Of a DNA stretch of 64,000 nucleotides, positions 1 through 64,000 are shown one piece after another; within the stretch, counting starts at the first letter, position 1; every line of letters begins with the position of its first letter. The notes beneath the pieces are model-generated. The model ran no database searches and was not told where the DNA came from. It worked only from the letters and a program-made list of their open reading frames with translations. Source of the stretch: Bdellovibrio sp. ZAP7. GTDB lineage: Bacteria; Bdellovibrionota; UBA1018; CAIMNF01. The position numbers and the translations under genes were made by a program. The DNA lies in the NCBI GenBank assembly GCA_945874535.1, contig CAMCGZ010000002.1, forward strand, positions 73,585 through 137,584. Direction: 5' to 3'.

Positions 1-572
1 CCGTTCAGAATGGCCAGATCCTCAATTATGCGAAGTTCGCACGAGAGGTTGGAGCCAGTATTGTAACGGTGCAAAGCTACTTTAAGATTCTCGAGGATAC
101 CTTGGTCGGATTCTTGTTGAATCCGTTTCATGAGTCGGTTCGGAAACGTCAGCGGAATGCTCCAAAGTTCTATTTTTTTGATCTCGGGGTGACCCGGGCA
201 CTCTCGCAGTCCCAGGAGTCACGGCTCATGCCGGGTACGGGGGCTTACGGAAAAGCCTTCGAGCATTTTGTCATTTTGGAAATCCATCGCTGGATCCATC
301 TGCATGAAAAGGATTGGTCCCTGAGCTATTTGATGACTCAAGCCGAGGTGGAGATCGACCTCATTATCGAGAAGTCGAAGCGGGACCGCTGGGTGGTGGA
401 AATCAAATCGACCGATCGGGTGGATGAGGTGGAAGTCCGAAAGCTCGAGCGCATCGGGAGTGATGTGCTTCACTCCAAGATCTTTTATGTGTCGAAAGAT
501 CCGATCGAGCGCCGAATGGGTTCCGTGCATTGCCTGCCTTGGGAGAGGTTTTTGAGGGTGCTGGGGGAGTAG
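1..572 (+). CDS. AAA-family ATPase, C-terminal DUF4143-like domain; 5' end truncated by window edge (reading frame is open from nt 1)
   Basis: Frame continues upstream of the annotated Met (…NGQILNYAKFAREVGASIVTVQSYFKILEDT…). Motif FYFFDLGV and overall C-terminal region resemble the DUF4143 domain of COG1373-type ATPases often found on mobile islands. Confidence 0.55.
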   Translation, partial: VQNGQILNYAKFAREVGASIVTVQSYFKILEDTLVGFLLNPFHESVRKRQRNAPKFYFFDLGVTRALSQSQESRLMPGTGAYGKAFEHFVILEIHRWIHLHEKDWSLSYLMTQAEVEIDLIIEKSKRDRWVVEIKSTDRVDEVEVRKLERIGSDVLHSKIFYVSKDPIERRMGSVHCLPWERFLRVLGE

Positions 573-617
573 GCATTCTCCCCCGCTCACCTCCATTCCA
601 ATCACGACTCCGAGGAT

Positions 618-719
618 GCGAGCTCCAGAGCAGTGCAGAGGGGGTTTTTGAGCGAGCCAGGATGGCGATAGCGAAAAGTCCCGGATGGACGGCCCCCCCG
701 GCACTGCTCTGAAGCTCGC
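618..719. repeat. Long inverted repeat: 19-bp arms GCGAGCTCCAGAGCAGTGC / GCACTGCTCTGAAGCTCGC (1 mismatch), 64-nt spacer containing GGGGG…CCCCCCC
   Basis: Arms read directly at 618-636 and 701-719. A nested G5/C7 pairing is possible. Non-coding region between the ATPase gene and tRNA-Cys. Confidence 0.5.
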
Positions 720-741
720 ATGTTCTAGCTGATGATTTTGA

Positions 742-763
742 ATGGAGGTGACGGTCGGAATCG
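742..763. repeat. 22-bp direct repeat (ATGGAGGTGACGGTCGGAATCG) identical to the 3' end of tRNA-Cys plus 1 flanking nt; att-like remnant
   Basis: Identical 22-mer at 742-763 and 970-991. The second copy overlaps tRNA-Cys T-loop through CCA. Confidence 0.65.
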
Positions 764-917
764 GCCAAGCGCTCGGGCTCACTTCACGTTCGCCCTCCGC
801 CTGGCCACCGCGCAGGCCTTTCGCTCGCATCACGCTCGCTCAGCACCCATTCAGGGTGCCGGCCTGCTTGCTTCGATTCCTCCCTTTCACCCTGAAGTTC
901 TTTCCCGTGACTTTCCC

Positions 918-957
918 TTTTGAGAAAGTCGAAGTGAGACGAACTCAAAAGGGAAAG
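918..957 (-). terminator. Perfect 14-bp inverted repeat hairpin (CTTTCCCTTTTGAG / CTCAAAAGGGAAAG) 13 nt downstream of the tRNA-Cys 3' end; possible tRNA terminator
   Basis: Read directly. No strong T-tract follows, so its terminator function is uncertain. Confidence 0.3.
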
Positions 958-970
958 GCACGAGGAAAGA

Positions 971-1046
971 TGGAGGTGACGGTCGGAATCGAACCGACAA
1001 ACAACGGTTTTGCAAACCGTGCCATTAGCCATTCTGGTACGTCACC
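971..1046 (-). tRNA. tRNA-Cys(GCA), 73 nt + encoded CCA
   Basis: Minus-strand sequence GGTGACG-TA-CCAG…; anticodon stem ACGGT/ACCGT with loop TTGCAAA (anticodon GCA). T-stem GTCGG/CCGAC with loop TTCGATT. Acceptor GGTGACG/CGTCACC, discriminator U73 (typical for Cys), then CCA. Confidence 0.9.
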
Positions 1047-1190
1047 CCTAAATTGGCCGGTTTCCTAGTCTTATCAACAAGCTTCGGGGCTTGTCAAACC
1101 GGCGTCCATGACAAGGTGCGCGTCAAAATCATGTCTTCTATCCGGACCTGTTTTTTCAGGTCAGAATAGTGTCTGGAGAGTACTTCACGG

Positions 1191-2561
1191 ATGAAGCGCC
1201 TGACCCTCATGCAAGGATTGCAGATCGGACTCGGTCTCGGACTGAGCTCGCTTGCTTACGCCCTACCGGCGGATCCGCACAAGATCGCAAGCGAGCTCAG
1301 AATGACCCCTCAAACGGTCCGGGTTCGTCTCTCGAATCTGGGTCGAGTCATGACCGTGCGGGGCACGGATTTGGCCCTGTCGCTCGCTAAAAAGCCCGGT
1401 CTCGGCAATGTTCGCGCCGACGAGTGGGTGATCGATTGCAAACGCAGTCTCATTTACCAGCCCGAAACCAACAAAAGTCGCCAGATTCCACGTTCCGGCA
1501 TTTTGATCGAGAGCCTCTCCGGCGTGCTCTCCATCAATGAGAAGCGCTTCCGTGAGCAAGTCGTGGTGTACCCGAAAGAGCTTCAATCTCCCTACGATTC
1601 TTCGATGCGCGGCAATTCGGAGTGCCTCGTAGTGAATCACATCCAGATCGAAAAATACCTCGAATCGGTGGTGAACGGGGAATTCAACTCGCAGTGGGCG
1701 GAGCCCGCGGTCGAGGCACAGATCATCGCCGCACGCACCTACGCACTCTTTCAGATGAAAGAAATGCGAAAGGACAAGGGGCGGGTGTACGATGTCGAGT
1801 CGACCCAAAAAGACCAGGTTTACCTCGGGATGGACCGCGCCGATTCGAAGGCGACCCAGTTGGTTGCGAAAACCCGCGGGATGATCATGATCCCGAAAGG
1901 GAATCGCAACCTCGAGCCCATTAAGGCCTTTTATCATGCGAGCTGTGGTGGAAGGACCGTGGTCCCCGAGCAGGTGTGGGGCGCTCGCTTTGCAGGCTTC
2001 AAAAAGGGCGTTCCGTGCCAGTACTGCAATCCGTCTCCATCCTTCAATTGGGATTACCGGCTCAGCTTCAATGATATTGAAAAGCGCATCTGGAACGGCA
2101 TTCAAAAAGACTCAAACGGCCGGAAGGTCTGGCCCGAGCAGTACACGAGCGATCCGAATCGTTGGTATTTGATGGATGTGAAACCCAAATACGGCGATCG
2201 CGCTCCGAAACAGAAGAGCTCCAGCTTGGCACTGGTTCGTGACGCCGAAGCGGACGCAGAACCGGCTCGCATCACCGATTTTGTGTTCGAATTTGTGAAC
2301 CGAGACAATTTTGACCAGCGCCTGAAAGTCACCATGGACGCCTACGTGGCGCGCAACTGGTTCGATCCCGCCAAGATGAAGAGCACCTGGTTCAGTATGA
2401 CGAGCCTAGGTCGCTCCATCCTGTTCCGGGGCAAGGGATCCGGTCACGGAGTCGGAATGTGCCAGTGGGGCGCTAAAAAAATGGGTGAGATCGGCTTCAC
2501 CCGGGATCAGATCCTCGCTCACTACTATCCGGACACGAAAATCTCTCGAATTTGGAAGTGA
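1191..2561 (+). CDS. SpoIID/LytB-domain protein (secreted; lytic transglycosylase-like SpoIID family)
   Basis: N-terminal signal peptide. C-terminal …GHGVGMCQWGAKKMGEIGFTRDQILAHYYP… is the SpoIID family signature. Confidence 0.75.
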   Translation: MKRLTLMQGLQIGLGLGLSSLAYALPADPHKIASELRMTPQTVRVRLSNLGRVMTVRGTDLALSLAKKPGLGNVRADEWVIDCKRSLIYQPETNKSRQIPRSGILIESLSGVLSINEKRFREQVVVYPKELQSPYDSSMRGNSECLVVNHIQIEKYLESVVNGEFNSQWAEPAVEAQIIAARTYALFQMKEMRKDKGRVYDVESTQKDQVYLGMDRADSKATQLVAKTRGMIMIPKGNRNLEPIKAFYHASCGGRTVVPEQVWGARFAGFKKGVPCQYCNPSPSFNWDYRLSFNDIEKRIWNGIQKDSNGRKVWPEQYTSDPNRWYLMDVKPKYGDRAPKQKSSSLALVRDAEADAEPARITDFVFEFVNRDNFDQRLKVTMDAYVARNWFDPAKMKSTWFSMTSLGRSILFRGKGSGHGVGMCQWGAKKMGEIGFTRDQILAHYYPDTKISRIWK

Positions 2562-2582
2562 AGGGGATTAAGCTCCCGCCTC

Positions 2583-4292
2583 ATGGGCTTCCTGCTTTCT
2601 CTTTTATTTTGCGCTGCGCAAGCTGCCACTCCAGTGGTACCGGACTATGAGTTCCGCGTGAGCCTCGATCCCGCTTCGAAGGTGCCCCGTTGGATCCTCG
2701 AGTTCACCCCTCCGGCGGGGAATCACTTCAACTTAGGTGCCCCGATGAAGGCCACGGCCCATTCTGGATCCCCAGAGGGGACGATTTCCTTTATCCGGAC
2801 CGAATCGAAAAAGCAGCGGGTTCGCTTTGCGAGCTCGGATCTGAAACTGAAAGAGGGCGAAGAGATCGACTCTTCTTTGTTTTTGTGTGACGAGGCCAAA
2901 ACTTACTGCATCAAAAAGGTGCGGAAGTTTCCCCTTCGGGTGACGGTTTCCCGTGTCGAAAAACAGAAGGCGGCTATCTCGAAGTCGGCAAAAGATCGGG
3001 ACGGGTTTTTTGTGAATGCGCCCGAAGCGGCAATCGAGACTGCGGTGAAGACCAAGAAGCCGCTCCTGATCGATTTTTACGGGATCTGGTGCCCGCCCTG
3101 CAACCTGTACAACGAGAATGTGTTTCCTTCGCTTGAATTCCGGAGGGCTTCGAAGGACTTCGTTCTTTTGAAATTGGACGCAGACGATGAACGCTTCTTC
3201 AAGTGGAAGGCTCACTTCCGTGTCGGGGGGTATCCGACCCTGATCGTGACCCAGACCCCCGCATCGACCTCTTTGGCCTCAGTGTCGGAAGTGGACCGCA
3301 TCGTGGGCTACTTCGGCCCGAAGGCTTTTGTGAAGAAATTGAATGAGGCTCAATCGAGGGGGGGACGAAGCCCCGAGGAACGCCTGAAACAAAACGAGCA
3401 AGACCTGATCGCCGAGTACCGGCGCTTGATTCCGGTCCGGCTCGAGCAAAAAGACGAGGCGGGGGCTCTAGGCCTGATCCGGAAGGGACTTGCGCTGGAA
3501 CCCTCCGATCCCGAGCTCCGGCTTCGGGGGCTTGCGCTTCAGAAACCCCCCGCCGAGAGCCCTGTTCGTGAGGCGCTGCTGAACGAGGTCTTTTCGAAAT
3601 CAGCTTCGATACCGGACTCGACCTTGATGGTGGCACTGGATCAGGCGCTCGATCTGCCGGAAGGAAAATCGTCAGAGACCCGGAAAGCAGCTTTGTTCGC
3701 GGTTCAAGTCCTCGAGAAACGCCTCGATCTGGCAACCCTCATGCTCCCTGAGCTCGAGCTGTCTCTTGCCGACCTCATGGATTTCAAGAAGAGCCTGCTC
3801 GAAGGAGCCGGGGATTCCGAAGGCGTAAAAGCAGCACGGGTCGAAGCCATTCAGGCTTACCGGAAACTGCTCCGCCTCGGTCGGGACCCGGACTCGCGGG
3901 GGATCCATCTCGAACTCGCCGCATTGCTCTGGAAGAACGGCGAGATTGCGGAAGCGAAAGCGATTTATGCCAAGTTCATTAAAAAGTTTCCGGAAGAATT
4001 CACCTTTCACCATGCCGCGGCCGGGATGCACTTCGAACTCAAAGAGTTGAAAGAGGCGCGGGGACAGGCCGAGCTTGCGGTTCGCTTCGCATATGGCGAT
4101 AACCTCATCCGTTCGATGGAGCGTCTGACCAAGATCATGGCAGCCGAGGGTGAGCGCGATTTTGCCATCAGTCGGGCGCGTTTATTTTTAGAGAAGTTGA
4201 AAGTGGAGGAGGCTCCCGGAGTCCGTACCGGCCGTTATGTGGCCTCCTTCAAGAAAACCCTCGATGCGATCGAGAAAGGACCGATCAAATGA
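2583..4292 (+). CDS. Secreted thioredoxin-fold protein (WCPPC motif) fused to C-terminal TPR-like repeats
   Basis: Signal peptide. …LIDFYGIWCPPCNLY… CxxC thioredoxin motif; C-terminal half has repetitive helical (TPR-like) sequence. Confidence 0.6.
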   Translation: MGFLLSLLFCAAQAATPVVPDYEFRVSLDPASKVPRWILEFTPPAGNHFNLGAPMKATAHSGSPEGTISFIRTESKKQRVRFASSDLKLKEGEEIDSSLFLCDEAKTYCIKKVRKFPLRVTVSRVEKQKAAISKSAKDRDGFFVNAPEAAIETAVKTKKPLLIDFYGIWCPPCNLYNENVFPSLEFRRASKDFVLLKLDADDERFFKWKAHFRVGGYPTLIVTQTPASTSLASVSEVDRIVGYFGPKAFVKKLNEAQSRGGRSPEERLKQNEQDLIAEYRRLIPVRLEQKDEAGALGLIRKGLALEPSDPELRLRGLALQKPPAESPVREALLNEVFSKSASIPDSTLMVALDQALDLPEGKSSETRKAALFAVQVLEKRLDLATLMLPELELSLADLMDFKKSLLEGAGDSEGVKAARVEAIQAYRKLLRLGRDPDSRGIHLELAALLWKNGEIAEAKAIYAKFIKKFPEEFTFHHAAAGMHFELKELKEARGQAELAVRFAYGDNLIRSMERLTKIMAAEGERDFAISRARLFLEKLKVEEAPGVRTGRYVASFKKTLDAIEKGPIK

Positions 4293-4951
4293 TCCATGAA
4301 CTTCTGACCTGGGTGAAGTCCCTCCACGATCCGGCCACATTCCAGCTCTGGCTTTCGACCGGAGGAATTGTTCTGGTGACCGCGATCGTATTTGCAGAGA
4401 CCGGGCTTCTTGCCGGGTTTTTCTTGCCCGGGGATTCACTCCTGATCACGGTCGGGGTGCTCAACAACCCTGCTAACCCGAACCACATCCCCGGCTCTTC
4501 CATTTTCAATTATGCGATCGCACTCACTCTGGCCGCCATCGTCGGTGACCAGCTCGGCTACTGGCTCGGCCGTAAAACTGGTGAGATCGTATTCTCGCGC
4601 CCGGACTCCTTCTTTTTCAAAAAGAAACACCTGAACCGGGCCAAGGGTTTCTATGATCGCTACGGCATTGCCGCGGTCATCGCATGCCGCTTCATCCCGA
4701 TTTTCAGGACCTTTGTGCCCTTCGTTGCGGGAGTCGCGAAAATGGATTACCCTCGGTTTTTACGTTGGGACATCCTCGGCGGATTTGTGTGGATCAACTC
4801 CCTGCTGACGGTAGGTTACTTTCTCGGTCAGACCGAGCTCGCCAACCGTCTCGATAAAGTGATTGTGATTGTGATTTTCGTATCCGTGCTCCCGATCATC
4901 ATCGGAGCCGCCAAACGTGCCATTCAAGGAGGCCAGCATGAGCATTCATGA
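4289..4951 (+). CDS. DedA/TVP38-family membrane protein
   Basis: …FAETGLLAGFFLPGDSLLITVGVL… and …RFIPIFRTFVPFVAGV… match DedA-family motifs. Start overlaps upstream stop by 4 nt. Confidence 0.8.
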   Translation: MIHELLTWVKSLHDPATFQLWLSTGGIVLVTAIVFAETGLLAGFFLPGDSLLITVGVLNNPANPNHIPGSSIFNYAIALTLAAIVGDQLGYWLGRKTGEIVFSRPDSFFFKKKHLNRAKGFYDRYGIAAVIACRFIPIFRTFVPFVAGVAKMDYPRFLRWDILGGFVWINSLLTVGYFLGQTELANRLDKVIVIVIFVSVLPIIIGAAKRAIQGGQHEHS

Positions 4952-5420
4952 GTTCAAGGTGAAGAAAGCCGACGGTTCGGAGATTTCCCTGTCCGACTTC
5001 AAGGGTAAGGTTCTGTTAGTGGTGAATACCGCGAGTGCGTGTGGGTTCACTCCCCAGTACGAGGGGCTTCAAAAGCTGAAGTCGACTTTCGGTGACCGGG
5101 GTTTCGAGGTGCTCGGGTTTCCGTGCAATCAGTTCGGAGCCCAGGAGCCCGGTTCGGATTCCGAGATCCAGGGGTTTTGTTCGCGGAGTTTCGGGGTGAC
5201 TTTTCCGGTGTTCTCCAAAATCGAAGTGAACGGAGAAGGGGCTCACCCGCTTTATCAGTGGCTTAAAAAAGAGGCTCCCGGCATTCTCGGTACGGAAGCG
5301 ATCAAGTGGAACTTCACGAAGTTCCTGATCTCGAAGGACGGCCTCGTGCTGAAACGCTATGCCCCCCAGGACAAACCCGAGTCGATTGCATCCGAGATCG
5401 AAAAACTGATCTCCCAGTAA
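4917..5420 (+). CDS. gpx: Glutathione peroxidase (thiol peroxidase)
   Basis: …VLLVVNTASACGFTPQYEGL…FPCNQFGAQEPG…KWNFTKFLI… canonical GPx motifs with catalytic Cys. Confidence 0.85.
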   Translation: MPFKEASMSIHEFKVKKADGSEISLSDFKGKVLLVVNTASACGFTPQYEGLQKLKSTFGDRGFEVLGFPCNQFGAQEPGSDSEIQGFCSRSFGVTFPVFSKIEVNGEGAHPLYQWLKKEAPGILGTEAIKWNFTKFLISKDGLVLKRYAPQDKPESIASEIEKLISQ

Positions 5421-5426
5421 TGCGGC

Positions 5427-5903
5427 TTAGAAAGCCCCCTCAGACTTGAACTCCTTCTCCGACAGGCGCTTCAGCTCAGGGAGGAGGGTTTTGCACAGGT
5501 CGGCCCGCTTTTTCAAGCAGGCCAGCCGGTCGGCGGGTGTAGAATCCTTTTGCTGTTTCCGGATCCGGTCGATTTCGTCTTTTTTGATTCCCGGTTGCTG
5601 ATCGAAGACCACGAGCCAGAGTCCACAGGTGCAAGTGGACTGGCAGGACAGCGCTTGTTTTTTTTGCGACGCAAGCGTTGATCGCTTCACCAGGTCCTTC
5701 AGGCTGTTCTCCCAGGCTGGGCGAAGAGGAAGCATGAGCTGACGCGCTTCTTCTGGTTTTAAATCGCACCAGGATCCGCCTTCGATTACGTGGTTCAAGC
5801 CCTGAATTGCGACTTCCAGGTCAGGTGCAGTCCATTTTTTCCCCTCGGCAAAAACTGCCGGGGTGGAGATCACGAGAGAAATCAAAATAGCGATCTGTTG
5901 CAT
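5427..5903 (-). CDS. Hypothetical secreted Cys-rich protein
   Basis: Signal peptide MQQIAILISLVISTPAVFA; several Cys (CQSTCTCG). No family recognised. Confidence 0.4.
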   Translation of the reverse strand: MQQIAILISLVISTPAVFAEGKKWTAPDLEVAIQGLNHVIEGGSWCDLKPEEARQLMLPLRPAWENSLKDLVKRSTLASQKKQALSCQSTCTCGLWLVVFDQQPGIKKDEIDRIRKQQKDSTPADRLACLKKRADLCKTLLPELKRLSEKEFKSEGAF

Positions 5904-5951
5904 GGATTCAGTTTAAGAGAGAACATCAAAGACAGGAAAGGAATTCCTCCC

Positions 5952-7445
5952 ATGTCTTTTCAAGGAAGATACTTCGCTCCCTGGTTTCTACTCGTTCTGA
6001 TCCTTTCTTCATCTTGCAGTACTGTGGAGCATGGGCCCGGCCGCAAACCAGCGAGTGCTTTGCATTTGCAAAAATTCAGAGTGAGCGAACACCTGGTCCG
6101 GACGCAGTGGCAACAATTCCGGAACTGGTCTGGAATCGCCACGAATTCGGGGGATGCGGAGTTGCAGGCCACACTGTTGAAAACACTGGTTCAGACCTAT
6201 GCCAAGGCCGATGAGTTGGTGGTGGAGCTCGATCGGCTGTTCAACTCTGGTGTGACGGTGGAGCAGTTGGTCCGGACACGCCCCGGCGAGCGGAACCTCT
6301 ATGCCGAGTTCCTGTCTTTGCGCGCACTGAAAGAAAGCATCGAAGAAGGGATCAAGAAAAGAGCGGAGATCCAGTTCAATGAAGCCCTCGATGCCGACAC
6401 TCCTAGGATCCCGGCGCTCGATCAGTTGGAGTCACAAGCCAGGAAATTGAGAGATGAGCACCCGGGACAAGAAGGTCTGGTTGACCTCGCACTTCAGGAG
6501 GTCCGTGAGCATGCCGGGGTACTCAATGCCGGATACAGCGAAGGTCGGATGGCGGTCCCAGCCCATTCCGCGGTTGATCTGAGTCTGGTCCGCAAGGTCC
6601 GGAAACAGATTCAGGAGCGCCCGGGTGAATCGCTTCGCGTCTTCGCACCTCAGGATGGTGAGGCCGGCATTCATGTCGATCGGTTCATTAAAAAAATCCA
6701 TTCCAGGACTGCAGAGGAGCTCTCGGCTGTTTTCAATCAGGGTGGCCGTCTTCCTGCCACTGATGGGATCAAGATCGAACCTTCCACCACCACTGCCGGG
6801 AACATCACCGGTGCCGGTTTCCCGAAGGGGGTTTGGGCCCTGACTTACGATGATGGCCCGGCCCGGACTACGGGAGCGGTTCTCGAGAATCTGAAGAAGC
6901 ACGACATCAAGGCGACTTTCTTCATGCTTTCCGGGCAAATCGACACCCCTAAAGAGTACCCCGAATTCGCGGTCAGGGAAGCCAAAGAGGGGCACGACGT
7001 CGCCTCGCACTCCTATTCTCATCCCCAGGTTCCGAAGCTCGCAGCTTCTCAGCGGGAGCGTGAAATCGGGGGCGCGGTGAAGGTGTTCGAGCAGGTGCTC
7101 GGAAAAAGGCCAGACTTTTACCGTCTTCCTTACGGCGCTGGGGTCTCGGTTCCTTCCATCCGGGCGGATATCGCCCATGCCTGCATGGTGCATGCTTTCT
7201 GGAACGTGGACACCCTCGATTGGCACGACAAGGATCCGGAGTTGATTTACCAGCGTAGCGTGAAGCAGGTCGAATCTCTCGGGCGCGGGATCATCCTCTT
7301 TCATGATATCCATTCGCAGTCGGTCACAGCCTCAGAAATGCTGATGCGGTATATGAAAGAAAAGGGAGTCCGGATGGTCACCCTTTCCGAGATCGTGAAA
7401 GAGATCAACGGGGGTCAATCCTGGAGCTGCACTCCGGTCAAATGA
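5952..7445 (+). CDS. Polysaccharide deacetylase (NodB/CE4 domain) with N-terminal signal/lipoprotein-like sequence
   Basis: Start taken at internal Met (MSFQGRYFAPWFLLVLILSSSCS) rather than the long upstream extension. …TYDDGP…HSYSHPQ… NodB-homology motifs. Confidence 0.7.
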   Translation: MSFQGRYFAPWFLLVLILSSSCSTVEHGPGRKPASALHLQKFRVSEHLVRTQWQQFRNWSGIATNSGDAELQATLLKTLVQTYAKADELVVELDRLFNSGVTVEQLVRTRPGERNLYAEFLSLRALKESIEEGIKKRAEIQFNEALDADTPRIPALDQLESQARKLRDEHPGQEGLVDLALQEVREHAGVLNAGYSEGRMAVPAHSAVDLSLVRKVRKQIQERPGESLRVFAPQDGEAGIHVDRFIKKIHSRTAEELSAVFNQGGRLPATDGIKIEPSTTTAGNITGAGFPKGVWALTYDDGPARTTGAVLENLKKHDIKATFFMLSGQIDTPKEYPEFAVREAKEGHDVASHSYSHPQVPKLAASQREREIGGAVKVFEQVLGKRPDFYRLPYGAGVSVPSIRADIAHACMVHAFWNVDTLDWHDKDPELIYQRSVKQVESLGRGIILFHDIHSQSVTASEMLMRYMKEKGVRMVTLSEIVKEINGGQSWSCTPVK

Positions 7446-9042
7446 TCGTGTCGCGTGCTTCGGCGGTCGAAGGTTCGGGGTAGTCCACATTCACATGGAG
7501 CCCGCGGCTTTCTTTTCTCCGGAGAGCGGACTCGACAATGAGTTCTGAAACCGTGAGCAGATTCCTGAGTTCGATCAGGTCCCGGCTCACATTGAATTTC
7601 CAGTAATCCTCGTTCACCTCGTGGCGGATCAGCGCCAGCCGCTCCCGCGCCCGGAGAAGTCTCCGGTCCGAACGGACAATCCCCACGTAATTCCACATGA
7701 GAGTCCTGATTTCGCGCCAGGTGGCGGCGATATCGATCTGCTCCTCCATGTCGACCGCCCGGCCGGATTCCCACGCGGGGAGGGGGCGGAGTGAGCGAGG
7801 AGGGCGATGCGAGACCAGCGTGTCGCGTGCGAGGTCGGCCGCACGTTTTGAAAACACAATGCCTTCCAGGAGCGAGTTCGAAGCGAGACGGTTCGCTCCG
7901 TGCAAGCCGGTACAAGCGCTTTCACCGAGGGCAAGCAGTCCCTCTACCGAAGTCCGTGCGTATTCGTCGACCCAGATTCCCCCACACATGTAATGGGCGG
8001 CGGGAACCACGGGGATCATCTCTTCTGGAGCGCGGATGCCGAATTTTTCGCACATGGAATGGATCTGGGGGAAGTGTTCGACGAAGTACTCGCGTTTCAT
8101 GTGGCGGACATCGAGCCAGACATGAGGATCGCCGGATCTCTTCAATTCCTTGTCGATGGCCTGGGACACGACGTAGCGAGGAGCGAGCGATCCCATCTCG
8201 TGGGTTTCGCGCATGAAGTCCCGACCCTCGAGGTTACGGAGGATCGCTCCTTCGCCCCGGAGCGCTTCGGTGATCAGGAAATTCTTCGCACTCGGGTGGT
8301 AGAGGCAGGTGGGATGGAACTGCATGAATTCCATGTTGGCGATCCGGGCCCCTGCCCGATAGGCCATGGCAATTCCGTCTCCAGTCGCCACGTCCGGATT
8401 CGAGGTGTAGAGGTAAACCTTCCCCGAACCGCCACTGGCCAGAACGGTCAGGTCTGCCGCGATCGGAGAGATGGCCTGAGTCTCGGTATCGAGGGCGTAA
8501 GCTCCGAGGCAGCGGCCGAGTCCTTTTCCGGTGGCGGAAGAGGTGAGCTTTCCTTCCATGATCAGATCGATGGCCATCCGATTAGGCAGGAGGGTGATTC
8601 CAGGCAGGCTTTTGACCTTGCGGACCAGGGCCTCCTCGATGGCCAAGCCGGTGAAGTCGTGTGCATGGAGGATACGGCGCTGGTGATGCCCGCCTTCGAT
8701 GTGGAGATCGTATTCGGCCGGATGGTCGGCGTTCCGGGTGAACTCGACTCCCCATTCGATCAGCTCCCGGACTCGTGCAGGACCCTCTTCGACGCAGACA
8801 TCCACCGCTGACTCGCGACAGAGGCCGGCTCCTGCTTCAAGAGTGTCCTCTTTATGCTTTGCGAAAGAGTCTTCTTTGGCCCAAACGGCAGCGATCCCGC
8901 CTTGGGCGTAACGCGTATTGCCTTCGTCGAGGGAGGTTTTCGTCAATAAAATGACATCACTGAAAGAGGAGAAATGAATGGCCGCAGAAAGGCCGGCAAT
9001 GCCGCTTCCGATGATCAGAACTTTGGGTCGATCAGTTGCCAT
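7438..9042 (-). CDS. nadB: L-aspartate oxidase
   Basis: Real start at MATDRPKVLIIGSGIAGLSAA (FAD dinucleotide-binding fold); the track ORF 7438..9831 extends 263 codons upstream without support. Full-length similarity pattern of NadB/succinate-DH flavoprotein family. Confidence 0.85.
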   Translation of the reverse strand: MATDRPKVLIIGSGIAGLSAAIHFSSFSDVILLTKTSLDEGNTRYAQGGIAAVWAKEDSFAKHKEDTLEAGAGLCRESAVDVCVEEGPARVRELIEWGVEFTRNADHPAEYDLHIEGGHHQRRILHAHDFTGLAIEEALVRKVKSLPGITLLPNRMAIDLIMEGKLTSSATGKGLGRCLGAYALDTETQAISPIAADLTVLASGGSGKVYLYTSNPDVATGDGIAMAYRAGARIANMEFMQFHPTCLYHPSAKNFLITEALRGEGAILRNLEGRDFMRETHEMGSLAPRYVVSQAIDKELKRSGDPHVWLDVRHMKREYFVEHFPQIHSMCEKFGIRAPEEMIPVVPAAHYMCGGIWVDEYARTSVEGLLALGESACTGLHGANRLASNSLLEGIVFSKRAADLARDTLVSHRPPRSLRPLPAWESGRAVDMEEQIDIAATWREIRTLMWNYVGIVRSDRRLLRARERLALIRHEVNEDYWKFNVSRDLIELRNLLTVSELIVESALRRKESRGLHVNVDYPEPSTAEARDTII

Positions 9043-9084
9043 ATTGGTCCTCTGTGTTAAGCTCTTAAGCGGGGAGAGTTTATC

Positions 9085-10821
9085 ATGAAATTTGTTCGCG
9101 TTGCGATCTTTTTGGCCGGAATGACGGGGCTGGTGATCGGTGGCTTGACCGGTGTGTCGAGCTTGAAAAACGATCAGGAGCAAGCCGAGATCCGGGGGCA
9201 TGAGAATTTGAAGTCCCAAGCGGCACTCCTCGTGGATCAGTTTTTCGGAGTGATCGAGCACGGAAAGCTGGTCTCCCAGTCTTCGAACTCGAATGCTGGA
9301 CCGACAGCTCTGCCCTATGTGACCCATCGGGCGGTCTTGAAGTTGAAGCAGGGTTCGCCCGAGGAGTTCGAATCTTTCGCTCCGCTCGCTTCGACCGATG
9401 CGGGAGCCCCTGCACAAACTCCCGATTTGGCTCTCGAACAGCGGGTGCTTCAAGCCCTCAAAAATCAGATGTCGATGGGGGACTTGAGCTTGACCCGTCA
9501 AGCGCTCGGAACCTATGAGATTTCGGAAGGCGGCTCCAAGGAGGGGATTTTTCTCGCAACCCCTGAGATCACGATTCAAACCAACGGAATGGAGGCTCCG
9601 ATCGAGAAAGTGAATCTGGTCCTGATCGATCCGGTCCGGGCATTCACCGGGATCCAGAAGTTCGCACAGGGCGAGCAGACCGCTTATGTGGTTCATAAGA
9701 ACGGTCGGGTGTTGAATCACACGGTGTCGAATTTTGTCGGAGCCGATCTCCGGAAAACCGACGCCTTGAAAGAGATTGTCGAGAATCTGTTCTTGGGCGC
9801 ACAGACCGGGGCAGTGGAATCCTACACCCATCCCGAGGGCAACCGGAACCGGGTGGCCTTCGTTCGGGCCGGTGTCCTGCCTTTCGCCTTTGCAGTCGAA
9901 GAAAAGACTCCGGCCGCTGTTTTCACAGCGCCTTGGATCGAAGAACAGGCCGGTTCAGGTGCTGCCCGCAAGTCTCTCGGATTCGCACTCGTCCTGATCG
10001 CGATCGCACTGATCAGTTTCAGTGTGGTGAGCGCTTGGGCTTCCCGTGAAGTCGAGAAGCAGATCTCTCATGCACGCGAGACCCGTCGCGAGAGTCGGCC
10101 CTTGCCGGTCGTGGCTCCTAGCCTCAATGCGAACAAGATCGCTCCGAGCGTGATGAGTCAGAAAGCCCGCGCTGAACAGGCGACAGAGACCTTTGTGGAG
10201 AACCGCAAGAATCTCGAAAATGAAAAAGCATTGGCCGTCGAGGGCGCACTGAACATCCTGCCCGAGCGCGACTCGGTCAGTGAATTCATCTCGCGGATCC
10301 CGTCTTTTCCGACCCTCGAAGGAATCGAGAAGGAGTTGGTCACCCTGTGCGGTGAGCTCACCGAAAGCCCTGTGCTCTACTTCCGGTATCAGCGTCGCAA
10401 TCAGAATTTGAGCCTGGCCGCAGTCGCGGGTGAGGTCCGGATTCCGAATCATTCCCAGATGCAGGCTTATGTCCGGAAAGACATCGAACTCCAGGTGGAG
10501 CAGCTCTCCGAGAGTGGAAGAATCGCGTCCTTGAACAACTACGGACCGATGAGCAAGCTCATGCTCGGACAGTTGAATGTCGCTCACTTCGAGGCTTGGG
10601 GAGTCACCTCCAGTCCGGATGTGAGTGGCCAGTCGAAAATGACCGGGGTGCTGGTGGTGCTTCAGGCCGGGATGAAGAGCGCGCAAGTCCGTCCTTCTTT
10701 GGCCCGGGTTTTGGCAGAGGCAGGGAATGTCCTGTATGCCCGGTCGAACAAGCTTGAATCCCGTGCGACCCGCAACACCCGGTCTGTGATCGGGATGGAC
10801 CTCGAATCCGGCCTCTCATGA
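9085..10821 (+). CDS. Hypothetical membrane protein: signal peptide, ~280-aa periplasmic sensor-like domain, one TM, ~270-aa cytoplasmic domain without recognisable output module
   Basis: Hydrophobic segments at N-terminus and around residues 300-320 (LGFALVLIAIALISFSVV). No kinase/GGDEF/HD motifs seen. Confidence 0.45.
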   Translation: MKFVRVAIFLAGMTGLVIGGLTGVSSLKNDQEQAEIRGHENLKSQAALLVDQFFGVIEHGKLVSQSSNSNAGPTALPYVTHRAVLKLKQGSPEEFESFAPLASTDAGAPAQTPDLALEQRVLQALKNQMSMGDLSLTRQALGTYEISEGGSKEGIFLATPEITIQTNGMEAPIEKVNLVLIDPVRAFTGIQKFAQGEQTAYVVHKNGRVLNHTVSNFVGADLRKTDALKEIVENLFLGAQTGAVESYTHPEGNRNRVAFVRAGVLPFAFAVEEKTPAAVFTAPWIEEQAGSGAARKSLGFALVLIAIALISFSVVSAWASREVEKQISHARETRRESRPLPVVAPSLNANKIAPSVMSQKARAEQATETFVENRKNLENEKALAVEGALNILPERDSVSEFISRIPSFPTLEGIEKELVTLCGELTESPVLYFRYQRRNQNLSLAAVAGEVRIPNHSQMQAYVRKDIELQVEQLSESGRIASLNNYGPMSKLMLGQLNVAHFEAWGVTSSPDVSGQSKMTGVLVVLQAGMKSAQVRPSLARVLAEAGNVLYARSNKLESRATRNTRSVIGMDLESGLS

Positions 10822-11909
10822 TCGCTCGTGCCGAGGTGACCGTATCCGGCAGTGCTCTTCGGAACAACTTCAGGATCCTGAAAAAAAAGGTCCCGGCACT
10901 CCGCCTGATCCCTATGGTGAAGGCGGATGCTTATGGTCATGGCGCTGCCTTTGCCGCCCGCACTCTGTTGCGGGAAAAGGGGCTGCACGCGTTCGGTGTG
11001 GCGAGTTTCCGTGAAGCGGTAGAATTACGCCTGTCTCTCGGTGACTCCCGTGTGCCGGTGATCGTGTTTTCAGACTCCGCACCCTGGACACCCGAACATT
11101 CGTCTCTTTGCATCCGCTACCATCTCGAACCCGTCTTGAGCGAGATCGAAAGCCTGCTTCATTTTCAGAGCCTGAAAGAGTCCCGGAAGGTGCCCTATCA
11201 TGTAGAGCTGAACACCGGGATGAATCGCCTCGGAATACCGGTCGATTCTCTGGGCTGTGTCCAGTTGCCTCCCGAGTCGGTGTTCACTCATCTGGCCGAT
11301 GCCGACAGTCCCCGTTCTGCTTTGACCCGAACACAGATCAAGCGTTTCGAGTCCGCTTTGCCCGGGATCCGTGCCCGGTTTCCAAGGGCCCTACTTCATT
11401 TTGCCAATAGTGCCACGATCTGGAATCATCGCGAGTTTCCCTTGCTCCGGGAGATGGATCTGGCGCGGCCGGGATTGTCACTTTACGGGATCCGTCCTTT
11501 TCAGAAAGCCCGTGAAGACGGTCTCAAACGGGTGATGCGTTTTTCATCGAGGGTATTGAACCGGATTCACCTGGAGCCCGGTGATCGGGTCGGTTACGGG
11601 GGCACCTATGTGTGCAAGTCCAAGACCGGGGAGTGGGTCGGTGTGATCGGGGCGGGCTATGCAGACGGGGTTTTCCGCTCTTTATCGAACTCCGGATTCG
11701 CCGTACAGGGGCGTAAAAAGCTTCCTTTCATCGGACGAGTGAGTATGGATCTTTCGGCGATACGGATTCCTTCGAGCGTCCGGGTCGGAGATGAGTTGGT
11801 GCTGTGGGGCGACGAGGTGGATCCCTACGAACAGGCCGGGGCTGCCGGTACGATTCCGTATGAGATCACCACCCGGATCGGTTCACGTGTGGAGAGGTCG
11901 GATGGCTGA
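10818..11909 (+). CDS. alr: Alanine racemase
   Basis: PLP-lysine motif …PMVKADAYGHGA…; length 363 aa. Confidence 0.85.
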   Translation: MIARAEVTVSGSALRNNFRILKKKVPALRLIPMVKADAYGHGAAFAARTLLREKGLHAFGVASFREAVELRLSLGDSRVPVIVFSDSAPWTPEHSSLCIRYHLEPVLSEIESLLHFQSLKESRKVPYHVELNTGMNRLGIPVDSLGCVQLPPESVFTHLADADSPRSALTRTQIKRFESALPGIRARFPRALLHFANSATIWNHREFPLLREMDLARPGLSLYGIRPFQKAREDGLKRVMRFSSRVLNRIHLEPGDRVGYGGTYVCKSKTGEWVGVIGAGYADGVFRSLSNSGFAVQGRKKLPFIGRVSMDLSAIRIPSSVRVGDELVLWGDEVDPYEQAGAAGTIPYEITTRIGSRVERSDG

Positions 11910-12693
11910 AGAAATTGCAATCGAATTGACGGGTGTTCACAAGGCTTTTCGCGACGGTCGGGATCAAATCCTCCGCGGAATCGATATTCAGTTCCCAAAA
12001 GGGAAACTCACTTACATTTTGGGTCCCTCGGGGACCGGAAAGTCGGTGACGCTGAAACACATTCTCGGTCTTCTCGATCCGGATCAAGGGGAAGTCCGGG
12101 TACTCGGGAAGAATCTGGCCGGGCTTTCACCAGTCGAGAAGATCCGCTTCCGGGAGAAGTTCGGGATGGTGTTCCAGAACTCCGCACTCTTTGATGACAT
12201 GACTGTATTCGAGAATGTGGCGTTCCCGCTTAGGGAACACACCGATTTCGATGAAGTCCGGATCGAACAGGAAGTGATTTCGGTGCTCCGCTCACTCGGA
12301 ATGAACGGACCCTACGATAAGTATCCGAATGAGATCTCGGGTGGAATGCGGAAACGGGTCGGGATCGCCAGAGCGATCATCCGAAAGCCCGAGATTCTGC
12401 TCTACGATGAGCCCACGACAGGACTCGATCCCTATACGCGGATTACCGTCGATGAACTCATCGAGAAGATCAAAAGTGAATTCCGGCTGACATCCGTGGT
12501 GATTTCTCACGACATACCGTCCGCTCTCAGACTCGCCGATCAGATCATTTTTCTCGATCAGGGGAAGGTGGCCTTCCGTGGACTGCCCCATGAGTTCGTG
12601 AAGTCGGAGCATTCCGCCATCCGGAAGTTTCTGGACGCCGATCTCCTGTCGTTTCAATCCCTCAGCATCGCGCAAAAAGGAGCGTCCTCGTGA
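11902..12693 (+). CDS. ABC transporter ATP-binding protein, MlaF/Ttg2A-like
   Basis: Start at MAEEIAIELTGVHKAF (overlaps alr by 8 nt). Walker A GPSGTGKS, signature ISGGMRKRVGIARA, Walker B LLYDEPTTGLD. Confidence 0.75.
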   Translation: MAEEIAIELTGVHKAFRDGRDQILRGIDIQFPKGKLTYILGPSGTGKSVTLKHILGLLDPDQGEVRVLGKNLAGLSPVEKIRFREKFGMVFQNSALFDDMTVFENVAFPLREHTDFDEVRIEQEVISVLRSLGMNGPYDKYPNEISGGMRKRVGIARAIIRKPEILLYDEPTTGLDPYTRITVDELIEKIKSEFRLTSVVISHDIPSALRLADQIIFLDQGKVAFRGLPHEFVKSEHSAIRKFLDADLLSFQSLSIAQKGASS

Positions 12694-13151
12694 AGAACTG
12701 GTTGATCCGTCATCCTGATCTGAGTTTCGAGCGTCCGGTTTCAGAGCCAGATTTGATCCGTCTGATAGAAACCGGGAAGCTCGGACCCAGGGACGAGATT
12801 TGCAAATCCGGGTCTTATTGGTTCCACCTTCAGGATGCCCAGGAGGTCCGTAAGTTCCTGCAGAATGTGAAGCTCGAAGCCATTCTTCCCAAGATGGCCG
12901 ACCGCACTTCGACGAGTCTGGTGACGGATACCCGGGCCAAAGGGGTCGAACTCAGAGGCGAGGGCCAGCAGCGGAAGGAATCGAATCCTCCGGTTCATGC
13001 CCAACTCGAGTGGCCGGAGGCTGATCCGGACACTCATTTGGATGAGGAACCCCTTGAGGAGTCCTCACTTCAATCGAGGATCCTGTTTGTCGGGGTGATC
13101 TTGGTCATTTTTTTCGGAACGCTTTACCTGCTTTGGTCGGGTTCGCGCTAG
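12690..13151 (+). CDS. Hypothetical protein with DUF4339/GYF-like N-terminal domain and C-terminal TM helix (GTG start)
   Basis: Pattern NWLIRHPD…SEPDLIRLIETGKLGPRDEICKSGSYWFHL resembles GYF-like DUF4339; C-terminal hydrophobic ILFVGVILVIFFGTLYLLW. Confidence 0.4.
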   Translation: MKNWLIRHPDLSFERPVSEPDLIRLIETGKLGPRDEICKSGSYWFHLQDAQEVRKFLQNVKLEAILPKMADRTSTSLVTDTRAKGVELRGEGQQRKESNPPVHAQLEWPEADPDTHLDEEPLEESSLQSRILFVGVILVIFFGTLYLLWSGSR

Positions 13152-13515
13152 GGGCGGAACCCACAAAGAAGATGTCGGAGATCCAGACCCCGCCGGAGGC
13201 CGGATCTCCGAGTTCCTGCTTCAGCCTCTGATTGAATTTTTCGAGTACGAGCTGCTTGTTTCCGAGGAGTTCCTGTCGCCAGACAGACTGGGTCACAGCC
13301 ACCGTCAGGATGGTCCCCCGGATTTGGACAGCGCGCGCATGGCGTGCGATCGGCATGCCGATGGCGGGTTCCCAGAGCTCCAGGATGCGGGCCTCATGCA
13401 TGCCGCTTTTGAGCCCGTTGTTGGACTCGAGAATGCGTTTCAGGATGCGGCTCAACAAATCCATGGGTGCTTCATTCTTGGCAAAAGGCGCGGATTTTGT
13501 CAAAATCTCACTCAT
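13105..13515 (-). CDS. DUF721 (DciA-like) protein
   Basis: …LELWEPAIGMPIARHARAVQIRGTILTVAVTQSVWRQELL…LVLEKFNQRL… matches DUF721 pattern. Start uncertain (alternatives at Met 13515 or 13464; the track start 13611 is unlikely). Confidence 0.5.
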   Translation of the reverse strand: MSEILTKSAPFAKNEAPMDLLSRILKRILESNNGLKSGMHEARILELWEPAIGMPIARHARAVQIRGTILTVAVTQSVWRQELLGNKQLVLEKFNQRLKQELGDPASGGVWISDIFFVGSAPSANPTKAGKAFRKK

Positions 13516-14101
13516 GCGGATGGCGTTTCGGTTCTCCCTGTTTCTGGGTCTGGCAGGCCTCCTCGGGTCTTGCGGGTACACCCTGCGTGGGAACACCCGG
13601 GAGTTCTTCAATCAACAAGGGATCCGGAGCTTGTATGTAGCCCCTGTGAAGAATCTTTCTTACAAGCCCGGCGTCGAGATTGTGATCTACAATGCGCTCC
13701 GGAAGCGGATCGCCCAAGGCGGTTATGTGAGGATTGTCGATCAGCCCGGACAGGCTGATGCCGAAATCGAGGCGAAGGTGCTCGATGCGAGTTACGCACC
13801 GTCCGGGATCACCACAGCAGATCAGATCGCTCCCGTCCAGACGGGGCCATCCAATGTGCAGATCGCTTCTGCTTATGCGGTGAATTTGAAGGTAGCGTTC
13901 GAACTGTTCCAATCGGGCAGTCGGAAGCGGCTTTGGGGCGATACGGTGGCCAGGCAGAAAACCTTCACCGCTTCTACCTACTTGGGATCTCTCGGGTCGA
14001 CTTCCGCCCTGATCAACGAGGGAGATTTTGAGCGATCGGTCGGAGAACTCGCGGTGAGTCTCGTCACCGATGCCGAAGAATCGATGAACTCGGTGTTCTG
14101 A
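13514..14101 (+). CDS. LptE-like LPS-assembly lipoprotein
   Basis: Start at MRMAFRFSLFLGLAGLLGSCGY (lipoprotein signal, lipobox LGSC). Size and context fit LptE/RlpB-like proteins; low-confidence family call. Confidence 0.45.
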   Translation: MRMAFRFSLFLGLAGLLGSCGYTLRGNTREFFNQQGIRSLYVAPVKNLSYKPGVEIVIYNALRKRIAQGGYVRIVDQPGQADAEIEAKVLDASYAPSGITTADQIAPVQTGPSNVQIASAYAVNLKVAFELFQSGSRKRLWGDTVARQKTFTASTYLGSLGSTSALINEGDFERSVGELAVSLVTDAEESMNSVF

Positions 14102-14113
14102 GCGGCCTCTCGC

Positions 14114-15292
14114 TCAGTTGGACATCAGTTCGTCTGCGACTTCGCCCAGCATCTGGCGGGCGATGATCACGCGGAGGATTTCATTGGTGCCCGCTCCGAT
14201 TTCAATGAGCTTTGCATCACGCATCTGACGTTCCACCGGGAACTCACGGGTGTAGCCGTAGCCCCCGAGGATCTGGATCGCATCCAGGCCCACTTGTGTG
14301 GCCATTTGTGCGGACTGGAGCTTGGCCTTGGCGGCCATCATGGATGCCTCTTTTCCGGTCATGAGCCCCATATCCCAGGTCTTTGCCGCCTGATAAGTCA
14401 AAGCCCGACAGGCTTCGTACCATGCTGATGCTTCTGTGAGCCGTTCTTGAACCTGCTGGAAAGCACCGATGTGCTTGTTGAATTGTTTTCGCTCCTTGGC
14501 GTACTGGGTGGCGACTTCGATGCAGTTCCGCGCGATCCCGAGCGAGATGCCCGCGATGGTGATTCGCTCGATGTCGAGGTTACGCATCATCGCTTTCACG
14601 CTCGATCCTTCGGTACCGACACGGTTTCCCTCGGGAACCTTCACATCGGTGAACCAGAGTTCACCGGTCGGAGAAGCGCGCATTCCCATTTTTTTGAATT
14701 TTTTCCCGGTCGAGAAGCCGGGCATGTTTTTGTCGACGATGAAGGTCGACACATCTTTTTTGCCCGGACCGGTCTTGGCATAGATGTAGAAAATGTCGCC
14801 GTTCGGACCATTGGTGATCCAGGTCTTGGAGCCGTTGATTTTATAGGTACCGTCCGACTGCTTTTCGGCTTTGGTGAGCATGCCGAGCGCGTCGGATCCT
14901 GACCCCGGCTCGCTCATGCCCATACCGCCGATGTGTTCACCCGAGATGAGCTTCGGAAGGTACTTGAGCTTTTGTTCTTTGGAAGCGTTGGTGCCGATCT
15001 GGTTCACGCACAAGATGGAATGAGCGAGGTAAGAGAGGGTGGTCGAGGCGTCGACTGCGGCCATTTCTTCCATGGCAACAGTTGCGGCAACAGCACCCAT
15101 TCCGGCCCCGCCGTCTTCTTCAGCGACCGTGATGCCGAGCAGGCCCATTTCACCGAGTTTTTTGAACCCATCGAGATTGAAACTCTCGATCTCGTCGAGG
15201 TGCTCGATTTTGGGAGCGAGTTGCTCGCGCGCAAACGCACGGACGGATTCGGCCAACATTTTCTCTTCTTCAGTGAAAAACCAGATGGACAT
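14114..15292 (-). CDS. Acyl-CoA dehydrogenase (isovaleryl/short-chain type)
   Basis: 392 aa; ACAD N-, middle and C-terminal domain signatures (…GSDALGM…, …YGGYGY…REFPVER…). Confidence 0.85.
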   Translation of the reverse strand: MSIWFFTEEEKMLAESVRAFAREQLAPKIEHLDEIESFNLDGFKKLGEMGLLGITVAEEDGGAGMGAVAATVAMEEMAAVDASTTLSYLAHSILCVNQIGTNASKEQKLKYLPKLISGEHIGGMGMSEPGSGSDALGMLTKAEKQSDGTYKINGSKTWITNGPNGDIFYIYAKTGPGKKDVSTFIVDKNMPGFSTGKKFKKMGMRASPTGELWFTDVKVPEGNRVGTEGSSVKAMMRNLDIERITIAGISLGIARNCIEVATQYAKERKQFNKHIGAFQQVQERLTEASAWYEACRALTYQAAKTWDMGLMTGKEASMMAAKAKLQSAQMATQVGLDAIQILGGYGYTREFPVERQMRDAKLIEIGAGTNEILRVIIARQMLGEVADELMSN

Positions 15293-15326
15293 AGTGGTCC
15301 GAGTATAGGGATTTTCGTGTTCAGGT

Positions 15327-15647
15327 TCAATCCCGATCTGAGGACAAGGCGCCTTCCCGGATCAGAAGCCTGCGCTTTTCGAGATTCTCCTGAGAGTCGG
15401 GGTCGAGGGATCCGAAGTAGCCTTCGATCCGACCGTCCGACCGGATCACCCGGTGACACGGAACTTGATCCGCGGGAAACGGGTTCTGTTTCAGGGCTTG
15501 CCCGACCGCGCGGGAGGCACCGGGTTTGCCGAGTTTGCGCGCGACTTCTCCGTAGGTCAGGGTCTGCCCCGGGGGAATTCCGGCCACAATGGAATAAACC
15601 GCCATCCGGAAGGAACTGATCTGGCGCGTGCTAGACGAATCATCCAT
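15327..15647 (-). CDS. ogt: Methylated-DNA-protein-cysteine methyltransferase, short single-domain form
   Basis: Active-site motif VPCHRVI and HTH …TYGEVARKLGKPGASRAVGQA… Likely true start at internal Met (15605). Confidence 0.7.
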   Translation of the reverse strand: MDDSSSTRQISSFRMAVYSIVAGIPPGQTLTYGEVARKLGKPGASRAVGQALKQNPFPADQVPCHRVIRSDGRIEGYFGSLDPDSQENLEKRRLLIREGALSSDRD

Positions 15648-15724
15648 GGAAAGAGTTTACACCAGATCGGCCGGGACTTAAAGATTGACTTATTTGATCA
15701 GGCACGTTAGGATCCCGCCCACTT

Positions 15725-16987
15725 ATGCTGATTTTCCAGTCCCTCACCAAATCCGAACTGGCCGAAGCCCTCCTGCCGCTGAGCACCGCCAAAGAGGAAC
15801 GTGACCTCCGGAGCCTCACCGACGAGGGTGAGCGCGAGGCTCTGTTGCAAAAGATCGGGAAGAAAAAGCGCAAGCAGGCTGAAATGCGGGCGAAGCAGTT
15901 GTTCCACTGGGTGTATCAGCGCTATGTGACCGATTACGACCAGATGACCGACATCGCGAAAGACATCCGCGTCTGGTTGAAAGAAAACGTGAAGGTATTC
16001 CGCCTCGACGAGAGCTATTCGAAGCAATCCGAGGATGGCACCTACAAGTTCCTCTGGAAGCTGAATGACACCAAGACCATCGAATCGGTGATCATCCCGG
16101 CCGCACTCAAGGAAAAAGTGGGCGACGAGGTGATGGCCACCCTCGAGGATGGCAAGCGCTACTCCGGGATCGAAGTGGAGCGAGCCGGCCTCGACCGTGA
16201 GCTCGATACCGATTCCTGGGCGCGTCTCACCGCCTGCATTTCTTCACAAGTGGGTTGTGCCATGGCCTGCAAGTTCTGCCTGACCGGAGTGCAGGGGTTG
16301 GACCGTTCGCTCGAAGTCCATGAGGTCGTGACCCAGGTGCATGAGCTCCGGATGCGTGCTCCCATTACCAACATTGTTTTCATGGGCATGGGCGAGCCCT
16401 TGCACAATGTGAAGAACATCGCCAAGGCCTGCCAGATCCTGCTCGACGAGGACGGGATGAACTTTTCCAAACGGAAAGTCACCGTTTCGACCTCTGGGCT
16501 GGTTCCCGCCATTGCGGAGTTGTACCAGCAGACCGATGTCTCGCTCGCTATTTCACTCAATGCCTCCACTGACGAGCAGCGTTCGCAGATCATGCCCGTG
16601 AACAAGCGCTGGCCGATCGCCGAGCTTCTGGCCGCATGCCGGAAGGTCCCCCTCGGGGGGCACCGGAGGATCACTTTCGAGTACGTCATGCTCCGTGATT
16701 TCAATGATACGCTCGAGGACGCGAAGCGAGTGGCCCAGATGCTCCGTGGGATCCCGGCCAAGGTGAATCTCATTCCCTTCAATGAGCATTCCGGCGCGGA
16801 TTTCAAACGCCCGAATGACGATACGGTTCTGAAGTTCCAGCGTTACCTGCTGTCGCAGGGCTATACGACCACGGTCCGGATCTCGCGCGGGCGCGATATT
16901 CTCGCAGCCTGCGGCCAGCTCCGCTCGCTTTTCGGAACCGCCCGTGGCACCGAAAAGCACCGGGACTCGCCGGTCGTCAGCAACTGA
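15725..16987 (+). CDS. rlmN: Radical SAM 23S rRNA/tRNA m2A methyltransferase RlmN-family, with Lys/Glu-rich N-terminal extension
   Basis: …CISSQVGCAMACKFCLTG… CxxxCxxC radical-SAM cluster motif in the RlmN/Cfr context, with conserved C-terminal Cys. Confidence 0.8.
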   Translation: MLIFQSLTKSELAEALLPLSTAKEERDLRSLTDEGEREALLQKIGKKKRKQAEMRAKQLFHWVYQRYVTDYDQMTDIAKDIRVWLKENVKVFRLDESYSKQSEDGTYKFLWKLNDTKTIESVIIPAALKEKVGDEVMATLEDGKRYSGIEVERAGLDRELDTDSWARLTACISSQVGCAMACKFCLTGVQGLDRSLEVHEVVTQVHELRMRAPITNIVFMGMGEPLHNVKNIAKACQILLDEDGMNFSKRKVTVSTSGLVPAIAELYQQTDVSLAISLNASTDEQRSQIMPVNKRWPIAELLAACRKVPLGGHRRITFEYVMLRDFNDTLEDAKRVAQMLRGIPAKVNLIPFNEHSGADFKRPNDDTVLKFQRYLLSQGYTTTVRISRGRDILAACGQLRSLFGTARGTEKHRDSPVVSN

Positions 16988-16999
16988 AGGCGAGCTGAA

Positions 17000-17308
17000 T
17001 CAGCGGTAGACTGCTGAACAGGACTGGTAACAGGAGCTGCGCGAAAAGTCGGCTCGCGACAGCTGCTTCAGTCCGATTTTGACTCCGGTCTGATCGGCTT
17101 CGATGTCTTTCCAGTCCGGCTGGTGGGGGTCGACTTCGACTTCACTTTTGAAGGCTTTTCCCACCAGAAGTCCGCAAACGGGAAATGCCGCCCCGGACTC
17201 CACTTCAAAATTTTCTGTAGAATTTCGTGCGGACATCCCGGCCCAGGCCATGGACGGGGCTGAAAGGGTGATGGAAAACAGCAACAGGAGAGTCACAACC
17301 GGTTTCAT
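17000..17308 (-). CDS. Small secreted hypothetical protein
   Basis: Start at MKPVVTLLLLFSITLSAPSMAWA (signal peptide). No family. Confidence 0.35.
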   Translation of the reverse strand: MKPVVTLLLLFSITLSAPSMAWAGMSARNSTENFEVESGAAFPVCGLLVGKAFKSEVEVDPHQPDWKDIEADQTGVKIGLKQLSRADFSRSSCYQSCSAVYR

Positions 17309-17362
17309 CCGGACGGATCCTGTCTGTTTTTTACACCGAGTCAAGATAAAAACCCACCAAGC

Positions 17363-18715
17363 TCACACAGGGGCGAATTTGGCCGTGAAATGTCTGAGAA
17401 ACGGGGGCGCTTCGGTGATGCGGAATCCTTTGAGAGATGCGGATCTCGCCTTCAGTTCCTCAAAGCCCTCGAGAATGTAATCGAAGTGGCTTTGAGTATA
17501 GACCCGTCTCGGAAAGGCAAGGCGGACCAGTTCCATCGGGGCGGCCTCCTTGAACATGACGGATCCGATCTCGCAGCTTCGGATCCCGTCTTGCAAGTAA
17601 AGTTCGACCGCGAGCGCCTGGCCTGGGAACTCCGACTTGGGAATCTGCGGGAGAAACTTGGCCGCATCGATGTAAATGGCATGTCCCCCGACAGGCCGAA
17701 CGATCGGAATCCCGAGCTCGGTGAGTCGACGGCCCATGTAGTGGGAGGTGGCGATCCGGTAGCGGAGGTAGTCTTCCTCAAGCACCTCATCGAGTCCGAC
17801 CGTCAGAGCCTCGAGATCGCGGGCGGCGAGTCCGCCGTAGGTCGGGAAGCCTTCGGTCAAAATGAGTTGATTCCGGAGGTCCTGGACCCAGTTTTCGTGC
17901 TTGAGCGCGATGAAGCCTCCGATGTTCACGAGACCGTCTTTTTTGGCGCTCATCATGCAACCGTCTGCAAGGTCGAAGATCTCGCGGACGATCTTCCGGA
18001 TGGAGTCCTGTTCGCGCCCGGGTTCGCGGGTCTTGATGAACCAGGCGTTCTCGGCGAAGCGGCAGGCATCGAGAATGAAGGGAATGCCGTACTTGTGATA
18101 GATCCGGGCCGCATCGCGGATGTTCTCGAGACTGACCGGCTGACCGCCTCCGGTGTTGTTCGTGATCGTGAGCATTCCGAGCGGGATCTTGTCTTTGAAT
18201 TCTTTACAAAACGAATCGAGGCGCTCGATGTCGATATTCCCCTTGAAGGGGTGCTCGAGCTCCGGAATTTTGCCCTCCGGAATGACCAGATCGACCGCTT
18301 GGGCTCCCATGTACTCGATATTGGCCCGGGTGGTGTCGAAATGGTTGTTTGACGGCACCTTCATGCCGGGTTTCAGGAGGATGCCGAACATGAGTTTTTC
18401 GGCGGCCCGGCCCTGGTGGGTGGGGATCACATGAGGGTAGCCCGTGATCCCGGTGACCTTCTCGCGGAATCGATGGAAGCTCCTCGACCCGGCGTAGCTT
18501 TCATCGGAGACCATCATCGCTGCCCATTGGGCCGCACTCATGGCGGTGGTGCCTGAGTCGGTCAGAAAATCGAAGGTCACATGTTCCGAGCGGACCAGGA
18601 AGAGATTGTAGTGGGCCTCTCTCAGAACGGACTCGCGCTTCGCTCGGTCGAGCTGTACGAGGGGTTCGGTGACCCGGATCTTGAACGGTTCGATGATGGT
18701 TTTTCTCATTTTCAA
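17363..18715 (-). CDS. Tryptophanase / tyrosine phenol-lyase family beta-eliminating lyase (PLP)
   Basis: N-terminus MKMRKTIIEPFKIRVTEP… and full-length ~450 aa match the TnaA/TPL family. Confidence 0.8.
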   Translation of the reverse strand: MKMRKTIIEPFKIRVTEPLVQLDRAKRESVLREAHYNLFLVRSEHVTFDFLTDSGTTAMSAAQWAAMMVSDESYAGSRSFHRFREKVTGITGYPHVIPTHQGRAAEKLMFGILLKPGMKVPSNNHFDTTRANIEYMGAQAVDLVIPEGKIPELEHPFKGNIDIERLDSFCKEFKDKIPLGMLTITNNTGGGQPVSLENIRDAARIYHKYGIPFILDACRFAENAWFIKTREPGREQDSIRKIVREIFDLADGCMMSAKKDGLVNIGGFIALKHENWVQDLRNQLILTEGFPTYGGLAARDLEALTVGLDEVLEEDYLRYRIATSHYMGRRLTELGIPIVRPVGGHAIYIDAAKFLPQIPKSEFPGQALAVELYLQDGIRSCEIGSVMFKEAAPMELVRLAFPRRVYTQSHFDYILEGFEELKARSASLKGFRITEAPPFLRHFTAKFAPV

Positions 18716-18725
18716 ACTCCCGGAA

Positions 18726-19880
18726 TCAGAACATGTACTTCTTGTTCGCTATGTTGACGAGGATGGCCACTCCGCTCATGGCGGTGAGCAAGGCCGAGCC
18801 TCCGTAACTCATGAAGGGAAGCGGAACCCCTACGATCGGAAGCATGCCCATGACCATTCCCATGTTCACAAACACGTGCCAGAAGAAAATCGAGACGATT
18901 CCGAAGGCGAGTAATGAGGCGAATTTATCGTTCGATTGATAGGCGACCGAAAGCCCGCTCATGATGAACAGGCCGTACAGGAGCAGGAGCACGGAACAGC
19001 CGATGAACCCCCATTCCTCACTGAAGACCGAGAAGATGAAGTCGGTGTGGTGCTCGGGCAGGAAGTTCAGGTGGGCCTGGGTTCCTTTTTTGAAACCCTT
19101 GCCCCAAAGCTGGCCCGAGCCTACGGCGATCATCGACTGGATGGAGTTGTACCCCGCACCTTTCGGATCGCTCATCGGATCGATGAAGGTGACGATCCGC
19201 TGGCGCTGGTAGGGCTTGAGGCCGTAATTGTAAACGACTGGAAGCGAGATCGCAGCCACCACAGAGAGCAAAAGCAAGATCTTGGGTTGGATCCTGAGGA
19301 AAAGCAGCATCGATCCGTAGACGAGAAGGATGATCATGGCGGTTCCAAGATCCGGCTGGACGATGATGAACGACACCGGAATGACCACGAACAGACTCGG
19401 GACAATCAAATCGGTCAGCTTCAGTCCCTGGGTGGTGTTCTTGTTCTCGAAATACTTGGCGAGGAAGATCACCATCGAGAGTTTCATGAGCTCGGACGGC
19501 TGGAGGCTGAATCCTCCGAGGTTGATCCAGCGTTTGGCACCGAGGGAGGATTTACCGAACGCGAGCACCGCGATGAGGAGTCCCATGTTGCCGATGTAAA
19601 TCAGGTAGGCAAGGCGGGAAAGGAAGCTGTAGTGGGGGAATTGGAGAATCAGGGTCACCACCGTGCCGAGGCCGATCGATACGGCCTGGTTCTTCCAGAG
19701 GCCCAGTGACTTGTCTTCCACCCCGGTGGCGCTCAGAAGGTTCATCATCCCGACCGAGAGAATGACGATCTCGAGAATCAGAGGGATCCACTTCAGCCAC
19801 TTGAACTCTTCTTCATAAGATGAAGTCCGGTTCGGGTCGAAGGTCTGGTCGAGATTGGTCTCCATCGAGGTATAGGTCAT
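18726..19880 (-). CDS. rodA: SEDS-family peptidoglycan glycosyltransferase RodA
   Basis: FtsW/RodA family polytopic membrane protein; directly downstream of PBP2 in an mreC-mreD-mrdA-rodA arrangement. Confidence 0.8.
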
Positions 19881-19883
19881 CGC

Positions 19884-21848
19884 TCATTCCCCTTGATTCA
19901 TCTTGGCCCGTTTGGCTTTTTCGCGTTCCAGTTGCTTACGATCCTGGATGGCCCGGTCGCTGTACAGGTCGGGATAGTATTTCTGGAGATAAGTCTTGAC
20001 CACTTCTCGTGCGATCGGTGCCGCGCCGTGCGAACCGGAGCAGGCGTGTTCCGCCACCACCGCTACGACAATGGATGGATTCTGAATTGGAGCATAACCG
20101 ACAAACACGCCGTGATGCCGTTGGGCGTACCGGAGGTTCTCGCACTTCTGGTAGATCTTGTCGGCCTTCTGGGTGACTACCTGGACGGTTCCGGTTTTTC
20201 CGGCGAACTCCATTCCCGGAATGTGTTGGGAATAGGCCGTACCCCCGGGCATGTTCACCACTCCCCAGAGTCCGTCTGTGACCAGTTTCAGAGTCTCCGG
20301 CTTCAGCTTGGTTTTATCCAGCACCTGGGTGGTGAACTCTTTCAGGGTTTTGCCTTCCTCGCTCTGGATGCTCCGGACCACATGGGGCTTAAAGAGTGTG
20401 CCTCCGTTCACCAGCGCGGCGTAGGCGTTGGCCAGCTGGATGGTTGTGGTGAGCACGAAGCTCTGGCCGATGGCGACGTAGAGAGTCTCACCCGGAGACC
20501 AGGGAACATTGAAACGCTTCTGCTTCCATGCCTCTGTCGGAATCAGGCCCGGGACTTCGCGTCCGAGTTCGATCCCGGTCTTTCTTCCGAGACCGAGGTG
20601 CATGGCGTACTTGGCGATGTCGTCAACGGACTTCAGTTTCTGCGCGACACGGTAGAAAAATACGTCGCAAGAGTGGGTGAGCGCAGAGACGACGTTCACG
20701 CTACCGTGCCCCTCTTTTTTCCAGCAGTGAACCTTGCGGCTCCCGAGACTGATGGATCCGCCGCAATTGAATGTCGTGTCTTGGTCGATCACGCCTTCTT
20801 CGAGGGCTGCGATTGCTGTAATGGTCTTGAAAGTTGACCCCGGTGAATAGTGGTCCTGGATGGTTTTGTCACGAAGAGGATGATTGTCATCCGCGATGAG
20901 CTTCGCCCAGAGGTCTTGCTCGATTCCGCGTGAAAAATCAGCAGGGTCGAAAGATGGACGCGATACCATTGCCAGCACTTCGCCGTTCCGGGGATCGAGA
21001 GCGATCAAGCCTCCGTTTTTCTCTCCGAAGCCTCGAACTGCAGCCATTTGAAGGTCCTGATCGACGGAAAGCACTAGGTTCTTCCCTGGAACGAAAGGCT
21101 CTTCACGGGCCTGGGCCAGGACGCGATCCTTGCGTTTCGAGGGTTCGATACTCCTCCCGAGAGCGTCCACCTCGACCAATTCGGAACCGTCGACTCCGCG
21201 GAGTTGATCCTCGAATTCTTTTTCGAGACCGCTCTTTCCGACATAATCGTCGAGTTGATACTTGCGGTTGGCGACTTTGTTCAGAACCGGGAGTTCGGGT
21301 TGGCTGACCTTGCCGATGTAACCGTAAAGATTCGAGCCGACATCCTGTGCCAGGTTCGAGCGTGAAATCGCCATCTCGACTTCCACGCCAGGCATGTCGA
21401 TTTTCCAGGTCTCGAGTTCGGCCACCTCGTCACGGGTGAGGTTGTCCTTGATCACCACAGGCATGAAGGTCGCCTGGGACTTGGCCTTCTGTAGACGTTT
21501 TTCGATCTCGAACACGGGGAGGTGGATCAGGGATGACAGTTTCGAGAGGACCTCTTTCTGCCTTCCGGATTCGTTCAGGTATTGCGGAGTGATCAACACG
21601 TTGAATGCAGGCCGGTTGTCGACCAGAAGTTTTCCGTGCCGGTCGAAGACCATGCCGCGCGGTGCGGGGATCTTCACACGTTTGATCCGGTTTTCTTCCG
21701 CGTACTGGCGCATTTGTTCGCCGTTGAACACCTGGAGATAGACCATCCGGGAGAGGAGGACGCCGAGGCCGATGAAAAGGATGCCGTAAACAAAACGGAA
21801 CCTTTCCTGGAGATACCGGATCTGTTCTTCGTTTCCGATGAATGCCAT
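19884..21848 (-). CDS. mrdA: Penicillin-binding protein 2 (elongasome transpeptidase)
   Basis: 654 aa; N-terminal TM, dimerisation domain, transpeptidase motifs STFK, SCD(V), KTGT. Confidence 0.85.
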   Translation of the reverse strand: MAFIGNEEQIRYLQERFRFVYGILFIGLGVLLSRMVYLQVFNGEQMRQYAEENRIKRVKIPAPRGMVFDRHGKLLVDNRPAFNVLITPQYLNESGRQKEVLSKLSSLIHLPVFEIEKRLQKAKSQATFMPVVIKDNLTRDEVAELETWKIDMPGVEVEMAISRSNLAQDVGSNLYGYIGKVSQPELPVLNKVANRKYQLDDYVGKSGLEKEFEDQLRGVDGSELVEVDALGRSIEPSKRKDRVLAQAREEPFVPGKNLVLSVDQDLQMAAVRGFGEKNGGLIALDPRNGEVLAMVSRPSFDPADFSRGIEQDLWAKLIADDNHPLRDKTIQDHYSPGSTFKTITAIAALEEGVIDQDTTFNCGGSISLGSRKVHCWKKEGHGSVNVVSALTHSCDVFFYRVAQKLKSVDDIAKYAMHLGLGRKTGIELGREVPGLIPTEAWKQKRFNVPWSPGETLYVAIGQSFVLTTTIQLANAYAALVNGGTLFKPHVVRSIQSEEGKTLKEFTTQVLDKTKLKPETLKLVTDGLWGVVNMPGGTAYSQHIPGMEFAGKTGTVQVVTQKADKIYQKCENLRYAQRHHGVFVGYAPIQNPSIVVAVVAEHACSGSHGAAPIAREVVKTYLQKYYPDLYSDRAIQDRKQLEREKAKRAKMNQGE

Positions 21849-21849
21849 G

Positions 21850-22416
21850 TCAGATCGGCTCCTCGTCGAGGTGGAAGTCGCGTTCGTAGCGGTATTCGGC
21901 GTCCGGACTCTTCAGGGTGCGGTAATCGAAATAGTGCAGGAACCGGAACACGAAGGGAATGAGCAGGCCGTGAGCGATCGAGGTGGGTGCCAGCAGCTGA
22001 AGGGTGTGGAACCACTGATTGTCGGCCTTATCGAGCAGGAACAGCACCAGCAGGATCATGAGCTGGGTCATCAAGGCGGCGCCGATGCCCACCACGACCA
22101 GGGACCTTTTATTGAGGACTTGGAAGTTCCGGTAAAGGAAACGCGCGGTGAGAAACAAGGACATGTAGGTGCAGAGGAAGAGGCCGGCAGGTGCCGCCGA
22201 TTTGATTTCGACCAGGTGACCGAAGGCCAGAGTGAGGAGGCCGCCCTCGAGGAATTCCCGTTTCATCGCCGCCCAAAGCACCAGGAATAAAATGACATCG
22301 GGCTGGAAAAATGCGAGCGAAGGGTTGTTGAACAGGGTTCCTTGAAGCGCGAGGGCGACCAGTGCGAACAGGATCATTCCCGGCAGGTTCAGGAGCTTCA
22401 GCATCCTGGACTTCAT
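21850..22416 (-). CDS. mreD: Rod shape-determining protein MreD
   Basis: 188-aa polytopic membrane protein between mreC and mrdA. Confidence 0.6.
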   Translation of the reverse strand: MKSRMLKLLNLPGMILFALVALALQGTLFNNPSLAFFQPDVILFLVLWAAMKREFLEGGLLTLAFGHLVEIKSAAPAGLFLCTYMSLFLTARFLYRNFQVLNKRSLVVVGIGAALMTQLMILLVLFLLDKADNQWFHTLQLLAPTSIAHGLLIPFVFRFLHYFDYRTLKSPDAEYRYERDFHLDEEPI

Positions 22417-23357
22417 GGACGGGGCTTCCCTTTGGGTGCAGGAGTGGCCTTCGGAGCTGTTTCGATCTTGGAGCCGTCGATCAATTCGACATGGGCGGGT
22501 GCCGCATCGGTCTTCGTGACCACGAGGACTTCTTCGAGTTTCGAAAAGTCCACTGAGGGTTTCACTTCGACCTTTTGGGTGATCCCGAAGGATTTCCGCG
22601 TCACCTTGATGATGGTTCCGACCGGTACGCCTTTCGGGAAGTTTCCGCCGAGACCGCTCGAAAGGAGCAGATCCCCGGGTTGGATGTCATCCACTCGGAG
22701 TGCGAACTTGAGCTGACAGAGTGAATCGGTGAGTCCTTCCACGATGCCTCTGGCTCTCGAGCGCATGATGTAAGCATCGATCGCAGAGAGAGGGTCGAGC
22801 AGGGTCACCACATCCGAGGTGTTCTCGTCCACCCGCAGGATGCGACCGACCACACCTTCGGCGTTCATCACCGCCATGTTCGGCTGAATGCCGCTGTCTT
22901 TACCACGGTTGATGCGGATGGCGCGAAACTCGGTTGAAACGTCTTTGGCGATCATGCGAGCCATCACGGTTTCGATTTTAAAGCTTTCTTTGAATTGGAA
23001 GAGCGAACGCAAACGGATGTTTTCCTGCTCGAGCTCCCTCAGGTTCAGGATGGTGTTGACGAGTTTGCGGTTTTCTTGGATCAGGGAATCGTTCTCGTTA
23101 CGCGTTTTCCAGAGGGCGATGTAATTTTCGTAGAAGGTGACCATCGAGTCGAGAGTCCAGTGGATCGCAATCTCGAACGGTGTGGTGATCGCAAGAGCGA
23201 TCCGGTCGTAGGGACGGTACTCACGCGGCGTCCGGTTGGTGCTGTCGATCGAGAGGACCGGAATCAGCAAAAACAGGAGTAATATCAAGTAAAATCGATA
23301 TTGCTTAATGAGCTTTAGCATTGCAAATATCCTATCTTGTGTTTCAATGGGGTGCAA
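22413..23357 (-). CDS. mreC: Rod shape-determining protein MreC
   Basis: N-terminal TM, coiled coil (…ILNLRELEQENIRLRSL…), C-terminal beta domains …GDLLLSSGLGGNFPKGVPVG…. Confidence 0.8.
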   Translation of the reverse strand: MHPIETQDRIFAMLKLIKQYRFYLILLLFLLIPVLSIDSTNRTPREYRPYDRIALAITTPFEIAIHWTLDSMVTFYENYIALWKTRNENDSLIQENRKLVNTILNLRELEQENIRLRSLFQFKESFKIETVMARMIAKDVSTEFRAIRINRGKDSGIQPNMAVMNAEGVVGRILRVDENTSDVVTLLDPLSAIDAYIMRSRARGIVEGLTDSLCQLKFALRVDDIQPGDLLLSSGLGGNFPKGVPVGTIIKVTRKSFGITQKVEVKPSVDFSKLEEVLVVTKTDAAPAHVELIDGSKIETAPKATPAPKGKPRP

Positions 23358-23369
23358 AAGGATAAATTC

Positions 23370-24479
23370 ATGATCAGTGCGATGCGAAGCAAGTTCGGAC
23401 CTGCCATCATTTTCGGTGTGATGGGCGTGATTGTGGTGGTTTTTGTGTTCTCCGGGATTTTCACCCGGAGCTCACTTTCAGGCGGACCGGGTGTGGCAGG
23501 TGAAGTGAACGGCGAGACCATTCCTTATTCCGAGTTTTCGCGAGCCTTGAATCAGCGGGTGGAGATGTTGAAGGGCATGCTCGGGGGAAAGATCACCGAG
23601 GAGCAAATCGCCCAGTTCCGGATCGCTGAAGCGGTGTTTCAGGACTTGGCCCAGCGCAAGGTCATGATCCAGATGGCTAAAAAAGAGGGGTTCATGCCCT
23701 CTCCGGAGCAGATCCGTGAACAGATCGTCAAGATGGACTCCTTCAAGAAAGACGGTCGTTTTGACAAAATGCAATACAAAGCGGTGTTGGCTGCGAACCA
23801 GTACACCGATGTCCGCTTCGAAGAACTTGTGGCCCAGGACATCATGGAGCAGAACTTCCGTGAGTTTCTCGGACAGCTCGCCCATGTTTCGGATCGTGAA
23901 GTGGAGAGCGAGCTCGCTCGGATGAAGACTCGGGCCAAGTTGAAGTACGTTTACCTCGACAACGAGTCGGTCAGAAAGCTGCTTCCCAAAGAGCTGAAGT
24001 CCGAGGAGCAGGGGAAAGCCTTGAATGCGAAGGTGGCCGAGCTCACCAAAGAGATCGTTCCTGCACTGGGTAAGGGAGCTGATGCCCGGATCAAAGATCT
24101 TCTGAAGGAAGTGAAGATCCAGGCCAAGACCTCCGAATGGCTGAGCCGTGAAACCAATATTATTCCGGGCGTGGGTTCGGTGCGTTCCATCGAAGACCAG
24201 CTTCTGACTTTGAAGAAAGAGGACGGAGTCCGTGAGTTCTCACTCCCTGCCGGGACTTTCATCGCCCAGGCTGTTGCCTCGGAATCGTTCGATCGTTCTA
24301 AATTGACCGAGAAAGATCGCACTGAGACTTTGAAGAAGCTCCAGGGTCAGCGCCAGCAGGCGGTGATGAGCGAGTTTCTCCGCTCTTTCATGAAGAACGC
24401 CAAGGTGAGCCGGAATGATTCCGTGGTCGTCGAAGGCAAGGGTTCTTCTGTTCCGCTCACAGCCGATCTCGGTCAGTGA
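23370..24479 (+). CDS. Periplasmic chaperone, PpiD/SurA N-terminal-domain family (no obvious PPIase catalytic domain)
   Basis: Start at MISAMRSKFGPAIIFGVMGVIVVVF (TM anchor) followed by a SurA_N-like helical domain. Confidence 0.55.
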   Translation: MISAMRSKFGPAIIFGVMGVIVVVFVFSGIFTRSSLSGGPGVAGEVNGETIPYSEFSRALNQRVEMLKGMLGGKITEEQIAQFRIAEAVFQDLAQRKVMIQMAKKEGFMPSPEQIREQIVKMDSFKKDGRFDKMQYKAVLAANQYTDVRFEELVAQDIMEQNFREFLGQLAHVSDREVESELARMKTRAKLKYVYLDNESVRKLLPKELKSEEQGKALNAKVAELTKEIVPALGKGADARIKDLLKEVKIQAKTSEWLSRETNIIPGVGSVRSIEDQLLTLKKEDGVREFSLPAGTFIAQAVASESFDRSKLTEKDRTETLKKLQGQRQQAVMSEFLRSFMKNAKVSRNDSVVVEGKGSSVPLTADLGQ

Positions 24480-25368
24480 TTTCTTTTAGGGTTCCGGTGA
24501 ACCTGAGCCTTTGCTCGAAGGGGATTCCGTGCCCGCAATCCTCCCATTCCTCGAATCGGAGGAGGGGGTGGGCGTATTGTGATTTTTGGGTCTCGTAGTC
24601 CGGCTTGAGCCAGACTTTCGAGCGCTCTCCCCTTAAAAACAGGCAGGGGATTCCATTCTGGAGGGTGCTGCGCAGCCATTCACCGATCGGTGCTTCGTGA
24701 GCCTGATGGATCGTTTGGATCAGGGCTTCATGGTCGAAGGGGAATTCCCACTGTTCGGGTGGCCCGGCCTTCAGTTGAGCCACGGCGGAGAGGTACTGGG
24801 CGATGGCCGGGTCCGGACACTGGCTGAACAGATGCTCCTTCAGGGAGGCTCGGTCCGGGAAACCTCGGGGAAGGCGGGAGATGAATGAGGCCAAGGGTTC
24901 TCCGATGCCTCCACCCCAGGCTGAGCTGATTCCGATGTCGACCGCGAGGAGGCTTTTGATCCGAGAGGGGGCCAGAGAACAAAGCGCGAGGGCCGAGCGG
25001 ACCCCCATCGAGTGGCCGACCAGATGGACCCGGGGCAGGGATTCACGATCGAGGAACTCTAGCAAATCCCGAGCATAATCGAGAGCATGGAAGTGTTTCT
25101 GCTGGTCCTCCGGTACCGGTCGGCTCTGCCCGTGGCCCCGCTGATCGGGGGCGTAGCAGGGGACCCCATCTTCAAGGGAGGCAGCAATGGGTCTCCAGAT
25201 GCGTCCGGTGCCCCCGAGTCCGTGAAGGAACAGGAAAGGAGTCCTCGGAGTGGGGCTTGGACCCCGGTACCACTTAAAAAAGTTCAGGAGCATATTGACC
25301 CATGGTTCTATTCCGTCTAGTGTCGCCCTGCAACTTAAACTGGGGATGCCGGAGCGCGACTTGGACAA
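24457..25368 (-). CDS. Alpha/beta-fold hydrolase
   Basis: …FLFLHGLGGTG… and nucleophile elbow …LVGHSMGV…. Confidence 0.65.
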   Translation of the reverse strand: MSKSRSGIPSLSCRATLDGIEPWVNMLLNFFKWYRGPSPTPRTPFLFLHGLGGTGRIWRPIAASLEDGVPCYAPDQRGHGQSRPVPEDQQKHFHALDYARDLLEFLDRESLPRVHLVGHSMGVRSALALCSLAPSRIKSLLAVDIGISSAWGGGIGEPLASFISRLPRGFPDRASLKEHLFSQCPDPAIAQYLSAVAQLKAGPPEQWEFPFDHEALIQTIHQAHEAPIGEWLRSTLQNGIPCLFLRGERSKVWLKPDYETQKSQYAHPLLRFEEWEDCGHGIPFEQRLRFTGTLKEITDRDRL

Positions 25369-26596
25369 TCTGTTTCAAAATCTCAACCCTGAAACGCAGC
25401 CTAAGGCGGAGTCATTATTCTCCACAGCCGGGCTCGAAGGGCTTTCCACCAAGGAACTCATCCGTCGTGGGAATCTCCGTGTCGAGAAATGTGAACTGCG
25501 GGATGCAGGATCTTATTTTGCGCTGGCTCTCGAGCGCGCCAAGGCCGACCGCGACTACCGGGGCATCAGCGATTCGCTCGCCCAGTTGCTCCGTCATTCC
25601 AGTGAGATCGGAGACGAGGCCGGCATCCAGAAGTGGGTGAGCGAGCTTGAGACCTTCGTGGCCCAGCATTCCGGCAATCTGAGTCCTCAGGCTTGGTACT
25701 GCAAGGGAATCGTCGCCTTCCGGAACGCCCGCTACAAAAAAGCCCAGATCCTGTTTCACCGGTTCTGGAGAGAAGTGGAAGCCGAGGAAAATTCCGTGAA
25801 GAACATGACCCCCGACCTCTATCGGGAGTTCATGCGTTCGAAAGCCCAGGCACTCCTTTCTTTGTCCGTGGTGGCGCAGGCCCAGGGCAAGCTCGGGCGC
25901 GCCCGCTATCTCGGTGAGGTCATCCTCGCTTATGCGGAGAGGGAGCGGCCCCGTGGAATTCTCGCTTCCACCTATCTGATGCTTTGCCGATTGGCCGAAC
26001 GCAGTGGAGATCTGGCGCTCGCCAAGAAGTGGCTCCAGCGGGCGTTTGCCGAATCGGTTTCGGATCACAATTGGTACCATTACCTTTATGTCCTGTACGG
26101 GTTCGCAGTCATCGCCCGTCAGGAGCAGGATTTCGTTCAGGCCCGGTTCTACCTCGATTTGCTCGAGAAGGCTGTGGTCCAGGAGGAATTGAAGAACTTG
26201 AGGCTCGGGATCGCGGAAGAGCGGATGAAGCTCAACCTGAACCGGGTGGATCTCGAGATCGATCTGAACCGGATTCTGGTGAGGACCCGGGAAGGAGAGA
26301 TCAATTTACGACGCCAGCACGTGCTGGTGGAGATCCTCCGTCAGCTGGCATTGGCGCACGGGCGCGACCAGGGTGACGGAAGGCAAGGTTTGTCGAAGGA
26401 GGAGATCGTCGAAAAGGTCTGGAAAGTGAAATACAATCCGGACGCGGACGATGGTCGTTTGTATTACAACATCAACAGGATCAGGAAACTTCTCGAGCCG
26501 GATCCAAGGAAGCCCCAGTATCTCCTCAATTGGAGACAAGGCTACCGTCTGGCACCGGAACTCAAGATCCGTATGATCGAAGGGGAAAACACATGA
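25346..26596 (+). CDS. Transcriptional regulator: N-terminal TPR-like helical domain + C-terminal OmpR/PhoB-type winged-helix DNA-binding domain
   Basis: C-terminus …LSKEEIVEKVWKVKYNPDADDGRLYYNINRIRKLLEPD…LLNWRQGYRL… matches trans_reg_C; no receiver domain. Confidence 0.55.
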   Translation: MPERDLDNLFQNLNPETQPKAESLFSTAGLEGLSTKELIRRGNLRVEKCELRDAGSYFALALERAKADRDYRGISDSLAQLLRHSSEIGDEAGIQKWVSELETFVAQHSGNLSPQAWYCKGIVAFRNARYKKAQILFHRFWREVEAEENSVKNMTPDLYREFMRSKAQALLSLSVVAQAQGKLGRARYLGEVILAYAERERPRGILASTYLMLCRLAERSGDLALAKKWLQRAFAESVSDHNWYHYLYVLYGFAVIARQEQDFVQARFYLDLLEKAVVQEELKNLRLGIAEERMKLNLNRVDLEIDLNRILVRTREGEINLRRQHVLVEILRQLALAHGRDQGDGRQGLSKEEIVEKVWKVKYNPDADDGRLYYNINRIRKLLEPDPRKPQYLLNWRQGYRLAPELKIRMIEGENT

Positions 26597-27036
26597 AACA
26601 CATCATCATGAGCGTCATCGGGCTGATGCTGCTGGCCGGGATTCCGGGAGCAGAGGCACTGGCGAACAATCCGGGCAACGGATGCGTCATTCCTAAAGTG
26701 GATGGAGAACGGATTCCGTTTCCGCTCCGCAAGGCCAACACCAAGTTTGAACTCGCTGAGAACGAGACTTACCTCCTGAACGGGACCATCGTTTCGCGTG
26801 GCGGACGGAGTTTCTTCAAGGTGGATTTCAACAGCCAGCCTTGGCTGGCCACCGAGCGCATGCTCCAGAATCCGTACTTCCCGGTCGACGATTCGACGAT
26901 CTCGGTAGGGCAGCACAACGGTCGCCTGGTCCAATTGGCGGTCGTGGCTCACATGAACGATCAGAGCAATCAGATCGAGGGAAGCACGCCGCTCAAGCTC
27001 GTGCCGATCCTCCCTGCGACTCCGATCCGGTATTGA
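26594..27036 (+). CDS. Small secreted hypothetical protein
   Basis: Start MKHIIMSVIGLMLLAGIPGAEALA (signal peptide); overlaps the upstream stop. Confidence 0.4.
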
Positions 27037-27147
27037 TTCGGGGGACGATCCGTCCCGCATGATTTCAGAATGGCCCTGCCGGCGATGCCGGCGGGGCTTT
27101 TTATTTGTGAGGAATCCGGCACGGACCTTGTACAGATCTGCTGTGCC

Positions 27148-27921
27148 ATGATTGAACACCATCACAGTCTCTCGAACCAGGAAGTCATTCTGATCACAGG
27201 TGCCGGATCCGGCATCGGAAGGGCCACGGCCCTGTTATTTGCGCGGGAGGGGTATCGGGTGGTCGTCGCTGATCGTTCCGAGGCCAGCGGAGTCGCCACC
27301 GCACGCGAGGTCGAGGCCTCTGGGGGCACAGCCCTTTTCATCCGGTGTGATGTGACCCGTGAGACCGATGTCCAGCTTCTGGTCGGGAGGACTCTCGAGT
27401 CCTTCGGTCGGATCGATTGCGCATTCAATAATGCGGGAGTCGAAGGGCGGAGCACCGGCCTGCCCCACACGACTGACTCGGACTGGGATGATGTGATCGG
27501 GACCAATTTGAAGGGAGTCTGGCTCTGCATGAAGTACCAGATTCCGGCCATGCAAAAACAGGGGAAGGGGGCCATCGTCAACTGCTCCTCCGTTGCGGGG
27601 TTGGTGGGTGTGAGCGAGAGCGCTCTTTATTCGGCAAGTAAACACGGGGTCATCGGTCTTACCGAAAGTGCCGCCCTGGAGTTCGCGCGGGCCGGAATCC
27701 GGATCAATGCGGTTTGTCCCGGCCCAGTCCAGACACCGATGATCGACCGTTACACCCGTGGAGATGAGGGCAAGAGGCAGAGTCTGGTCACCGCCGAGCC
27801 GATGGGCCGGATCGCCGTAGCGGGTGAGGTGGCCGATGCGGTTTTCTGGCTGTGTTCTGACCGATCGAGCTTCATCACCGGTGTTTCATTGCCGGTGGAT
27901 GGGGGCTGGCTGATCGGATGA
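27148..27921 (+). CDS. Short-chain dehydrogenase/reductase (SDR)
   Basis: TGAGSGIGRA NAD(P)-binding motif, NNAG, and catalytic YSASK. Confidence 0.8.
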   Translation: MIEHHHSLSNQEVILITGAGSGIGRATALLFAREGYRVVVADRSEASGVATAREVEASGGTALFIRCDVTRETDVQLLVGRTLESFGRIDCAFNNAGVEGRSTGLPHTTDSDWDDVIGTNLKGVWLCMKYQIPAMQKQGKGAIVNCSSVAGLVGVSESALYSASKHGVIGLTESAALEFARAGIRINAVCPGPVQTPMIDRYTRGDEGKRQSLVTAEPMGRIAVAGEVADAVFWLCSDRSSFITGVSLPVDGGWLIG

Positions 27922-30774
27922 GGCTGTGGAAAGCCCCGCCTCGCGGAGCGCCAATCCCGTCTTCGATTGCAGATGGCGGGAGAGAAGTTCAGGCGGCCCC
28001 TCACCGATGAGCAGGCCTCCGGCCTCGCCTCCCTCGGGACCGAGATCGATCACATGGTCCGAATTGGCGATCACATCGAGATGATGCTCGATCAGGATCA
28101 CGCTCTTTCCACGCTCGACCAGATGGTGGAGTACTTCGAGCAAGTGTTGAACGTCATCTTGATGGAGCCCGGTGGTGGGTTCGTCGAGGATGAAAAGATC
28201 CCGAGACGGGCGTCCCCCTTCTTCACACAAGGTCAGAGCGATCTTGAGCCGTTGGGCTTCGCCCCCTGATAGGGTCGGTCCCGGCTGACCGAGTTCGAGG
28301 TAGCCGAGCCCCACATCCTTGAGTGCTTGAAGCTTTTTACGGAGGTCGGGGTATTCGAAGAAGAGTTCATGGGCCTCTTCGATGGTCGTCGCCAGCAGAT
28401 CGGCGACCGAACGCCCTTTGAACTTCACGTCCATCAGGGGCTTGATGAAGCGTTTTCCTCCGCAGTCTTCACAGGGCAGCTTCACTTCGGCCATGAAGTG
28501 CATGTCGATCGCTATCTCGCCTTCACCCTTGCAGGTGGGGCAACGACCTCCGTCGACGTTGAACGAAAAGTGTCCCGGAGTGTAGCCGCGACTGAGCGCG
28601 ATCGATTGGGAAGCGAGGATCTTCCGGATCTCATCCCAGGCCTTCAGGTAGGTGGCCGGATTCGAACGGGAGTTCTTACCGATGGGTTTCTGATCGAGCA
28701 AGATCACATGATCGAGATGCTCCACACCGGTGAGCTGATCGAAGGCTCCGGATCCGGAGAGTGCGGCGTCTTCAGAATCGTCTCCTGCCTCGGAGTCGGC
28801 TCCGGATTCCAGACGTTGGACCAAAGCCGGTGCGAGGGTCTGGTGGATCAGGGTGGTCTTACCGGAACCACTCACGCCAGTGACAACCACGAGTCGCTGA
28901 AGCGGAATGGTCACATCGAGATTTTTAAGATTGTGCTCACGGCAACCGGTGATCCGGAGCTCGGGAACCGGACCGGTACGAAGGGGGTGGCGGCGTACCG
29001 GGCGGGTGCCGCCGGGAGCGAGAAAACGGGCGGTGCGTGCCCGATTCGAGCGTACCACTGTGTCCGGGGTCCCCATGGCCACCAGCTCGCCGCCCTTCCG
29101 CCCGGCTTCTGGGCCGAGTTCGATGATCCAATCCGCATCTTCGAGGATGCGCGTTTCGTGCTCGACCACGACCAGGGTGTTTCCCTGATCCCGGAGCTCA
29201 CGCAAAATTTCGAGGAGTTTCTCGGTATCGACAGGATGGAGCCCGATAGTCGGCTCGTCGAGAACGTACAGAGTTCCGCAAAGTCCGTTTCCAAGGTGGG
29301 TGGCCAGATTGATCCTCTGGAACTCACCTCCGGACAAGGTCCGCGTCAGCCGGTTCAGAGTGAGGTAGGGGACACCGATCCTGCAAAGGAAGCCGAGACG
29401 GCGGATGATCTGCGGGTGCAAATCCTTCATGAGCTCCCGCTCCGCCGGGGAGTATTCGAGGCTCTCGAACCAAACGAGCAGGTCCTTCAAAGAAAGTTTC
29501 AACAAATCGGCCAGGTTTTTTCCACGCACCCGGATATCGAGGGCCTCGGGCTTGAGTCTCGAGCCATGACAGGTGGTGCACTCCACGGGCGTCTGGTACC
29601 TCCTGATGAAAATCCTCACATGGAACTTGTAGCGGTAGTTTTCGAGGTCTTTGAAGAATTCGAGGACGCGTGCCCACACCCATTTCTTTTGATTGGCGGT
29701 CAGTCCCGACCAATTTTGACCGGTCCGGATGCCTTCTTTCTGGCAACGCCTGAGAAACGTTTTGAATTCCGATTCCGAAGAGGGCTTGGCCAGCGGGTCG
29801 ATCGCGCCCTCGTCGAGCGGGAGTCTGGTGTCGGGAACGACTTTTTTCTCGTCGACTTCGAGTGTGAACCCGAAACCGTTGCAATTCTGGCAAGCTCCGA
29901 GCGGGCTATTGAAAGAAAAGAGATTGGGTGAAGGGCGGGTGTACCGGGTGCCGCATTCAAAACACGCGAAACCGGTCTGGTGGACCCGGGCCTCCAGGGT
30001 CTCGAGGTCGATGACGCTCAGTCTTTGAGACCCGAATTTGAGAGCTTGTTCGAAAGAATCCTCGAAGCGGGTTTGAATGTCGGGATCGATCTGGGTTCCG
30101 CTCAGATCGAAGCGGTCCATGAGCAGGTGGATCTCGCCCGCGATCAGAGAATCACGGGAGAGTCCTTCGGGAATCGGATCCTCAAGCAGGTGCCACCTCC
30201 GGGTCCGGGTCCAGAAGACGCGCCTGAATCCCTGTTCGGCCAGAATGGCAAAATAGTTCTCGACGAAACTGCGGGCTTTGTCCTTGCCGTCGGATGAAAG
30301 CTCCAAAGGAGAACAGAGGGCGAATTTTTTGCCCTGGCCCCGCTGCCAAAGAGCCTGGGACAACTGGGTGGGCGTGATGTCGATCACCTTGGCCTGACAG
30401 ACCTTGCAGATCAAAGAACCGGCTTTGGTGAAGAACAGTCTGAGAAAGTCGAGCATCTCGGTCTGAGTGCCCACGGTGCTTCTCGAGTTGAGAACCGTGT
30501 TCCGCTGCTCGAGTGCGATGGCCGGGGGGATGTTCTCGATCGAATCGAGTTCGGGCTTCGGCATCTTCTCGAGGAATTGACGGGTATAGGTCGAGAGACT
30601 CTCGACATACCGTCGCTGGCCTTCGGCATAGAGGGTTTCGAAGGCGAGGGTGGATTTTCCGCTACCGGAGAGTCCCGTGATGACCGTCAGGCGACGTCTC
30701 GGGATTTCGAGGTCGAGGTTCCTTAAATTGTTTTGCTTGACCCCACGCAGGCGGATCGGTGAATCGGATTTCAT
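27886..30774 (-). CDS. uvrA: Excinuclease ABC subunit A
   Basis: 962 aa; two ABC ATPase modules ([20 protein letters not shown]) and zinc-finger CxxC clusters; UvrA-specific N-terminus …[45 protein letters not shown]…. Confidence 0.85.
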
Positions 30775-30920
30775 AGGTTTTGGCCAACTGTCTGGAATTT
30801 ATACACCCCCGCGGGGGAAGGGGCCAAGGAATAGAGTTCGGGAACGGTTGATTTGGATTTGGCGCAATGCGGGAGTTGGTACGGACATTGCTTCATGCGT
30901 GCACGGAAGGAAGGGTCACT

Positions 30921-31223
30921 ATGGACTCCTCAAAGAAGAATTGGACTCACTATGCCTGGTTTTTGGGAGGCTTTATTATCGGGCTGACCTTGATCAGTCT
31001 CGGCCATGCCGCCAAGACCAACGGGAAACGCCCCCTTCCGACCGGTCCGTTGAATGAGATCCGGAGCAAAAAGCTCTCGGTGCCGGAGATGGATGCCGAG
31101 TTCGGCCGGTTGAAGGCCCTCGAGTCCCGCTATGCGGAGAGTCCGGCTCAACAGAAGCGGCTCCAAGCTTCGACGGTGCGGACCGCCCGTGGATCGGCCT
31201 TGCCGCTCCGTCGCAGGAATTGA
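30921..31223 (+). CDS. Small membrane protein, hypothetical
   Basis: Start MDSSKKNWTHYAWFLGGFIIGLTLISLG (single TM). Confidence 0.3.
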   Translation: MDSSKKNWTHYAWFLGGFIIGLTLISLGHAAKTNGKRPLPTGPLNEIRSKKLSVPEMDAEFGRLKALESRYAESPAQQKRLQASTVRTARGSALPLRRRN

Positions 31224-32108
31224 TCAGACCGAGTCGCCGTTTTTGAAGAGTTCGGGGTGTTCTGTGAAGCGGCGCATGTCCCGGGCGATCCTTGAGGCGT
31301 GCATGCCGTCGATGTAGCGATGGTCGAAAGCTCCGCACAGGCGCACGAATCGTTCGAGACGGGTCCGGGTCACGGTTCCGGCATCATCGGTCTCATACAC
31401 CGGAGCGCGGTAGATGGCGCCGACTGCGATAATCGATGGAACCCCCGAGGGCGGAAACAAGGCCGGGAGGGCGAAGTCGAGCCCGAGTGATCCTACATTG
31501 GTGATCAGCAAGGACCCGAAGGCGTTTTTTGGAATGCCGAGAAGCGGACTCCAGAGGTTGAGAGTCCGGATGATCCATTGCAGAATGCCCACTGCGGTGG
31601 TTTGGAGCATGCCCGGCACGATCCCGCTCAGTTTTTTGATCCCGGAGAAGGCGGGATCACTCTGTCCCCGGATCTGGCGCGCGGAGGCGTTCAGTTCCCG
31701 TGCGATCTGGATCACCGATTTCAAATGCGCATCCCGCACAATTCCTGAAGACAGGTCATGCCGGTGCTTCAGACCGAAGTCGGCTTCCTCGTCCTCAATC
31801 GCAACCTGGAAAGAAAGGTCCACGGACTTGCGCGGATAGAATTTTCCGAATCGCAATTCGCAGTTCAACTCGGGATGGAGTGCCATGACTTCAGCGAGCA
31901 TTTTCCCGATGAAATGGGTGATGGTGAGTTTCTCTTCTGTCTTGCTCCGGAGCTGATCGAGGTAGGAGAGGGCTTTCTCGACATTGAGTTCCAAAACCCC
32001 GTAAATGGTAGGATTGTCCGGGGTGCTCCAGCTACCGACCGCCAGACGACGGAATTTGGTCGGTTTTTGAGGTGGACCGAAGGGCTTGTTCGTCTGGATG
32101 AGGGCCAT
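31224..32108 (-). CDS. Stand-alone 2-oxoacid dehydrogenase acyltransferase (E2) catalytic-domain protein; no lipoyl or E3-binding domains
   Basis: Catalytic motif …FDHRYIDG… (DHRxxDG) near the C-terminus; 294 aa. Confidence 0.6.
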   Translation of the reverse strand: MALIQTNKPFGPPQKPTKFRRLAVGSWSTPDNPTIYGVLELNVEKALSYLDQLRSKTEEKLTITHFIGKMLAEVMALHPELNCELRFGKFYPRKSVDLSFQVAIEDEEADFGLKHRHDLSSGIVRDAHLKSVIQIARELNASARQIRGQSDPAFSGIKKLSGIVPGMLQTTAVGILQWIIRTLNLWSPLLGIPKNAFGSLLITNVGSLGLDFALPALFPPSGVPSIIAVGAIYRAPVYETDDAGTVTRTRLERFVRLCGAFDHRYIDGMHASRIARDMRRFTEHPELFKNGDSV

Positions 32109-32170
32109 ATGGCAAGATTCTGCACGAAAGCGGACTCTCCGGCGAGGGGTTTTTGTGTTAGGGTCGGCCC

Positions 32171-32767
32171 ATGGCTCTTGAATATTCGACTGCTTCGGTA
32201 CCGGGTTCGGAGGCGCCTCCCTTTTCCTTGCGGGGTGTCGACGGTAAGACTTACAGTACGGATTCCTTTCTCGGACAGAAGGGTCTCCTGGTGGTGTTCA
32301 TGTGCAATCACTGTCCGTATGTGATTGCGATTCACGAAAGACTCTCGATACTGGCGCGGGATTATGCCGCCCGTGGAATCGCCGTGATCGGGATCAATTC
32401 GAACGATCCGCTCTACAAAGACGCCGACAGTTTCGAAAACATGGTGGTCACGGCAAAAGAGTGGAATCTCCCGTTTCCCTATGTTTTTGACGAGACTCAG
32501 GCGGTTGCCAAAGCTTACGATGCGGTTTGCACTCCGGATCCATACCTTTACGAAAACGTGAACGGGAAGTTCCTGCTCCGCTACCGCGGAAGGATCGACG
32601 ATTCCTGGCAGGACGAATCGAAGGTGAAGCGCCAGGAGTTGCGTGAAGCGATGGAGACCCTGGCTTCGGGCCGGAGCGACTTCGATGAGAAGGCGATTCC
32701 GTCCATGGGCTGCAGTATCAAATGGAAAGAACTCACGGCTGCCGCGCTCGAGAGGAAAAAGAAATGA
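32171..32767 (+). CDS. Thioredoxin-fold redoxin (AhpC/TSA-like) protein
   Basis: …GLLVVFMCNHCPYV… CxxC in a thioredoxin-like context. Confidence 0.6.
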   Translation: MALEYSTASVPGSEAPPFSLRGVDGKTYSTDSFLGQKGLLVVFMCNHCPYVIAIHERLSILARDYAARGIAVIGINSNDPLYKDADSFENMVVTAKEWNLPFPYVFDETQAVAKAYDAVCTPDPYLYENVNGKFLLRYRGRIDDSWQDESKVKRQELREAMETLASGRSDFDEKAIPSMGCSIKWKELTAAALERKKK

Positions 32768-33690
32768 CCGGAGCCGCGGTCTCGAGGAAAGCGTTCTTCC
32801 GGTTCCAGATCTTCAGTCTGGTGTATTGCCTGGCGGTGATTGTTTGGGGCGCGTATGTCCGGGCGACCGGGTCCGGCGCAGGGTGCGGCGATCATTGGCC
32901 GCTTTGCAACGGGCAGGTGATTCCGACCGCTCCGAGGATCCAGACCGTGATCGAATTCGCCCATCGGCTTTCGAGCGGACTCTCGCTCGTCTGGGTGGTG
33001 ATTTCATTTTTCTGGGCGAGAAAGATTGCCGACCGGCACTCGCTGGTCAGAACGGCTGCGAGGTGGTCTTTGATCGCCATCATCCTCGAGGCCTTGCTGG
33101 GTGCGGGTCTGGTACTGTTGAAGCTGGTTGAGTTCGATCAATCGGTGGCGCGTGCGGTTTCCATCTCCCTCCATCTGGTAAACACGATGTTTCTTCTGGC
33201 CTGTCTCACTTCGACCCTCTGGCTCGCGCGGGACGAGGGTGATTTTGAATCACCCCCCCGACGTTTTTTGCCTCGGGATCCGTCGTTTTGGTTCAGTGCC
33301 GGGTTGTTTCTTTTACTCGGGATGAGCGGAGCTGTGACCGCTCTCGGCGATACCTTGTTCCCGTCGAAGAGCCTTGCTGACGGTCTAGCGGCGGATTTCG
33401 ACCGGAGTTCGCATTTCACCGTGCGACTGCGATTCCTTCATCCCATTCTGGCGACTCTGTGGATCGGTTCGGTATTTTACTGGAGCCGTAAGCTCGAGGC
33501 CCTGGAGTTCAGCCGGGTCAGGAATTTCCTCCTGGGCGGTGTGGTCCTCCAGTTTTTGCTCGGAATTTTGAATTGGATCCTGATGGCACCGAACTGGATG
33601 CAGCTCGTGCATCTGCTCTGCGCCGACTTGGTCTTCATCGCGCTTTGGACTTCCGGGGTGACCCATGAAACTCGAAAAAGTCGTTTCTAG
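32764..33690 (+). CDS. ctaA: Heme A synthase (CtaA/COX15 family)
   Basis: Start at MTGAAVSRKAFFRF…; polytopic membrane protein with CGDHWPLCNG motif and conserved His in TM helices. Confidence 0.7.
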   Translation: MTGAAVSRKAFFRFQIFSLVYCLAVIVWGAYVRATGSGAGCGDHWPLCNGQVIPTAPRIQTVIEFAHRLSSGLSLVWVVISFFWARKIADRHSLVRTAARWSLIAIILEALLGAGLVLLKLVEFDQSVARAVSISLHLVNTMFLLACLTSTLWLARDEGDFESPPRRFLPRDPSFWFSAGLFLLLGMSGAVTALGDTLFPSKSLADGLAADFDRSSHFTVRLRFLHPILATLWIGSVFYWSRKLEALEFSRVRNFLLGGVVLQFLLGILNWILMAPNWMQLVHLLCADLVFIALWTSGVTHETRKSRF

Positions 33691-34618
33691 ACCCAGGGTC
33701 GGTCTTTGGGTCTTCATTCTGGTTCTCGGGCTGATTTTCGCCGGATACATGGCGACCATTTATAACGTGGAGTTGGTCCAGAACATCTCGTGGGAAGAGA
33801 CGCCCTGGGGAAAGATCATCGTCGGTGCCATCGGGTTCATCGGGATCATCGGATCGCTGATCCTGTTTTTCGCCCGCTTGCTCCGGGAGATGAGAGTCAG
33901 CCAGGTCCAGGCCGATTTCTTGGACCGGATCTCGCATGAGCTCAGGACTCCGCTCGCCTCGCTGACGCTGGTCTCTGATTTGCTGAAGCATCCGGACCAT
34001 CCTCTCAGTGAAGACGAACGTTCCCGGCTCTGGTCATCGCACGGTGCGGAGCTTGAACGCCTCCGGTCCGATGTCGAATTGTTGCTTCAGGCGGCCCGTC
34101 TCCGGGAGTCGCGCCTGAAGGTGAATCTCGTGCGGGTCGATTTGAATGACTGGATGAAGGGGCGCTGGAAGAGTTTCGAAGAGCTGCTCGGCCCGGAGGC
34201 CGAGATCCGTCTCACGGGAGATGCCTTTCCCCGATCTGTTCTGATCGATCCGGTGTTGTTCGAACTCATTTTCCGCAATTTACTCGACAATGCCCGGAAG
34301 TTCGCACTCGGCAAGCCCCGGGTCGAGGTCCGGTGCAGGACCGTGCATTCGCAATTTTTTTTCTGGAAAACCCGCTGGCAGATCTCCGTCGAGGATCAGG
34401 GGCTCGGCTTTGCACCCGGTCGTGAAAAAGCTCTTTTCAGAAGGTTTTCCAGGCTCGAAGGAGATTCAGGAGGACAGAAGACCCACTCCATTCCGGGCAC
34501 CGGGCTTGGTCTTTATCTTTCTGCGAGCGCATCGAAAGCGATGGGGATCGCTTTGAGCGGTCGGAGCCTCGGTGAGGGCCGTGGCGCGCAGTTTGTGATC
34601 GAAGGGTATTTCGCATGA
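33665..34618 (+). CDS. Sensor histidine kinase (2 TM, HisKA + HATPase_c)
   Basis: H-box …ISHELRTPLASL…; G-boxes …GTGLGLYL…. Confidence 0.75.
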   Translation: MKLEKVVSRPRVGLWVFILVLGLIFAGYMATIYNVELVQNISWEETPWGKIIVGAIGFIGIIGSLILFFARLLREMRVSQVQADFLDRISHELRTPLASLTLVSDLLKHPDHPLSEDERSRLWSSHGAELERLRSDVELLLQAARLRESRLKVNLVRVDLNDWMKGRWKSFEELLGPEAEIRLTGDAFPRSVLIDPVLFELIFRNLLDNARKFALGKPRVEVRCRTVHSQFFFWKTRWQISVEDQGLGFAPGREKALFRRFSRLEGDSGGQKTHSIPGTGLGLYLSASASKAMGIALSGRSLGEGRGAQFVIEGYFA

Positions 34619-35280
34619 TGCGGGTCCTGCTGGTTGAGGATGAGCTGGTTCTCGGGGACACCATCGTTCTTTCGCTCAAAAAAATGGGCCTCGAATGCGA
34701 TTGGGCCAAAACCTTGAGAGAGGCGGGGCGCTTCCTAGCCTCGGGGACTTACGGGATCTGGATTCTGGATCGGAATCTTCCGGACGGTGAAGGGACGGTG
34801 TTGCTCTCGCATCCCCGGCGTTCGAATTCTCTGGTGCTGATTCTGAGTTCCAAGTCCGGAGTGGACGAGCGGATCCAGGGGCTCCGCCTCGGGGCGGACG
34901 ATTACCTCCCGAAACCGTTTTCTTTCCGGGAACTCGAGGCCCGGGTTGAGGCGCTCGGGAGAAGGGTCCCGGCACCCGGGAATGAAGAGAAACGGAGCGG
35001 TTGGTGGCTCGATCCCGGAACTCTGACCTTGCATACCGACCGGAATCCGGTGCAATTGACCCCTCTGGAGTTCAAATTTGTCTCGTACCTCCTGGAACGC
35101 GAGGGTGACATTGTCAGCAAGGACCGTTTGCTGAAGGATGTCTGGGGTTTCACCTTTCTTCCGAAGACCCGTACGGTCGATTATCTGATGACCCAGCTCA
35201 GAAAAAGGATCGAGCCCGATCCCGAGCATCCGAAACACTTGCTCACCGTGCGGGGGGCAGGGGTGAAGCTCCTCACCTGA
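34615..35280 (+). CDS. Response regulator, OmpR/PhoB family
   Basis: Receiver domain (…ILDRNLPDG…) + winged helix (…LTPLEFKFVSYLLEREGDIVSKDRLLKDVWG…). Confidence 0.85.
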   Translation: MMRVLLVEDELVLGDTIVLSLKKMGLECDWAKTLREAGRFLASGTYGIWILDRNLPDGEGTVLLSHPRRSNSLVLILSSKSGVDERIQGLRLGADDYLPKPFSFRELEARVEALGRRVPAPGNEEKRSGWWLDPGTLTLHTDRNPVQLTPLEFKFVSYLLEREGDIVSKDRLLKDVWGFTFLPKTRTVDYLMTQLRKRIEPDPEHPKHLLTVRGAGVKLLT

Positions 35281-35335
35281 AGGCTTTACTTTTGCCTGTT
35301 TCCGGAGTAAAATCCGCTCCGCATGGGGGGCGGGC

Positions 35336-36010
35336 ATGATGCGTCATAAATGTTCATGGGTTTTTCTCCTGCTCGGTTTGGGAGCGTGTGGTCCCCAGAG
35401 GGCTCCGACACGGTTACTCCAGGCCAACGGGTACGCCGCCTCTTCTCTCAATCAATTGAAGCCTCCGGTTCCTCATGGAGTGCCGGTAGATGCGACCACG
35501 ACCTTTGCCATGCAGGAGTGGGAGGGCGGGGCGCTTCGGCTGGAATTGCAGGGTGCCGATGCCGATCTGGTTTACCGCAGTCTCGGACTCGCCGAAGAGC
35601 AGGCTCAAGGCCGGACTGGAATGGCCTCAAAAACCGGAGTCCACCTGCAGTGTCTCAAGCGGACACGGGGCACACGCTGCATTTTGGCATTGAACCTTCC
35701 TGAGGGGGCTCCGGTACCGATCCGGGCTCCGGGAGATTTGATTCCGGCGAATCCCGATCCACGAAAGCCCGACGAAAATGGCGAACTGATCGAGGTGCAT
35801 CCCGAGGCCGCGGGGGGGCATCTGACCCTGAGAATCCCGCTGCTCTATTCGGCCGTTCTTTATACGAAGCTGCCCGAAAGTGGAGTGAGCACGCGGATGG
35901 GGAGCCACCTGACCTGCACCCGGGATCAAACCCGGGATGAGCAGTTTTCCTGTTGGTTGGATATCGATCCGAATCGGGCCGCCTTGTTCCCCATGAAGGG
36001 CAGGAACTGA
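35336..36010 (+). CDS. Hypothetical lipoprotein
   Basis: Signal + lipobox LLLGLGACG. No family. Confidence 0.4.
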   Translation: MMRHKCSWVFLLLGLGACGPQRAPTRLLQANGYAASSLNQLKPPVPHGVPVDATTTFAMQEWEGGALRLELQGADADLVYRSLGLAEEQAQGRTGMASKTGVHLQCLKRTRGTRCILALNLPEGAPVPIRAPGDLIPANPDPRKPDENGELIEVHPEAAGGHLTLRIPLLYSAVLYTKLPESGVSTRMGSHLTCTRDQTRDEQFSCWLDIDPNRAALFPMKGRN

Positions 36011-36964
36011 GTGCCTTCCCCTTCCAACACGATTTATCCCTCACCCGGTCGGGTAGGGGGTGCCCTGATCCGTCAGGTGATCCGGACTTTCAAAGAGGAG
36101 CAAGTGAGCCTGCCTCTCGAGGGTCGCGTTCTGATCGCGGTTTCGGGAGGAGTGGATTCGATGGTCCTGGCGCACCTGTTGGGGCGATACGGCCGGAAGG
36201 TCGTCGCATCCGGGCAGATCACCCTACTGCATCTCGATCACGGCTGGAGACCGGAGTCGGCCCGAGAAGAGCCTGATTCGGTGCGGCATCTGGCGGAGGC
36301 GCTGGGCCTTCAGTTTATGAGCCAGCGATTGCCGGCACCTCGGGGGCGGCAACTCGAGAGCCGGAACCTCGAGGAGGATGCCCGGTTGAAGCGCCAGAAG
36401 ATTTTCCGGACCCTGACCGGCAGTGGCAAGGCCTATTCAACGGTTTTGACCGCACACCATCTGGATGATCAGGCCGAGACGGTGCTCTTCCGTTTTTTGC
36501 GCGGAGAGTTGCTCGAGCTCGGGGGCGGAATTTTGTTCCGTGATGACCAAACCTTGAGACCCTTCCTTCAAGTGAGCAAAGCGCAGATCCGCGCTTACGC
36601 CGCAGAGGAAGGTCTTGAGTTCCACGAAGATCCGACCAACTCCGACCCCAAACGTTTCCGGGCCTGGGCCAGAGGACGGGTCTTTCCGCTGTTGGAAGAG
36701 CACTTCCCGGCAGTGCGGGATGTGCTGGCGGCTTACCCCGGGCGCCTGAACCAGCCTTCTTCAGGCAAGCTGCTGCATGGCGTGAAGGCGGCAATCGAGT
36801 TGGCGATCGGTCGGCCGCTCGGAAGAGCCCAAGTGGAAGAGCTTCGAAACCAACTGTCTGCAGGCGGACGACGCCGTGCGCTCAGTCTACCCGGAGGGGT
36901 CCGTCTCCGACCCGTGAAACAGGGCTTCCTCATCGAGAATCTCGATCTGCCTGATCAAGGCTAA
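36011..36964 (+). CDS. tilS: tRNA(Ile)-lysidine synthetase
   Basis: PP-loop …LIAVSGGVDSMVL… and TilS-like body; GTG start. Confidence 0.75.
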   Translation: MPSPSNTIYPSPGRVGGALIRQVIRTFKEEQVSLPLEGRVLIAVSGGVDSMVLAHLLGRYGRKVVASGQITLLHLDHGWRPESAREEPDSVRHLAEALGLQFMSQRLPAPRGRQLESRNLEEDARLKRQKIFRTLTGSGKAYSTVLTAHHLDDQAETVLFRFLRGELLELGGGILFRDDQTLRPFLQVSKAQIRAYAAEEGLEFHEDPTNSDPKRFRAWARGRVFPLLEEHFPAVRDVLAAYPGRLNQPSSGKLLHGVKAAIELAIGRPLGRAQVEELRNQLSAGGRRRALSLPGGVRLRPVKQGFLIENLDLPDQG

Positions 36965-37033
36965 AGATTTGTTTTTTCAAGGGCTCTGTGGTGAAATCTC
37001 CATTGGACTCGGTTCAATGAGAAAGGACCCCTT

Positions 37034-38919
<1,886 letters not shown>

Positions 38920-38920
<1 letters not shown>

Positions 38921-39762
38921 TGCGGGAATTGCTCGCGAACCTGCATTCGAGTTTCAGACAGGAGGACTTGCTCGATATCGCCATTGTGGCGTTTATCGTG
39001 TACCGGCTGCTGAACTTGATCCGGGGAACGCGGGCGGTCCAGATGCTGATCGGTCTCGGGGTCCTGACTGCGGGCTTTGTCCTTTCGAGTCAGTTCGAGT
39101 TCTACGCGACCCATTGGTTGCTCAGCAATTTCTTCGACTATTTCGTCTTCATCATCATCGTCCTGTTTCAAGATGATTTGCGGCGCGCGCTCACCCGGAT
39201 GGGCAGGAATCCCTTCCTGTATTCGGCCGAGAGCGAGAGTCAGCTCGAGATGGTGGATGAGATCGCACGTTCGGCCACCCAATTGGCCCGCGATCATATC
39301 GGAGCTCTGATTGTGATAGAGCGCGAAAACGGCCTCAAGAACTTCATGGATACCGGTTCCAAGGTCGATGCCAGAGTCCGTGCCGAATTGTTGTATTCGG
39401 TTTTCCTACCGGAGTCTCCGATTCATGACGGTGCCGTGATCATCACCGGAGACCGGCTTGCAGCCGCCGGATGTTTCCTTCCGCTCTCCAAAAACACCGA
39501 GATCGACCGCGGTCTCGGGACCCGCCACCGTGCGGCCTTCGGTCTGACGGAAGAAACCGACGCCATCGTGGTGTTGGTGAGCGAGGAAGCCGGTCAAGCC
39601 CATCTGGTCCAGAGCGGTGAAATGATCCGTAACCTGACCGAGGGTCAGATTCGCGACACTCTCGCCCAGTTGTTGAATTTGAATTCTCCCGAACAGCCGC
39701 TTCCGAACCGGATCCGGAGCTTTATCCAGACGGTACGAGGGAAAGGGGATGGAGAGCGATGA
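38920..39762 (+). CDS. cdaA: Diadenylate cyclase CdaA (c-di-AMP synthase)
   Basis: 3 N-terminal TM segments + DAC domain motifs …HDGAVII…, …TRHRAA…; followed by cdaR and glmM. Confidence 0.85.
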
Positions 39763-40697
39763 AACGTTGGGTGCTCGGTCCTTTCCACTTAATTTGGAGC
39801 ATGATCCGCTACCAGTGGCTCATGAAACTCGCGTCCATCATGATCGCACTCACCGTGTGGGTCTTGGTGTTCGGATCCCAGACCATCGAAATCACCAAAG
39901 AGATTCCCTTCGAGGCCATCATGCCGGAAGACCAGATTCTCGTCGATCCGGTTCCCGAAAAGATCACTTTCAAACTCTCCGGACCGAAAGCTTTTTTGCG
40001 ATCCATCCAGAACCGGATGGAAGAACCGATCCGGGCGGTGGTCAAAGGCGCCAAGGCAGGGGTGCAGACTCATCGGATATTCAGTGATGCGATCAAGCTC
40101 CCGCTCGGTGTGAAGGTGTTGACCATCACCCCCAACGCAGTCCAGTTGCGTTATGAGGAGCTGAGGCGGAAGCAAATCCCCGTGCGTGTGACATTCACAG
40201 GTGAGTTGCCCGAGGGTTTGAAATCGAGCCGCACCGAAGTCAGTCCTTCTGTGGTCAAAGTGAAGGGACCGAAGAGTCGCATGGGCGATCTGGAAGAGGT
40301 TTTGACTGTCCCGGTGGATCTCTCCGCGCTTCATGAGACTTCCGTGATTCCGCTCGCCTTCGACTTCAAGTCCCTCGGCGTGGATGTGGACGGGATCCTG
40401 CCGGAGTTGTACGTGGAAGTTCAAGGACGGGGACAGGCCTTCCGAGTGAGGCATGTTCCGGTCAAAGTAAAGCCTTCCGGAAAAGCGAAGGTCACGGATG
40501 AGGAAGTCACGGTGATCATCCGCACCGAGCCGGGTGACAACATCAAGATCGAGGGAGATCAGATTTCAGCCCTGGTGGATGTGCGGGATGTGCCCGAGGG
40601 GGATTATCTGAAATGGATCCGTGTTCAACTTCCTGAAAAAGTGCATCTGGTCCGGGTGATCCCACCCCTGACTCGTGTGGTGGTGAAGAAGCCATGA
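39759..40697 (+). CDS. cdaR: CdaA regulatory protein CdaR (YbbR-like repeats)
   Basis: N-terminal TM + repeated YbbR-like beta domains; conserved cdaA-cdaR-glmM order. Confidence 0.7.
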   Translation: MKRWVLGPFHLIWSMIRYQWLMKLASIMIALTVWVLVFGSQTIEITKEIPFEAIMPEDQILVDPVPEKITFKLSGPKAFLRSIQNRMEEPIRAVVKGAKAGVQTHRIFSDAIKLPLGVKVLTITPNAVQLRYEELRRKQIPVRVTFTGELPEGLKSSRTEVSPSVVKVKGPKSRMGDLEEVLTVPVDLSALHETSVIPLAFDFKSLGVDVDGILPELYVEVQGRGQAFRVRHVPVKVKPSGKAKVTDEEVTVIIRTEPGDNIKIEGDQISALVDVRDVPEGDYLKWIRVQLPEKVHLVRVIPPLTRVVVKKP

Positions 40698-42103
40698 TGA
40701 AACGAAAATTGTTCGGTACTGATGGAATCCGGGCGGAAGCCAATGTTTATCCGATGACCGGCGAAGTCGCCATGCGTGTGGGGCGGGCTCTGGTTTACTC
40801 CCTGCTCCGCGAACGAGACGCTTGGAAGTCGGGGTTCGGCGACCCTTTCCGGAAAAAGAGTGACTCCTCGAAGATCCGTATTGTGATCGGCAAAGACACC
40901 CGTCGCTCGGGTTACATGATCGAGCAGGCGCTCGCCTCGGGTGTTTGCGCCATGGGAGGCGAGGCGATTCTTCTGGGGCCGCTTCCCACCCCCGGTGTCG
41001 CTTTCGTAGCCCAGAGCATGCGGGCCGATGCGGGAGTGATGATTTCAGCCTCCCACAACCCGTTTCATGACAACGGGATCAAGATTTTCGGTCCGGATGG
41101 GTTCAAGGCACCGGATGCTGTCGAGTCGGTGATTGAGGATTGGGTGGCTGACCCGACCCGAATGGATGCCGAGCTGCCTCGCGGGGCCGATATTGGTCGG
41201 GCCTACCGGATCGAGGAAGCTCACGGCCGTTACATCGTTTTTTTGAAGTCGAAATTCCCTGACCATGCCGACCTTTCTGGAATCCGGATCGCGCTCGATT
41301 GTGCGAACGGGGCTGCTTATAAGGCCGCACCGATGGCATTCGAGGAACTCGGCGCCGTTTTGACAACGATCGGGGTCGCACCGAACGGCACCAACATCAA
41401 TCATGAGATCGGTGCCTTGCATCCCGAAAAAATGGCTGAGCTGACCCGGAGATCCAGATCGCAGATCGGGATCGCACTCGACGGTGATGCGGATCGGGTC
41501 ATTCTTTCTGACGAGAACGGTGAGATCCTCGATGGTGACGTCGTGATCGGTCTCTGTGCCCTTGCTATGAAGGAGCGGGGAGAACTGAAACAGGATGCGA
41601 TCGTGACCACCCCCATGTCCAATATCGGACTGGAACTCGCACTCCGGGAAAAAGGGATCACCATGCACCGGGCGAATGTTGGAGACCGGTTCGTGGTCGA
41701 AAAAATGCGATCTGAAGGCCTCAGCCTCGGGGGCGAGCAGTCCGGTCACATCATTTTTTTGGACTCATCGACCACGGGTGACGGCGCGTTAGCCGCATTG
41801 AAGGTGCTCGAGATCATGCAAAAGACCGGGAAGCCCCTCTCCGAGCTCAAGCAGGCGATCCGCCTGTTTCCCCAAACGCTCCTGAACCTCAAGGTCCGAG
41901 AGCGGAAAGACCTTGAAGAATTGGACTCCTATCAGAAGACGCTCAAGAGGTGCCGAGATGGTCTCAAAAAAGGCCGGATCTTTGTTCGTTACTCTGGCAC
42001 CGAGCCCAAACTCCGGATTCTGGTGGAGAGCGAAAGTGCCGCAACCAATGAACGAATTGCCAATCAACTGAAAGATTCACTCATCGAGGACCTCGGACAA
42101 TGA
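40694..42103 (+). CDS. glmM: Phosphoglucosamine mutase
   Basis: …LFGTDGIRA…; active-site …SASHNPFHDNGIK…. Confidence 0.9.
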   Translation: MMKRKLFGTDGIRAEANVYPMTGEVAMRVGRALVYSLLRERDAWKSGFGDPFRKKSDSSKIRIVIGKDTRRSGYMIEQALASGVCAMGGEAILLGPLPTPGVAFVAQSMRADAGVMISASHNPFHDNGIKIFGPDGFKAPDAVESVIEDWVADPTRMDAELPRGADIGRAYRIEEAHGRYIVFLKSKFPDHADLSGIRIALDCANGAAYKAAPMAFEELGAVLTTIGVAPNGTNINHEIGALHPEKMAELTRRSRSQIGIALDGDADRVILSDENGEILDGDVVIGLCALAMKERGELKQDAIVTTPMSNIGLELALREKGITMHRANVGDRFVVEKMRSEGLSLGGEQSGHIIFLDSSTTGDGALAALKVLEIMQKTGKPLSELKQAIRLFPQTLLNLKVRERKDLEELDSYQKTLKRCRDGLKKGRIFVRYSGTEPKLRILVESESAATNERIANQLKDSLIEDLGQ

Positions 42104-42861
42104 ATACCACCCCCTGGCTCATCCCAAGACTGGGAGTCAATATCGATCACATCGCCACACTCAGACAACTCCGCGGAACTCCGTATCCGGACTTGCTCGA
42201 GGCGGCGGCACTGGTGAAGAAAGCCGGTGCCCACCAGCTCACCATTCATTTGCGAGAGGATCGCCGCCACATTCAGGATGCAGACGTCTTCGCCCTCCGG
42301 AAGAAGGGTGGGCTGCCACTCAACCTCGAGTGTGCCTTGGCCCCTTCGATGCTGAAGATCGCTTTGAAAGTGAAGCCCGACTGGGTTTGTCTCGTTCCCG
42401 AGCGTCGGCAAGAGGTGACTACCGAGGGCGGACTCGATGTGAAGAAGTACCGTTCGCGGATCAGGAAGGCGATTGCCGATTTCAAAAAGAAAGGCATCCG
42501 GGTTTCCTTGTTCATCGAGCCGGATGCTTCAGTCGTTAAACTATCGAAAGAGCTTGGTGCCGATGCCGTCGAGATCCATACGGGGAAGTACTGCAATGCG
42601 ACCCAGAAGTTCTACGGTAAGAACAGTTCGAAAATCGAGAAGGTCGAGTTCCGGAGGCTTCAAGACGCGATCCGTGCCGGTCGTGAGGTGGGAATCCATC
42701 TCCATGCCGGGCACGGGTTTGATTTCAAGAATGTCCGGAAGATCGCCGCACTGGACGTGATCGAAGAATTCAATATCGGGCATGCGATTGTTTGCAGGGC
42801 CGCACTGGTCGGTCTCGAGCAGGCAGTCCGCGAGATGCTTTCCGCCATTCACGCTCCGTAA
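42100..42861 (+). CDS. pdxJ: Pyridoxine 5'-phosphate synthase
   Basis: …LGVNIDHIATLRQ…; 253 aa. Confidence 0.85.
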   Translation: MNTTPWLIPRLGVNIDHIATLRQLRGTPYPDLLEAAALVKKAGAHQLTIHLREDRRHIQDADVFALRKKGGLPLNLECALAPSMLKIALKVKPDWVCLVPERRQEVTTEGGLDVKKYRSRIRKAIADFKKKGIRVSLFIEPDASVVKLSKELGADAVEIHTGKYCNATQKFYGKNSSKIEKVEFRRLQDAIRAGREVGIHLHAGHGFDFKNVRKIAALDVIEEFNIGHAIVCRAALVGLEQAVREMLSAIHAP

Positions 42862-42873
42862 GAGAGGGAGTCC

Positions 42874-44463
42874 ATGTATCAACTGAGAATCTGCACCAAT
42901 GAGGAAATGAGGACACTCGATCGCACCGCCGAGACCGAAATGGGAATCGGTCCGGTTTTGCTCATGGAGAATGCCGGGCGCGCGGCGAGCGAGATCATCG
43001 TTCGTGAGTATCCGCGGGCAGGGTTGGATCAGGAGATTCTCGTGTTCGCCGGCAAGGGGAATAACGCGGGTGATGCTTTTGTGGTGGCCCGCCAGTTGCT
43101 CGGTCTCGGCCGTAAGGTCAGGATTTTCCACCTTGTGAAGGGTTCCGAGTACAAGGGCGCCACTTCCGAGAATTTCAAGATCCTGCAACGGATGAAGGCC
43201 AAGCTCACCCACATTGTGGAGGCCCAGGAAATCGAGGCGTTCCTGGCGCAGACGGCGGGCTTCGATCTTGCCATCGACGGGATCATCGGTACCGGCCTCA
43301 AGGGCGATCTTGAGGGCCATTTTTACGATGTGGTCGAAATCATGAACCGGCATTTCAGAGAAATCGTCAGTCTCGACATTCCCACAGGAGTCAGCGGCGA
43401 TTCCGGGCAGGTGAAGGGGATCGCCATCGAGGCCTCTCTCACGATTTCTTTCGGCTTCCCCCGGCTCGGGCATTTTCTCCCTCCCGGGGCCAACACCCGG
43501 GGCAAGCTGGTGAATGTGGATATCTCGCTCCCGCACCGCTTTTCGGTCGAGGGTGACAAGTTTTTACTCCAGGCCAAGACCGTCGCGAGAAAGATCCTGC
43601 GCAGGGATCGTTACGCACATAAGAACACCTTCGGTCACGTGCTGCTGATCGGCGGGTCTCCCGGAAGAACCGGAGCGATCGCCATGGCAACGCACGCGGC
43701 CCTCCGGACCGGAGCAGGTCTCGCCACAGCCGCAACCTGGGGGGATTCCATGCGCGATCTGGTTTCCCAGGTCCCAGCAGAGTCCATGACCTGGTCGATT
43801 CCCGAGAGTGAGCGCGGATATGAGAAATATTCCGAACAGCTTTCCCAGTTTTCGGCCTTGGTGATGGGCCCCGGAATGGGGAATCGCCCGGAGGCACGTC
43901 GCCTGTTGGAGAATGTGCTCGGTTATTTTCCGGGACCGGTGGTTCTCGATGCCGACGCTTTGAACCTGATTTCCGAACATGGGATGCATTCGCTTTGCCA
44001 GCGTCGTAAGGCACCCACGGTTCTGACCCCCCATCCCGGTGAAATGGCCCGTTTGGTCGGTTGGAAGAAAGACCAGGTGGTGAATGATCCGATCGGGGCG
44101 CTGAAGCGTGCGGTGGATCTCACTCACTCTGTGGTCCTACTGAAGGGGGCAGCGACCTTGATGCTCTCTCCTGATGAGACCATGTATTTGAATCATTTTC
44201 CGAATTCCGGCATGGCGACGGCCGGATCCGGAGACGTTTTGGCCGGCATGATCGGTGGCTTGCTTGCACAGGGAATTCCCGGATTCGATGCGACCCAAGT
44301 GGGAGTGTACCTTCATTCTCTTGCAGGTGCCCGGGCCGCACGTAAGGTGAGTCCGAGGGGCATGATGGCGGGTGACATCATCCGTTCGATTCCCGGCGCT
44401 TACCTGGAGCTCCAGAAAAGATATGGCGAAGAAGAAGAACCTCGAATGGCCCGATTGCTCTGA
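42874..44463 (+). CDS. nnr: Bifunctional NAD(P)H-hydrate repair enzyme Nnr (YjeF_N epimerase + carbohydrate-kinase-like dehydratase)
   Basis: Two-domain 529-aa protein; C-terminal …AGSGDVLAGMIGGLLAQG…. Confidence 0.8.
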   Translation: MYQLRICTNEEMRTLDRTAETEMGIGPVLLMENAGRAASEIIVREYPRAGLDQEILVFAGKGNNAGDAFVVARQLLGLGRKVRIFHLVKGSEYKGATSENFKILQRMKAKLTHIVEAQEIEAFLAQTAGFDLAIDGIIGTGLKGDLEGHFYDVVEIMNRHFREIVSLDIPTGVSGDSGQVKGIAIEASLTISFGFPRLGHFLPPGANTRGKLVNVDISLPHRFSVEGDKFLLQAKTVARKILRRDRYAHKNTFGHVLLIGGSPGRTGAIAMATHAALRTGAGLATAATWGDSMRDLVSQVPAESMTWSIPESERGYEKYSEQLSQFSALVMGPGMGNRPEARRLLENVLGYFPGPVVLDADALNLISEHGMHSLCQRRKAPTVLTPHPGEMARLVGWKKDQVVNDPIGALKRAVDLTHSVVLLKGAATLMLSPDETMYLNHFPNSGMATAGSGDVLAGMIGGLLAQGIPGFDATQVGVYLHSLAGARAARKVSPRGMMAGDIIRSIPGAYLELQKRYGEEEEPRMARLL

Positions 44464-44896
44464 GGAGGGGCTCCGGGATCGACTGCAGGAGATCCTCGGG
44501 GATAGCTTCGGTCCCGACACTTTGGTGTTTCTCGAAGGAGAAATGGGTGCCGGTAAATCGACCCTTGCACGGATCGTGATCGAGGCGCTTTGTCCGGGTG
44601 CGATGTCGCACGGAAGCCCCACTTTTCCTTTGGTTCAAACTTACAGGACCCCGGCCGGCATGCCGGTTTATCACATCGATTTGTATCGGCTCCGGAATCC
44701 TTCTGAGTTAGAGGATTCTGGCATTCTCGAGCAATTCGAGGAGAAGGGTTGTCTGGTGTTGGTCGAATGGGGTTCCCTTTTCCGGGATGACCTGCAAGTT
44801 TATCGTGAGACCCCTGAAAGAATCGGAAAACGGACCGTGCAGATCCGGATCGATTCGGAGGGTGGAGACCTCAGGACCTACCGGATCAGCGTTTAA
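44423..44896 (+). CDS. tsaE: tRNA t6A37 biosynthesis ATPase TsaE (YjeE)
   Basis: Start at MAKKKNLEW…; P-loop …GEMGAGKST…. Confidence 0.75.
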   Translation: MAKKKNLEWPDCSEEGLRDRLQEILGDSFGPDTLVFLEGEMGAGKSTLARIVIEALCPGAMSHGSPTFPLVQTYRTPAGMPVYHIDLYRLRNPSELEDSGILEQFEEKGCLVLVEWGSLFRDDLQVYRETPERIGKRTVQIRIDSEGGDLRTYRISV

Positions 44897-45543
44897 GAGG
44901 CGAAGTCGATCTCGATTCCACCGCCGTCATCGCTGTCATCACCCGATTCTTTCTCTCCTGTGCCCTCCAGCAGAGAGTAGACCTTTTCTTTTTCGAGAAG
45001 CAGGGAACGCTGGGTGATCAACACGTACATCCGGCTGGTGTGATCTCTCGACCGAACCGTCTGGATCCAGGAATCGTCCGGAGCGCAAAATGCATCGGCT
45101 TCGAAGAAGTCTTTTTTTGCCGAGAACTCCTGGAATGAAATGGCGATCCCCAACGCTTCGAGTTCGAGTTTCATTCCGCGGTAAGCTTCTTCGCGCCACT
45201 CTTCGATTTTTCCGATGGAGTGGGGGACCGCCTTCATGAATCTGAAACCCGATCCATCGTCCTCAAAATGCAATTCGACGATCACTCCGAGATGGGCCAA
45301 GGGGGTGTCTGCCGCAGGCGAAGCTTCCTCAGTCAGAGAAATGCCCTCACGGTCCGGGCTGAAAGTTTCTGCGAGGGGAGCTTCCGGGGTGATGGATCCT
45401 GACTGTTCCAGTTTGAGTCGGGAGGCCTCACGCTCCAGGATCACCTGCGGATTCAACAGCATGGTGACTCCGGGCACGGCCGAATTGAATTCATCCACTA
45501 CGATCGAGCTGGTGGTTTCCTGCTTCTTTTTCGGATCGCCCAT
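44893..45543 (-). CDS. Hypothetical acidic protein
   Basis: 216 aa, Asp/Glu-rich C-terminus; no family. Confidence 0.35.
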   Translation of the reverse strand: MGDPKKKQETTSSIVVDEFNSAVPGVTMLLNPQVILEREASRLKLEQSGSITPEAPLAETFSPDREGISLTEEASPAADTPLAHLGVIVELHFEDDGSGFRFMKAVPHSIGKIEEWREEAYRGMKLELEALGIAISFQEFSAKKDFFEADAFCAPDDSWIQTVRSRDHTSRMYVLITQRSLLLEKEKVYSLLEGTGEKESGDDSDDGGGIEIDFAS

Positions 45544-45783
45544 GTCAAAAATCCCTCGAGATCTGATCGGATGAATCAGGAATTTCTGAAGAACAAAGCG
45601 ACACGAAGTTGACGAATGCGGTTTTATTAGTTTTAAGTAGCTGAAATAACGAACTATTTTTTATTAATTCAATAGAGACAATATAGTTGACTTGAGTGAG
45701 CAAATAATGGTAAAACCCCTTTGCGCTCGGGTGTGTCATTCGAGCGGAAGTATCATGCCCTAAAACGCGCAGGAGGTAGTCAG

Positions 45784-46302
45784 ATGCGTTTAACATCCAA
45801 AGGCCGTTATGCAGTCCGTGCCATTCTCGATCTTTCGTTCCATTCGAACGGAAAGCCCGTCCGCTTGCAGGAGATCTCCGAGCGGCAAAACATTTCGCTC
45901 CATTATTTGGAACAATTGTTCCGCAGACTCCGTAAGGGCTCCGTCGTGAAGTCGGTGCGTGGACCGGGGGGCGGCTACGTGCTGGCCCGGACCATGGACG
46001 AAATTTCAGTTCGTGAGGTCCTGACGTCTGTCGGCGAAAACATCAATCCTGCCAAAGATTTGATCGGAAGCGGTGATCTGAAGAGCGATACGGTGGAGTT
46101 CGTTCTCACCAAATCCTACTTCGAGAACCTGGGAACCATCATGCAGGATTATCTGACCACCACCAGCGTGGGAGATTTGATCCGTAAGGCTCGCGGGCAA
46201 CAGGAACTTCCCAAGTCGGGGACCCAGTTGCTGAACCGGAACAGCTCTTCCGGAGCGGGAAGCGTGACGCCGGATGTGGCAAAAGAACGTCCACTATCTT
46301 GA
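45784..46302 (+). CDS. Rrf2-family transcriptional regulator (no Cys ligands, so not an Fe-S-binding IscR type)
   Basis: MRLTSKGRYAVRAILDL… HTH typical of Rrf2; zero cysteines in the protein. Confidence 0.75.
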   Translation: MRLTSKGRYAVRAILDLSFHSNGKPVRLQEISERQNISLHYLEQLFRRLRKGSVVKSVRGPGGGYVLARTMDEISVREVLTSVGENINPAKDLIGSGDLKSDTVEFVLTKSYFENLGTIMQDYLTTTSVGDLIRKARGQQELPKSGTQLLNRNSSSGAGSVTPDVAKERPLS

Positions 46303-47443
46303 TTACAACGCTTCTGCGGGCGTCAGCCATTCGGTCAGGGATCGTCTGATCTCGTTCCTCGAGAACGGGGAGTTGTTCCTGGCGAATCCATCCAGCCGGC
46401 ATCGGCCGGGTCAGAAAATGCAACACCTCATGTACGAGGCCTCCCTGGTGGTGGCCCGTACGCTCGGGGGTGCGGTTTCACCCGACGAATTGGTCTGGGT
46501 TTCCTCCGGAACGGAGGCGAGTCAGACCGTGATCCGGAGCTTGGAGCGGAGCGTGGAGGGTGTGATCATCGGTGCCGGTGAGCATTCTGCCAGCCACGAT
46601 CTGCTCGAGGACCTGGGTGTTCCGTTCAAGGCGGAGCTGCCCCTCCTTCCGGAGGGCTCTTACGATCTGGTTCGACTCGCAGAATTGTTGAAGGACGCCC
46701 GTGACCGGGGACTCCGGTCGATCGGACTCAGTTTGTTCTGGGCGAACAATGAAACCGGCGTACTGACTCCGCTGGCGGAATTGTCCCGGATCATCCGAGA
46801 TGCCGGTGTGGAGGTGCGTCTGCACCTCGATGGAGCCCAAGTCTGGGGAAAAATCCCGCTCGATGTCCACGCCACTCCGGCGGATTACATTTCATTTTCA
46901 GCTCACAAGATCGGTGCTCCGGCAGGAACCGGAATCATCTGGAAACGACCGGGATCCAAACTCCTTCCTCTGCTGCCCGGGACACAGAGCTCCGGACTTC
47001 GTGGCGGAACTGAGAATTTGCTGGGTATGATGGCAACTCGCTTTGCCTGTGAAGGTCTCGATCCTTTCGGGTTTCATCAAAAAACCATGGTGCTGCAGCG
47101 TCGACTCGAGGAGGGGCTCGTTCGGATCGATCCTTCCATCCAGATCTGGGGTTGGCAGGAGCGCAGGATATCGAATACGACCCGTTTCAGCTTCAAACAG
47201 TTCCAGTCTTACGAGAATTGGATCGAGTTACTCGACCTGAGGGGATTCGCTGTGAGTCACGGCAGTGCCTGCAAGGCGAGAGTGATCGAACCCTCGAGAG
47301 TGCTCATCGCCATGGGGGCGAGTCGTGAATCGGCACTGAACTCGATTCGCGTCTCTTTCGGCCCGGAAAACACCCCCGATGAGGTCGATGGTTTCTTGCG
47401 TGCCCTGGCGGAGATTCTCGACCAGAAGGGGCGTGCCTCATGA
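46274..47443 (+). CDS. Cysteine desulfurase (class V aminotransferase, IscS/NifS-like)
   Basis: PLP-Lys …FSAHKIGAPAG…; active Cys …SHGSACKA…. Confidence 0.8.
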   Translation: MWQKNVHYLDYNASAGVSHSVRDRLISFLENGELFLANPSSRHRPGQKMQHLMYEASLVVARTLGGAVSPDELVWVSSGTEASQTVIRSLERSVEGVIIGAGEHSASHDLLEDLGVPFKAELPLLPEGSYDLVRLAELLKDARDRGLRSIGLSLFWANNETGVLTPLAELSRIIRDAGVEVRLHLDGAQVWGKIPLDVHATPADYISFSAHKIGAPAGTGIIWKRPGSKLLPLLPGTQSSGLRGGTENLLGMMATRFACEGLDPFGFHQKTMVLQRRLEEGLVRIDPSIQIWGWQERRISNTTRFSFKQFQSYENWIELLDLRGFAVSHGSACKARVIEPSRVLIAMGASRESALNSIRVSFGPENTPDEVDGFLRALAEILDQKGRAS

Positions 47444-48477
47444 AGATCCTCGTGGCGATCAGTGGCGGGCCCAAAAGCATCGTGACTGCCTGGCTCCTGA
47501 AGAAACAGGGGTTCCAGGTACGCGGCATTCATTTCGATTTGAGTGGTTCTGAAAAACAGGCCGACAAACTCCAGGAACTCGAGCGCAAGCTGGGACTCCA
47601 GATTCAGCGCGTCCCCGCCAGGGCGGAGTGGCTCAGGGTCGTCAAGCTCGAGCTCGAATCTGCAGATTCCAATGGAGCCCGCTTCAATCCCAAGCATGTG
47701 TTTCACACCCGCGTGTTGTTTCCCCATCTCCTCGAGGCCGCTCGCCAGTTCAAGAGCGACCGCATCGCGGGAGGCTATGCGGTGACTTTGCAGGAGGATC
47801 CTTCCGCGGGATTGACCCGTGTGGTTCAGGGTGCCGGGTCCGAGTTGGATGCGATTCTGCTTCTGGCCGGATGCGGACAGAACGAGCTCTCCAAGATGAT
47901 GTTGCCGGTCGGATCGATTCCGGGAAGCATGCTCGAAAAGCTCACCGAGGAAGTCGCGCCCGAGGAGATCATCCGCGATTTCGAAGTCGACTGGAACCAA
48001 CTGTCCAACGATCCTGAATTGGCTTCCGCCAACCGCAGTCGTGGAACTTATAAAGTGATGACCGATACCCGTGAGCTGCTCGGAGAATCTCCCGTTCACC
48101 TGTTGGAGACTGGCAGTGTTTGGAAGCATCCTGCCCATTCAGAGAGGACTTACCGGGTGAAGGCGCTGTTTCGTGCCGAGTCGGTGGTCGAGGTGGTGGA
48201 GGATTTCGATGCAGTCTATCAGGAACTGCACCTGGATGAGGCCTATTGGTTTGTGAGACCGGACCCGGGCATGCGGGAGATCCGGACCGGGCTCCTTTTT
48301 CAGGGGGCGGAGCGTCCACTGACGGTGAGATTGGTTCAATTTGAAGGCAACCGCCAGAAGGTCGTGTTCGAAGAACCGGTAAAAGTATCAGCCATTTCTC
48401 TCGAAAAGGGCCAAGGGGTGCTCTGGATGGAGAATCAGGAAATCCTCGGCGGGGCAAGGATTCTGGTGATGAAATGA
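47440..48477 (+). CDS. MnmA-like PP-loop tRNA-thiolase homologue (degenerate PP-loop SGGPKS; catalytic Cys positions apparently not conserved)
   Basis: MKILVAISGGPKSIVTAWLLKKQGFQV… N-terminal PP-loop-like fold, ~345 aa, located after a cysteine desulfurase gene. Confidence 0.45.
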   Translation: MKILVAISGGPKSIVTAWLLKKQGFQVRGIHFDLSGSEKQADKLQELERKLGLQIQRVPARAEWLRVVKLELESADSNGARFNPKHVFHTRVLFPHLLEAARQFKSDRIAGGYAVTLQEDPSAGLTRVVQGAGSELDAILLLAGCGQNELSKMMLPVGSIPGSMLEKLTEEVAPEEIIRDFEVDWNQLSNDPELASANRSRGTYKVMTDTRELLGESPVHLLETGSVWKHPAHSERTYRVKALFRAESVVEVVEDFDAVYQELHLDEAYWFVRPDPGMREIRTGLLFQGAERPLTVRLVQFEGNRQKVVFEEPVKVSAISLEKGQGVLWMENQEILGGARILVMK

Positions 48478-49898
48478 AGCAGAGATTCCTGGTCAAGACA
48501 CTCGGATGCAAGGCCAACTCGTCGGATGGCCAGCAAATTGAAGCGGGCTTACTCAAGCACGGTTGGAGTCCTGCGACCGGCGATACCGATGCCGATGTCA
48601 TCGTGGTCAACTCTTGCACGGTGACCGATGAGGCCGATCGTCAGTCCAGAAAACTCGTCCGGGATCTGGCCCGTAAGAATCCCTCAGTCCGCGTGATCTA
48701 CACCGGATGTGGTGCGGAGGTCGACCCCGAGGCGGCATTGAAAATTCCGGGTGTCAGCGCAGTAATCGGAAATCAGGATAAGGATCGTGCCGCCGACCGG
48801 ATCGTGGAACATCTGGAGGCGGCCCCCTCAGAACCGGAAATTCTTGGGACCGTTCGGGGCTATCAGGAGTTCCGTTCCCGTCATCCCATGGATCGTGAAT
48901 GGGCCATGCCATCGACCGGGGCCGAAGAGCTCTTGAGTCTTGATCCATCCGCTTCCACCTTCAGGACTCGTGCGTTCATCAAGGTTCAAGAAGGGTGCGA
49001 TGCATTCTGCACGTATTGTGTGATTCCCTACGGAAGGGGGCCGGCACGGAGTCTCAGAATCGAAGAGATCGTCGATCAGGTGAAACGCCTGAGAGACGAG
49101 GGGATCCGTGAAGTGATCCTGACCGGAACGAACATCGGTGATTACGGAATCGATTGGTCCGGTCAGCCCCGGGTCGACGATCTGATCGAGTCCATCCTGC
49201 TCCATTCCGGAATCGAACGTCTGAGAGTGGGGTCTCTCGATCCGACAGAAATTTCAGAACGGATGATTTCCATGATGGAGGACATCGAGTCTTTTTGCCC
49301 TCACTTTCACGTATCCCTCCAGCATACCGAGTCACGGATTCTGAAGCTCATGAAGCGGAAGTACACAGGCGTTGATGTGGAGGCTAGTCTGGATCGTCTC
49401 GGTTCGATGAAAAGGCGTCCTTTCATCGGAATGGATCTCATCACCGGATTTCCGGGTGAATCTGAAGAAGAGTTTCAAGCCATGGAAGAGCGCCTGAGCC
49501 GATGGCATTGGTCGCGGCTTCATGTGTTCCCATACAGTGAACGTTCCGGTACTCCCGCCACCCGTCTTCCGGATTCGGTGGAGTTCTCCGCCAGGAAGGA
49601 GCGGGCCCGTCGCCTGCTTGCGATCAGTCTGGAGCGAATGACCCGCCGTTTTTCGGATATCCGTGCCGGGGGCCTGGATCGAATCGATGGCGTACTGGTG
49701 GAAGGGCGTGTGAAGGGGCCGGATGGAACGAGGGCCTGGCTCTCGGGCTATTCCCCGGACTATCAAAGGGTGCTGTTCCCGGAGGTTGCCGCATCTCCGG
49801 GCCTCACGCGGAACCGGATCGTACCCGTTAAGATCGGTCGTTGGTTTGTCGATCGGGCATCGGGAGAGGTTTCTTGGATCGGAGAGTGTCATGCCTGA
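48474..49898 (+). CDS. Radical-SAM methylthiotransferase, MiaB/MtaB family
   Basis: N-terminal MTTase Cys (LGCKAN…NSCTVT…), radical SAM CDAFCTYC, C-terminal TRAM-like region. Confidence 0.8.
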   Translation: MKQRFLVKTLGCKANSSDGQQIEAGLLKHGWSPATGDTDADVIVVNSCTVTDEADRQSRKLVRDLARKNPSVRVIYTGCGAEVDPEAALKIPGVSAVIGNQDKDRAADRIVEHLEAAPSEPEILGTVRGYQEFRSRHPMDREWAMPSTGAEELLSLDPSASTFRTRAFIKVQEGCDAFCTYCVIPYGRGPARSLRIEEIVDQVKRLRDEGIREVILTGTNIGDYGIDWSGQPRVDDLIESILLHSGIERLRVGSLDPTEISERMISMMEDIESFCPHFHVSLQHTESRILKLMKRKYTGVDVEASLDRLGSMKRRPFIGMDLITGFPGESEEEFQAMEERLSRWHWSRLHVFPYSERSGTPATRLPDSVEFSARKERARRLLAISLERMTRRFSDIRAGGLDRIDGVLVEGRVKGPDGTRAWLSGYSPDYQRVLFPEVAASPGLTRNRIVPVKIGRWFVDRASGEVSWIGECHA

Positions 49899-50625
49899 TC
49901 AGAAGCCACAGACCCTGCATGGGCTCCAGGACCAGATCCGTTATCCGTTCGGAGATCCGAGGCTATTGATTCTCGCATTGACCCACGTCTCATACGGGCA
50001 GGAGAATCACCAGGAGCGTCTTCCGGTTCAGCGGAACAACGAACGTCTCGAGTTTCTGGGTGACTCAGTTCTGGGCTTGGTGATTTCGGATCTGTTGTTG
50101 GAAGCCTTTCCTGAAGCGAGTGAAGGGCAGTTGTCCAAGATGCGGGCGGCGGTGGTGAATGAGAAGACTCTGAGTGAGATCTCGAAAAGCCTGAGGCTGA
50201 GTGGTTTGATGCTTCTCGGGAAGGGGGAGATGCGCACCGGCGGAAACGAGAAGGCATCGATCCTTTCGAGTGCCTTCGAGGCATTGATTGCCGCCATCTA
50301 CATCGATGGGGGATTCAATGCGGTTTACCCTGTGGTCCGGTATCTCTTCGCACCACTTTTCAGGTCGGAAAACTGCTCGATTTCCTTTCAAGATCACAAA
50401 ACCAGACTTCAAGAGTTGATCCAGAGCCGGTACCGGCTCACTCCGACTTACCACCTGATCGCTTCGAGCGGTCCGGACCATGCCAAGGTCTTCACGGTGG
50501 AGGTCCGGGTCAAGGACCGGGTGCTCGCATCGAGCGAAGGTTCTTCAAAAAAGAATGCCGAGCAAAACGCGGCCTGTGAGGCCCTCCGGATTCTTCCGGA
50601 AATGGACGGAGGATTCGAGAAATGA
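49891..50625 (+). CDS. rnc: Ribonuclease III
   Basis: Start at MPDQKPQTL…; signature …ERLEFLGDSVL…; C-terminal dsRBD. Confidence 0.85.
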   Translation: MPDQKPQTLHGLQDQIRYPFGDPRLLILALTHVSYGQENHQERLPVQRNNERLEFLGDSVLGLVISDLLLEAFPEASEGQLSKMRAAVVNEKTLSEISKSLRLSGLMLLGKGEMRTGGNEKASILSSAFEALIAAIYIDGGFNAVYPVVRYLFAPLFRSENCSISFQDHKTRLQELIQSRYRLTPTYHLIASSGPDHAKVFTVEVRVKDRVLASSEGSSKKNAEQNAACEALRILPEMDGGFEK

Positions 50626-51569
50626 AATCGGGTGTGATCGCTTTGGTCGGAAGACCCAATACAGGGAAGAGCACATTTTTGAATGCCGTTCTGGGAGAGT
50701 CGATCTCGATTGTCACCCCCAAGGCGCAAACCACACGGGATCAGATCCGCGGCATCCTCTCGGATGAGCGGGGTCAGATCGTATTCGTGGACACGCCCGG
50801 AATCCACCGGGCCCGTGAGGGCGGTATCAACGCATTCATGATGCAGGAGGTTCGACGGGCGCTCGAGGGGCCGGATCTGGTGCTGTATCTGGTTGATCCT
50901 TGGAGTAAACCGGAAGCGGAAAGGCTGGTACTGGAGGTTTTGCGCCTGTCTGAGGCTCCAGTGCTCCCGATTCTGAATAAGTGTGATTTGAAGAAAAGAG
51001 AGCCTGAGAAGTTCGAATGGGTCGCTGCCTATTTTGAAGAGTGTCGGACAGTCCTGACCGGTGCGGGGGTGGAGGTCCTTCCTCCGATCGAGATTTCGGC
51101 CGAGAAGAAGACCGGTGTCCCCGAACTCGTGAAGGATTTGTTCGATCGTCTTCCGGACGGTCCTCCGCTCTATGAGGACCCGGAGGCCTTGACCGACCGG
51201 AGTTCGAGATTTGTCGTCGCCGAGATGATCCGGAAACAACTCTTCATGAAGCTCGGCGACGAATTGCCCTACAGTTGTGCCGTCGAGATCGAGAGTTATC
51301 GCGAGGATTTCAAGCCCGTTGCCATTTCGGCCCTGATTTATGTGGAGCGTGAAAGCCAGAAGGGCATGGTCATCGGTGCGGGGGGTAAAAAGATCAAAGA
51401 GATCGGTACTGCCTCACGTAAAGAGATCGAAGAACTCATCGGCGAGCGCGTGTTTCTCGAGTTGAGGGTGAAGGTTCTTGAAGGATGGACTTCAGAGTCC
51501 AGGAAGATGAAACAGTTGGGCTACGTGTTTGACGCCAAGGGCGCCCGGGCCGGTAAGGAAAAAAGATGA
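50622..51569 (+). CDS. era: GTPase Era
   Basis: G1 GRPNTGKST, G3 DTPG, G4 NKCD, C-terminal KH domain. Confidence 0.9.
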   Translation: MKSGVIALVGRPNTGKSTFLNAVLGESISIVTPKAQTTRDQIRGILSDERGQIVFVDTPGIHRAREGGINAFMMQEVRRALEGPDLVLYLVDPWSKPEAERLVLEVLRLSEAPVLPILNKCDLKKREPEKFEWVAAYFEECRTVLTGAGVEVLPPIEISAEKKTGVPELVKDLFDRLPDGPPLYEDPEALTDRSSRFVVAEMIRKQLFMKLGDELPYSCAVEIESYREDFKPVAISALIYVERESQKGMVIGAGGKKIKEIGTASRKEIEELIGERVFLELRVKVLEGWTSESRKMKQLGYVFDAKGARAGKEKR

Positions 51570-52924
51570 AGTCCATGAACTTGGTGATCGCAGGGCGCCC
51601 CAATGTCGGAAAAAGCAGTCTATTCAACAGGCTACTCGGCAGGAAGCGGGCTTTGGTGCTCGACACTCCGGGTGTGACCCGTGACCGGATCGTGGAGTCG
51701 GCCAGTTTCTGGGTGCGAGCCAAGGAATATTCAGTGAATTTGATCGACACCGGAGGGCTGGGGGAGGGGCAGTTCAAGGAGGAAATCCGTCGTCAGGTCG
51801 ACACCGCCCTCAAGGAGGCTTCGGTCGTATTATTCGTGGTCGACATCAAAGCAGGTCTCACCCATGCGGACGAGGAGGTTTTCTCGGAACTCCGGCGTTC
51901 GGGTGTCAGCGAAAAAATTCCCGTGATTCTGGTTCTGAATAAGGCCGATTCGGATCTGGCCGAAGAGCGCTTCGCCGAATTCTACGCTCTCGGTGTCGAG
52001 AATTTGATCCCGGTTTCTGCAGAGCATGCCCTTCAGATCGATGAGTTGAAAGAGATGGTGGTCGATCTTTTGAATCCGGAGCCGCTTCCCGTCATTTCTG
52101 ATGAAATACCCGACCCAGAGAAGGAGGAGGTTTATGTCCCCCGGACCCCACGAATCGCCATCGTCGGCCAGCCCAATGTTGGGAAAAGCACCTTATTGAA
52201 CGCAATTTGCGGCGAAAAGCGGACCATCGTGAGTCCCATCGCCGGTACCACGGTCGATGCGATCGACCTCGACATCAATTGGAACGGTAAGGACTTTACC
52301 GTCATCGATACCGCCGGCATCCGTCGGAAGAATAAAACGGAGCAAGGAATCGAAGTGCTTTCCGTGGTTCAAACCCGCAAAACTCTGGAGCGCGCCGATC
52401 TTGCTTTCCTGGTGATGGACGGAGAGCAAGGAGTTTACGAGCAGGACGAGAAGATTGCAGGCCTGATCGAGGAGATGGGTTGCAGTGTGATTCTGGTTCT
52501 CAATAAGTGGGATACCCAGGTCGGTAACAAAGAATTTTCCCAGAAGCTCGCCGAAGAAGAGATCCGAAAGAAAATCAGGTTTCTAGGATATGCACCGCTG
52601 GTTTTCACCACGGCCAAGGATTCGATCGGTCTGGACCGCCTGTTTCGGGTCGCCCAAGCCGTGATCGAGCAGCGATCCCTCAAAATTCAGACCAAGGAAC
52701 TGACGGAGTTCCTCCGGAATGCGGCCGAGGTTCACAACCCCAACAATGCCAAGTTTTATTTTGTGCACCAATCGGGACGGAATCCACCGACCTTCGTGGC
52801 CCATGTGAGTGATCCGAAGAAGATCCACTTCAGCCTGAGCCGGCATCTGGTCAAGGCGATCCGCGGACACTACGGTTATCTCGGAACTCCGGTTCGGCTG
52901 CACTTTTTGAAGACTAAGGGATAA
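51566..52924 (+). CDS. der: GTPase Der (EngA), two tandem GTPase domains + KH-like
   Basis: GRPNVGKSS … GQPNVGKST, NKAD/NKWD. Confidence 0.9.
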   Translation: MKSMNLVIAGRPNVGKSSLFNRLLGRKRALVLDTPGVTRDRIVESASFWVRAKEYSVNLIDTGGLGEGQFKEEIRRQVDTALKEASVVLFVVDIKAGLTHADEEVFSELRRSGVSEKIPVILVLNKADSDLAEERFAEFYALGVENLIPVSAEHALQIDELKEMVVDLLNPEPLPVISDEIPDPEKEEVYVPRTPRIAIVGQPNVGKSTLLNAICGEKRTIVSPIAGTTVDAIDLDINWNGKDFTVIDTAGIRRKNKTEQGIEVLSVVQTRKTLERADLAFLVMDGEQGVYEQDEKIAGLIEEMGCSVILVLNKWDTQVGNKEFSQKLAEEEIRKKIRFLGYAPLVFTTAKDSIGLDRLFRVAQAVIEQRSLKIQTKELTEFLRNAAEVHNPNNAKFYFVHQSGRNPPTFVAHVSDPKKIHFSLSRHLVKAIRGHYGYLGTPVRLHFLKTKG

Positions 52925-52987
52925 GGGGTCTTGCAAACGCTCCGGGGCATGGGCAGACTGGGGTTAATCGTTCCTCAGTTTCTCAGT

Positions 52988-53026
52988 GCCGGGGTGGCGA
53001 AATTGGTAGACGCACAGGACTTAAAA
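52988..53026 (+). tRNA. Disrupted host tRNA-Leu(UAA), 5' part (nt 1-39: acceptor 5' strand through anticodon loop CTTAAAA)
   Basis: GCCGGGGTGGCGAAATTGGTAGACGCACAGGACTTAAAA then diverges (CTTTTGGCG…) instead of TCCTG. Completes perfectly with 57411-57460. Confidence 0.8.
53000..53026. repeat. Left copy of 27-bp direct repeat (AAATTGGTAGACGCACAGGACTTAAAA) = att core, tRNA-Leu nt 13-39
   Basis: Perfect identity with 57384-57410; flanking bases differ (G vs A upstream, C vs T downstream). Confidence 0.85.
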
Positions 53027-53077
53027 CTTTTGGCGAGTTTTGGCTAAGTAATTGATATTTTTAAGGATAAATCTCTA

Positions 53078-53296
53078 ATGGTAGAGCAGAAAACCCTCAA
53101 AAAGGTAGAGCAATCTACCGATAAGATCGTAGATATGGCGAGCTTCCGCGAAGCAAAGATGCTTTACGAAATCTCCCAGCGTATAAACCCTCAACACACA
53201 CGAGAGGAAATCTACGAAGCGGTAGAGTTTTTTAAAGCAAATGAAAAGAGAACGAAAGATTCCAGAAAATGCGGAGGTGTTCTTCACACTCATTAA
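53078..53296 (+). CDS. Small ORF (72 aa) upstream of and overlapping the integrase start; doubtful
   Basis: Only ORF evidence; contains the two GGTAGAGCA repeats. Confidence 0.2.
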   Translation: MVEQKTLKKVEQSTDKIVDMASFREAKMLYEISQRINPQHTREEIYEAVEFFKANEKRTKDSRKCGGVLHTH

Positions 53297-54419
53297 GCCG
53301 ACTCCAAACAAGGAGGGGCCGAATGCTCGTCGCTCATTTGCTTTCATCATGGACATTCAATACGCTGATGGCCGCCGCGATCAACCTCGCTACCAGTTTC
53401 CCGAAGGCGACGACCGACTAAAGGTCATCAATAAATCCTACAAGATCGCCGACGATAAAAACGAAGCCTTCGAGAAGTGCCTCAAGCTCGCTTTAGACCT
53501 TCAAAAGAAACTTTACGTTGAGCACGGTCTTGAGAAAAAGACGGTCTTCAATCAGGAAAACTACGGAGTGCTGGATCAGTTTTTCGACTGGAAATACAGC
53601 GCGAAGAAAACGAAAGATAAAACTGCCGCGTACAACGATTTCCGCCGCGCAGTCGATGCCGTTGGTTCAATTCCGCTGCAAACTGCAACTAAGGCGGAAA
53701 TCCAGAAAGCGATCTCCGCCGCCGAAAATAAACAGCAACGGAGAATTGCGAGCCGCTTGAACATGATTTTTAAGTATCTCAAGCGAGATATTGTTTTGGA
53801 TAAGGACAAGAAAAAAAGAGTTTCTGTCCGCTACCTGAACGAAAAAGAATTCGCCTCGGTGATGAAGCTCATTAAGGACGAAAATCTGCGCTTAGTTTTC
53901 GAGATGGCCTTTCATTCCGGCTGTCGCATGGGCGAACTTTTCGCTTTAAATGAAGCTGATTTGCGTGCAGGGTTGCTGACCGTCGATAAGCAAATGCTCC
54001 GAACCGAAGAGGCTGTCCGTCGTCGGAAGCAAGAATACAAAGCCAAGGGCAAAACTTGGACGAATTGGATTCCGAAACCTACTGACCTGACCACCCCGAC
54101 AAAAAACGAACAAAGTCGGCGGGTCGTCGTTTTCGAAGAGTTCGCTCCCGCCTTTAGAAAATGGTGCGAGCTGGATTACGAAACAAAATTTAAGCTGCGG
54201 CATTCGCGGTTAGCGGAGATTTTAAAGACCGCTTGCGAGCAGAAGTTTCCGCAAAATGCTCAGAAACAATGCGTAGCTCATTGGACCGCGCCCCTCAACT
54301 TGGAAACCGCATCGAGGTTTGCCAGGAATTTTACACAGGCTACGAACTCCACAACGAGAACATCACCGTCCTCAAGTCGCTTATGCTGGCAAAAAAATAA
54401 TCGTTACGGGCGCCCGTAA
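53241..54419 (+). CDS. int: Tyrosine-type site-specific integrase (catalytic Tyr position possibly substituted: …ETASRFARNF…)
   Basis: Core motifs …AFHSGCRMGELFAL… (Arg I) and …KLRHSRLAEIL… (H-x-x-R). C-terminal region aligns by eye to the T-x-R-Y-A-H nucleophile motif but reads R-F-A-R. Start could alternatively be Met at 53349. Confidence 0.75.
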   Translation: MKRERKIPENAEVFFTLIKPTPNKEGPNARRSFAFIMDIQYADGRRDQPRYQFPEGDDRLKVINKSYKIADDKNEAFEKCLKLALDLQKKLYVEHGLEKKTVFNQENYGVLDQFFDWKYSAKKTKDKTAAYNDFRRAVDAVGSIPLQTATKAEIQKAISAAENKQQRRIASRLNMIFKYLKRDIVLDKDKKKRVSVRYLNEKEFASVMKLIKDENLRLVFEMAFHSGCRMGELFALNEADLRAGLLTVDKQMLRTEEAVRRRKQEYKAKGKTWTNWIPKPTDLTTPTKNEQSRRVVVFEEFAPAFRKWCELDYETKFKLRHSRLAEILKTACEQKFPQNAQKQCVAHWTAPLNLETASRFARNFTQATNSTTRTSPSSSRLCWQKNNRYGRP

Positions 54420-54490
54420 CGCAACCTTAATTCTTGAATTGTCAAGACTCTTCAGGTAAGGTTTTTTCAAGTTTGAAAAAATGAGTGTAT

Positions 54491-54814
54491 GCCCCCATGG
54501 TGAAATCGGTAGACACAAAGGACTTCAATTGGAGCCTCGTCTGGGAAACCTTATGAGTGGACACAGGGATAACGGTGAACGCTTACTGCTTCGCAGTAGT
54601 TGCCAACACCGTGGGAACATCGAGCAAGAAATTGGGAGATGAGCGCCGTAGAGACTAGATACCTGTGCACCTAAAATTCGCAAGAATCACGGTGAAGATA
54701 TAGTCCAGACCACAAACAAGACCGATTTATTTCGGAGTTGGCGGCGAAAGTCGAAGTGGTAAGAAAATCCTTGCCCGTAAGGGAGTGCCAGTTCGATTCT
54801 GGCTGGGGGCACCA
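54491..54814 (+). tRNA. tRNA-Leu(UAA) interrupted by a group I intron in the anticodon loop (exons 54491-54525 and 54764-54814; mature 86 nt incl. CCA)
   Basis: Exon 1 GCCCCCATGGTGAAATCGGTAGACACAAAGGACTT. Exon 2 AAAATCCTTG-CCCGTAAGGG-AGT-GCCAGTTCGATTCTGGC-TGGGGGC-A-CCA. Acceptor GCCCCCA/TGGGGGC, anticodon stem AAGGA/TCCTT, loop CTT|AAAA, long variable arm (type II), discriminator A. Confidence 0.8.
54526..54763 (+). ncRNA. Group I intron (tRNA-Leu(UAA) anticodon-loop type, ~238 nt, no ORF)
   Basis: Inserted after U34, ends in G. R-like element CGTAGAGACTAGATACC (54648-54664) and a perfect S consensus AAGATATAGTCC (54695-54706) form P7. GAAA tetraloop (GCGAAAG) near the 3' end. P1 region CAATTGGAGCC resembles cyanobacterial tRNA-Leu introns (UUGAGCC). 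Confidence 0.75.
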
Positions 54815-54815
54815 A

Positions 54816-55259
54816 CTATTTTTTCTGAATCTTTTTTTGATTCTTACTCGATTTTTTTGAGATCGAGTTTGGATATCGATCAAGTGAACAAGCTTTCCGC
54901 ACCTCAGATAAAAGACTGTACTGCTTAACATCAGTGTACGGATTGAGAAACGTCTCCACATTTTTTAGCTCAGCTTCCCCGTACAGCGAAAAAGTCTCGG
55001 CGGGAATGTCGATGGTTGCTTCAACGTACTGACCTTTTTCATTAATCGTATTCGCTGGCACAAAAGACCGAAGCTTGAATCGGGTTTCGGAATTAGTTTT
55101 TGGATTAACGATAAAATACCAGCTCGGTTCATTCATCGCTTTAACAAGAAGTCCCTCAAGAGTGCAGGTGCCTTTTGGAAATCTCGTAAGGGCAAAGCTG
55201 GCCGAAGGAAATGCCAAGACCAAAATTAAAGATAAAAGAATTTTATTTTTAGTAAGCAT
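54816..55259 (-). CDS. Secreted hypothetical protein (147 aa), overlapping and co-directional with the C13 peptidase gene
   Basis: Signal peptide MLTKNKILLSLILVLAFPSASFA; Lys-rich C-terminus. 11-nt overlap with the upstream gene. Confidence 0.5.
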   Translation of the reverse strand: MLTKNKILLSLILVLAFPSASFALTRFPKGTCTLEGLLVKAMNEPSWYFIVNPKTNSETRFKLRSFVPANTINEKGQYVEATIDIPAETFSLYGEAELKNVETFLNPYTDVKQYSLLSEVRKACSLDRYPNSISKKSSKNQKKIQKK

Positions 55260-56754
55260 ATTCCAAGCATCTCCTAATCGACGAATACTCCTTGATCATA
55301 TTGTCGTCGCCATATTTCAATAAATCCAATTCAAGATTCAAAATTTCGTATTTACGACGGTCTTTTTCAACTTCAGCTAACTTAATTTTTATTTGCTGTG
55401 CATCCAACTGGCCTTGCTGGCGTTTCGCGGCTTGCTCTTGGGGGGACAGGCGATCCCAGTTCTTTGCGGACTCAGCAATACTCGCCTTGAGGTCCTGAAT
55501 CCTCAAATCAAGGTCATCAAGAATAGCAGCGGAATCTTTGCCTTTAAGATTTTGGATAGTCTTTTCCAAACTCCCTTTAAGATATTGATGGCGACTTCCT
55601 GGAATACCATCAGTTGAAATTCCCATCTTCCCTTTCATTCGCTCAAAATCTTCGAGCAAACTTGCGATCTGTTTGAAAGCATCGTCGGGATGCGTGGAGC
55701 AACCGCTGACAGATTGAATGGGACTGATTTTTTTAGATCTTCCTTCGAGGATTTTGTTTTTATTCTTCGTAAGAAACCACTCAAGACTTGTCGTCGGAAT
55801 ATTCTGCGGATTATCTAAGTTCGTCGCATACAAGTGGGCATCCCAGTAGGTCGCTTTGCTGTCTTTGTCGGTATCCAATTTCTTTTTCAAAGCATAAGGA
55901 AAGTTCTGTCCATATAGGTCCAGATCAATGGATTCAGATAAACTCGTTTTGTTTCCTTGTTGATTGGCGAACACACAAACATTCGAGGAGGTCAGCTCGG
56001 TTAAACCACCGCCATAGCAAATATTCGTCACAACTCGAATCTGATTCGTTAACGGGAACTCACGAAGTAAATCACCCAATTGATTTACTGTCATGCTTTC
56101 GCCCCAAAGTGTCACAGTAGAACCACCTTCGGGATCTTGTTCACCGTGATCGGTTATGTAGAGGGTTAAATTGTCGCCCGGTTTTAATTTTCCGCGAAGC
56201 TCTCGGAACTTGTCTTTTATATTTTGCGAAGTCGCCCCGCCGTCGAGTTCGCGTTTTTCGCCGCTAAAAAGATAATCGAGGGTAATTGTGCTCGGAGCTG
56301 CAGGTTTGTCTGACTTATCCGATTTAACACCCGTTCCATCCCCTGATGGGATTGTTCCCATTCGAGTGGGTTCCATTTTGGTCTCACTCGGCATCACTTG
56401 GGCCGAGGGAGGAGAACCATATGAACCGCCGCCGCCATACCGGCCCGGCTGTCCCATCTCTGGAAATATCGGCTGAGTACTTGGCGAGTTAGTGTCTTCG
56501 ACCTTGCCGCTACCGTAAAGCACCATGATGTGATCCGATGCAATTCTGTTGCTACGAAAAGCATCATACATCGTGCGAACATTTTCGAAGTACCGTTGAT
56601 GATTGCTGGCTCGGTTTGCCCCACCGTTGATAATGACCGCATAATTTTTGCCGTCTCCGTCGCCTGCATTTGCGACCGAGATTGCGAGAATTAAAATTAA
56701 AGAAAAATAAAGTTTAACCATTCCAGTTATCTTATCGACACAGATTAAGTTCAA
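55249..56754 (-). CDS. Secreted legumain-like cysteine peptidase (peptidase family C13, clan CD caspase-like fold) with C-terminal coiled-coil region
   Basis: Signal peptide (…ILILAISVANA). N-terminal …KNYAVIINGGANRASNHQRYF…IMVLYGSG…; catalytic His in …LTLYITDHGEQ… and Cys in …RVVTNICYGGG… ~43 residues apart, as in legumain (…YFTDHG… / …IEACESGS…). Confidence 0.7.
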   Translation of the reverse strand: MNLICVDKITGMVKLYFSLILILAISVANAGDGDGKNYAVIINGGANRASNHQRYFENVRTMYDAFRSNRIASDHIMVLYGSGKVEDTNSPSTQPIFPEMGQPGRYGGGGSYGSPPSAQVMPSETKMEPTRMGTIPSGDGTGVKSDKSDKPAAPSTITLDYLFSGEKRELDGGATSQNIKDKFRELRGKLKPGDNLTLYITDHGEQDPEGGSTVTLWGESMTVNQLGDLLREFPLTNQIRVVTNICYGGGLTELTSSNVCVFANQQGNKTSLSESIDLDLYGQNFPYALKKKLDTDKDSKATYWDAHLYATNLDNPQNIPTTSLEWFLTKNKNKILEGRSKKISPIQSVSGCSTHPDDAFKQIASLLEDFERMKGKMGISTDGIPGSRHQYLKGSLEKTIQNLKGKDSAAILDDLDLRIQDLKASIAESAKNWDRLSPQEQAAKRQQGQLDAQQIKIKLAEVEKDRRKYEILNLELDLLKYGDDNMIKEYSSIRRCLEYAY

Positions 56755-56839
56755 TTTAAAGAAATCGTTAAAGATTTCGACTTTTTGATCGCTCTAAATC
56801 GATTTCTTCCATTCTGGTTGATCTTCGTCCCGACTTTCG

Positions 56840-57154
56840 TCAGCACTTTGACGCCCAGGCCTTTAATCCAATACCGTTCAGACGATCCAAAGCACCTATT
56901 TTATCCATCCCATAAGCTTCGAGCACCTTTATAAAATCAAGCGGATGAATTTTTCCGGCGGACTCGTATTCTCGTAAAAGTTCGGTATCAATTCCTATTT
57001 TTTCTGCGGCTTCGTCGATTGTAACGGGATTACCCCGAATCCAATCCGCATTCATTTCGTAGTGTTCAGCTAATTCCTTCGCCCAGGCGCGAAGCACAAC
57101 CTCTTCCGCATCCGTGGGCTTACGGTCGCCGTAAAGCCATCTCTTTTTTCCCAT
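56840..57154 (-). CDS. Xis/AlpA-like HTH DNA-binding protein (putative excisionase/regulator)
   Basis: …PVTIDEAAEKIGIDTELLREYESAGKIHP… fits the HTH_17/excisionase pattern (xTxxEAAExLGxxxxTLxRxxxxGxxP). Gene sits at the attR-proximal end. Confidence 0.5.
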   Translation of the reverse strand: MGKKRWLYGDRKPTDAEEVVLRAWAKELAEHYEMNADWIRGNPVTIDEAAEKIGIDTELLREYESAGKIHPLDFIKVLEAYGMDKIGALDRLNGIGLKAWASKC

Positions 57155-57383
57155 TCAATTTAAGTCTAACGGACTTTTCTAAATCGGGCAAAGACCTCTA
57201 ACCACTAAGGTTTTTCGTCCAGTTCCTTGCAGCATCGGTGCAGCACGAGCCGCACCTTCAAGCTTCATATTCTAACCCCATAACAGCCGCCGGACTCCGG
57301 CGGTCCCGCCAAAACCGTGAACCCAAAACCAAGCCTCCGCGACCGGCGTTTTTCGCCGCAGCGCCCCCTTTTTGCCCAAATCA

Positions 57384-57410
57384 AAATTGGTAGACGCACA
57401 GGACTTAAAA
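57384..57410. repeat. Right copy of 27-bp direct repeat (att core)
   Basis: Identical to 53000-53026. Confidence 0.85.
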
Positions 57411-57460
57411 TCCTGGGTTTGGCAACAGACGTACCGGTTCGATTCCGGTCCTCGGCACCA
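57384..57460 (+). tRNA. Disrupted host tRNA-Leu(UAA), 3' part (nt 13-86 + CCA); lacks the 5' acceptor strand and D-stem
   Basis: AAATTGGTAGACGCACAGGACTTAAAATCCTG-GGTTTGGCAACAGACGT-ACCGGTTCGATTCCGGT-CCTCGGC-A-CCA; upstream sequence (…TTTGCCCAAATC) cannot pair with CCTCGGC. Confidence 0.8.
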
Positions 57461-57506
57461 CTTTTTCGAACTACCGCAAAGGGTACTGTGGAGGTAGATT
57501 CGGGGC

Positions 57507-58568
57507 ATGCTGAAGCATGTTTTTTCTGTAGTGGGTTTCTTGATCCTCTTGGCGGCTTGTTCCTCACCGCCACCTCCGCCTCCAGCCCTTCCCGACGGGG
57601 CGTTTTTGCGGATCCGCTCATTCATGAAGCAGGAGGAGTCCAAGTCTTTCCTCGAAGATGGATCGGGTTCCCGTGAGGTCGAAGTCTGGTACGCGACCAA
57701 TCGTGAGCAAGAGGGGGTTTTTCCGGCAGCATCGGTCAGTTTCGGTAAAGCCCTGGTCGAGGTTTCGGATGAGCGGAGTGTGGGGATACTGCCGTCCCGT
57801 ATCGGAGTGAGAGTCCCGACTCCACTCGAGGAATGGAAGAAGCAATTGGGAGGTTCGATCGAGTGGGGTGTTCTGGTCTTCACTCACGGTTTCAATGTGC
57901 GCTTCGAGGAGGCGATTCAACGAGCGGCTCAGTTGGCCGTTGACCTGAAGTTCCAGGGTCGCGTCGTCCTGCTATCGTGGCCCGCCGGTGGTAATGGCGG
58001 CTTGCTGGCGCAAACTCTGATCAACCGGACCTATGATCTGAATCGCAGACATGCGCTTTCCAGTGTCGAGCCTGCCACGCAGGTGCTTCGTGAATTATCG
58101 TCGCTTTGGATTCCGATGCAGGTGGTGGTGCATTCGATGGGACACGAGGTGATTTTACCTGCACTTTCCAGGCTTCCGACCGAGGCGGGGCGGGTCGTGG
58201 TTCAAGAACTCCTTCTGAACGCTCCGGATTTCGATCCCGACGAGTTCCGAAAAATCCTCCCGGCCCTGAAGGCCGTCACCGGACGTATCACGCTCTATTG
58301 CTCGGACAAGGATCATGCGATGACGGCTTCAAAAAAAGTGAATCACCAGGAACGTTTGGGCTCTTGCATCCGGCAGGAGGGCGTCGATGTGGTGAACGTC
58401 TCGGAGGTCGATGATCCCGGTCTCACCGGTCTGGGGCACGGTTATTATGCATCGCGTCCTGTGTTGACTGATGTCCGCCAAGTATTGTTTGGAGTCGGTG
58501 CGAAACAGCGCCTGTTCATCCGTAGAGCACCCGACGGGGCTCGCTCGGATTATATTTTGCGCAAGTAG
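57507..58568 (+). CDS. Alpha/beta hydrolase lipoprotein, DUF900-like
   Basis: Lipoprotein signal …FLILLAACSSPPPPPP; …VFTHGFN… and nucleophile elbow …VHSMGHEV…. Confidence 0.6.
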   Translation: MLKHVFSVVGFLILLAACSSPPPPPPALPDGAFLRIRSFMKQEESKSFLEDGSGSREVEVWYATNREQEGVFPAASVSFGKALVEVSDERSVGILPSRIGVRVPTPLEEWKKQLGGSIEWGVLVFTHGFNVRFEEAIQRAAQLAVDLKFQGRVVLLSWPAGGNGGLLAQTLINRTYDLNRRHALSSVEPATQVLRELSSLWIPMQVVVHSMGHEVILPALSRLPTEAGRVVVQELLLNAPDFDPDEFRKILPALKAVTGRITLYCSDKDHAMTASKKVNHQERLGSCIRQEGVDVVNVSEVDDPGLTGLGHGYYASRPVLTDVRQVLFGVGAKQRLFIRRAPDGARSDYILRK

Positions 58569-58599
58569 GCGTTTGGATTAAGCTCTCGCCAAGACATTT

Positions 58600-59553
58600 A
58601 TGGAAATTTTGATGGAGAATCCGACCATGTTGATTTTGGGTATCGTTCTTTTCGTAATCCTCGCGACGGGCATCACCACTGTGCAGCAGGGCACCGTGAC
58701 GGTGCTCACCTTGTTCGGCAAGTATTCGCGTACCCTCCGTGCCGGTTTGAATATCAAGATCCCTTTATTCGAACAGGTTTTCAGCAGAATTTCGCTGCAG
58801 AACCAGTCGATTGAACTTCAATTCCAGGCGGTGACCCAGGATCAGGCCAATGTGAACTTCAAGGCGATGCTCTTGTATTCAGTCAAGGACTCGGAAGAGC
58901 AGACGATCAAGAACGTTGCGTTCAAGTTCATGGACTACCGCAGCTTCATGCAAACCCTCTCCCGTTCGGTAGAGGGAAGCATTCGCTCTTTCGTGGCCAC
59001 CAAGCGCCAATCCGAGATCCTTTCACTCCGGACCGAAATCACCCATGCGGTGAAAGAAAACATGGATCAGCACCTCGAGGAGTGGGGTTACCACCTGATC
59101 GACCTCCAGGTGAACGACGTCACCTTCGACGAAGAAGTCATGCGTTCGATGAGCAAGGTCGTTGCAGCGAACAACATGAAGGCCGCGGCAGAGAACGAAG
59201 GTCAGGCGCTTTTGATCACCAAGACCAAGGCCGCCGAGGCTGAAGGTAACGCCATCCGTATTCAGGCCGAGGCCGAGATGAATGCTGCCATGCTTCGTGG
59301 TCAGGCTGTGGCCCGTTTCCGTGAGGAAGTGGCCCGCGGGATGAGTGCGGCCGCTGGCGAGATGCAAAAGAGCAATCTCGATGCGTCCTTCATTCTTTTC
59401 TCCATGTGGACAGAAGCGCTGAAAAACATCAGCGAGAACTCCACAGGAAACATACTGTTTTTCGACGGTTCAGTAGACGGGATGAGTAAGAACCTCAGGG
59501 ACTTGATGGCTCTCAATGCCAAGTCGCTCTTCGATGCACCGAAGAATTCATGA
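58600..59553 (+). CDS. SPFH/Band-7 (stomatin/prohibitin-like) membrane protein
   Basis: N-terminal TM then SPFH core, followed by an Ala/Glu-rich coiled coil (…AAENEGQALLITKTKAAEAEGNAIRIQAEAEMNA…). Confidence 0.8.
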   Translation: MEILMENPTMLILGIVLFVILATGITTVQQGTVTVLTLFGKYSRTLRAGLNIKIPLFEQVFSRISLQNQSIELQFQAVTQDQANVNFKAMLLYSVKDSEEQTIKNVAFKFMDYRSFMQTLSRSVEGSIRSFVATKRQSEILSLRTEITHAVKENMDQHLEEWGYHLIDLQVNDVTFDEEVMRSMSKVVAANNMKAAAENEGQALLITKTKAAEAEGNAIRIQAEAEMNAAMLRGQAVARFREEVARGMSAAAGEMQKSNLDASFILFSMWTEALKNISENSTGNILFFDGSVDGMSKNLRDLMALNAKSLFDAPKNS

Positions 59554-60662
59554 GTCAGCAAAAGCAGACATCTCCCTTTGATCCGAATGAGTTCGCGGAG
59601 TGGATGCTCGAAGGACTGAGAGAGACCCTGAAATACCGGGTCAGGCAGACCTTGAGTCGCGACCGCTGGGTCGAGGCAGTGAAAGCCAGGATTCCGAATC
59701 AGAACCAGGTTCTGCATTTCGCTCTCCGGCAGGCTTTTGAGCGGGCCGGGACCAGGTTCGAGGAGCTCAAGCAAGGCGATGCGGTATTTTATGTGATTCG
59801 AAAGGCCCTCAGGGAGGTTCCCCCGGGCGAGAAAATCAGGCGATTGGTTTTCGTTCCTGGGCTCGGGGATTCCCCCGGATCCTGGCTTCCGTTTTTCACC
59901 CTCAGTAAGGGTGAATTGACCCGGAAGTTTGACGAAGTCCTGGTGATCGACTTTCCGGGATACATGGGGTTCCTGTCTCATCACGAGATGGTGTCGTCGA
60001 TGGAAATCCTCCTCGGAGTCGTCAGGATGGTTTGCCAACTTTATCCACCGTCGGTGTTGATGGGGCATTCACTCGGGGCTTGGTTGGCTGGAAAGACCGC
60101 TCAGCAATTCCCGCAGGTGATTGACCAATTCATTGCCATCGCACCTTCCGGTTTGATCACCCCGGAGGAACGCAAAATTTTCGGGGATTTCATCGTCAGG
60201 AATCAGGGCCTCACTCTGGAAGAGCTCCTCGAGTTGATTGTTTACGATCCCAAGAAGTTCGGGCCTCTTTTGAATCGTGATTTCAAGGATTTTTACGAAA
60301 GACCCTCGATTAAAAATTTTGTGGATTCGGTTCGGGACGAACACTTTATCGACGGCAGTCAGCCGTTCATGGCCCGCAAGATCACCGTGATCTGGGGGGA
60401 TGCTGACCGGTTCGTGCCCACACACTGGGTGAGGAACTGGATCGAATCCTACGGGGAGTACCTCGATGCTTATTTGCTCAAAAAGACCGGGCACATTCCC
60501 CAGATGGAACGGCCGATGGTGACCTCGAAAGTTCTGGCCCACGCCTTGAACGGAGATCGATCCAATGAGGGATTCGGTTGGACGCGGATCCAGACGAGAC
60601 GGAATGAGTTCGATGGTGCCCGTCAGCCTGAATCTTCTGGCAGTCCGCGTTTGCTTAAATGA
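59550..60662 (+). CDS. Alpha/beta-fold hydrolase
   Basis: …VFVPGLGDSPGSW…; nucleophile …LMGHSLGAWLA…. Confidence 0.6.
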   Translation: MSQQKQTSPFDPNEFAEWMLEGLRETLKYRVRQTLSRDRWVEAVKARIPNQNQVLHFALRQAFERAGTRFEELKQGDAVFYVIRKALREVPPGEKIRRLVFVPGLGDSPGSWLPFFTLSKGELTRKFDEVLVIDFPGYMGFLSHHEMVSSMEILLGVVRMVCQLYPPSVLMGHSLGAWLAGKTAQQFPQVIDQFIAIAPSGLITPEERKIFGDFIVRNQGLTLEELLELIVYDPKKFGPLLNRDFKDFYERPSIKNFVDSVRDEHFIDGSQPFMARKITVIWGDADRFVPTHWVRNWIESYGEYLDAYLLKKTGHIPQMERPMVTSKVLAHALNGDRSNEGFGWTRIQTRRNEFDGARQPESSGSPRLLK

Positions 60663-61968
60663 ATTTGACGAGGTGGTAGTTCTTTTTTCCCTTGCGGAGG
60701 ACCAGAGCCGATCCGCCGATGAGGTGTGTGGTTTGAACGCTCAGGCTCGCATCCGTGATCCTCTCGTTGTTCAGGTAGACGCCCCCTGCGGGGATCTCCT
60801 TCCGGGCCGCTCCTTTGGATTGAAACAGGCCCGACTCAGCGAGCAAATCGACCAGGGGAAGGCCTGAGCCGAGACGGTCCCGTGGAAGCTCGGTGGACGG
60901 AGCATCGGCGAAGAGCTCACCCAGTGTGACGAGATCGAGATCCTTCAGTTCGGCACCGAAAAGGGCCCGTGTAGCGGCTTCCGCCCTTTGCAGGGCTTCT
61001 TCGCCATGCACCAAACGGGTCAATTCGCGTGCCAATGCGGTTTGGGCGGCTTTTTTCTCGGGCTCCCGTTCCAACTCGATCTTCAAGTCCTCTATCAGGT
61101 CCGCAGGCAGAAAGGTGAGGTAATTGAGCCAGGTGATCACCACACTGTCGGGAGATTGGATGAAGAACTGGTAGAACTGGTACGGAGACGTTTTTTCAGG
61201 CGACAGCCAGACAGCGCCCTTCTCGGTCTTTCCGAATTTCACACCGTCGGGGCGGGTGATGAGGGGATGGGTGAGACCGAAGGCCGGGAGAGGGGCATCC
61301 GCTGACGAGCCGTCGCCATGAGCCAGTTTCTTTCGGATGAGTTCGGTACCGGCTGTGATGTTGCCCCACTGGTCCGAAGCCCCGATTTGAAGGCTGCAGC
61401 CCGTTTGCTCGTGCAAGCAGTAAAAATCGTAGGCCTGAAGCAGCATGTACGAGAACTCAGTGTAAGAGATTCCATGGTCACGGTCTTCCATCCTCGAGCG
61501 AACCGAATCCTTCTGGGTCATGTGGTTCACCGTGAAGTATTTACCGACCTCACGGAGGAAGGTGAGCACATTCATGTGCCGGTAAAAGTCGCTATTGTCG
61601 ACGATGAGTGCCGCGTTCGGTGCATCCTTGGAAAAGTCGAGAAACTTTTCAGCCACCGTGCGGATACCGGCGAGATTCCTGGCGACTTGCTCGGGGGTCT
61701 GGAGATTCCGCTCCTGGGACTTTCCGCTCGGATCGCCCACCATGCCGGTCGCTCCGCCGAGCACAATGATGGGGCGGTGGCCCGCCATTTGGAAGCGGCG
61801 GAGAGTCAGAAGGGGGAACAGGCTGCCGACATGGAGGGAGTCACTGGTCGGATCGAAGCCGCAATACAGGGTCACTGGACCTTTTTCGAGGTGGTCTTTC
61901 AGGGACTCATCGGTGACCTGGTACAGGATTCCACGGGACTCAAGCTCGGAATAGATCGGGGTGCGCAT
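60655..61968 (-). CDS. tyrS: Tyrosine-tRNA ligase
   Basis: HIGH-type motif …DPTSDSLHVGSL…, KMSKS-type …KFGKT…, C-terminal S4 domain. Confidence 0.9.
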   Translation of the reverse strand: MRTPIYSELESRGILYQVTDESLKDHLEKGPVTLYCGFDPTSDSLHVGSLFPLLTLRRFQMAGHRPIIVLGGATGMVGDPSGKSQERNLQTPEQVARNLAGIRTVAEKFLDFSKDAPNAALIVDNSDFYRHMNVLTFLREVGKYFTVNHMTQKDSVRSRMEDRDHGISYTEFSYMLLQAYDFYCLHEQTGCSLQIGASDQWGNITAGTELIRKKLAHGDGSSADAPLPAFGLTHPLITRPDGVKFGKTEKGAVWLSPEKTSPYQFYQFFIQSPDSVVITWLNYLTFLPADLIEDLKIELEREPEKKAAQTALARELTRLVHGEEALQRAEAATRALFGAELKDLDLVTLGELFADAPSTELPRDRLGSGLPLVDLLAESGLFQSKGAARKEIPAGGVYLNNERITDASLSVQTTHLIGGSALVLRKGKKNYHLVKFI

Positions 61969-62002
61969 GGCCTGATCTTAATCCAAGTTCCGCGCTTCTG
62001 CA

Positions 62003-63109
62003 TTGACAAAAAGCCCTCTGAAATCGCAAGCTCAGGCCATGCCATTGCGTGGAATCCTTCTGGGGTTTTTGCTGTTCCAGAGCTTGCTCGGAGCCGGTGA
62101 AGTCCGGGCTGGTTGGCTCGAACGGAAGCTCATGGTGAACGGGGCCGGTGCGACCTTCCCGTACCCGCTTTATTCCCGTTGGTTTGCCGCTTATGAGAAA
62201 GTACACCCCGGGCTGGCCTTCAATTACCAGTCCATCGGGAGCGGGGGCGGAATCCGGCAACTTCTGGATCAAACAGTCGACTTCGGCGCCTCGGATGCCC
62301 CGATGTCGGATGAACAATTAAAAAAAGCAAAGTCACCGATTTTACATGTTCCAGCCACGATGGGTGCCGTTGTGCTGAGCTATCAGAAACCGGGTTTACA
62401 GAGTCCCCTCAAGCTTTCTGGCGATGTGATTGCGGATATTTTTCTAGGAAAGATCAATCGCTGGGCGGATCCTCGAATCGTCGATTTGAATCCGGCAGAA
62501 AAAGCGGTTCTCGAATCACCGGATCATCCGGATATTCTTGTGGTTCATCGGGCGGATGGAAGCGGAACCACCTCCATTTTTTCGGAGTATCTGTCGAAGT
62601 CGTCAGAAGAGTGGAAGAAGAGGGTCGGAAAAGGCTCGGCACTCCGTTGGCCGGTGGGCATCGGTGGCAAGGGGAATGAGGGAGTTACGAGTTTCATCAA
62701 GCAGATTCCCGGATCCATCGGTTATGTGGAATTGGTCTTTGCAAAAACTTTGAAACTGTCCGTTGCGTCTGTCAAAAATGCCAAGGGCGAATTCATCGAG
62801 CCTTCTCCGGCAAGTGTGACCCTTGCAGCGGAGGGGGCCCTTTCCGTCATTCCGGAGGATTTCCGTGCCTCCATCACCCTGGTAGCGGCCAAAGGTGCTT
62901 ATCCGATCAGTTCTTTCACTTACATCCTGGTTTATGACCGAACGCCGAAGGGGCCGGGAAGGGCCGCCCTGTTCGGCTTTCTCGATTGGGCATTGAGGCA
63001 GGGGCAAGAAATGAGTCCGGCCTTGAACTACGCGCCGTTGCCGGCGCCATTGGTCAAACGGGTGCTCGATCGTCTTGCCCGGAGTGAGCAGGAGATTTTG
63101 CGGCCATGA
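62003..63109 (+). CDS. pstS: Phosphate ABC transporter substrate-binding protein PstS
   Basis: Signal peptide; PBP type-2 fold motifs (…NGAGATFPYPLY…SIGSGGG…); followed by pstC. Confidence 0.85.
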   Translation: MTKSPLKSQAQAMPLRGILLGFLLFQSLLGAGEVRAGWLERKLMVNGAGATFPYPLYSRWFAAYEKVHPGLAFNYQSIGSGGGIRQLLDQTVDFGASDAPMSDEQLKKAKSPILHVPATMGAVVLSYQKPGLQSPLKLSGDVIADIFLGKINRWADPRIVDLNPAEKAVLESPDHPDILVVHRADGSGTTSIFSEYLSKSSEEWKKRVGKGSALRWPVGIGGKGNEGVTSFIKQIPGSIGYVELVFAKTLKLSVASVKNAKGEFIEPSPASVTLAAEGALSVIPEDFRASITLVAAKGAYPISSFTYILVYDRTPKGPGRAALFGFLDWALRQGQEMSPALNYAPLPAPLVKRVLDRLARSEQEILRP

Positions 63110-64000
63110 AAGACATCCCGGTCGAAAAGAATCTGGTCGACTTGTACTTCAGGCGGACTCTTTATGGATTCGCCGTTCTGGCTTTCCTGCTCCTCGGCGG
63201 GATGTTCGCGTTTCTCATCGACCTCGGGCTTCCCGCGTTCCGTGAAGTCGGTCCCGCCAATCTTCTTTCTTTGGAGTGGAATCCTCCGTTGAAGTCTTTT
63301 GGGATTCTCCCTTTTATTTATGGAACCCTGGTGAGCTCCCTGCTGGCGCTGTTGTTCTCTACGCCGGTGAGTATTGCGGCCGCGCTGTTTTTGACTGAAA
63401 TCGCACCCCGTCGGATCGGGGCGTTGTTCGGTTTTCTGGTCGAGATGCTCGCGGCGATTCCCAGCGTCGTTTACGGTCTGTGGGGTTTGTTTGTCGTGAT
63501 TCCCTGGCTCCGAACCTCCGTCGAACCCTTTCTCCGGGACAGGTTCGGATTCATTCCTCTTTTTTCAGGTCCGATTTACGGTGTTGGAATGCTGGCCGCG
63601 GGGTTGATTCTGGCGATCATGATCACGCCCACCATGACGGCGATTTGCAAAGAAGTGTTCCATGCCGTGCCCAGATCTTTGAAAGAGGGCGTCCTCGCCC
63701 TCGGTTCGACCCGGGCCGAGATGCTCTGGATCGGAGTCGTGTCGAGCTCCCGTTCGGGGATTCTGGGTGGGATGATTCTCGGATTGTCCCGGGCGCTCGG
63801 TGAGACCATGGCGGTGACCATGGTGATCGGGAACACCGCTGAGATTTCGATGTCCCTCTTCGCACCCCATCAGACCATGGCGAGTGCGGTCGCCTCGGAA
63901 GTGGCCGAAGCGACGGGAGTTCACCTTTCGGCACTCGGAGTGGTCGGTCTGGTCCTGCTGCTGATTTCCGGATTTTTGTTCTTGTTTCTGCGGCTTGCTT
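63106..64000 (+). CDS. pstC: Phosphate ABC transporter permease PstC (3' end beyond window)
   Basis: ATG at 63106 overlapping the pstS stop; open to window end; permease EAA-like region …LGSTRAEMLWIGVV…GGMILGLSRALGETMAV…. Confidence 0.8.
   Translation, partial: MKDIPVEKNLVDLYFRRTLYGFAVLAFLLLGGMFAFLIDLGLPAFREVGPANLLSLEWNPPLKSFGILPFIYGTLVSSLLALLFSTPVSIAAALFLTEIAPRRIGALFGFLVEMLAAIPSVVYGLWGLFVVIPWLRTSVEPFLRDRFGFIPLFSGPIYGVGMLAAGLILAIMITPTMTAICKEVFHAVPRSLKEGVLALGSTRAEMLWIGVVSSSRSGILGGMILGLSRALGETMAVTMVIGNTAEISMSLFAPHQTMASAVASEVAEATGVHLSALGVVGLVLLLISGFLFLFLRLA

Follow-up and report, generated by a model that had tools for sequence, protein, structure and literature searches.

What is a tRNA-Leu(UAA) gene, itself split by an intron-like insert, doing on an island that is lodged in the tRNA-Leu(UAA) gene of its host? 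The question is raised by a 64-kb stretch of genomic DNA (the window in what follows), whose relevant features are collected in Table 1. We regard it as likely that a small tyrosine-integrase island split the host tRNA-Leu(UAA) gene and brought with it an intron-bearing replacement as a heritable passenger. From the sequences compared, all of which are metagenome assemblies, we infer that the intron is spliced and that the replacement complements the lost gene.

Table 1. Features of the island, its attachment sites and its intron-bearing tRNA gene (window coordinates)
Feature	Coordinates	Strand	Remarks
Host tRNA-Leu(UAA), 5′ part	52988..53026	+	acceptor 5′ strand, D arm, 5′ anticodon stem, anticodon loop
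Left att core copy, 27 bp	53000..53026	+	AAATTGGTAGACGCACAGGACTTAAAA; perfect direct repeat of 57384-57410, spacing 4384 bp
Small conserved ORF, 72 aa	53078..53296	+	overlaps integrase gene start
Tyrosine integrase pseudogene	53241..54419	+	net 49-nt deletion near 54281-54290
Perfect palindromic hairpin CGTTACGGGCGCCCGTAACG	54402..54421	.	directly 3′ of integrase stop
Element tRNA-Leu(UAA), exon 1	54491..54525	+	GCCCCCATGG...GGACTT, last base U34
Group I intron	54526..54763	+	238 nt, last base G, no ORF
P1	54523-25/54532-34	+	wobble U54525·G54532 at 5′ splice site
P2	54536-44/54549-57	+	GAAA loop
P3	54562-67/54662-67	+	
P4	54572-77/54607-12	+	
P5	54581-82/54602-03	+	with extension
P6	54613-14/54646-47	+	
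P6a	54618-21/54638-41	+	
P7	54651,54653-57/54701-06	+	bulged A54652; putative guanosine site G54653-C54705
P8	54668-71/54691-94	+	
P8a	54676-79/54684-87	+	GCAA loop
P9	54710-13/54756-59	+	
P9a	54722-25/54732-35	+	
P9b	54742-45/54750-53	+	GAAA loop; intron-terminal G = 54763
Element tRNA-Leu(UAA), exon 2	54764..54814	+	AAAATCCTTG...TGGGGGCACCA, A35 through encoded CCA
Cargo ORF, 147 aa	54816..55259	-	hydrophobic N-terminus
Cargo ORF, up to 501 aa	55249..56754	-	425-490 aa in public gene calls
Helix-turn-helix protein (MerR/excisionase-like HTH), 104 aa	56840..57154	-	near right end
Right att core copy (attR), 27 bp	57384..57410	+	element DNA before core supplies no tRNA 5′ end
Host tRNA-Leu(UAA), 3′ part	57411..57460	+	3′ anticodon stem, variable arm, T arm, acceptor 3′ strand, CCA

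The tRNA-Leu(UAA) gene at plus-strand positions 54491-54814 is interrupted by 238 nt between U34 and A35, where the preliminary description had placed an insert of about that length. With introns allowed, ARAGORN calls tRNA-Leu(taa) over exactly these positions, placing the 238-nt intron directly behind the first base of the anticodon. The junction, gactt-intron-aaaat, has the U34/A35 position that defines the tRNA-Leu(UAA) intron class (Leu.3Ug). Joined in silico, the exons fold as an 86-nt tRNA-Leu(UAA); the gene is indeed a second tRNA-Leu(UAA) unlike that of the host. Its anticodon, T and acceptor stems, extending over the two exons, have 100% of cells paired in 16 homologues. Default ARAGORN and Rfam at its gathering threshold both miss the locus.

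The sequence motifs pointed out earlier are all in the insert (GTAGAGACTAGA, AAGATATAGTCC, a GCGAAAG loop and UUGGAGCC): R and S motifs forming P7, a P1-like start, GNRA loops and a terminal G are present. The R...S pair is unique in the 64-kb window and absent from all of 100 shuffles. No ORF of useful size is found inside the 238 nt, as had been stated; the 52-96-aa frames there all overrun the exon boundaries. The proposed comparison with the Rfam group I model RF00028 gave a divided result. At gathering threshold the whole window yields no match, while a search of the sub-region 54300-55000 yields a match spanning 54516-54720 at E = 1.9e-4, scoring 25.9 bits against a gathering score of 50, with the R and S elements aligned at high posterior probability. 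Bacterial sequences are absent from the Rfam seed, and scores of at least 18-20 bits have been accepted inside split tRNAs (Williams 2020, 10.1101/2020.01.27.920355).

The fold was judged by explicit pair counts against slid controls. For the hand-drawn P1-P9 and the 12 closest homologues, 98.6% of cells are paired and 26 of 54 pairs show compensatory changes; by helix, P3 to P9b have 98-100% of cells paired and P2 has 92.6%. With 16 related intron-bearing tRNAs the values are 95.8% (82-100% by helix) and 40 of 70 pairs, against 33-39% pairing and 12-18 compensatory pairs in the slid controls for that count. Compensatory pairs among the 16 fall in P2 (8/9), P3 (6/6), P4 (2/6) and P7 (1), and also in P5, P6, P6a, P9 and P9b; for P8a, the 12-homologue count gives 4/4. 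The P1 pairs U54525·G54532, U54524-A54533 and C54523-G54534 never vary in the 16 homologues, so covariation is neutral on P1; G54763 likewise never varies. P7, the U·G pair and the terminal G are thus invariant or covarying throughout, although invariance in P7 and outer P8 is partly by construction, since most homologues were fetched with patterns containing both. L115 and L118, which belong to the 16 and were reached via the integrase rather than the RNA, are alone free of this bias. The minimum free energy fold of the intron recovers the nested helices P2-P6, P8 and P9 (z = -2.2). The elements of a group I intron are therefore found together, namely a P1 U·G pair with a last-base G, and a P3-P4-P6/P7-P8 core with a P3/P7 pseudoknot and a P7 G-binding pair. 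P3 to P9, the part of the fold on which the identification had been made to depend, can be drawn and has covariation support. The 238-nt insert is a group I intron, an assignment well supported by its sequence, and is predicted to self-splice. A strict contig scan for intron-bearing tRNAs (R, S, CCAGNCNACAAA and the 3′ exon) returned one locus; this reflects the narrow pattern and not rarity, as L083, for example, escapes it with GCAAA.

The gene lies on an island of 4,384 bp (53027-57410) with a GC content of 42-47%, against ~56% outside. The 27-bp repeat at its ends, the GC shift and an empty site in relatives uphold the earlier view that the tRNA lies within an inserted integrative element. 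The ‘host gene’ of that description exists, not as an intact gene but as two halves, 52988-53026 and 57411-57460. With the island deleted in silico these join as an 89-nt tRNA-Leu(taa), the very sequence that stands uninterrupted at the empty site of L109-L114. In close relatives of the host (Bdellovibrionota-like; Der 99% and 94% identical), that site holds an intact, intron-less tRNA-Leu between der and a DUF900 gene. At attL, element DNA begins right after ...CTTAAAA of the host 5′ part. The core lies within tRNA-Leu(UAA), attL lacks the tRNA 3′ half and attR lacks its first 12 nt, and ARAGORN finds no rebuilt tRNA at attL or attR. This is the layout seen in tRNA-dependent integration, with an attB that overlaps a tRNA gene and neither junction rebuilding that gene. 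The preliminary description was silent on the destruction of the host tRNA and on the intron-bearing copy as its replacement.

An insert in an anticodon loop might itself be taken for an intron, here a ‘giant intron’ of 4.4 kb in the host tRNA, and its first bases after the insertion point (AAAACUUUUGGCGAGUUUUGG) can be drawn, by eye only, as a weak P1-like pairing. Under that reading the ligated host-exon tRNA would be GCCGGGG...CCTCGGCACCA. The insert comes after A38, however, and not after U34, and no ribozyme match is found at either end. We reject the idea, giving it next to no chance of being right, because the insert is bounded by 27-bp direct repeats typical of site-specific recombination, opens with an integrase module and is matched in relatives by unrelated cargo behind the equivalent junction.

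A mis-join at the 27-bp tRNA-like repeat, with the island really being DNA of a phage or of another organism, has to be weighed because the data are short-read metagenome assemblies and Logan contigs end exactly at the core. The 30-nt overlap of L002 and L128 indicates k = 31, and a 27-bp repeat is shorter than k-1, so the contig breaks would mark a real branch between occupied and empty alleles. An independent Logan contig equals the island. Three related elements from independent metagenomes (L078, L094/L125/L126 and L115-L117) have the junction of host half and element at the identical nucleotide, and the host tRNA halves at the two window junctions are absent from the element's own tRNA. 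We consider an assembly artefact extremely improbable, and take the island as integrated in the host tRNA gene.

The integrase of the window island has decayed. Alignment at the DNA level shows gaps of 40+9 nt in the window copy, by which the HDLRHS box is lost and the C-terminal LGNRIEVCQEFYTGY segment, with a conserved tyrosine that is presumably the catalytic one, is shifted out of frame. The match to PF00589 is weak (14.2 bits), while the intact L078 orthologue scores 27.5 bits against a cutoff of 27.1; intact orthologues keep the HDLRHS and tyrosine-containing motifs. The hairpin behind the integrase stop is terminator-like for minus-strand transcripts, judged by its sequence, and its 16-nt palindromic core is kept at the corresponding place in L078 and L094/L125/L126. 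The island tRNA starts 72 nt downstream of the integrase stop. Ahead of the integrase, the small ORF has no match in Pfam. It has homologues at the equivalent position in L078 and L094 (86% amino acid identity between those two copies), and ORFs of 71-81 aa are called there in L115-L122. Pfam and PADLOC assign no confident function to the window cargo: the 501-aa ORF has a weak similarity to Peptidase_C13 (legumain/caspase-fold; 17.8 bits, under the Pfam cutoff) and no match in PADLOC. The 104-aa HTH protein, with sub-threshold Pfam matches to MerR, MerR_1 and HTH_3, may be a regulator or a recombination directionality factor. The ORF list and Pfam reveal no recognisable phage structural genes in the 4.4 kb; for this reason the island, while resembling a phage tRNA-dependent system, is not a prophage.

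Related islands share this arrangement. In L078 (a Pseudobdellovibrionaceae metagenome-assembled genome), L094/L125/L126 and L115-L117, the attL junction, small ORF, integrase and intron-bearing tRNA-Leu are all as in the window, and L118/L119 have the integrase and the intron-bearing tRNA-Leu. The tRNA-Leu beside the integrase is kept in all examined members with integrase identity of at least 40%. Cargo varies among the islands, one of which carries defence genes. The more distant relatives L120-L123, which are phage-like (terminase in L120, VapE in L123), have their own tRNA-Leu without an intron. Among the family members examined, both island ends are visible in the window alone; no attR was found within the DNA fetched for L125, L126, L115 and L116. 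Outside this family, L083/L102 has an intron-bearing tRNA-Leu that looks chromosomal and matches the tRNA of the window host throughout its 5′ exon, and five uncultured IMG/VR pelagiphage-like contigs (L006, L008, L011, L020 and L074) carry tRNA-Leu(UAA) with the intron. Members assigned to the intron family are also present in chromosomal tRNA-Leu genes and phage tRNA arrays. When phages were searched by distant blastn with the whole gene as query, the matches were all short and confined to exon or core sequence.

Might the island tRNA-Leu instead be a decaying relic, unspliced or unexpressed, with UUA read by another tRNA-Leu(UAA) elsewhere in the genome? The integrase beside it is a pseudogene, a promoter scan found no sigma-70-like promoter upstream of the tRNA, and the tRNA scan, which covered 64 kb of the genome, found a tRNA-Cys as the one further tRNA gene. 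Yet every helix of the tRNA and the intron pairs in the window copy, bar a 2x2 internal loop in P2; the differences from L078 and L094 in P3, P8a and P5 are compensatory; exon 1 is the same as that of L094, and exon 2 differs from it by one base. Most bacteria, moreover, have a single tRNA-Leu(UAA) gene. We think it improbable that the gene is a relic.

The replacement explanation can then be laid out as follows. The island would have recombined with the chromosomal tRNA-Leu(UAA) of a Bdellovibrionota-like bacterium through the shared 27-bp core, which stops precisely where the anticodon loop does on its 3′ side (CTTAAAA). As attP lacks the first 12 nt of the tRNA and its 3′ half, integration would leave two non-functional halves. 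The complete tRNA-Leu(UAA) next to the integrase gene would compensate for this loss. Its 238-nt intron, having no homing-endonuclease gene, would have to self-splice from the primary transcript: by the standard pathway, exogenous guanosine would attack after U54525, paired with G54532 in P1, the terminal G54763 would then enter the P7 site, and exon ligation would yield the 86-nt tRNA with its encoded CCA. The intron itself is most simply seen as a heritable passenger of the element tRNA gene. Since the window integrase has decayed, the island is probably fixed, and the cell probably depends on splicing of the island intron to read UUA codons.

Heritable passage may have a supplement, in no way a substitute for it: the intron could be kept since it splits the integrase crossover site, CTT^AAAA, in the island's own tRNA gene. 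With that site split the replacement gene could not serve as attB. This would block recombination in cis between the island attP and its own tRNA, stop a related element from knocking out the sole working copy, and leave chromosomal alleles with the intron, such as L083, immune to this element family. In every family member (window, L078, L094, L115, L120 and L123), element and tRNA are identical exactly up to the end of the 7-nt loop CTTAAAA and no further, and the intron sits at CTT^AAAA. Once spliced, the anticodon arm of the own tRNA is that of the target in L115 and differs at the distal pair alone in the window, L078 and L094, while in the intron-less own tRNAs of L120 and L123 two of five stem pairs differ from the target. 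L083/L102, with its 5′ exon shared with this host, would fit as an allele so protected. L011, an unrelated T7-like contig of pelagiphage type, also has an intron in its tRNA-Leu(UAA), and the spacer between its integrase and RNAP genes contains two AGTAGACTTAAAA copies at the place of the attP sites in pelagiphages (10.1101/410191); with a match of 11-13 nt (E = 0.18), this candidate attP is only suggestive. A similar idea, that tRNA introns guard tRNA genes from integrating elements, has been put forward for the archaea (Randau and Soll 2008, EMBO Rep 9:623, as cited in PMC3488258), and the present case, if true, would be its bacterial counterpart. But L120-L123 cope with intron-less own tRNAs, that of L123 being off its attP core at 2 of 25 positions; L131, L133 and L138 have an intron-less tRNA-Leu directly after the integrase, either phage-borne or the host's; and the tRNA-Leu(TAA) of HTVC119P and HTVC200P was reported as detectable by tRNAscan, hence without an intron (10.1101/410191). 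Within the integrase family the intron is limited to one sub-clade (at least 51% identity) and so may be a single acquisition, introns of this family are common in phage tRNA arrays that lack a neighbouring integrase, and the strand-exchange position is inferred solely from identity boundaries. We rate such protection as a rather unlikely contributor.

Both halves of the system are known: tRNA-Leu 34/35 group I introns occur in many phyla, and tRNA-dependent lysogeny has been described. Disrupted tRNA genes with replacements, free of introns, are on record (PMC10865867; 10.1101/410191). We found no description in the literature of an intron-bearing replacement tRNA on a tRNA-splitting element. 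The novelty that had been claimed is accordingly narrowed to this combination, since the intron class and the tRNA-replacement architecture were each known. With the native tRNA split, the integrase dead and the sole visible replacement in need of splicing, the locus offers a natural test case of a cell that now probably depends on a self-splicing ribozyme brought in by a mobile element. It also exposes an annotation gap: standard annotation shows neither a tRNA-Leu nor an Rfam match at threshold here, and genome-completeness checks and island finders that use tRNA calls would mis-score such loci. The strategy of disrupting a tRNA and bringing one's own reaches past actinobacteriophages and pelagiphages to small cargo islands in Bdellovibrionota-like bacteria. 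That intron position and recombination core coincide exactly bears on the old question of whether anticodon-loop introns guard tRNA genes from integrases.

The nearest counterparts of the intron are the Leu.3Ug introns, classical in cyanobacteria and plastids, with which it shares the gene, the insertion point (CUU/intron/AAAA), the U at -1 and the terminal G, a short P1 with GAGCC, the lack of P5abc and a GAAA-capped P9 hairpin; its length is within their 190-270 nt, and they too usually have no ORF. It differs from the cyanobacterial examples in its S element (AAGAUAUAGUCC against AAGAGAGAGUCC) and in overall sequence (63-64% identity by global alignment), and its gene is on an integrative island whereas classical Leu.3Ug genes are at a native chromosomal locus. 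By global identity the intron is 85-89% like those of uncultured relatives and 74% like a Desulfobacterota tRNA-Arg intron. A specific cyanobacterial origin was considered and ruled out, the identity being just 63-64%. The architecture (P2, short P5, no P5abc, P9 with a GAAA hairpin) fits IC3; Table S5 of PMC13011429 gives IB3 for an intron similar to this one and IC3 for cyanobacterial Leu introns. The supposed restriction of tRNA-Leu introns to cyanobacteria and plastids is contradicted by two sources (10.1101/2020.01.27.920355; PMC13011429), which place tRNA-Leu 34/35 group I introns also outside cyanobacteria, including in Pseudomonadota and Bacteroidota, and tRNA group I introns in 18 phyla.

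The integration has its closest parallel in tRNA-dependent lysogeny, known from mycobacteriophage Fionnbharth, Cluster L and others (Guerrero-Bustamante and Hatfull 2024, PMC10865867). Shared features are an attB that overlaps a tRNA gene and a common core too short to rebuild the tRNA; the tyrosine integrase of those phages has its counterpart in the intact orthologues, the window copy being a pseudogene. Unlike those phages, the carrier here is a 4.4-kb island without phage structural genes (its more distant relatives being phages), with a 27-bp core lying to the 5′ side of the anticodon loop and a Bdellovibrionota-like host. The pelagiphages HTVC119P and HTVC200P (HTVC019P-type, T7-like) have their own tRNA-Leu(TAA) by the integrase, ‘likely used instead’ (Zhao et al., 10.1101/410191); they are unrelated in phage type and integrase lineage, and their tRNAs are reported as intron-less. 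As in the scheme of Randau and Soll, an anticodon-loop intron breaks up the target DNA of an integrase; in that scheme the introns are archaeal, protein-spliced and in host genes, whereas the present one is a group I ribozyme of bacteria, and the copy that it would protect is the element's own gene.

The position between nucleotides 34 and 35 of tRNA-Leu(UAA) is the classical bacterial site of group I introns. Conventional searches of the whole window find no tRNA at 54491-54814: ARAGORN without introns and Rfam at gathering threshold each return tRNA-Cys (971-1046) only. Once introns are allowed, ARAGORN calls a tRNA-Leu(taa) there with a 238-nt intron (gactt-intron-aaaat), and splicing in silico yields an 86-nt cloverleaf tRNA-Leu(UAA) with CCA encoded. 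The preliminary description of this gene, made from the sequence alone, matches the window exactly; ARAGORN places the intron between U34 and A35 as it proposed, and its claim that the insert holds no ORF agrees with an ORF listing that gives none usable within the 238 nt. Intron mode also reports a ‘tRNA-Ala(ggc)’ with a 131-nt intron at 49807-50034, and likewise in two compared contigs (L001 and L002). It lies within a long ORF (49723-50625) containing RNase III (rnc), mostly upstream of the called rnc start, lacks Rfam support and is probably a false positive of that mode.

At the level that sequence analysis can reach, the insert is established as a group I intron. Rfam model RF00028, suggested as a check in the preliminary description, matches 54516-54720 with 25.9 bits (E = 1.9e-4, 701-nt search), which is below the curated 50 bits for strict membership; its seed is without bacterial introns, and matches down to 18-20 bits are reliable when inside split tRNAs (Williams, 10.1101/2020.01.27.920355). 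In the RF00028 alignment GUAGAGACUAGA and GAAGAUAUAGUCC fall, at high posterior probability, on the R and S elements, as in the preliminary description; together the two motifs are present at a single place in the window and in 0 of 100 shuffles. When the intron is folded by itself without constraints, the MFE structure contains all nested helices of the hand-drawn secondary structure (see table), whose conserved core suggests catalysis.

Homologues were sought by pattern scans. An R...S pattern gave 73 IMG/VR loci, eight with an intron-bearing tRNA-Leu(taa) split at the same site (ARAGORN intron mode); a narrower pattern gave 30 metagenome loci, mostly tRNA-Leu(taa) with the window's intron type; and a single genome scan, whose pattern is too strict for estimating how common the intron is, gave one Pseudobdellovibrionaceae MAG. 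On a 12-homologue alignment the hand-drawn structure pairs 98.6% of cells, with both-sided changes at 26 of 54 pairs; in a control with 3′ partners slid by 1-3 columns, pairing was 30-40% with 4-5 both-sided pairs. With 16 sequences, among them two (L115 and L118) added through integrase homology with no RNA pattern used, pairing is 95.8% and 40 of the 70 pairs are compensatory. In this set the tRNA acceptor, D, anticodon and T stems are paired in 100% of cells, and the anticodon stem, whose strands lie in different exons, covaries at 3/5 pairs. P7 and outer P8 belonged to the search patterns and are therefore invariant by construction in most sequences; P7 of L118 has one A-U to U-A exchange. 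Intron identity is 85-89% to uncultured relatives, L083 among them, versus 63-64% to cyanobacterial examples, which rules out a cyanobacterial lineage.

The intron family extends beyond islands. Two contigs (L083 and L102) carry a tRNA-Leu(UAA) whose 5′ exon is identical to that of the window's host tRNA; this allele is without the contiguous att core used by the island family, and its surroundings in L083 look chromosomal (Rsm22-like methyltransferase, SSB, glycosyltransferase). An extra P1-loop hairpin, absent from the window's intron, is kept between the introns of L115 and L078 though their integrases are only 51% identical. Longer introns of the same tRNA-Leu family hold an inserted ORF, HNH-like by eye in L019, and several such genes lie amid tRNA genes in phage-like clusters (examples: L086, L088, L091, L097, L099, L100, L104); phages thus pass around mobile relatives, equipped with an endonuclease, of the ORF-less intron in the window. 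In viral contigs, group I introns from this core family also split UCA-anticodon tRNAs (ARAGORN label ‘SeC’), which could be opal suppressors, and other loci have intron-split tRNA-Cys, Ile(tat), Lys and Gln. In five T7-like, pelagiphage-type IMG/VR contigs (L006, L008, L011, L020, L074) a group I intron of 193-196 nt interrupts a tRNA-Leu(UAA) whose exons are SAR11-like. In the two with ORFs listed (L006, L011) the tRNA is just past the DNA polymerase gene, on the strand opposite to the phage genes. L011 encodes integrase, RNA polymerase, primase-helicase and DNA polymerase, and its integrase-RNAP spacer, where pelagiphage attP sites lie, has two copies of AGTAGACTTAAAA, one running on as ...AAAATC.

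Around the gene GC is 42-47%, versus ~56% across the contig. That the gene sits inside an insert, as first proposed, is borne out by a perfect 27-bp repeat, AAATTGGTAGACGCACAGGACTTAAAA, bounding 53027-57410: upstream of its left copy is the tRNA 5′ end GCCGGGGTGGCG, downstream of its right copy a tRNA 3′ half ending CCTCGGCACCA, neither junction has a complete tRNA, and deletion of the island in silico restores an 89-nt tRNA-Leu(taa). All sequences behind the analysis are metagenome assemblies, the window being ENA contig ERZ27280281 k141_1252531. The empty site is seen in contigs from other samples whose Der proteins share 99% and 94% identity with that of the window: der is followed by an intact tRNA-Leu(taa) without intron, equal in sequence to the reconstruction, and then by a DUF900 gene. 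Two Logan contigs of run ERR3719164, L002 (end at 4230) and L128 (in its entirety window 52997-57413), break exactly at the core plus 3 nt on both island sides. Their ends overlap by 30 nt, fitting a k of 31 deduced from that overlap; since the 27-bp repeat is shorter than k-1, the breaks suggest a true branch, and hence that this sample holds both island-bearing and island-free strains. Among named Der homologues, those that are 77-78% identical carry the label Bdellovibrionales or ‘Proteobacteria’, and more distant ones (53-54%) Bdellovibrionia or Oligoflexia.

ORF 53241-54419 belongs to a tyrosine integrase gene. Compared with its orthologues a net 49 nt are missing, which removes the HDLRHS box and shifts the frame before the conserved tyrosine-containing segment; by its sequence the gene is a pseudogene. 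The family is small, with 14 clusters at E <= 1e-10 in a 5.8-billion-protein collection. Splitting the tRNA gene and bringing a copy is common to all examined members with at least 40% integrase identity, while the intron is restricted to the sub-clade with at least 51%. IMG/VR relatives at ~30% form two groups, one whose integrase is directly followed by an intron-less tRNA-Leu(taa) (L131, L133, L138) and one with a conventional attP containing the tRNA 3′ part (L132, L134); since these distant relatives also use tRNA-Leu(UAA), its targeting is old in the family. In L096, an intron-bearing tRNA-Leu(UAA) is adjoined at its 3′ end by another tyrosine integrase, with 25% identity to that of the island, and an MTHFR gene comes next; the arrangement resembles a conventional island inserted at the 3′ end of a chromosomal tRNA that contains an intron.

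The three closest elements have a perfect GC-rich palindrome after the integrase stop, with shared core TTACGGGCGCCCGTAA. The window's, a 20-nt hairpin CGTTACGGGCGCCCGTAACG containing this core, is unique in the window, and L125 has a second copy 8.3 kb further into its element. The palindrome looks like a candidate terminator for minus-strand transcripts otherwise antisense through the tRNA gene. Cargo behind the integrase-tRNA module varies among islands; the window's 147-aa and ~500-aa proteins were assigned no family, and the L094 restriction-modification pair is an HNH type II restriction enzyme with a C5 methyltransferase.

Features of the island and of compared loci (L-numbers, database contigs; L078, Pseudobdellovibrionaceae MAG with intact integrase; identities are of integrases to that of L078; helices drawn by hand)
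Feature	Locus	Position	Description
Exon 1	window	54491-54525	GCCCCCATGG...GGACTT
Insert	window	54526-54763	238 nt, last base G
Exon 2	window	54764-54814	AAAATCCTTG...TGGGGGCACCA
P1	window	U54525·G54532	at splice site
P2	window		GAAA cap
P3, P4, P5, P6, P6a	window
P7	window	G54653-C54705	pair; A54652 bulged
P8, P8a	window		GCAA cap
P9, P9a, P9b	window		P9b GAAA-capped
Terminal G	window	54763
27-bp repeat	window	53000-53026, 57384-57410
Palindrome	window	54402-54421
Palindrome	L078	4800-4815
Palindrome	L094	5616-5631
Palindrome	L125	11211-11226, 19541-19556
Cargo	window	54816-56754	147-aa protein, hydrophobic N-terminus; ~500-aa protein, weak Peptidase_C13 match only
Cargo, further	window		one HTH protein
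Cargo	L094 (also L125 11637-14663)	3844-5295, 2179-3847	ThsB-like TIR protein, caspase (Peptidase_C14), type II restriction-modification pair
Cargo	L078	5209-7435	TolC-like and HlyD-like genes, by eye without profile search
Member, reference	L078		host tRNA half ending ...GGACTTAAAA, then small ORF and integrase; own tRNA-Leu(taa), 272-nt intron
Member, 89%	L094/L125/L126		junction and module as L078; own tRNA-Leu(taa), 225-nt intron
Member, 51%	L115-L117		junction and module as L078; own tRNA-Leu(taa), 224-nt intron, opposite strand
Member, 59%	L118/L119		host half not seen; own tRNA-Leu(taa), 216-nt intron, more divergent
Member, 42%, phage-like	L120-L122		attP-like core ending ...GGACTTAAAA upstream of integrase; intron-less tRNA-Leu(taa) directly after integrase
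Member, 40%, phage-like	L123		as L120-L122
Other integrase	L096	1308-2975	beside intron-bearing tRNA-Leu(UAA)
Intron with extra hairpin	L115	9227-9539	TTGAAATCTTTAGTGATTTCTAA
Intron with extra hairpin	L078	4881-5238	TTGAAATCATTAGTGATTTTTAA
tRNA-Leu(UAA)	L083	4005-4298	205-nt intron of window's family
tRNA-Leu(UAA)	L102	85-378	205-nt intron of window's family
720-nt introns	L019/L091/L107
687-nt introns	L042/L086/L088/L097/L099/L100/L104
665-nt introns	L081/L085/L106
UCA-anticodon tRNAs	L003, L024, L035, L036, L052, L053, L056, L068		IMG/VR, intron-bearing

We propose that recombination by the family integrase joins attP to the part of the chromosomal tRNA-Leu(UAA) gene that encodes the anticodon arm. 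Since identity stops after CTTAAAA in every case, the overlap region is probably the 7-nt anticodon loop. Integration destroys the host gene, and tRNA-Leu(UAA) would then be supplied by the element's own gene after intron self-splicing, presumably along the standard two-step guanosine-initiated pathway given the conserved core. In the window the integrase has decayed, yet every tRNA and intron helix is intact, as expected if the cell now depends on the island's tRNA gene; we infer such dependence, the alternative being that a second tRNA-Leu(UAA) may exist elsewhere in the genome.

The intron position, CTT^AAAA, is inside the probable crossover site, and by splitting it the intron might keep the element's own tRNA from acting as attB. 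This would be a bacterial, element-side version of a proposal of Randau and Soll (cited in PMC3488258). Anticodon arms are target-like in intron-bearing copies and diverged in intron-less ones, and a pelagiphage-like contig may show the pattern independently. We nevertheless consider shielding improbable: intron-less relatives with nearly identical cores exist (L123), the intron within the integrase family may derive from one acquisition, and introns of this family are common in phage tRNA arrays that have no integrase.

Among 5,292 mapped bacterial tRNA group I introns, one tRNA-Leu class, known from Proteobacteria only, occupies the 34/35 site but has C rather than U at -1 (Williams, 10.1101/2020.01.27.920355). 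A 2026 survey reports tRNA group I introns in 18 phyla, with Leu 34/35 among the common sites; in Pseudomonadota and Cyanobacteriota the introns lie mainly at 33/34, 34/35 and 36/37, and a Bacteroidota tRNA-Leu(UAA) intron holds a homing-endonuclease gene (PMC13011429). The initial view that tRNA-Leu(UAA) introns belong to cyanobacteria and plastids is, on these two sources, too narrow. We found no publication joining a group I intron with tRNA-dependent integration, an absence that is weak evidence given incomplete literature coverage. The architecture matches ‘tRNA-dependent lysogeny’ (PMC10865867), although that is phage-borne and ours is an integrative island, not a prophage; it also matches pelagiphages HTVC119P and HTVC200P, whose integration splits tRNA-Leu(TAA) and whose genomes bring a copy of it (10.1101/410191). 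Both components are known; their combination here is a tRNA-dependent island of Bdellovibrionota-like hosts whose complementing tRNA is itself intron-split.

Follow-up and report, generated by a model that had tools for sequence, protein, structure and literature searches.

The window, as the whole 64,000-nt stretch analysed is called here, carries a 4.4-kb island with a GC content of 45.5 %, against 55.6 % in the flanks. The island ends in a perfect 27-nt direct repeat (53000-53026 and 57384-57410), and its genes and boundaries are laid out as follows.

52988..53026, plus strand: attL, the 5' half of the host tRNA-Leu(UAA), in which the final 27 nt (53000-53026) make up the att core.
53241..54419, plus strand: tyrosine-recombinase (integrase) gene, matching PHROG phrog_1 (E 4.5e-18) over residues 71-308 only.
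54491..54814, plus strand: island tRNA-Leu(UAA) with a 238-nt group I intron (54526-54763) between U34 and A35, found by ARAGORN with introns allowed and by in-silico splicing.
54816..55259, minus strand: ORF of the partner gene, coding for a small, predicted exported protein of 147 aa.
55249..55259, minus strand: 11-nt dual-coding overlap, ATGCTTACTAA, seen in the window and in six other loci.
55249..56754, minus strand: ORF of the protease gene, a putative divergent C13 (legumain-like) cysteine peptidase, based on homologues, a sub-threshold Pfam C13 match and legumain as best fold match.
56840..57154, minus strand: gene for a 104-aa helix-turn-helix protein upstream of the protease, with weak MerR/HTH_3 matches.
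57384..57460, plus strand: attR, made up of the second 27-nt core (57384-57410) and, after it, the host tRNA-Leu(UAA) 3' half (57411-57460).

When the attL and attR halves are joined, a canonical 89-nt tRNA-Leu(UAA) is obtained. Contig L012 has the same sequence as the window and stops precisely at 53026. The repeats derived from the tRNA gene, the deviant GC content and the tyrosine integrase define a tRNA-targeting integrative genomic island, and the carriage on a mobile element that had been proposed in an earlier note on this DNA is borne out by the 27-nt att repeats, the split tRNA, the GC contrast and the integrase-like ORF. Pfam recognizes only the first half of the integrase catalytic domain, and on three-frame translation the C-terminal catalytic region appears to be decayed or frameshifted; a tblastn search of phage genomes gave no match to the integrase. 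The 104-aa helix-turn-helix protein may act as a regulator or be excisionase-like; tblastn found no counterpart of it in the other loci, so it is specific to the island and not to the protease-partner module.

The island also interrupts the tRNA-Leu(UAA) gene of the host and brings a replacement tRNA-Leu(UAA) containing a group I intron. Without introns ARAGORN reports zero tRNAs in the region, and with introns allowed the island tRNA is found. The intron matches Rfam Intron_gpI at 25.9 bits with its core aligned, and the 3' end of the island tRNA lies 1 nt from the stop codon of the partner gene.

The two ORFs of 501 and 147 aa, overlapping by 11 nt, were found where the earlier note had placed them, and all four protease motifs that it quoted (KNYAVIINGGANRASNHQ, IMVLYGSG, LYITDHGEQ and VVTNICYGGG) are present. 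Both ORFs are judged to be real genes because the protease has 11 homologues (E 0 to 3e-77) and the partner has 17. Within ATGCTTACTAA the protease frame reads Y-A-Y-stop and the partner frame reads M-L-T-K. The partner start codon thus lies inside the last codons of the protease gene, as is seen in all seven loci read as nucleotides (the window, L001, L003, L005, L007, L008 and L010), and an identical 11-nt overlap is present in the gene calls of further loci. In every locus examined the partner gene is directly downstream of the protease gene with this overlap, even in a subfamily related at E 3.7e-50. GGAG occurs 13 nt upstream of the overlap. This arrangement suggests that the two genes are probably translationally coupled via the overlap, and they are presumably co-transcribed as well.

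The 501-aa protease ORF starts from a TTG at 56754, and the N-terminus of the homologues corresponds to an ATG at 56721 (residue M12 of the 501-aa ORF). Because the homologues begin at this ATG, the TTG start is probably wrong and the protease is probably a 490-aa protein. Residue numbers below refer to the 501-aa ORF, and the parts of the protein are listed here by position.

56665..56721, minus strand: putative Sec signal peptide, M12-A30, MVKLYFSLILILAISVANA with cleavage before GDG, from homologue starts, the DNA and a hydropathy/AXA heuristic.
55720..56649, minus strand: predicted catalytic domain of caspase-haemoglobinase fold, residues about 36-345.
56602-56604, minus strand: putative catalytic residue N51.
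56296..56475, minus strand: predicted disordered Pro/Gly/Ser-rich insert within the catalytic domain, residues 94-153, from pLDDT (25-44), alignment gaps and composition.
56146-56151, minus strand: D202-H203.
56017-56019, minus strand: putative catalytic residue C246.
55264..55683, minus strand: C-terminal helical-bundle domain, residues 358-497, from a well-predicted structure.

Signal peptides were judged by our own hydropathy/AXA heuristic, by which the N-termini are signal-peptide-like across both the protease and the partner families, in keeping with the signal peptides earlier claimed for the two proteins. The protease would enter the Sec pathway, and its export may extend beyond the periplasm. 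The insert at residues 94-153 is very variable in length among the homologues. A conserved cysteine, C352, stands just ahead of the helical bundle, and C496 is five residues from the C-terminus, the last residues being CLEYAY. A long C-terminal coiled coil had been described in the earlier note; what is predicted instead is a well-formed helical domain (358-497) whose structural matches are generic antiparallel helical bundles. It occupies the place of the C-terminal activation peptide and the LSAM (death-domain-like) prodomain of legumain, as a plain helical bundle.

Assignment of the protease to family C13 depends on intermediate sequences and a broadened profile, because the protease itself falls below the Pfam threshold: against Peptidase_C13 (PF01650) it scores 17.8 bits (E 0.0025, residues 191-274 only), with a gathering cut-off of 22.8. 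Weak C13 matches are obtained for nine of 12 family members (best E 3.4e-4). The family profile A1 reaches six proteins (P0052, P0057, P0065, P0078, P0083 and P0089) at E 1e-15 to 1e-18, and these score 34-52 bits on PF01650, above the cut-off. The broadened profile A2 matches legumains at about E 3.5e-15 to 1e-11; over legumains, AEPs and GPI8 together its matches span E 3.5e-15 to 1e-5, with metacaspases behind at 6e-10. The Pfam check suggested in the earlier note thus fails for the protease alone and succeeds through intermediates. No match was returned by phmmer for the protease against PDB sequences, and the narrow family profile retrieved only metacaspase-4 (E 0.43). The predicted model has a caspase-haemoglobinase fold nearest to C13 structures, with legumain as the best fold match; GPI transamidase and peptide asparaginyl ligases also rank near the top of the structural and the profile matches.

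In the A2 alignment N51, R54, H203, C246 and S271 correspond to Asn42, Arg44, His148, Cys189 and Ser216 of legumain, and all five are invariant in the subfamily of the window, as is D202 adjoining H203. N51, D202, H203 and C246 are also kept in most of the wider clade. The His/Cys dyad with legumain-like spacing that had been proposed is accordingly seen in the alignment, with 43 residues from H203 to C246 and 41 between the legumain counterparts. A profile link, the caspase fold and the dyad, the lack of any of which had been named beforehand as counting against the idea, were all found, and the sequence-profile and structure evidence agrees with an exported C13 or caspase-fold peptidase. On profiles and the predicted model, the protease is genuinely related to C13, though divergent. 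A reading of the pair as a defence system or as phage proteins finds no support, as neither protein has a meaningful match in NCBIfam, PADLOC or PHROGs.

In four more distant relatives (P0021, P0040, P0041 and P0042) His and/or Cys has been lost, and part of the wider clade would thus work without catalysis. That the large protein of the window is itself a non-catalytic caspase-fold binding protein, with a non-proteolytic envelope function for the operon, would fit these losses and the sub-threshold Pfam score but is very improbable, as every member of the subfamily has N51, D202, H203 and C246, most of the wider clade has them too, and the S1-pocket residues R54 and S271 are also kept.

The asparagine specificity of legumain is set by the S1 residues Arg44, His45, Ser216 and Asp231, and the enzyme is inhibited by its own C-terminal part (PMC4357240). 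The equivalents of the S1 pocket in the protease are R54, Y55, N244, S271 and N284. Compared with human legumain (PF01650; PDB 4aw9), to which it is about 19 % identical, the protease has Tyr (Y55) for His45, Asn for Glu187 and, in a stretch of the alignment with low identity, Asn (N284) for Asp231. Its P1 specificity would be for Asn or Asp. With Asn284 and Tyr55 in place of Asp231 and His45, the protease should no longer need acid pH. N284 varies outside the close subfamily, and the S1 argument is thus a local one. The protease differs from legumain further in its 60-residue disordered insert, in a C-terminal helical bundle where legumain has the LSAM prodomain, in its bacterial origin with a probably periplasmic or extracellular location and a predicted neutral pH optimum, and in its obligatory downstream partner gene.

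Other relatives are found among uncharacterised bacterial proteins annotated "Peptidase C13 family" (500-900 aa, motif TDHGG ... GQC(Y/F)SGGF). These belong to the same catalytic-domain family as the protease (profile link E 1e-13 to 1e-18) and share with it the invariant residues G44, G45, N51, R54, Y55, H203, G204, L216, W217, C246 and G249. Unlike the protease, they pass the Pfam threshold; they also have longer sequences, of which only the catalytic core is matched by the family profile. The subfamily of the window is in turn set apart by TNIC(Y/F)GGGL and by a helical C-terminal domain ending in C-L-x-Y-x-Y; it also has the coupled partner, in a comparison that covers the proteases alone. 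The family profile retrieves 1,384 cluster representatives at E<=1e-3, and six of ten sampled representatives pass the Pfam C13 threshold, so the earlier view that C13 peptidases are uncommon in bacteria is not upheld.

Those of the more distant relatives whose flanks are long enough to judge (L001, L003, L005, L008, L010 and L016) lie among housekeeping genes. The module is secondarily element cargo, because its relatives are mostly chromosomal; the description of the pair as element cargo therefore holds for the island in the window and fails as an intrinsic property. A scan of viral contigs found no relative. In the best explanation, the operon is native to low-GC relatives and was acquired in the window on the 4.4-kb island.

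The partner is a conserved protein with a signal peptide to A23 (predicted cleavage between SFA and LTRFP), followed by about 100 residues predicted to form an OB-like five-stranded β-barrel with one helix. C32 and C124 are invariant in its family, except that the partner of one distant relative has neither cysteine. A conserved loop, T55-N56-S57-E58, is located between strands 2 and 3, and position 56 is N in 13 of 16 sequences and D, E or Q in the others. Residues 128-147 form a disordered Lys-rich tail containing a DRYPNS motif (N131-S132) that is conserved in the partners of close relatives. The possibility of a lipoprotein was rejected, as the first Cys is C32 and there is no lipobox. The "NPY" motif was set aside as a cleavage site; N106 is Glu in the L016 partner, and Asn-Pro is an unlikely scissile bond. 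The best structural matches of the partner are inhibitors, and the structural evidence on its role leans towards an inhibitor, without proof.

The potempins of the KLIKK system of Tannerella forsythia resemble the partner in being small exported β-barrels (OB or eight-stranded) encoded next to a peptidase gene, with the order reversed: the potempin gene is upstream, whereas the partner gene is downstream with an 11-nt overlap. Potempins are lipoproteins, the partner has no lipobox, and there is no sequence similarity between them (10-15 %). Potempins inhibit peptidases of several other catalytic classes, and in the study that found this none is described as a C13 inhibitor (PMC9890683). A possible parallel within the legumain family is cystatin E/M (PDB 4n6o), in which Asn39-Ser40 bind to legumain in a substrate-like manner (PMC4506564). 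T55-N56-S57 of the partner may correspond to S38-N39-S40 of cystatin at the S1 site; the cystatin fold and the OB barrel are unrelated, and only the conservation and position of the loop point to such a role.

We judge it somewhat probable that the module is a divergent exported C13 endopeptidase with a coupled periplasmic inhibitor, native to low-GC relatives and acquired here on the island. The first gene would encode a cysteine endopeptidase of the legumain family (MEROPS C13, clan CD), exported by Sec and with an Asn51-His203-Cys246 triad, and the second, started inside the last codons of the first, a Sec-exported OB-like β-barrel. In the periplasm the partner would bind the peptidase one-to-one as its cognate inhibitor or guardian, much as potempins do with the KLIKK proteases. 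Its Thr-Asn-Ser loop could fill the S1 site, as the Ser-Asn-Ser loop of cystatin E does in legumain, with N56 as the P1 residue.

Two other roles for the partner have to be weighed. It could be a substrate that the C13 enzyme processes or transpeptidates at N56-S57 or N131-S132, in the manner of GPI8 and the plant asparaginyl ligases. The C13 family includes transamidases and ligases, and GPI transamidase and peptide asparaginyl ligases rank among the best matches of the protease. Asp202 is invariant, and its legumain equivalent, Asp147, is essential for ligase activity (PMC4506564). Conservation of the DRYPNS tail in close relatives and the strict 1:1 coupling would also fit a dedicated substrate. 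However, distant partners end straight after C124 without this tail and the operon is conserved there nonetheless, no acceptor molecule or other sorting component is found among the nearby genes of the loci, and a conserved loop on a folded OB barrel is what one would sooner expect of an inhibitor. We therefore regard a substrate role as unlikely.

A similarly low probability is given to the partner as a chaperone in folding or secretion, or as a structural subunit, on which the peptidase would depend to mature, stay stable or reach its target site. Conserved translational coupling implies stoichiometric co-production, and the peptidase has no legumain-type prodomain, which legumain needs for stability (PMC4357240). 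In addition, some of the wider-clade proteins matching the full-length family profile are catalytically dead. Against this, the partner is unlike known periplasmic chaperones, and it is inhibitors that it matches best in structure, although such evidence hardly distinguishes a chaperone from an inhibitor.

A bolder form of the inhibitor reading is put forward tentatively, as a possibility with the odds against it. Here the partner would represent a new class of C13 inhibitor, an OB-barrel that puts a Thr-Asn-Ser loop into S1. No bacterial legumain system would have been characterised before this pair, whose exported enzyme would be a protease specific for Asn/Asp at neutral pH, or perhaps a ligase, in a group where the one labelled genome belongs to predatory bacteria (Pseudobdellovibrionaceae). 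The pair would be mobilisable on an island made indispensable by the splitting of tRNA-Leu(UAA) and its intron-containing replacement.

Legumains and their plant relatives are in use as Asn-specific proteases and peptide ligases. Literature searches turned up no publication in which a bacterial C13 enzyme is characterised, and a compact one with a Sec-type signal peptide, no acid-dependent prodomain and neutral-pH activity would be a useful source for engineering. A role in prey digestion is conceivable, because among the relatives just one carries a taxonomic label, a Pseudobdellovibrionaceae genome; the virulence, predation or interbacterial function suggested for the module in the earlier note is speculation. 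If the inhibitor reading is true, the OB-fold partner coupled by a dual-coding overlap would be an addition to the known protease-inhibitor pairings, and the pair would provide a testable model of how the periplasm is shielded from the cell's own exported cysteine protease.

Two overlapping genes, encoding a candidate secreted peptidase and a small partner protein, lie where the earlier note had placed them, on the reverse strand; the 11-nt overlap and the four peptide strings quoted there were likewise all found as stated.

Protease and partner genes in the window
54816-55259 (-), partner ORF, 147 aa
55249-56754 (-), protease ORF, 501 aa as listed

Both ORFs are real genes, with 11 relatives of the protease in a set of 5.8 billion proteins (E 0 to 3e-77, 35-91 % identity) and 17 of the partner. 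The region holding both has a GC content of 45.5 %, against 55.6 % on either flank. The listed TTG start of the protease is probably wrong, and M12 (ATG at 56721) is favoured because relatives begin there; from M12 the N-terminus, MVKLYFSLILILAISVANA/GDG, is predicted to be a standard Sec signal peptide. Signal-peptide-like N-termini occur throughout both families, as scored heuristically by hydropathy and the -3/-1 rule, in agreement with the signal peptides proposed earlier for the two proteins.

Profile and predicted fold place the protease in the legumain family of cysteine peptidases (C13; Pfam Peptidase_C13, PF01650) with its catalytic residues intact, which supports the original reading of a C13-type peptidase with a small partner. 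Direct sequence evidence for this membership is weak, whereas indirect sequence evidence is strong. Peptidase_C13 matches the protease over residues 191-274 only, at 17.8 bits, short of the 22.8-bit cut-off; a weak match is also present in nine of 12 family members, and a sequence search of the PDB with the protease returned no match. Although the protease itself falls under the Pfam cut-off, profiles that start from its family reach bona fide C13 peptidases. A profile of the protease family (A1), run against 1.84 billion cluster representatives, yielded 1,384 matches with E<=1e-3, of which 25 reach E<=1e-30; with a wider C13-like group of this size, C13-type proteins cannot be called rare in bacteria, contrary to what had been supposed. 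When ten A1 matches were sampled, six (A1 E 1e-15 to 1e-18) scored 34-52 bits with PF01650, well over threshold, and the four closest had no match. The A1-matched proteins have in common the motif pair TDHG ... QC(Y/F)SGG, spaced by 40-47 residues. A broadened profile (A2), built from 16 catalytic domains covering both the protease family and the wider C13-like group, matched legumains, plant asparaginyl endopeptidases/ligases and GPI transamidase (E 3.5e-15 to 1e-5), with metacaspases coming after C13 members, from E 6e-10.

An AlphaFold2 model of the protease made from A1 (mean pLDDT 77, pTM 0.71) has the expected caspase-haemoglobinase fold, with legumain as the top Foldseek match in the PDB (E 2.5e-8; TM 0.62-0.65 on target), followed by GPI8 and then caspases. 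In the model C13 is the best structural match, but its lead over metacaspases is narrow on structure alone; sequence profiles separate the two more clearly. The A2 alignment of the protease with human legumain gives the following equivalences.

Protease residues and their equivalents in human legumain
N51, Asn42
R54, Arg44
Y55, His45
D202-H203, Asp147-His148
N244, Glu187
C246, Cys189
S271, Ser216
N284, Asp231

The His/Cys dyad recognised earlier is thus H203 and C246. N51, R54, Y55, D202, H203, N244 and C246 do not vary within the subfamily and are kept in most of the wider clade; position 284 is variable outside the close subfamily. In four distant relatives (P0021, P0040, P0041 and P0042) the catalytic His and/or Cys has been replaced, for example His by Y or P and Cys by T, P, A or S; all four still match most of the length of the family profile. 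They are probable pseudo-peptidases, so non-catalytic variants exist in the wider clade; the window protease is not among them.

Within C13 the protease is a distinct variant, marked by its sub-threshold Pfam score, a different C-terminal domain, an altered S1 pocket and an obligatory coupled partner. Unlike legumain, it carries a disordered Pro/Gly/Ser-rich insert (residues 94-153), whose length among relatives runs from next to nothing up to about 130 residues. The LSAM prodomain at the C-terminus of legumain, which caps the active site (PMC4357240), has no detectable counterpart in the window protease. C352 and C496 are conserved, the latter always five residues from the C-terminus, and a disulfide between them stapling the helical C-terminal domain is plausible for a predicted exported protein. 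P1 specificity would be for Asn or Asp; the equivalents of Arg44 and Ser216 are kept. The S1 changes relative to legumain are Asp231 to Asn284 and His45 to Tyr55. Asp231 of legumain needs protonation to accept Asp (PMC4357240), so the neutral Asn284 should make the enzyme less dependent on acid pH; the reasoning would hold for the close subfamily only, because position 284 varies further out.

A small gene follows the protease in every locus with sequence there (L001/L002, L003/L004, L005, L007, L008/L009, L010, L013-L015, L016 and the P0001 contig), and wherever gene calls exist the overlap is exactly 11 nt. In L013-L015 the partner homologue directly after the protease was found by tblastn, and in L006 the partner adjoins a protease remnant. 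These small proteins are homologous across loci: identity to the window partner is 32-93 % within the family, and the L016 partner matches with an hhalign probability of 99 % (E 5.9e-18). The overlap reads ATGC(T/A/C)TA(C/T)TAA in all seven loci read at nucleotide level, encoding Y-A-Y-stop in the protease frame and M-(L/H/P)-(T/I)-(K/N) in the partner frame; the conserved ...CLEYAY end of the protease is in part due to this dual-coding constraint. We infer that the arrangement couples the translation of the two genes and fixes their stoichiometry.

The partner model (pLDDT 80.6) comprises a signal helix, five β-strands, one C-terminal helix and a disordered Lys-rich tail that is absent from distant partners. 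The tail, KKSSKNQKKIQKK (window 54816-54860), is encoded by the reverse complement of a T-rich stretch directly after the convergent island tRNA, and this stretch may double as the terminator of that tRNA. C32 and C124 are invariant in the close family and absent in the L016 partner. Among exposed segments, conservation is highest in T55-N56-S57-E58-T59-R60-F61, which lies between strands 2 and 3; 13 of 16 sequences have Asn at position 56, and the remaining ones have Asp, Glu or Gln.

Among the roles first suggested for the partner (inhibitor, substrate or chaperone), none is proven and inhibitor is the best supported, at a probability slightly short of even. Potempins are β-barrel inhibitors of 98-132 residues, each co-transcribed with the secreted peptidase that it blocks; PotA, PotC and PotD are five-stranded OB-folds (PMC9890683). 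The modelled five-stranded barrel of the partner resembles potempins in structure and gene organisation but not in sequence, and differs in having no lipobox and in a gene downstream of the protease, whereas potempin genes lie upstream. Cystatin E inhibits legumain via a substrate-like Ser38-Asn39-Ser40 loop that places Asn39 in the S1 site (PMC4506564). By analogy, our preferred guess, and only a guess, is that the T55-N56-S57 loop could act likewise. An intact legumain-type triad and fold in a predicted exported protein, together with a co-conserved predicted exported barrel protein, are the basis for a proposed mechanism: both proteins would be exported by Sec, and the partner would bind the peptidase 1:1 in the periplasm, standing in for the missing prodomain and keeping the peptidase inactive until the pair separates. 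The two are a candidate protease-inhibitor pair.

In the window the pair is carried by a 4.36-kb island bounded by a perfect direct repeat.

Island features and target site
52988-53026, 5' half of the host tRNA-Leu(UAA)
53000-53026 and 57384-57410, att core repeat, perfect, 27 nt, equal to tRNA positions 13-39
53078-53296, 72-aa ORF overlapping the start of the integrase ORF
53241-54419 (+), integrase ORF, integrase match over residues 71-308 only
54491-54814, island tRNA-Leu(UAA), with a 238-nt insert at 54526-54763 between U34 and A35 (CUU/c...g/AAAA)
57411-57460, 3' half of the host tRNA-Leu(UAA)

The host tRNA halves joined in silico give a canonical 89-nt tRNA. Only the 27-nt core is duplicated and neither junction restores the gene, which is why ARAGORN makes no call there. 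Islands usually rebuild their target tRNA; the split here looks like a true disruption. The island tRNA, spliced in silico, is a canonical 86-nt tRNA and may replace the one that the island destroys, in which case the island would be hard to lose. Its insert appears to be a putatively self-splicing group I intron: it scores 25.9 bits with Rfam Intron_gpI, below the Rfam threshold of 50 but over the level of roughly 18-20 bits applied by Williams in combination with a split-tRNA call, its P1 helix aligns, as do the strings AGAGACUAGA and GAAGAUAUAGUC of the conserved core, and it sits in the classical Leu.3Ug setting (bioRxiv 10.1101/2020.01.27.920355). The integrase ORF is probably a frameshifted pseudogene affected in its C-terminal catalytic part; the last ~80 residues make up a Ser/Thr/Arg-rich nonsense sequence, and integrase-like fragments occur in other frames. 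A contig from another sample (L012, Logan ERR3719164_287615) is 100 % identical to window 50566-53026 and ends exactly at 53026, the last att core base, as would be expected if the assembly graph branches there between occupied and empty sites; this end point suggests that the island is or recently was mobile. Just outside it, 57507-58568 (+) encodes an α/β-hydrolase matching DUF900 (Pfam E 1.6e-41); its N-terminus resembles that of a lipoprotein (LLAAC), and it is unrelated to the protease-partner module.

The close protease family is rare, with 11 clusters among 5.8 billion proteins and three further metagenome loci; a viral-contig scan found none on viral contigs, and GTDB representative genomes hold only one, in a Pseudobdellovibrionaceae MAG. 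In that genome (L006, JAYTOY010000007.1, 5941-6900) the protease is internally deleted, with only residues 214-287 and 402-501 matching; the partner gene next to it is intact, and there is a tRNA-Leu(GAG) at a distance of 1.6 kb. In some genomes the module decays. The closest full-length relative (L007, 3368-4269) adjoins a nucleotidyltransferase / HEPN-like (MNT-HepT type) toxin-antitoxin pair, and its contig ends in a partial tRNA, which fits another island context. L006 and L007, the closest relatives, adjoin tRNA(-Leu) sequences, like the window copy. At distant loci the operon lies among housekeeping genes (e.g. NADH dehydrogenase, ALAD/SufE, thymidylate kinase, ABC-F, UvrC), in most with module GC close to that of the flanks (33-41 % vs 35-43 %); L001 is an exception, about 6 points under its flanks. 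These contexts together argue that the module is native to low-GC lineages and was secondarily picked up by a tRNA-targeting island, so that the label of element cargo is correct for the window but describes a secondary state.

The literature searched, mostly by titles and abstracts, yielded no characterisation of a bacterial C13 enzyme. As a lead for protease biochemistry and enzyme engineering the module is solid; it is no surprise in kind.
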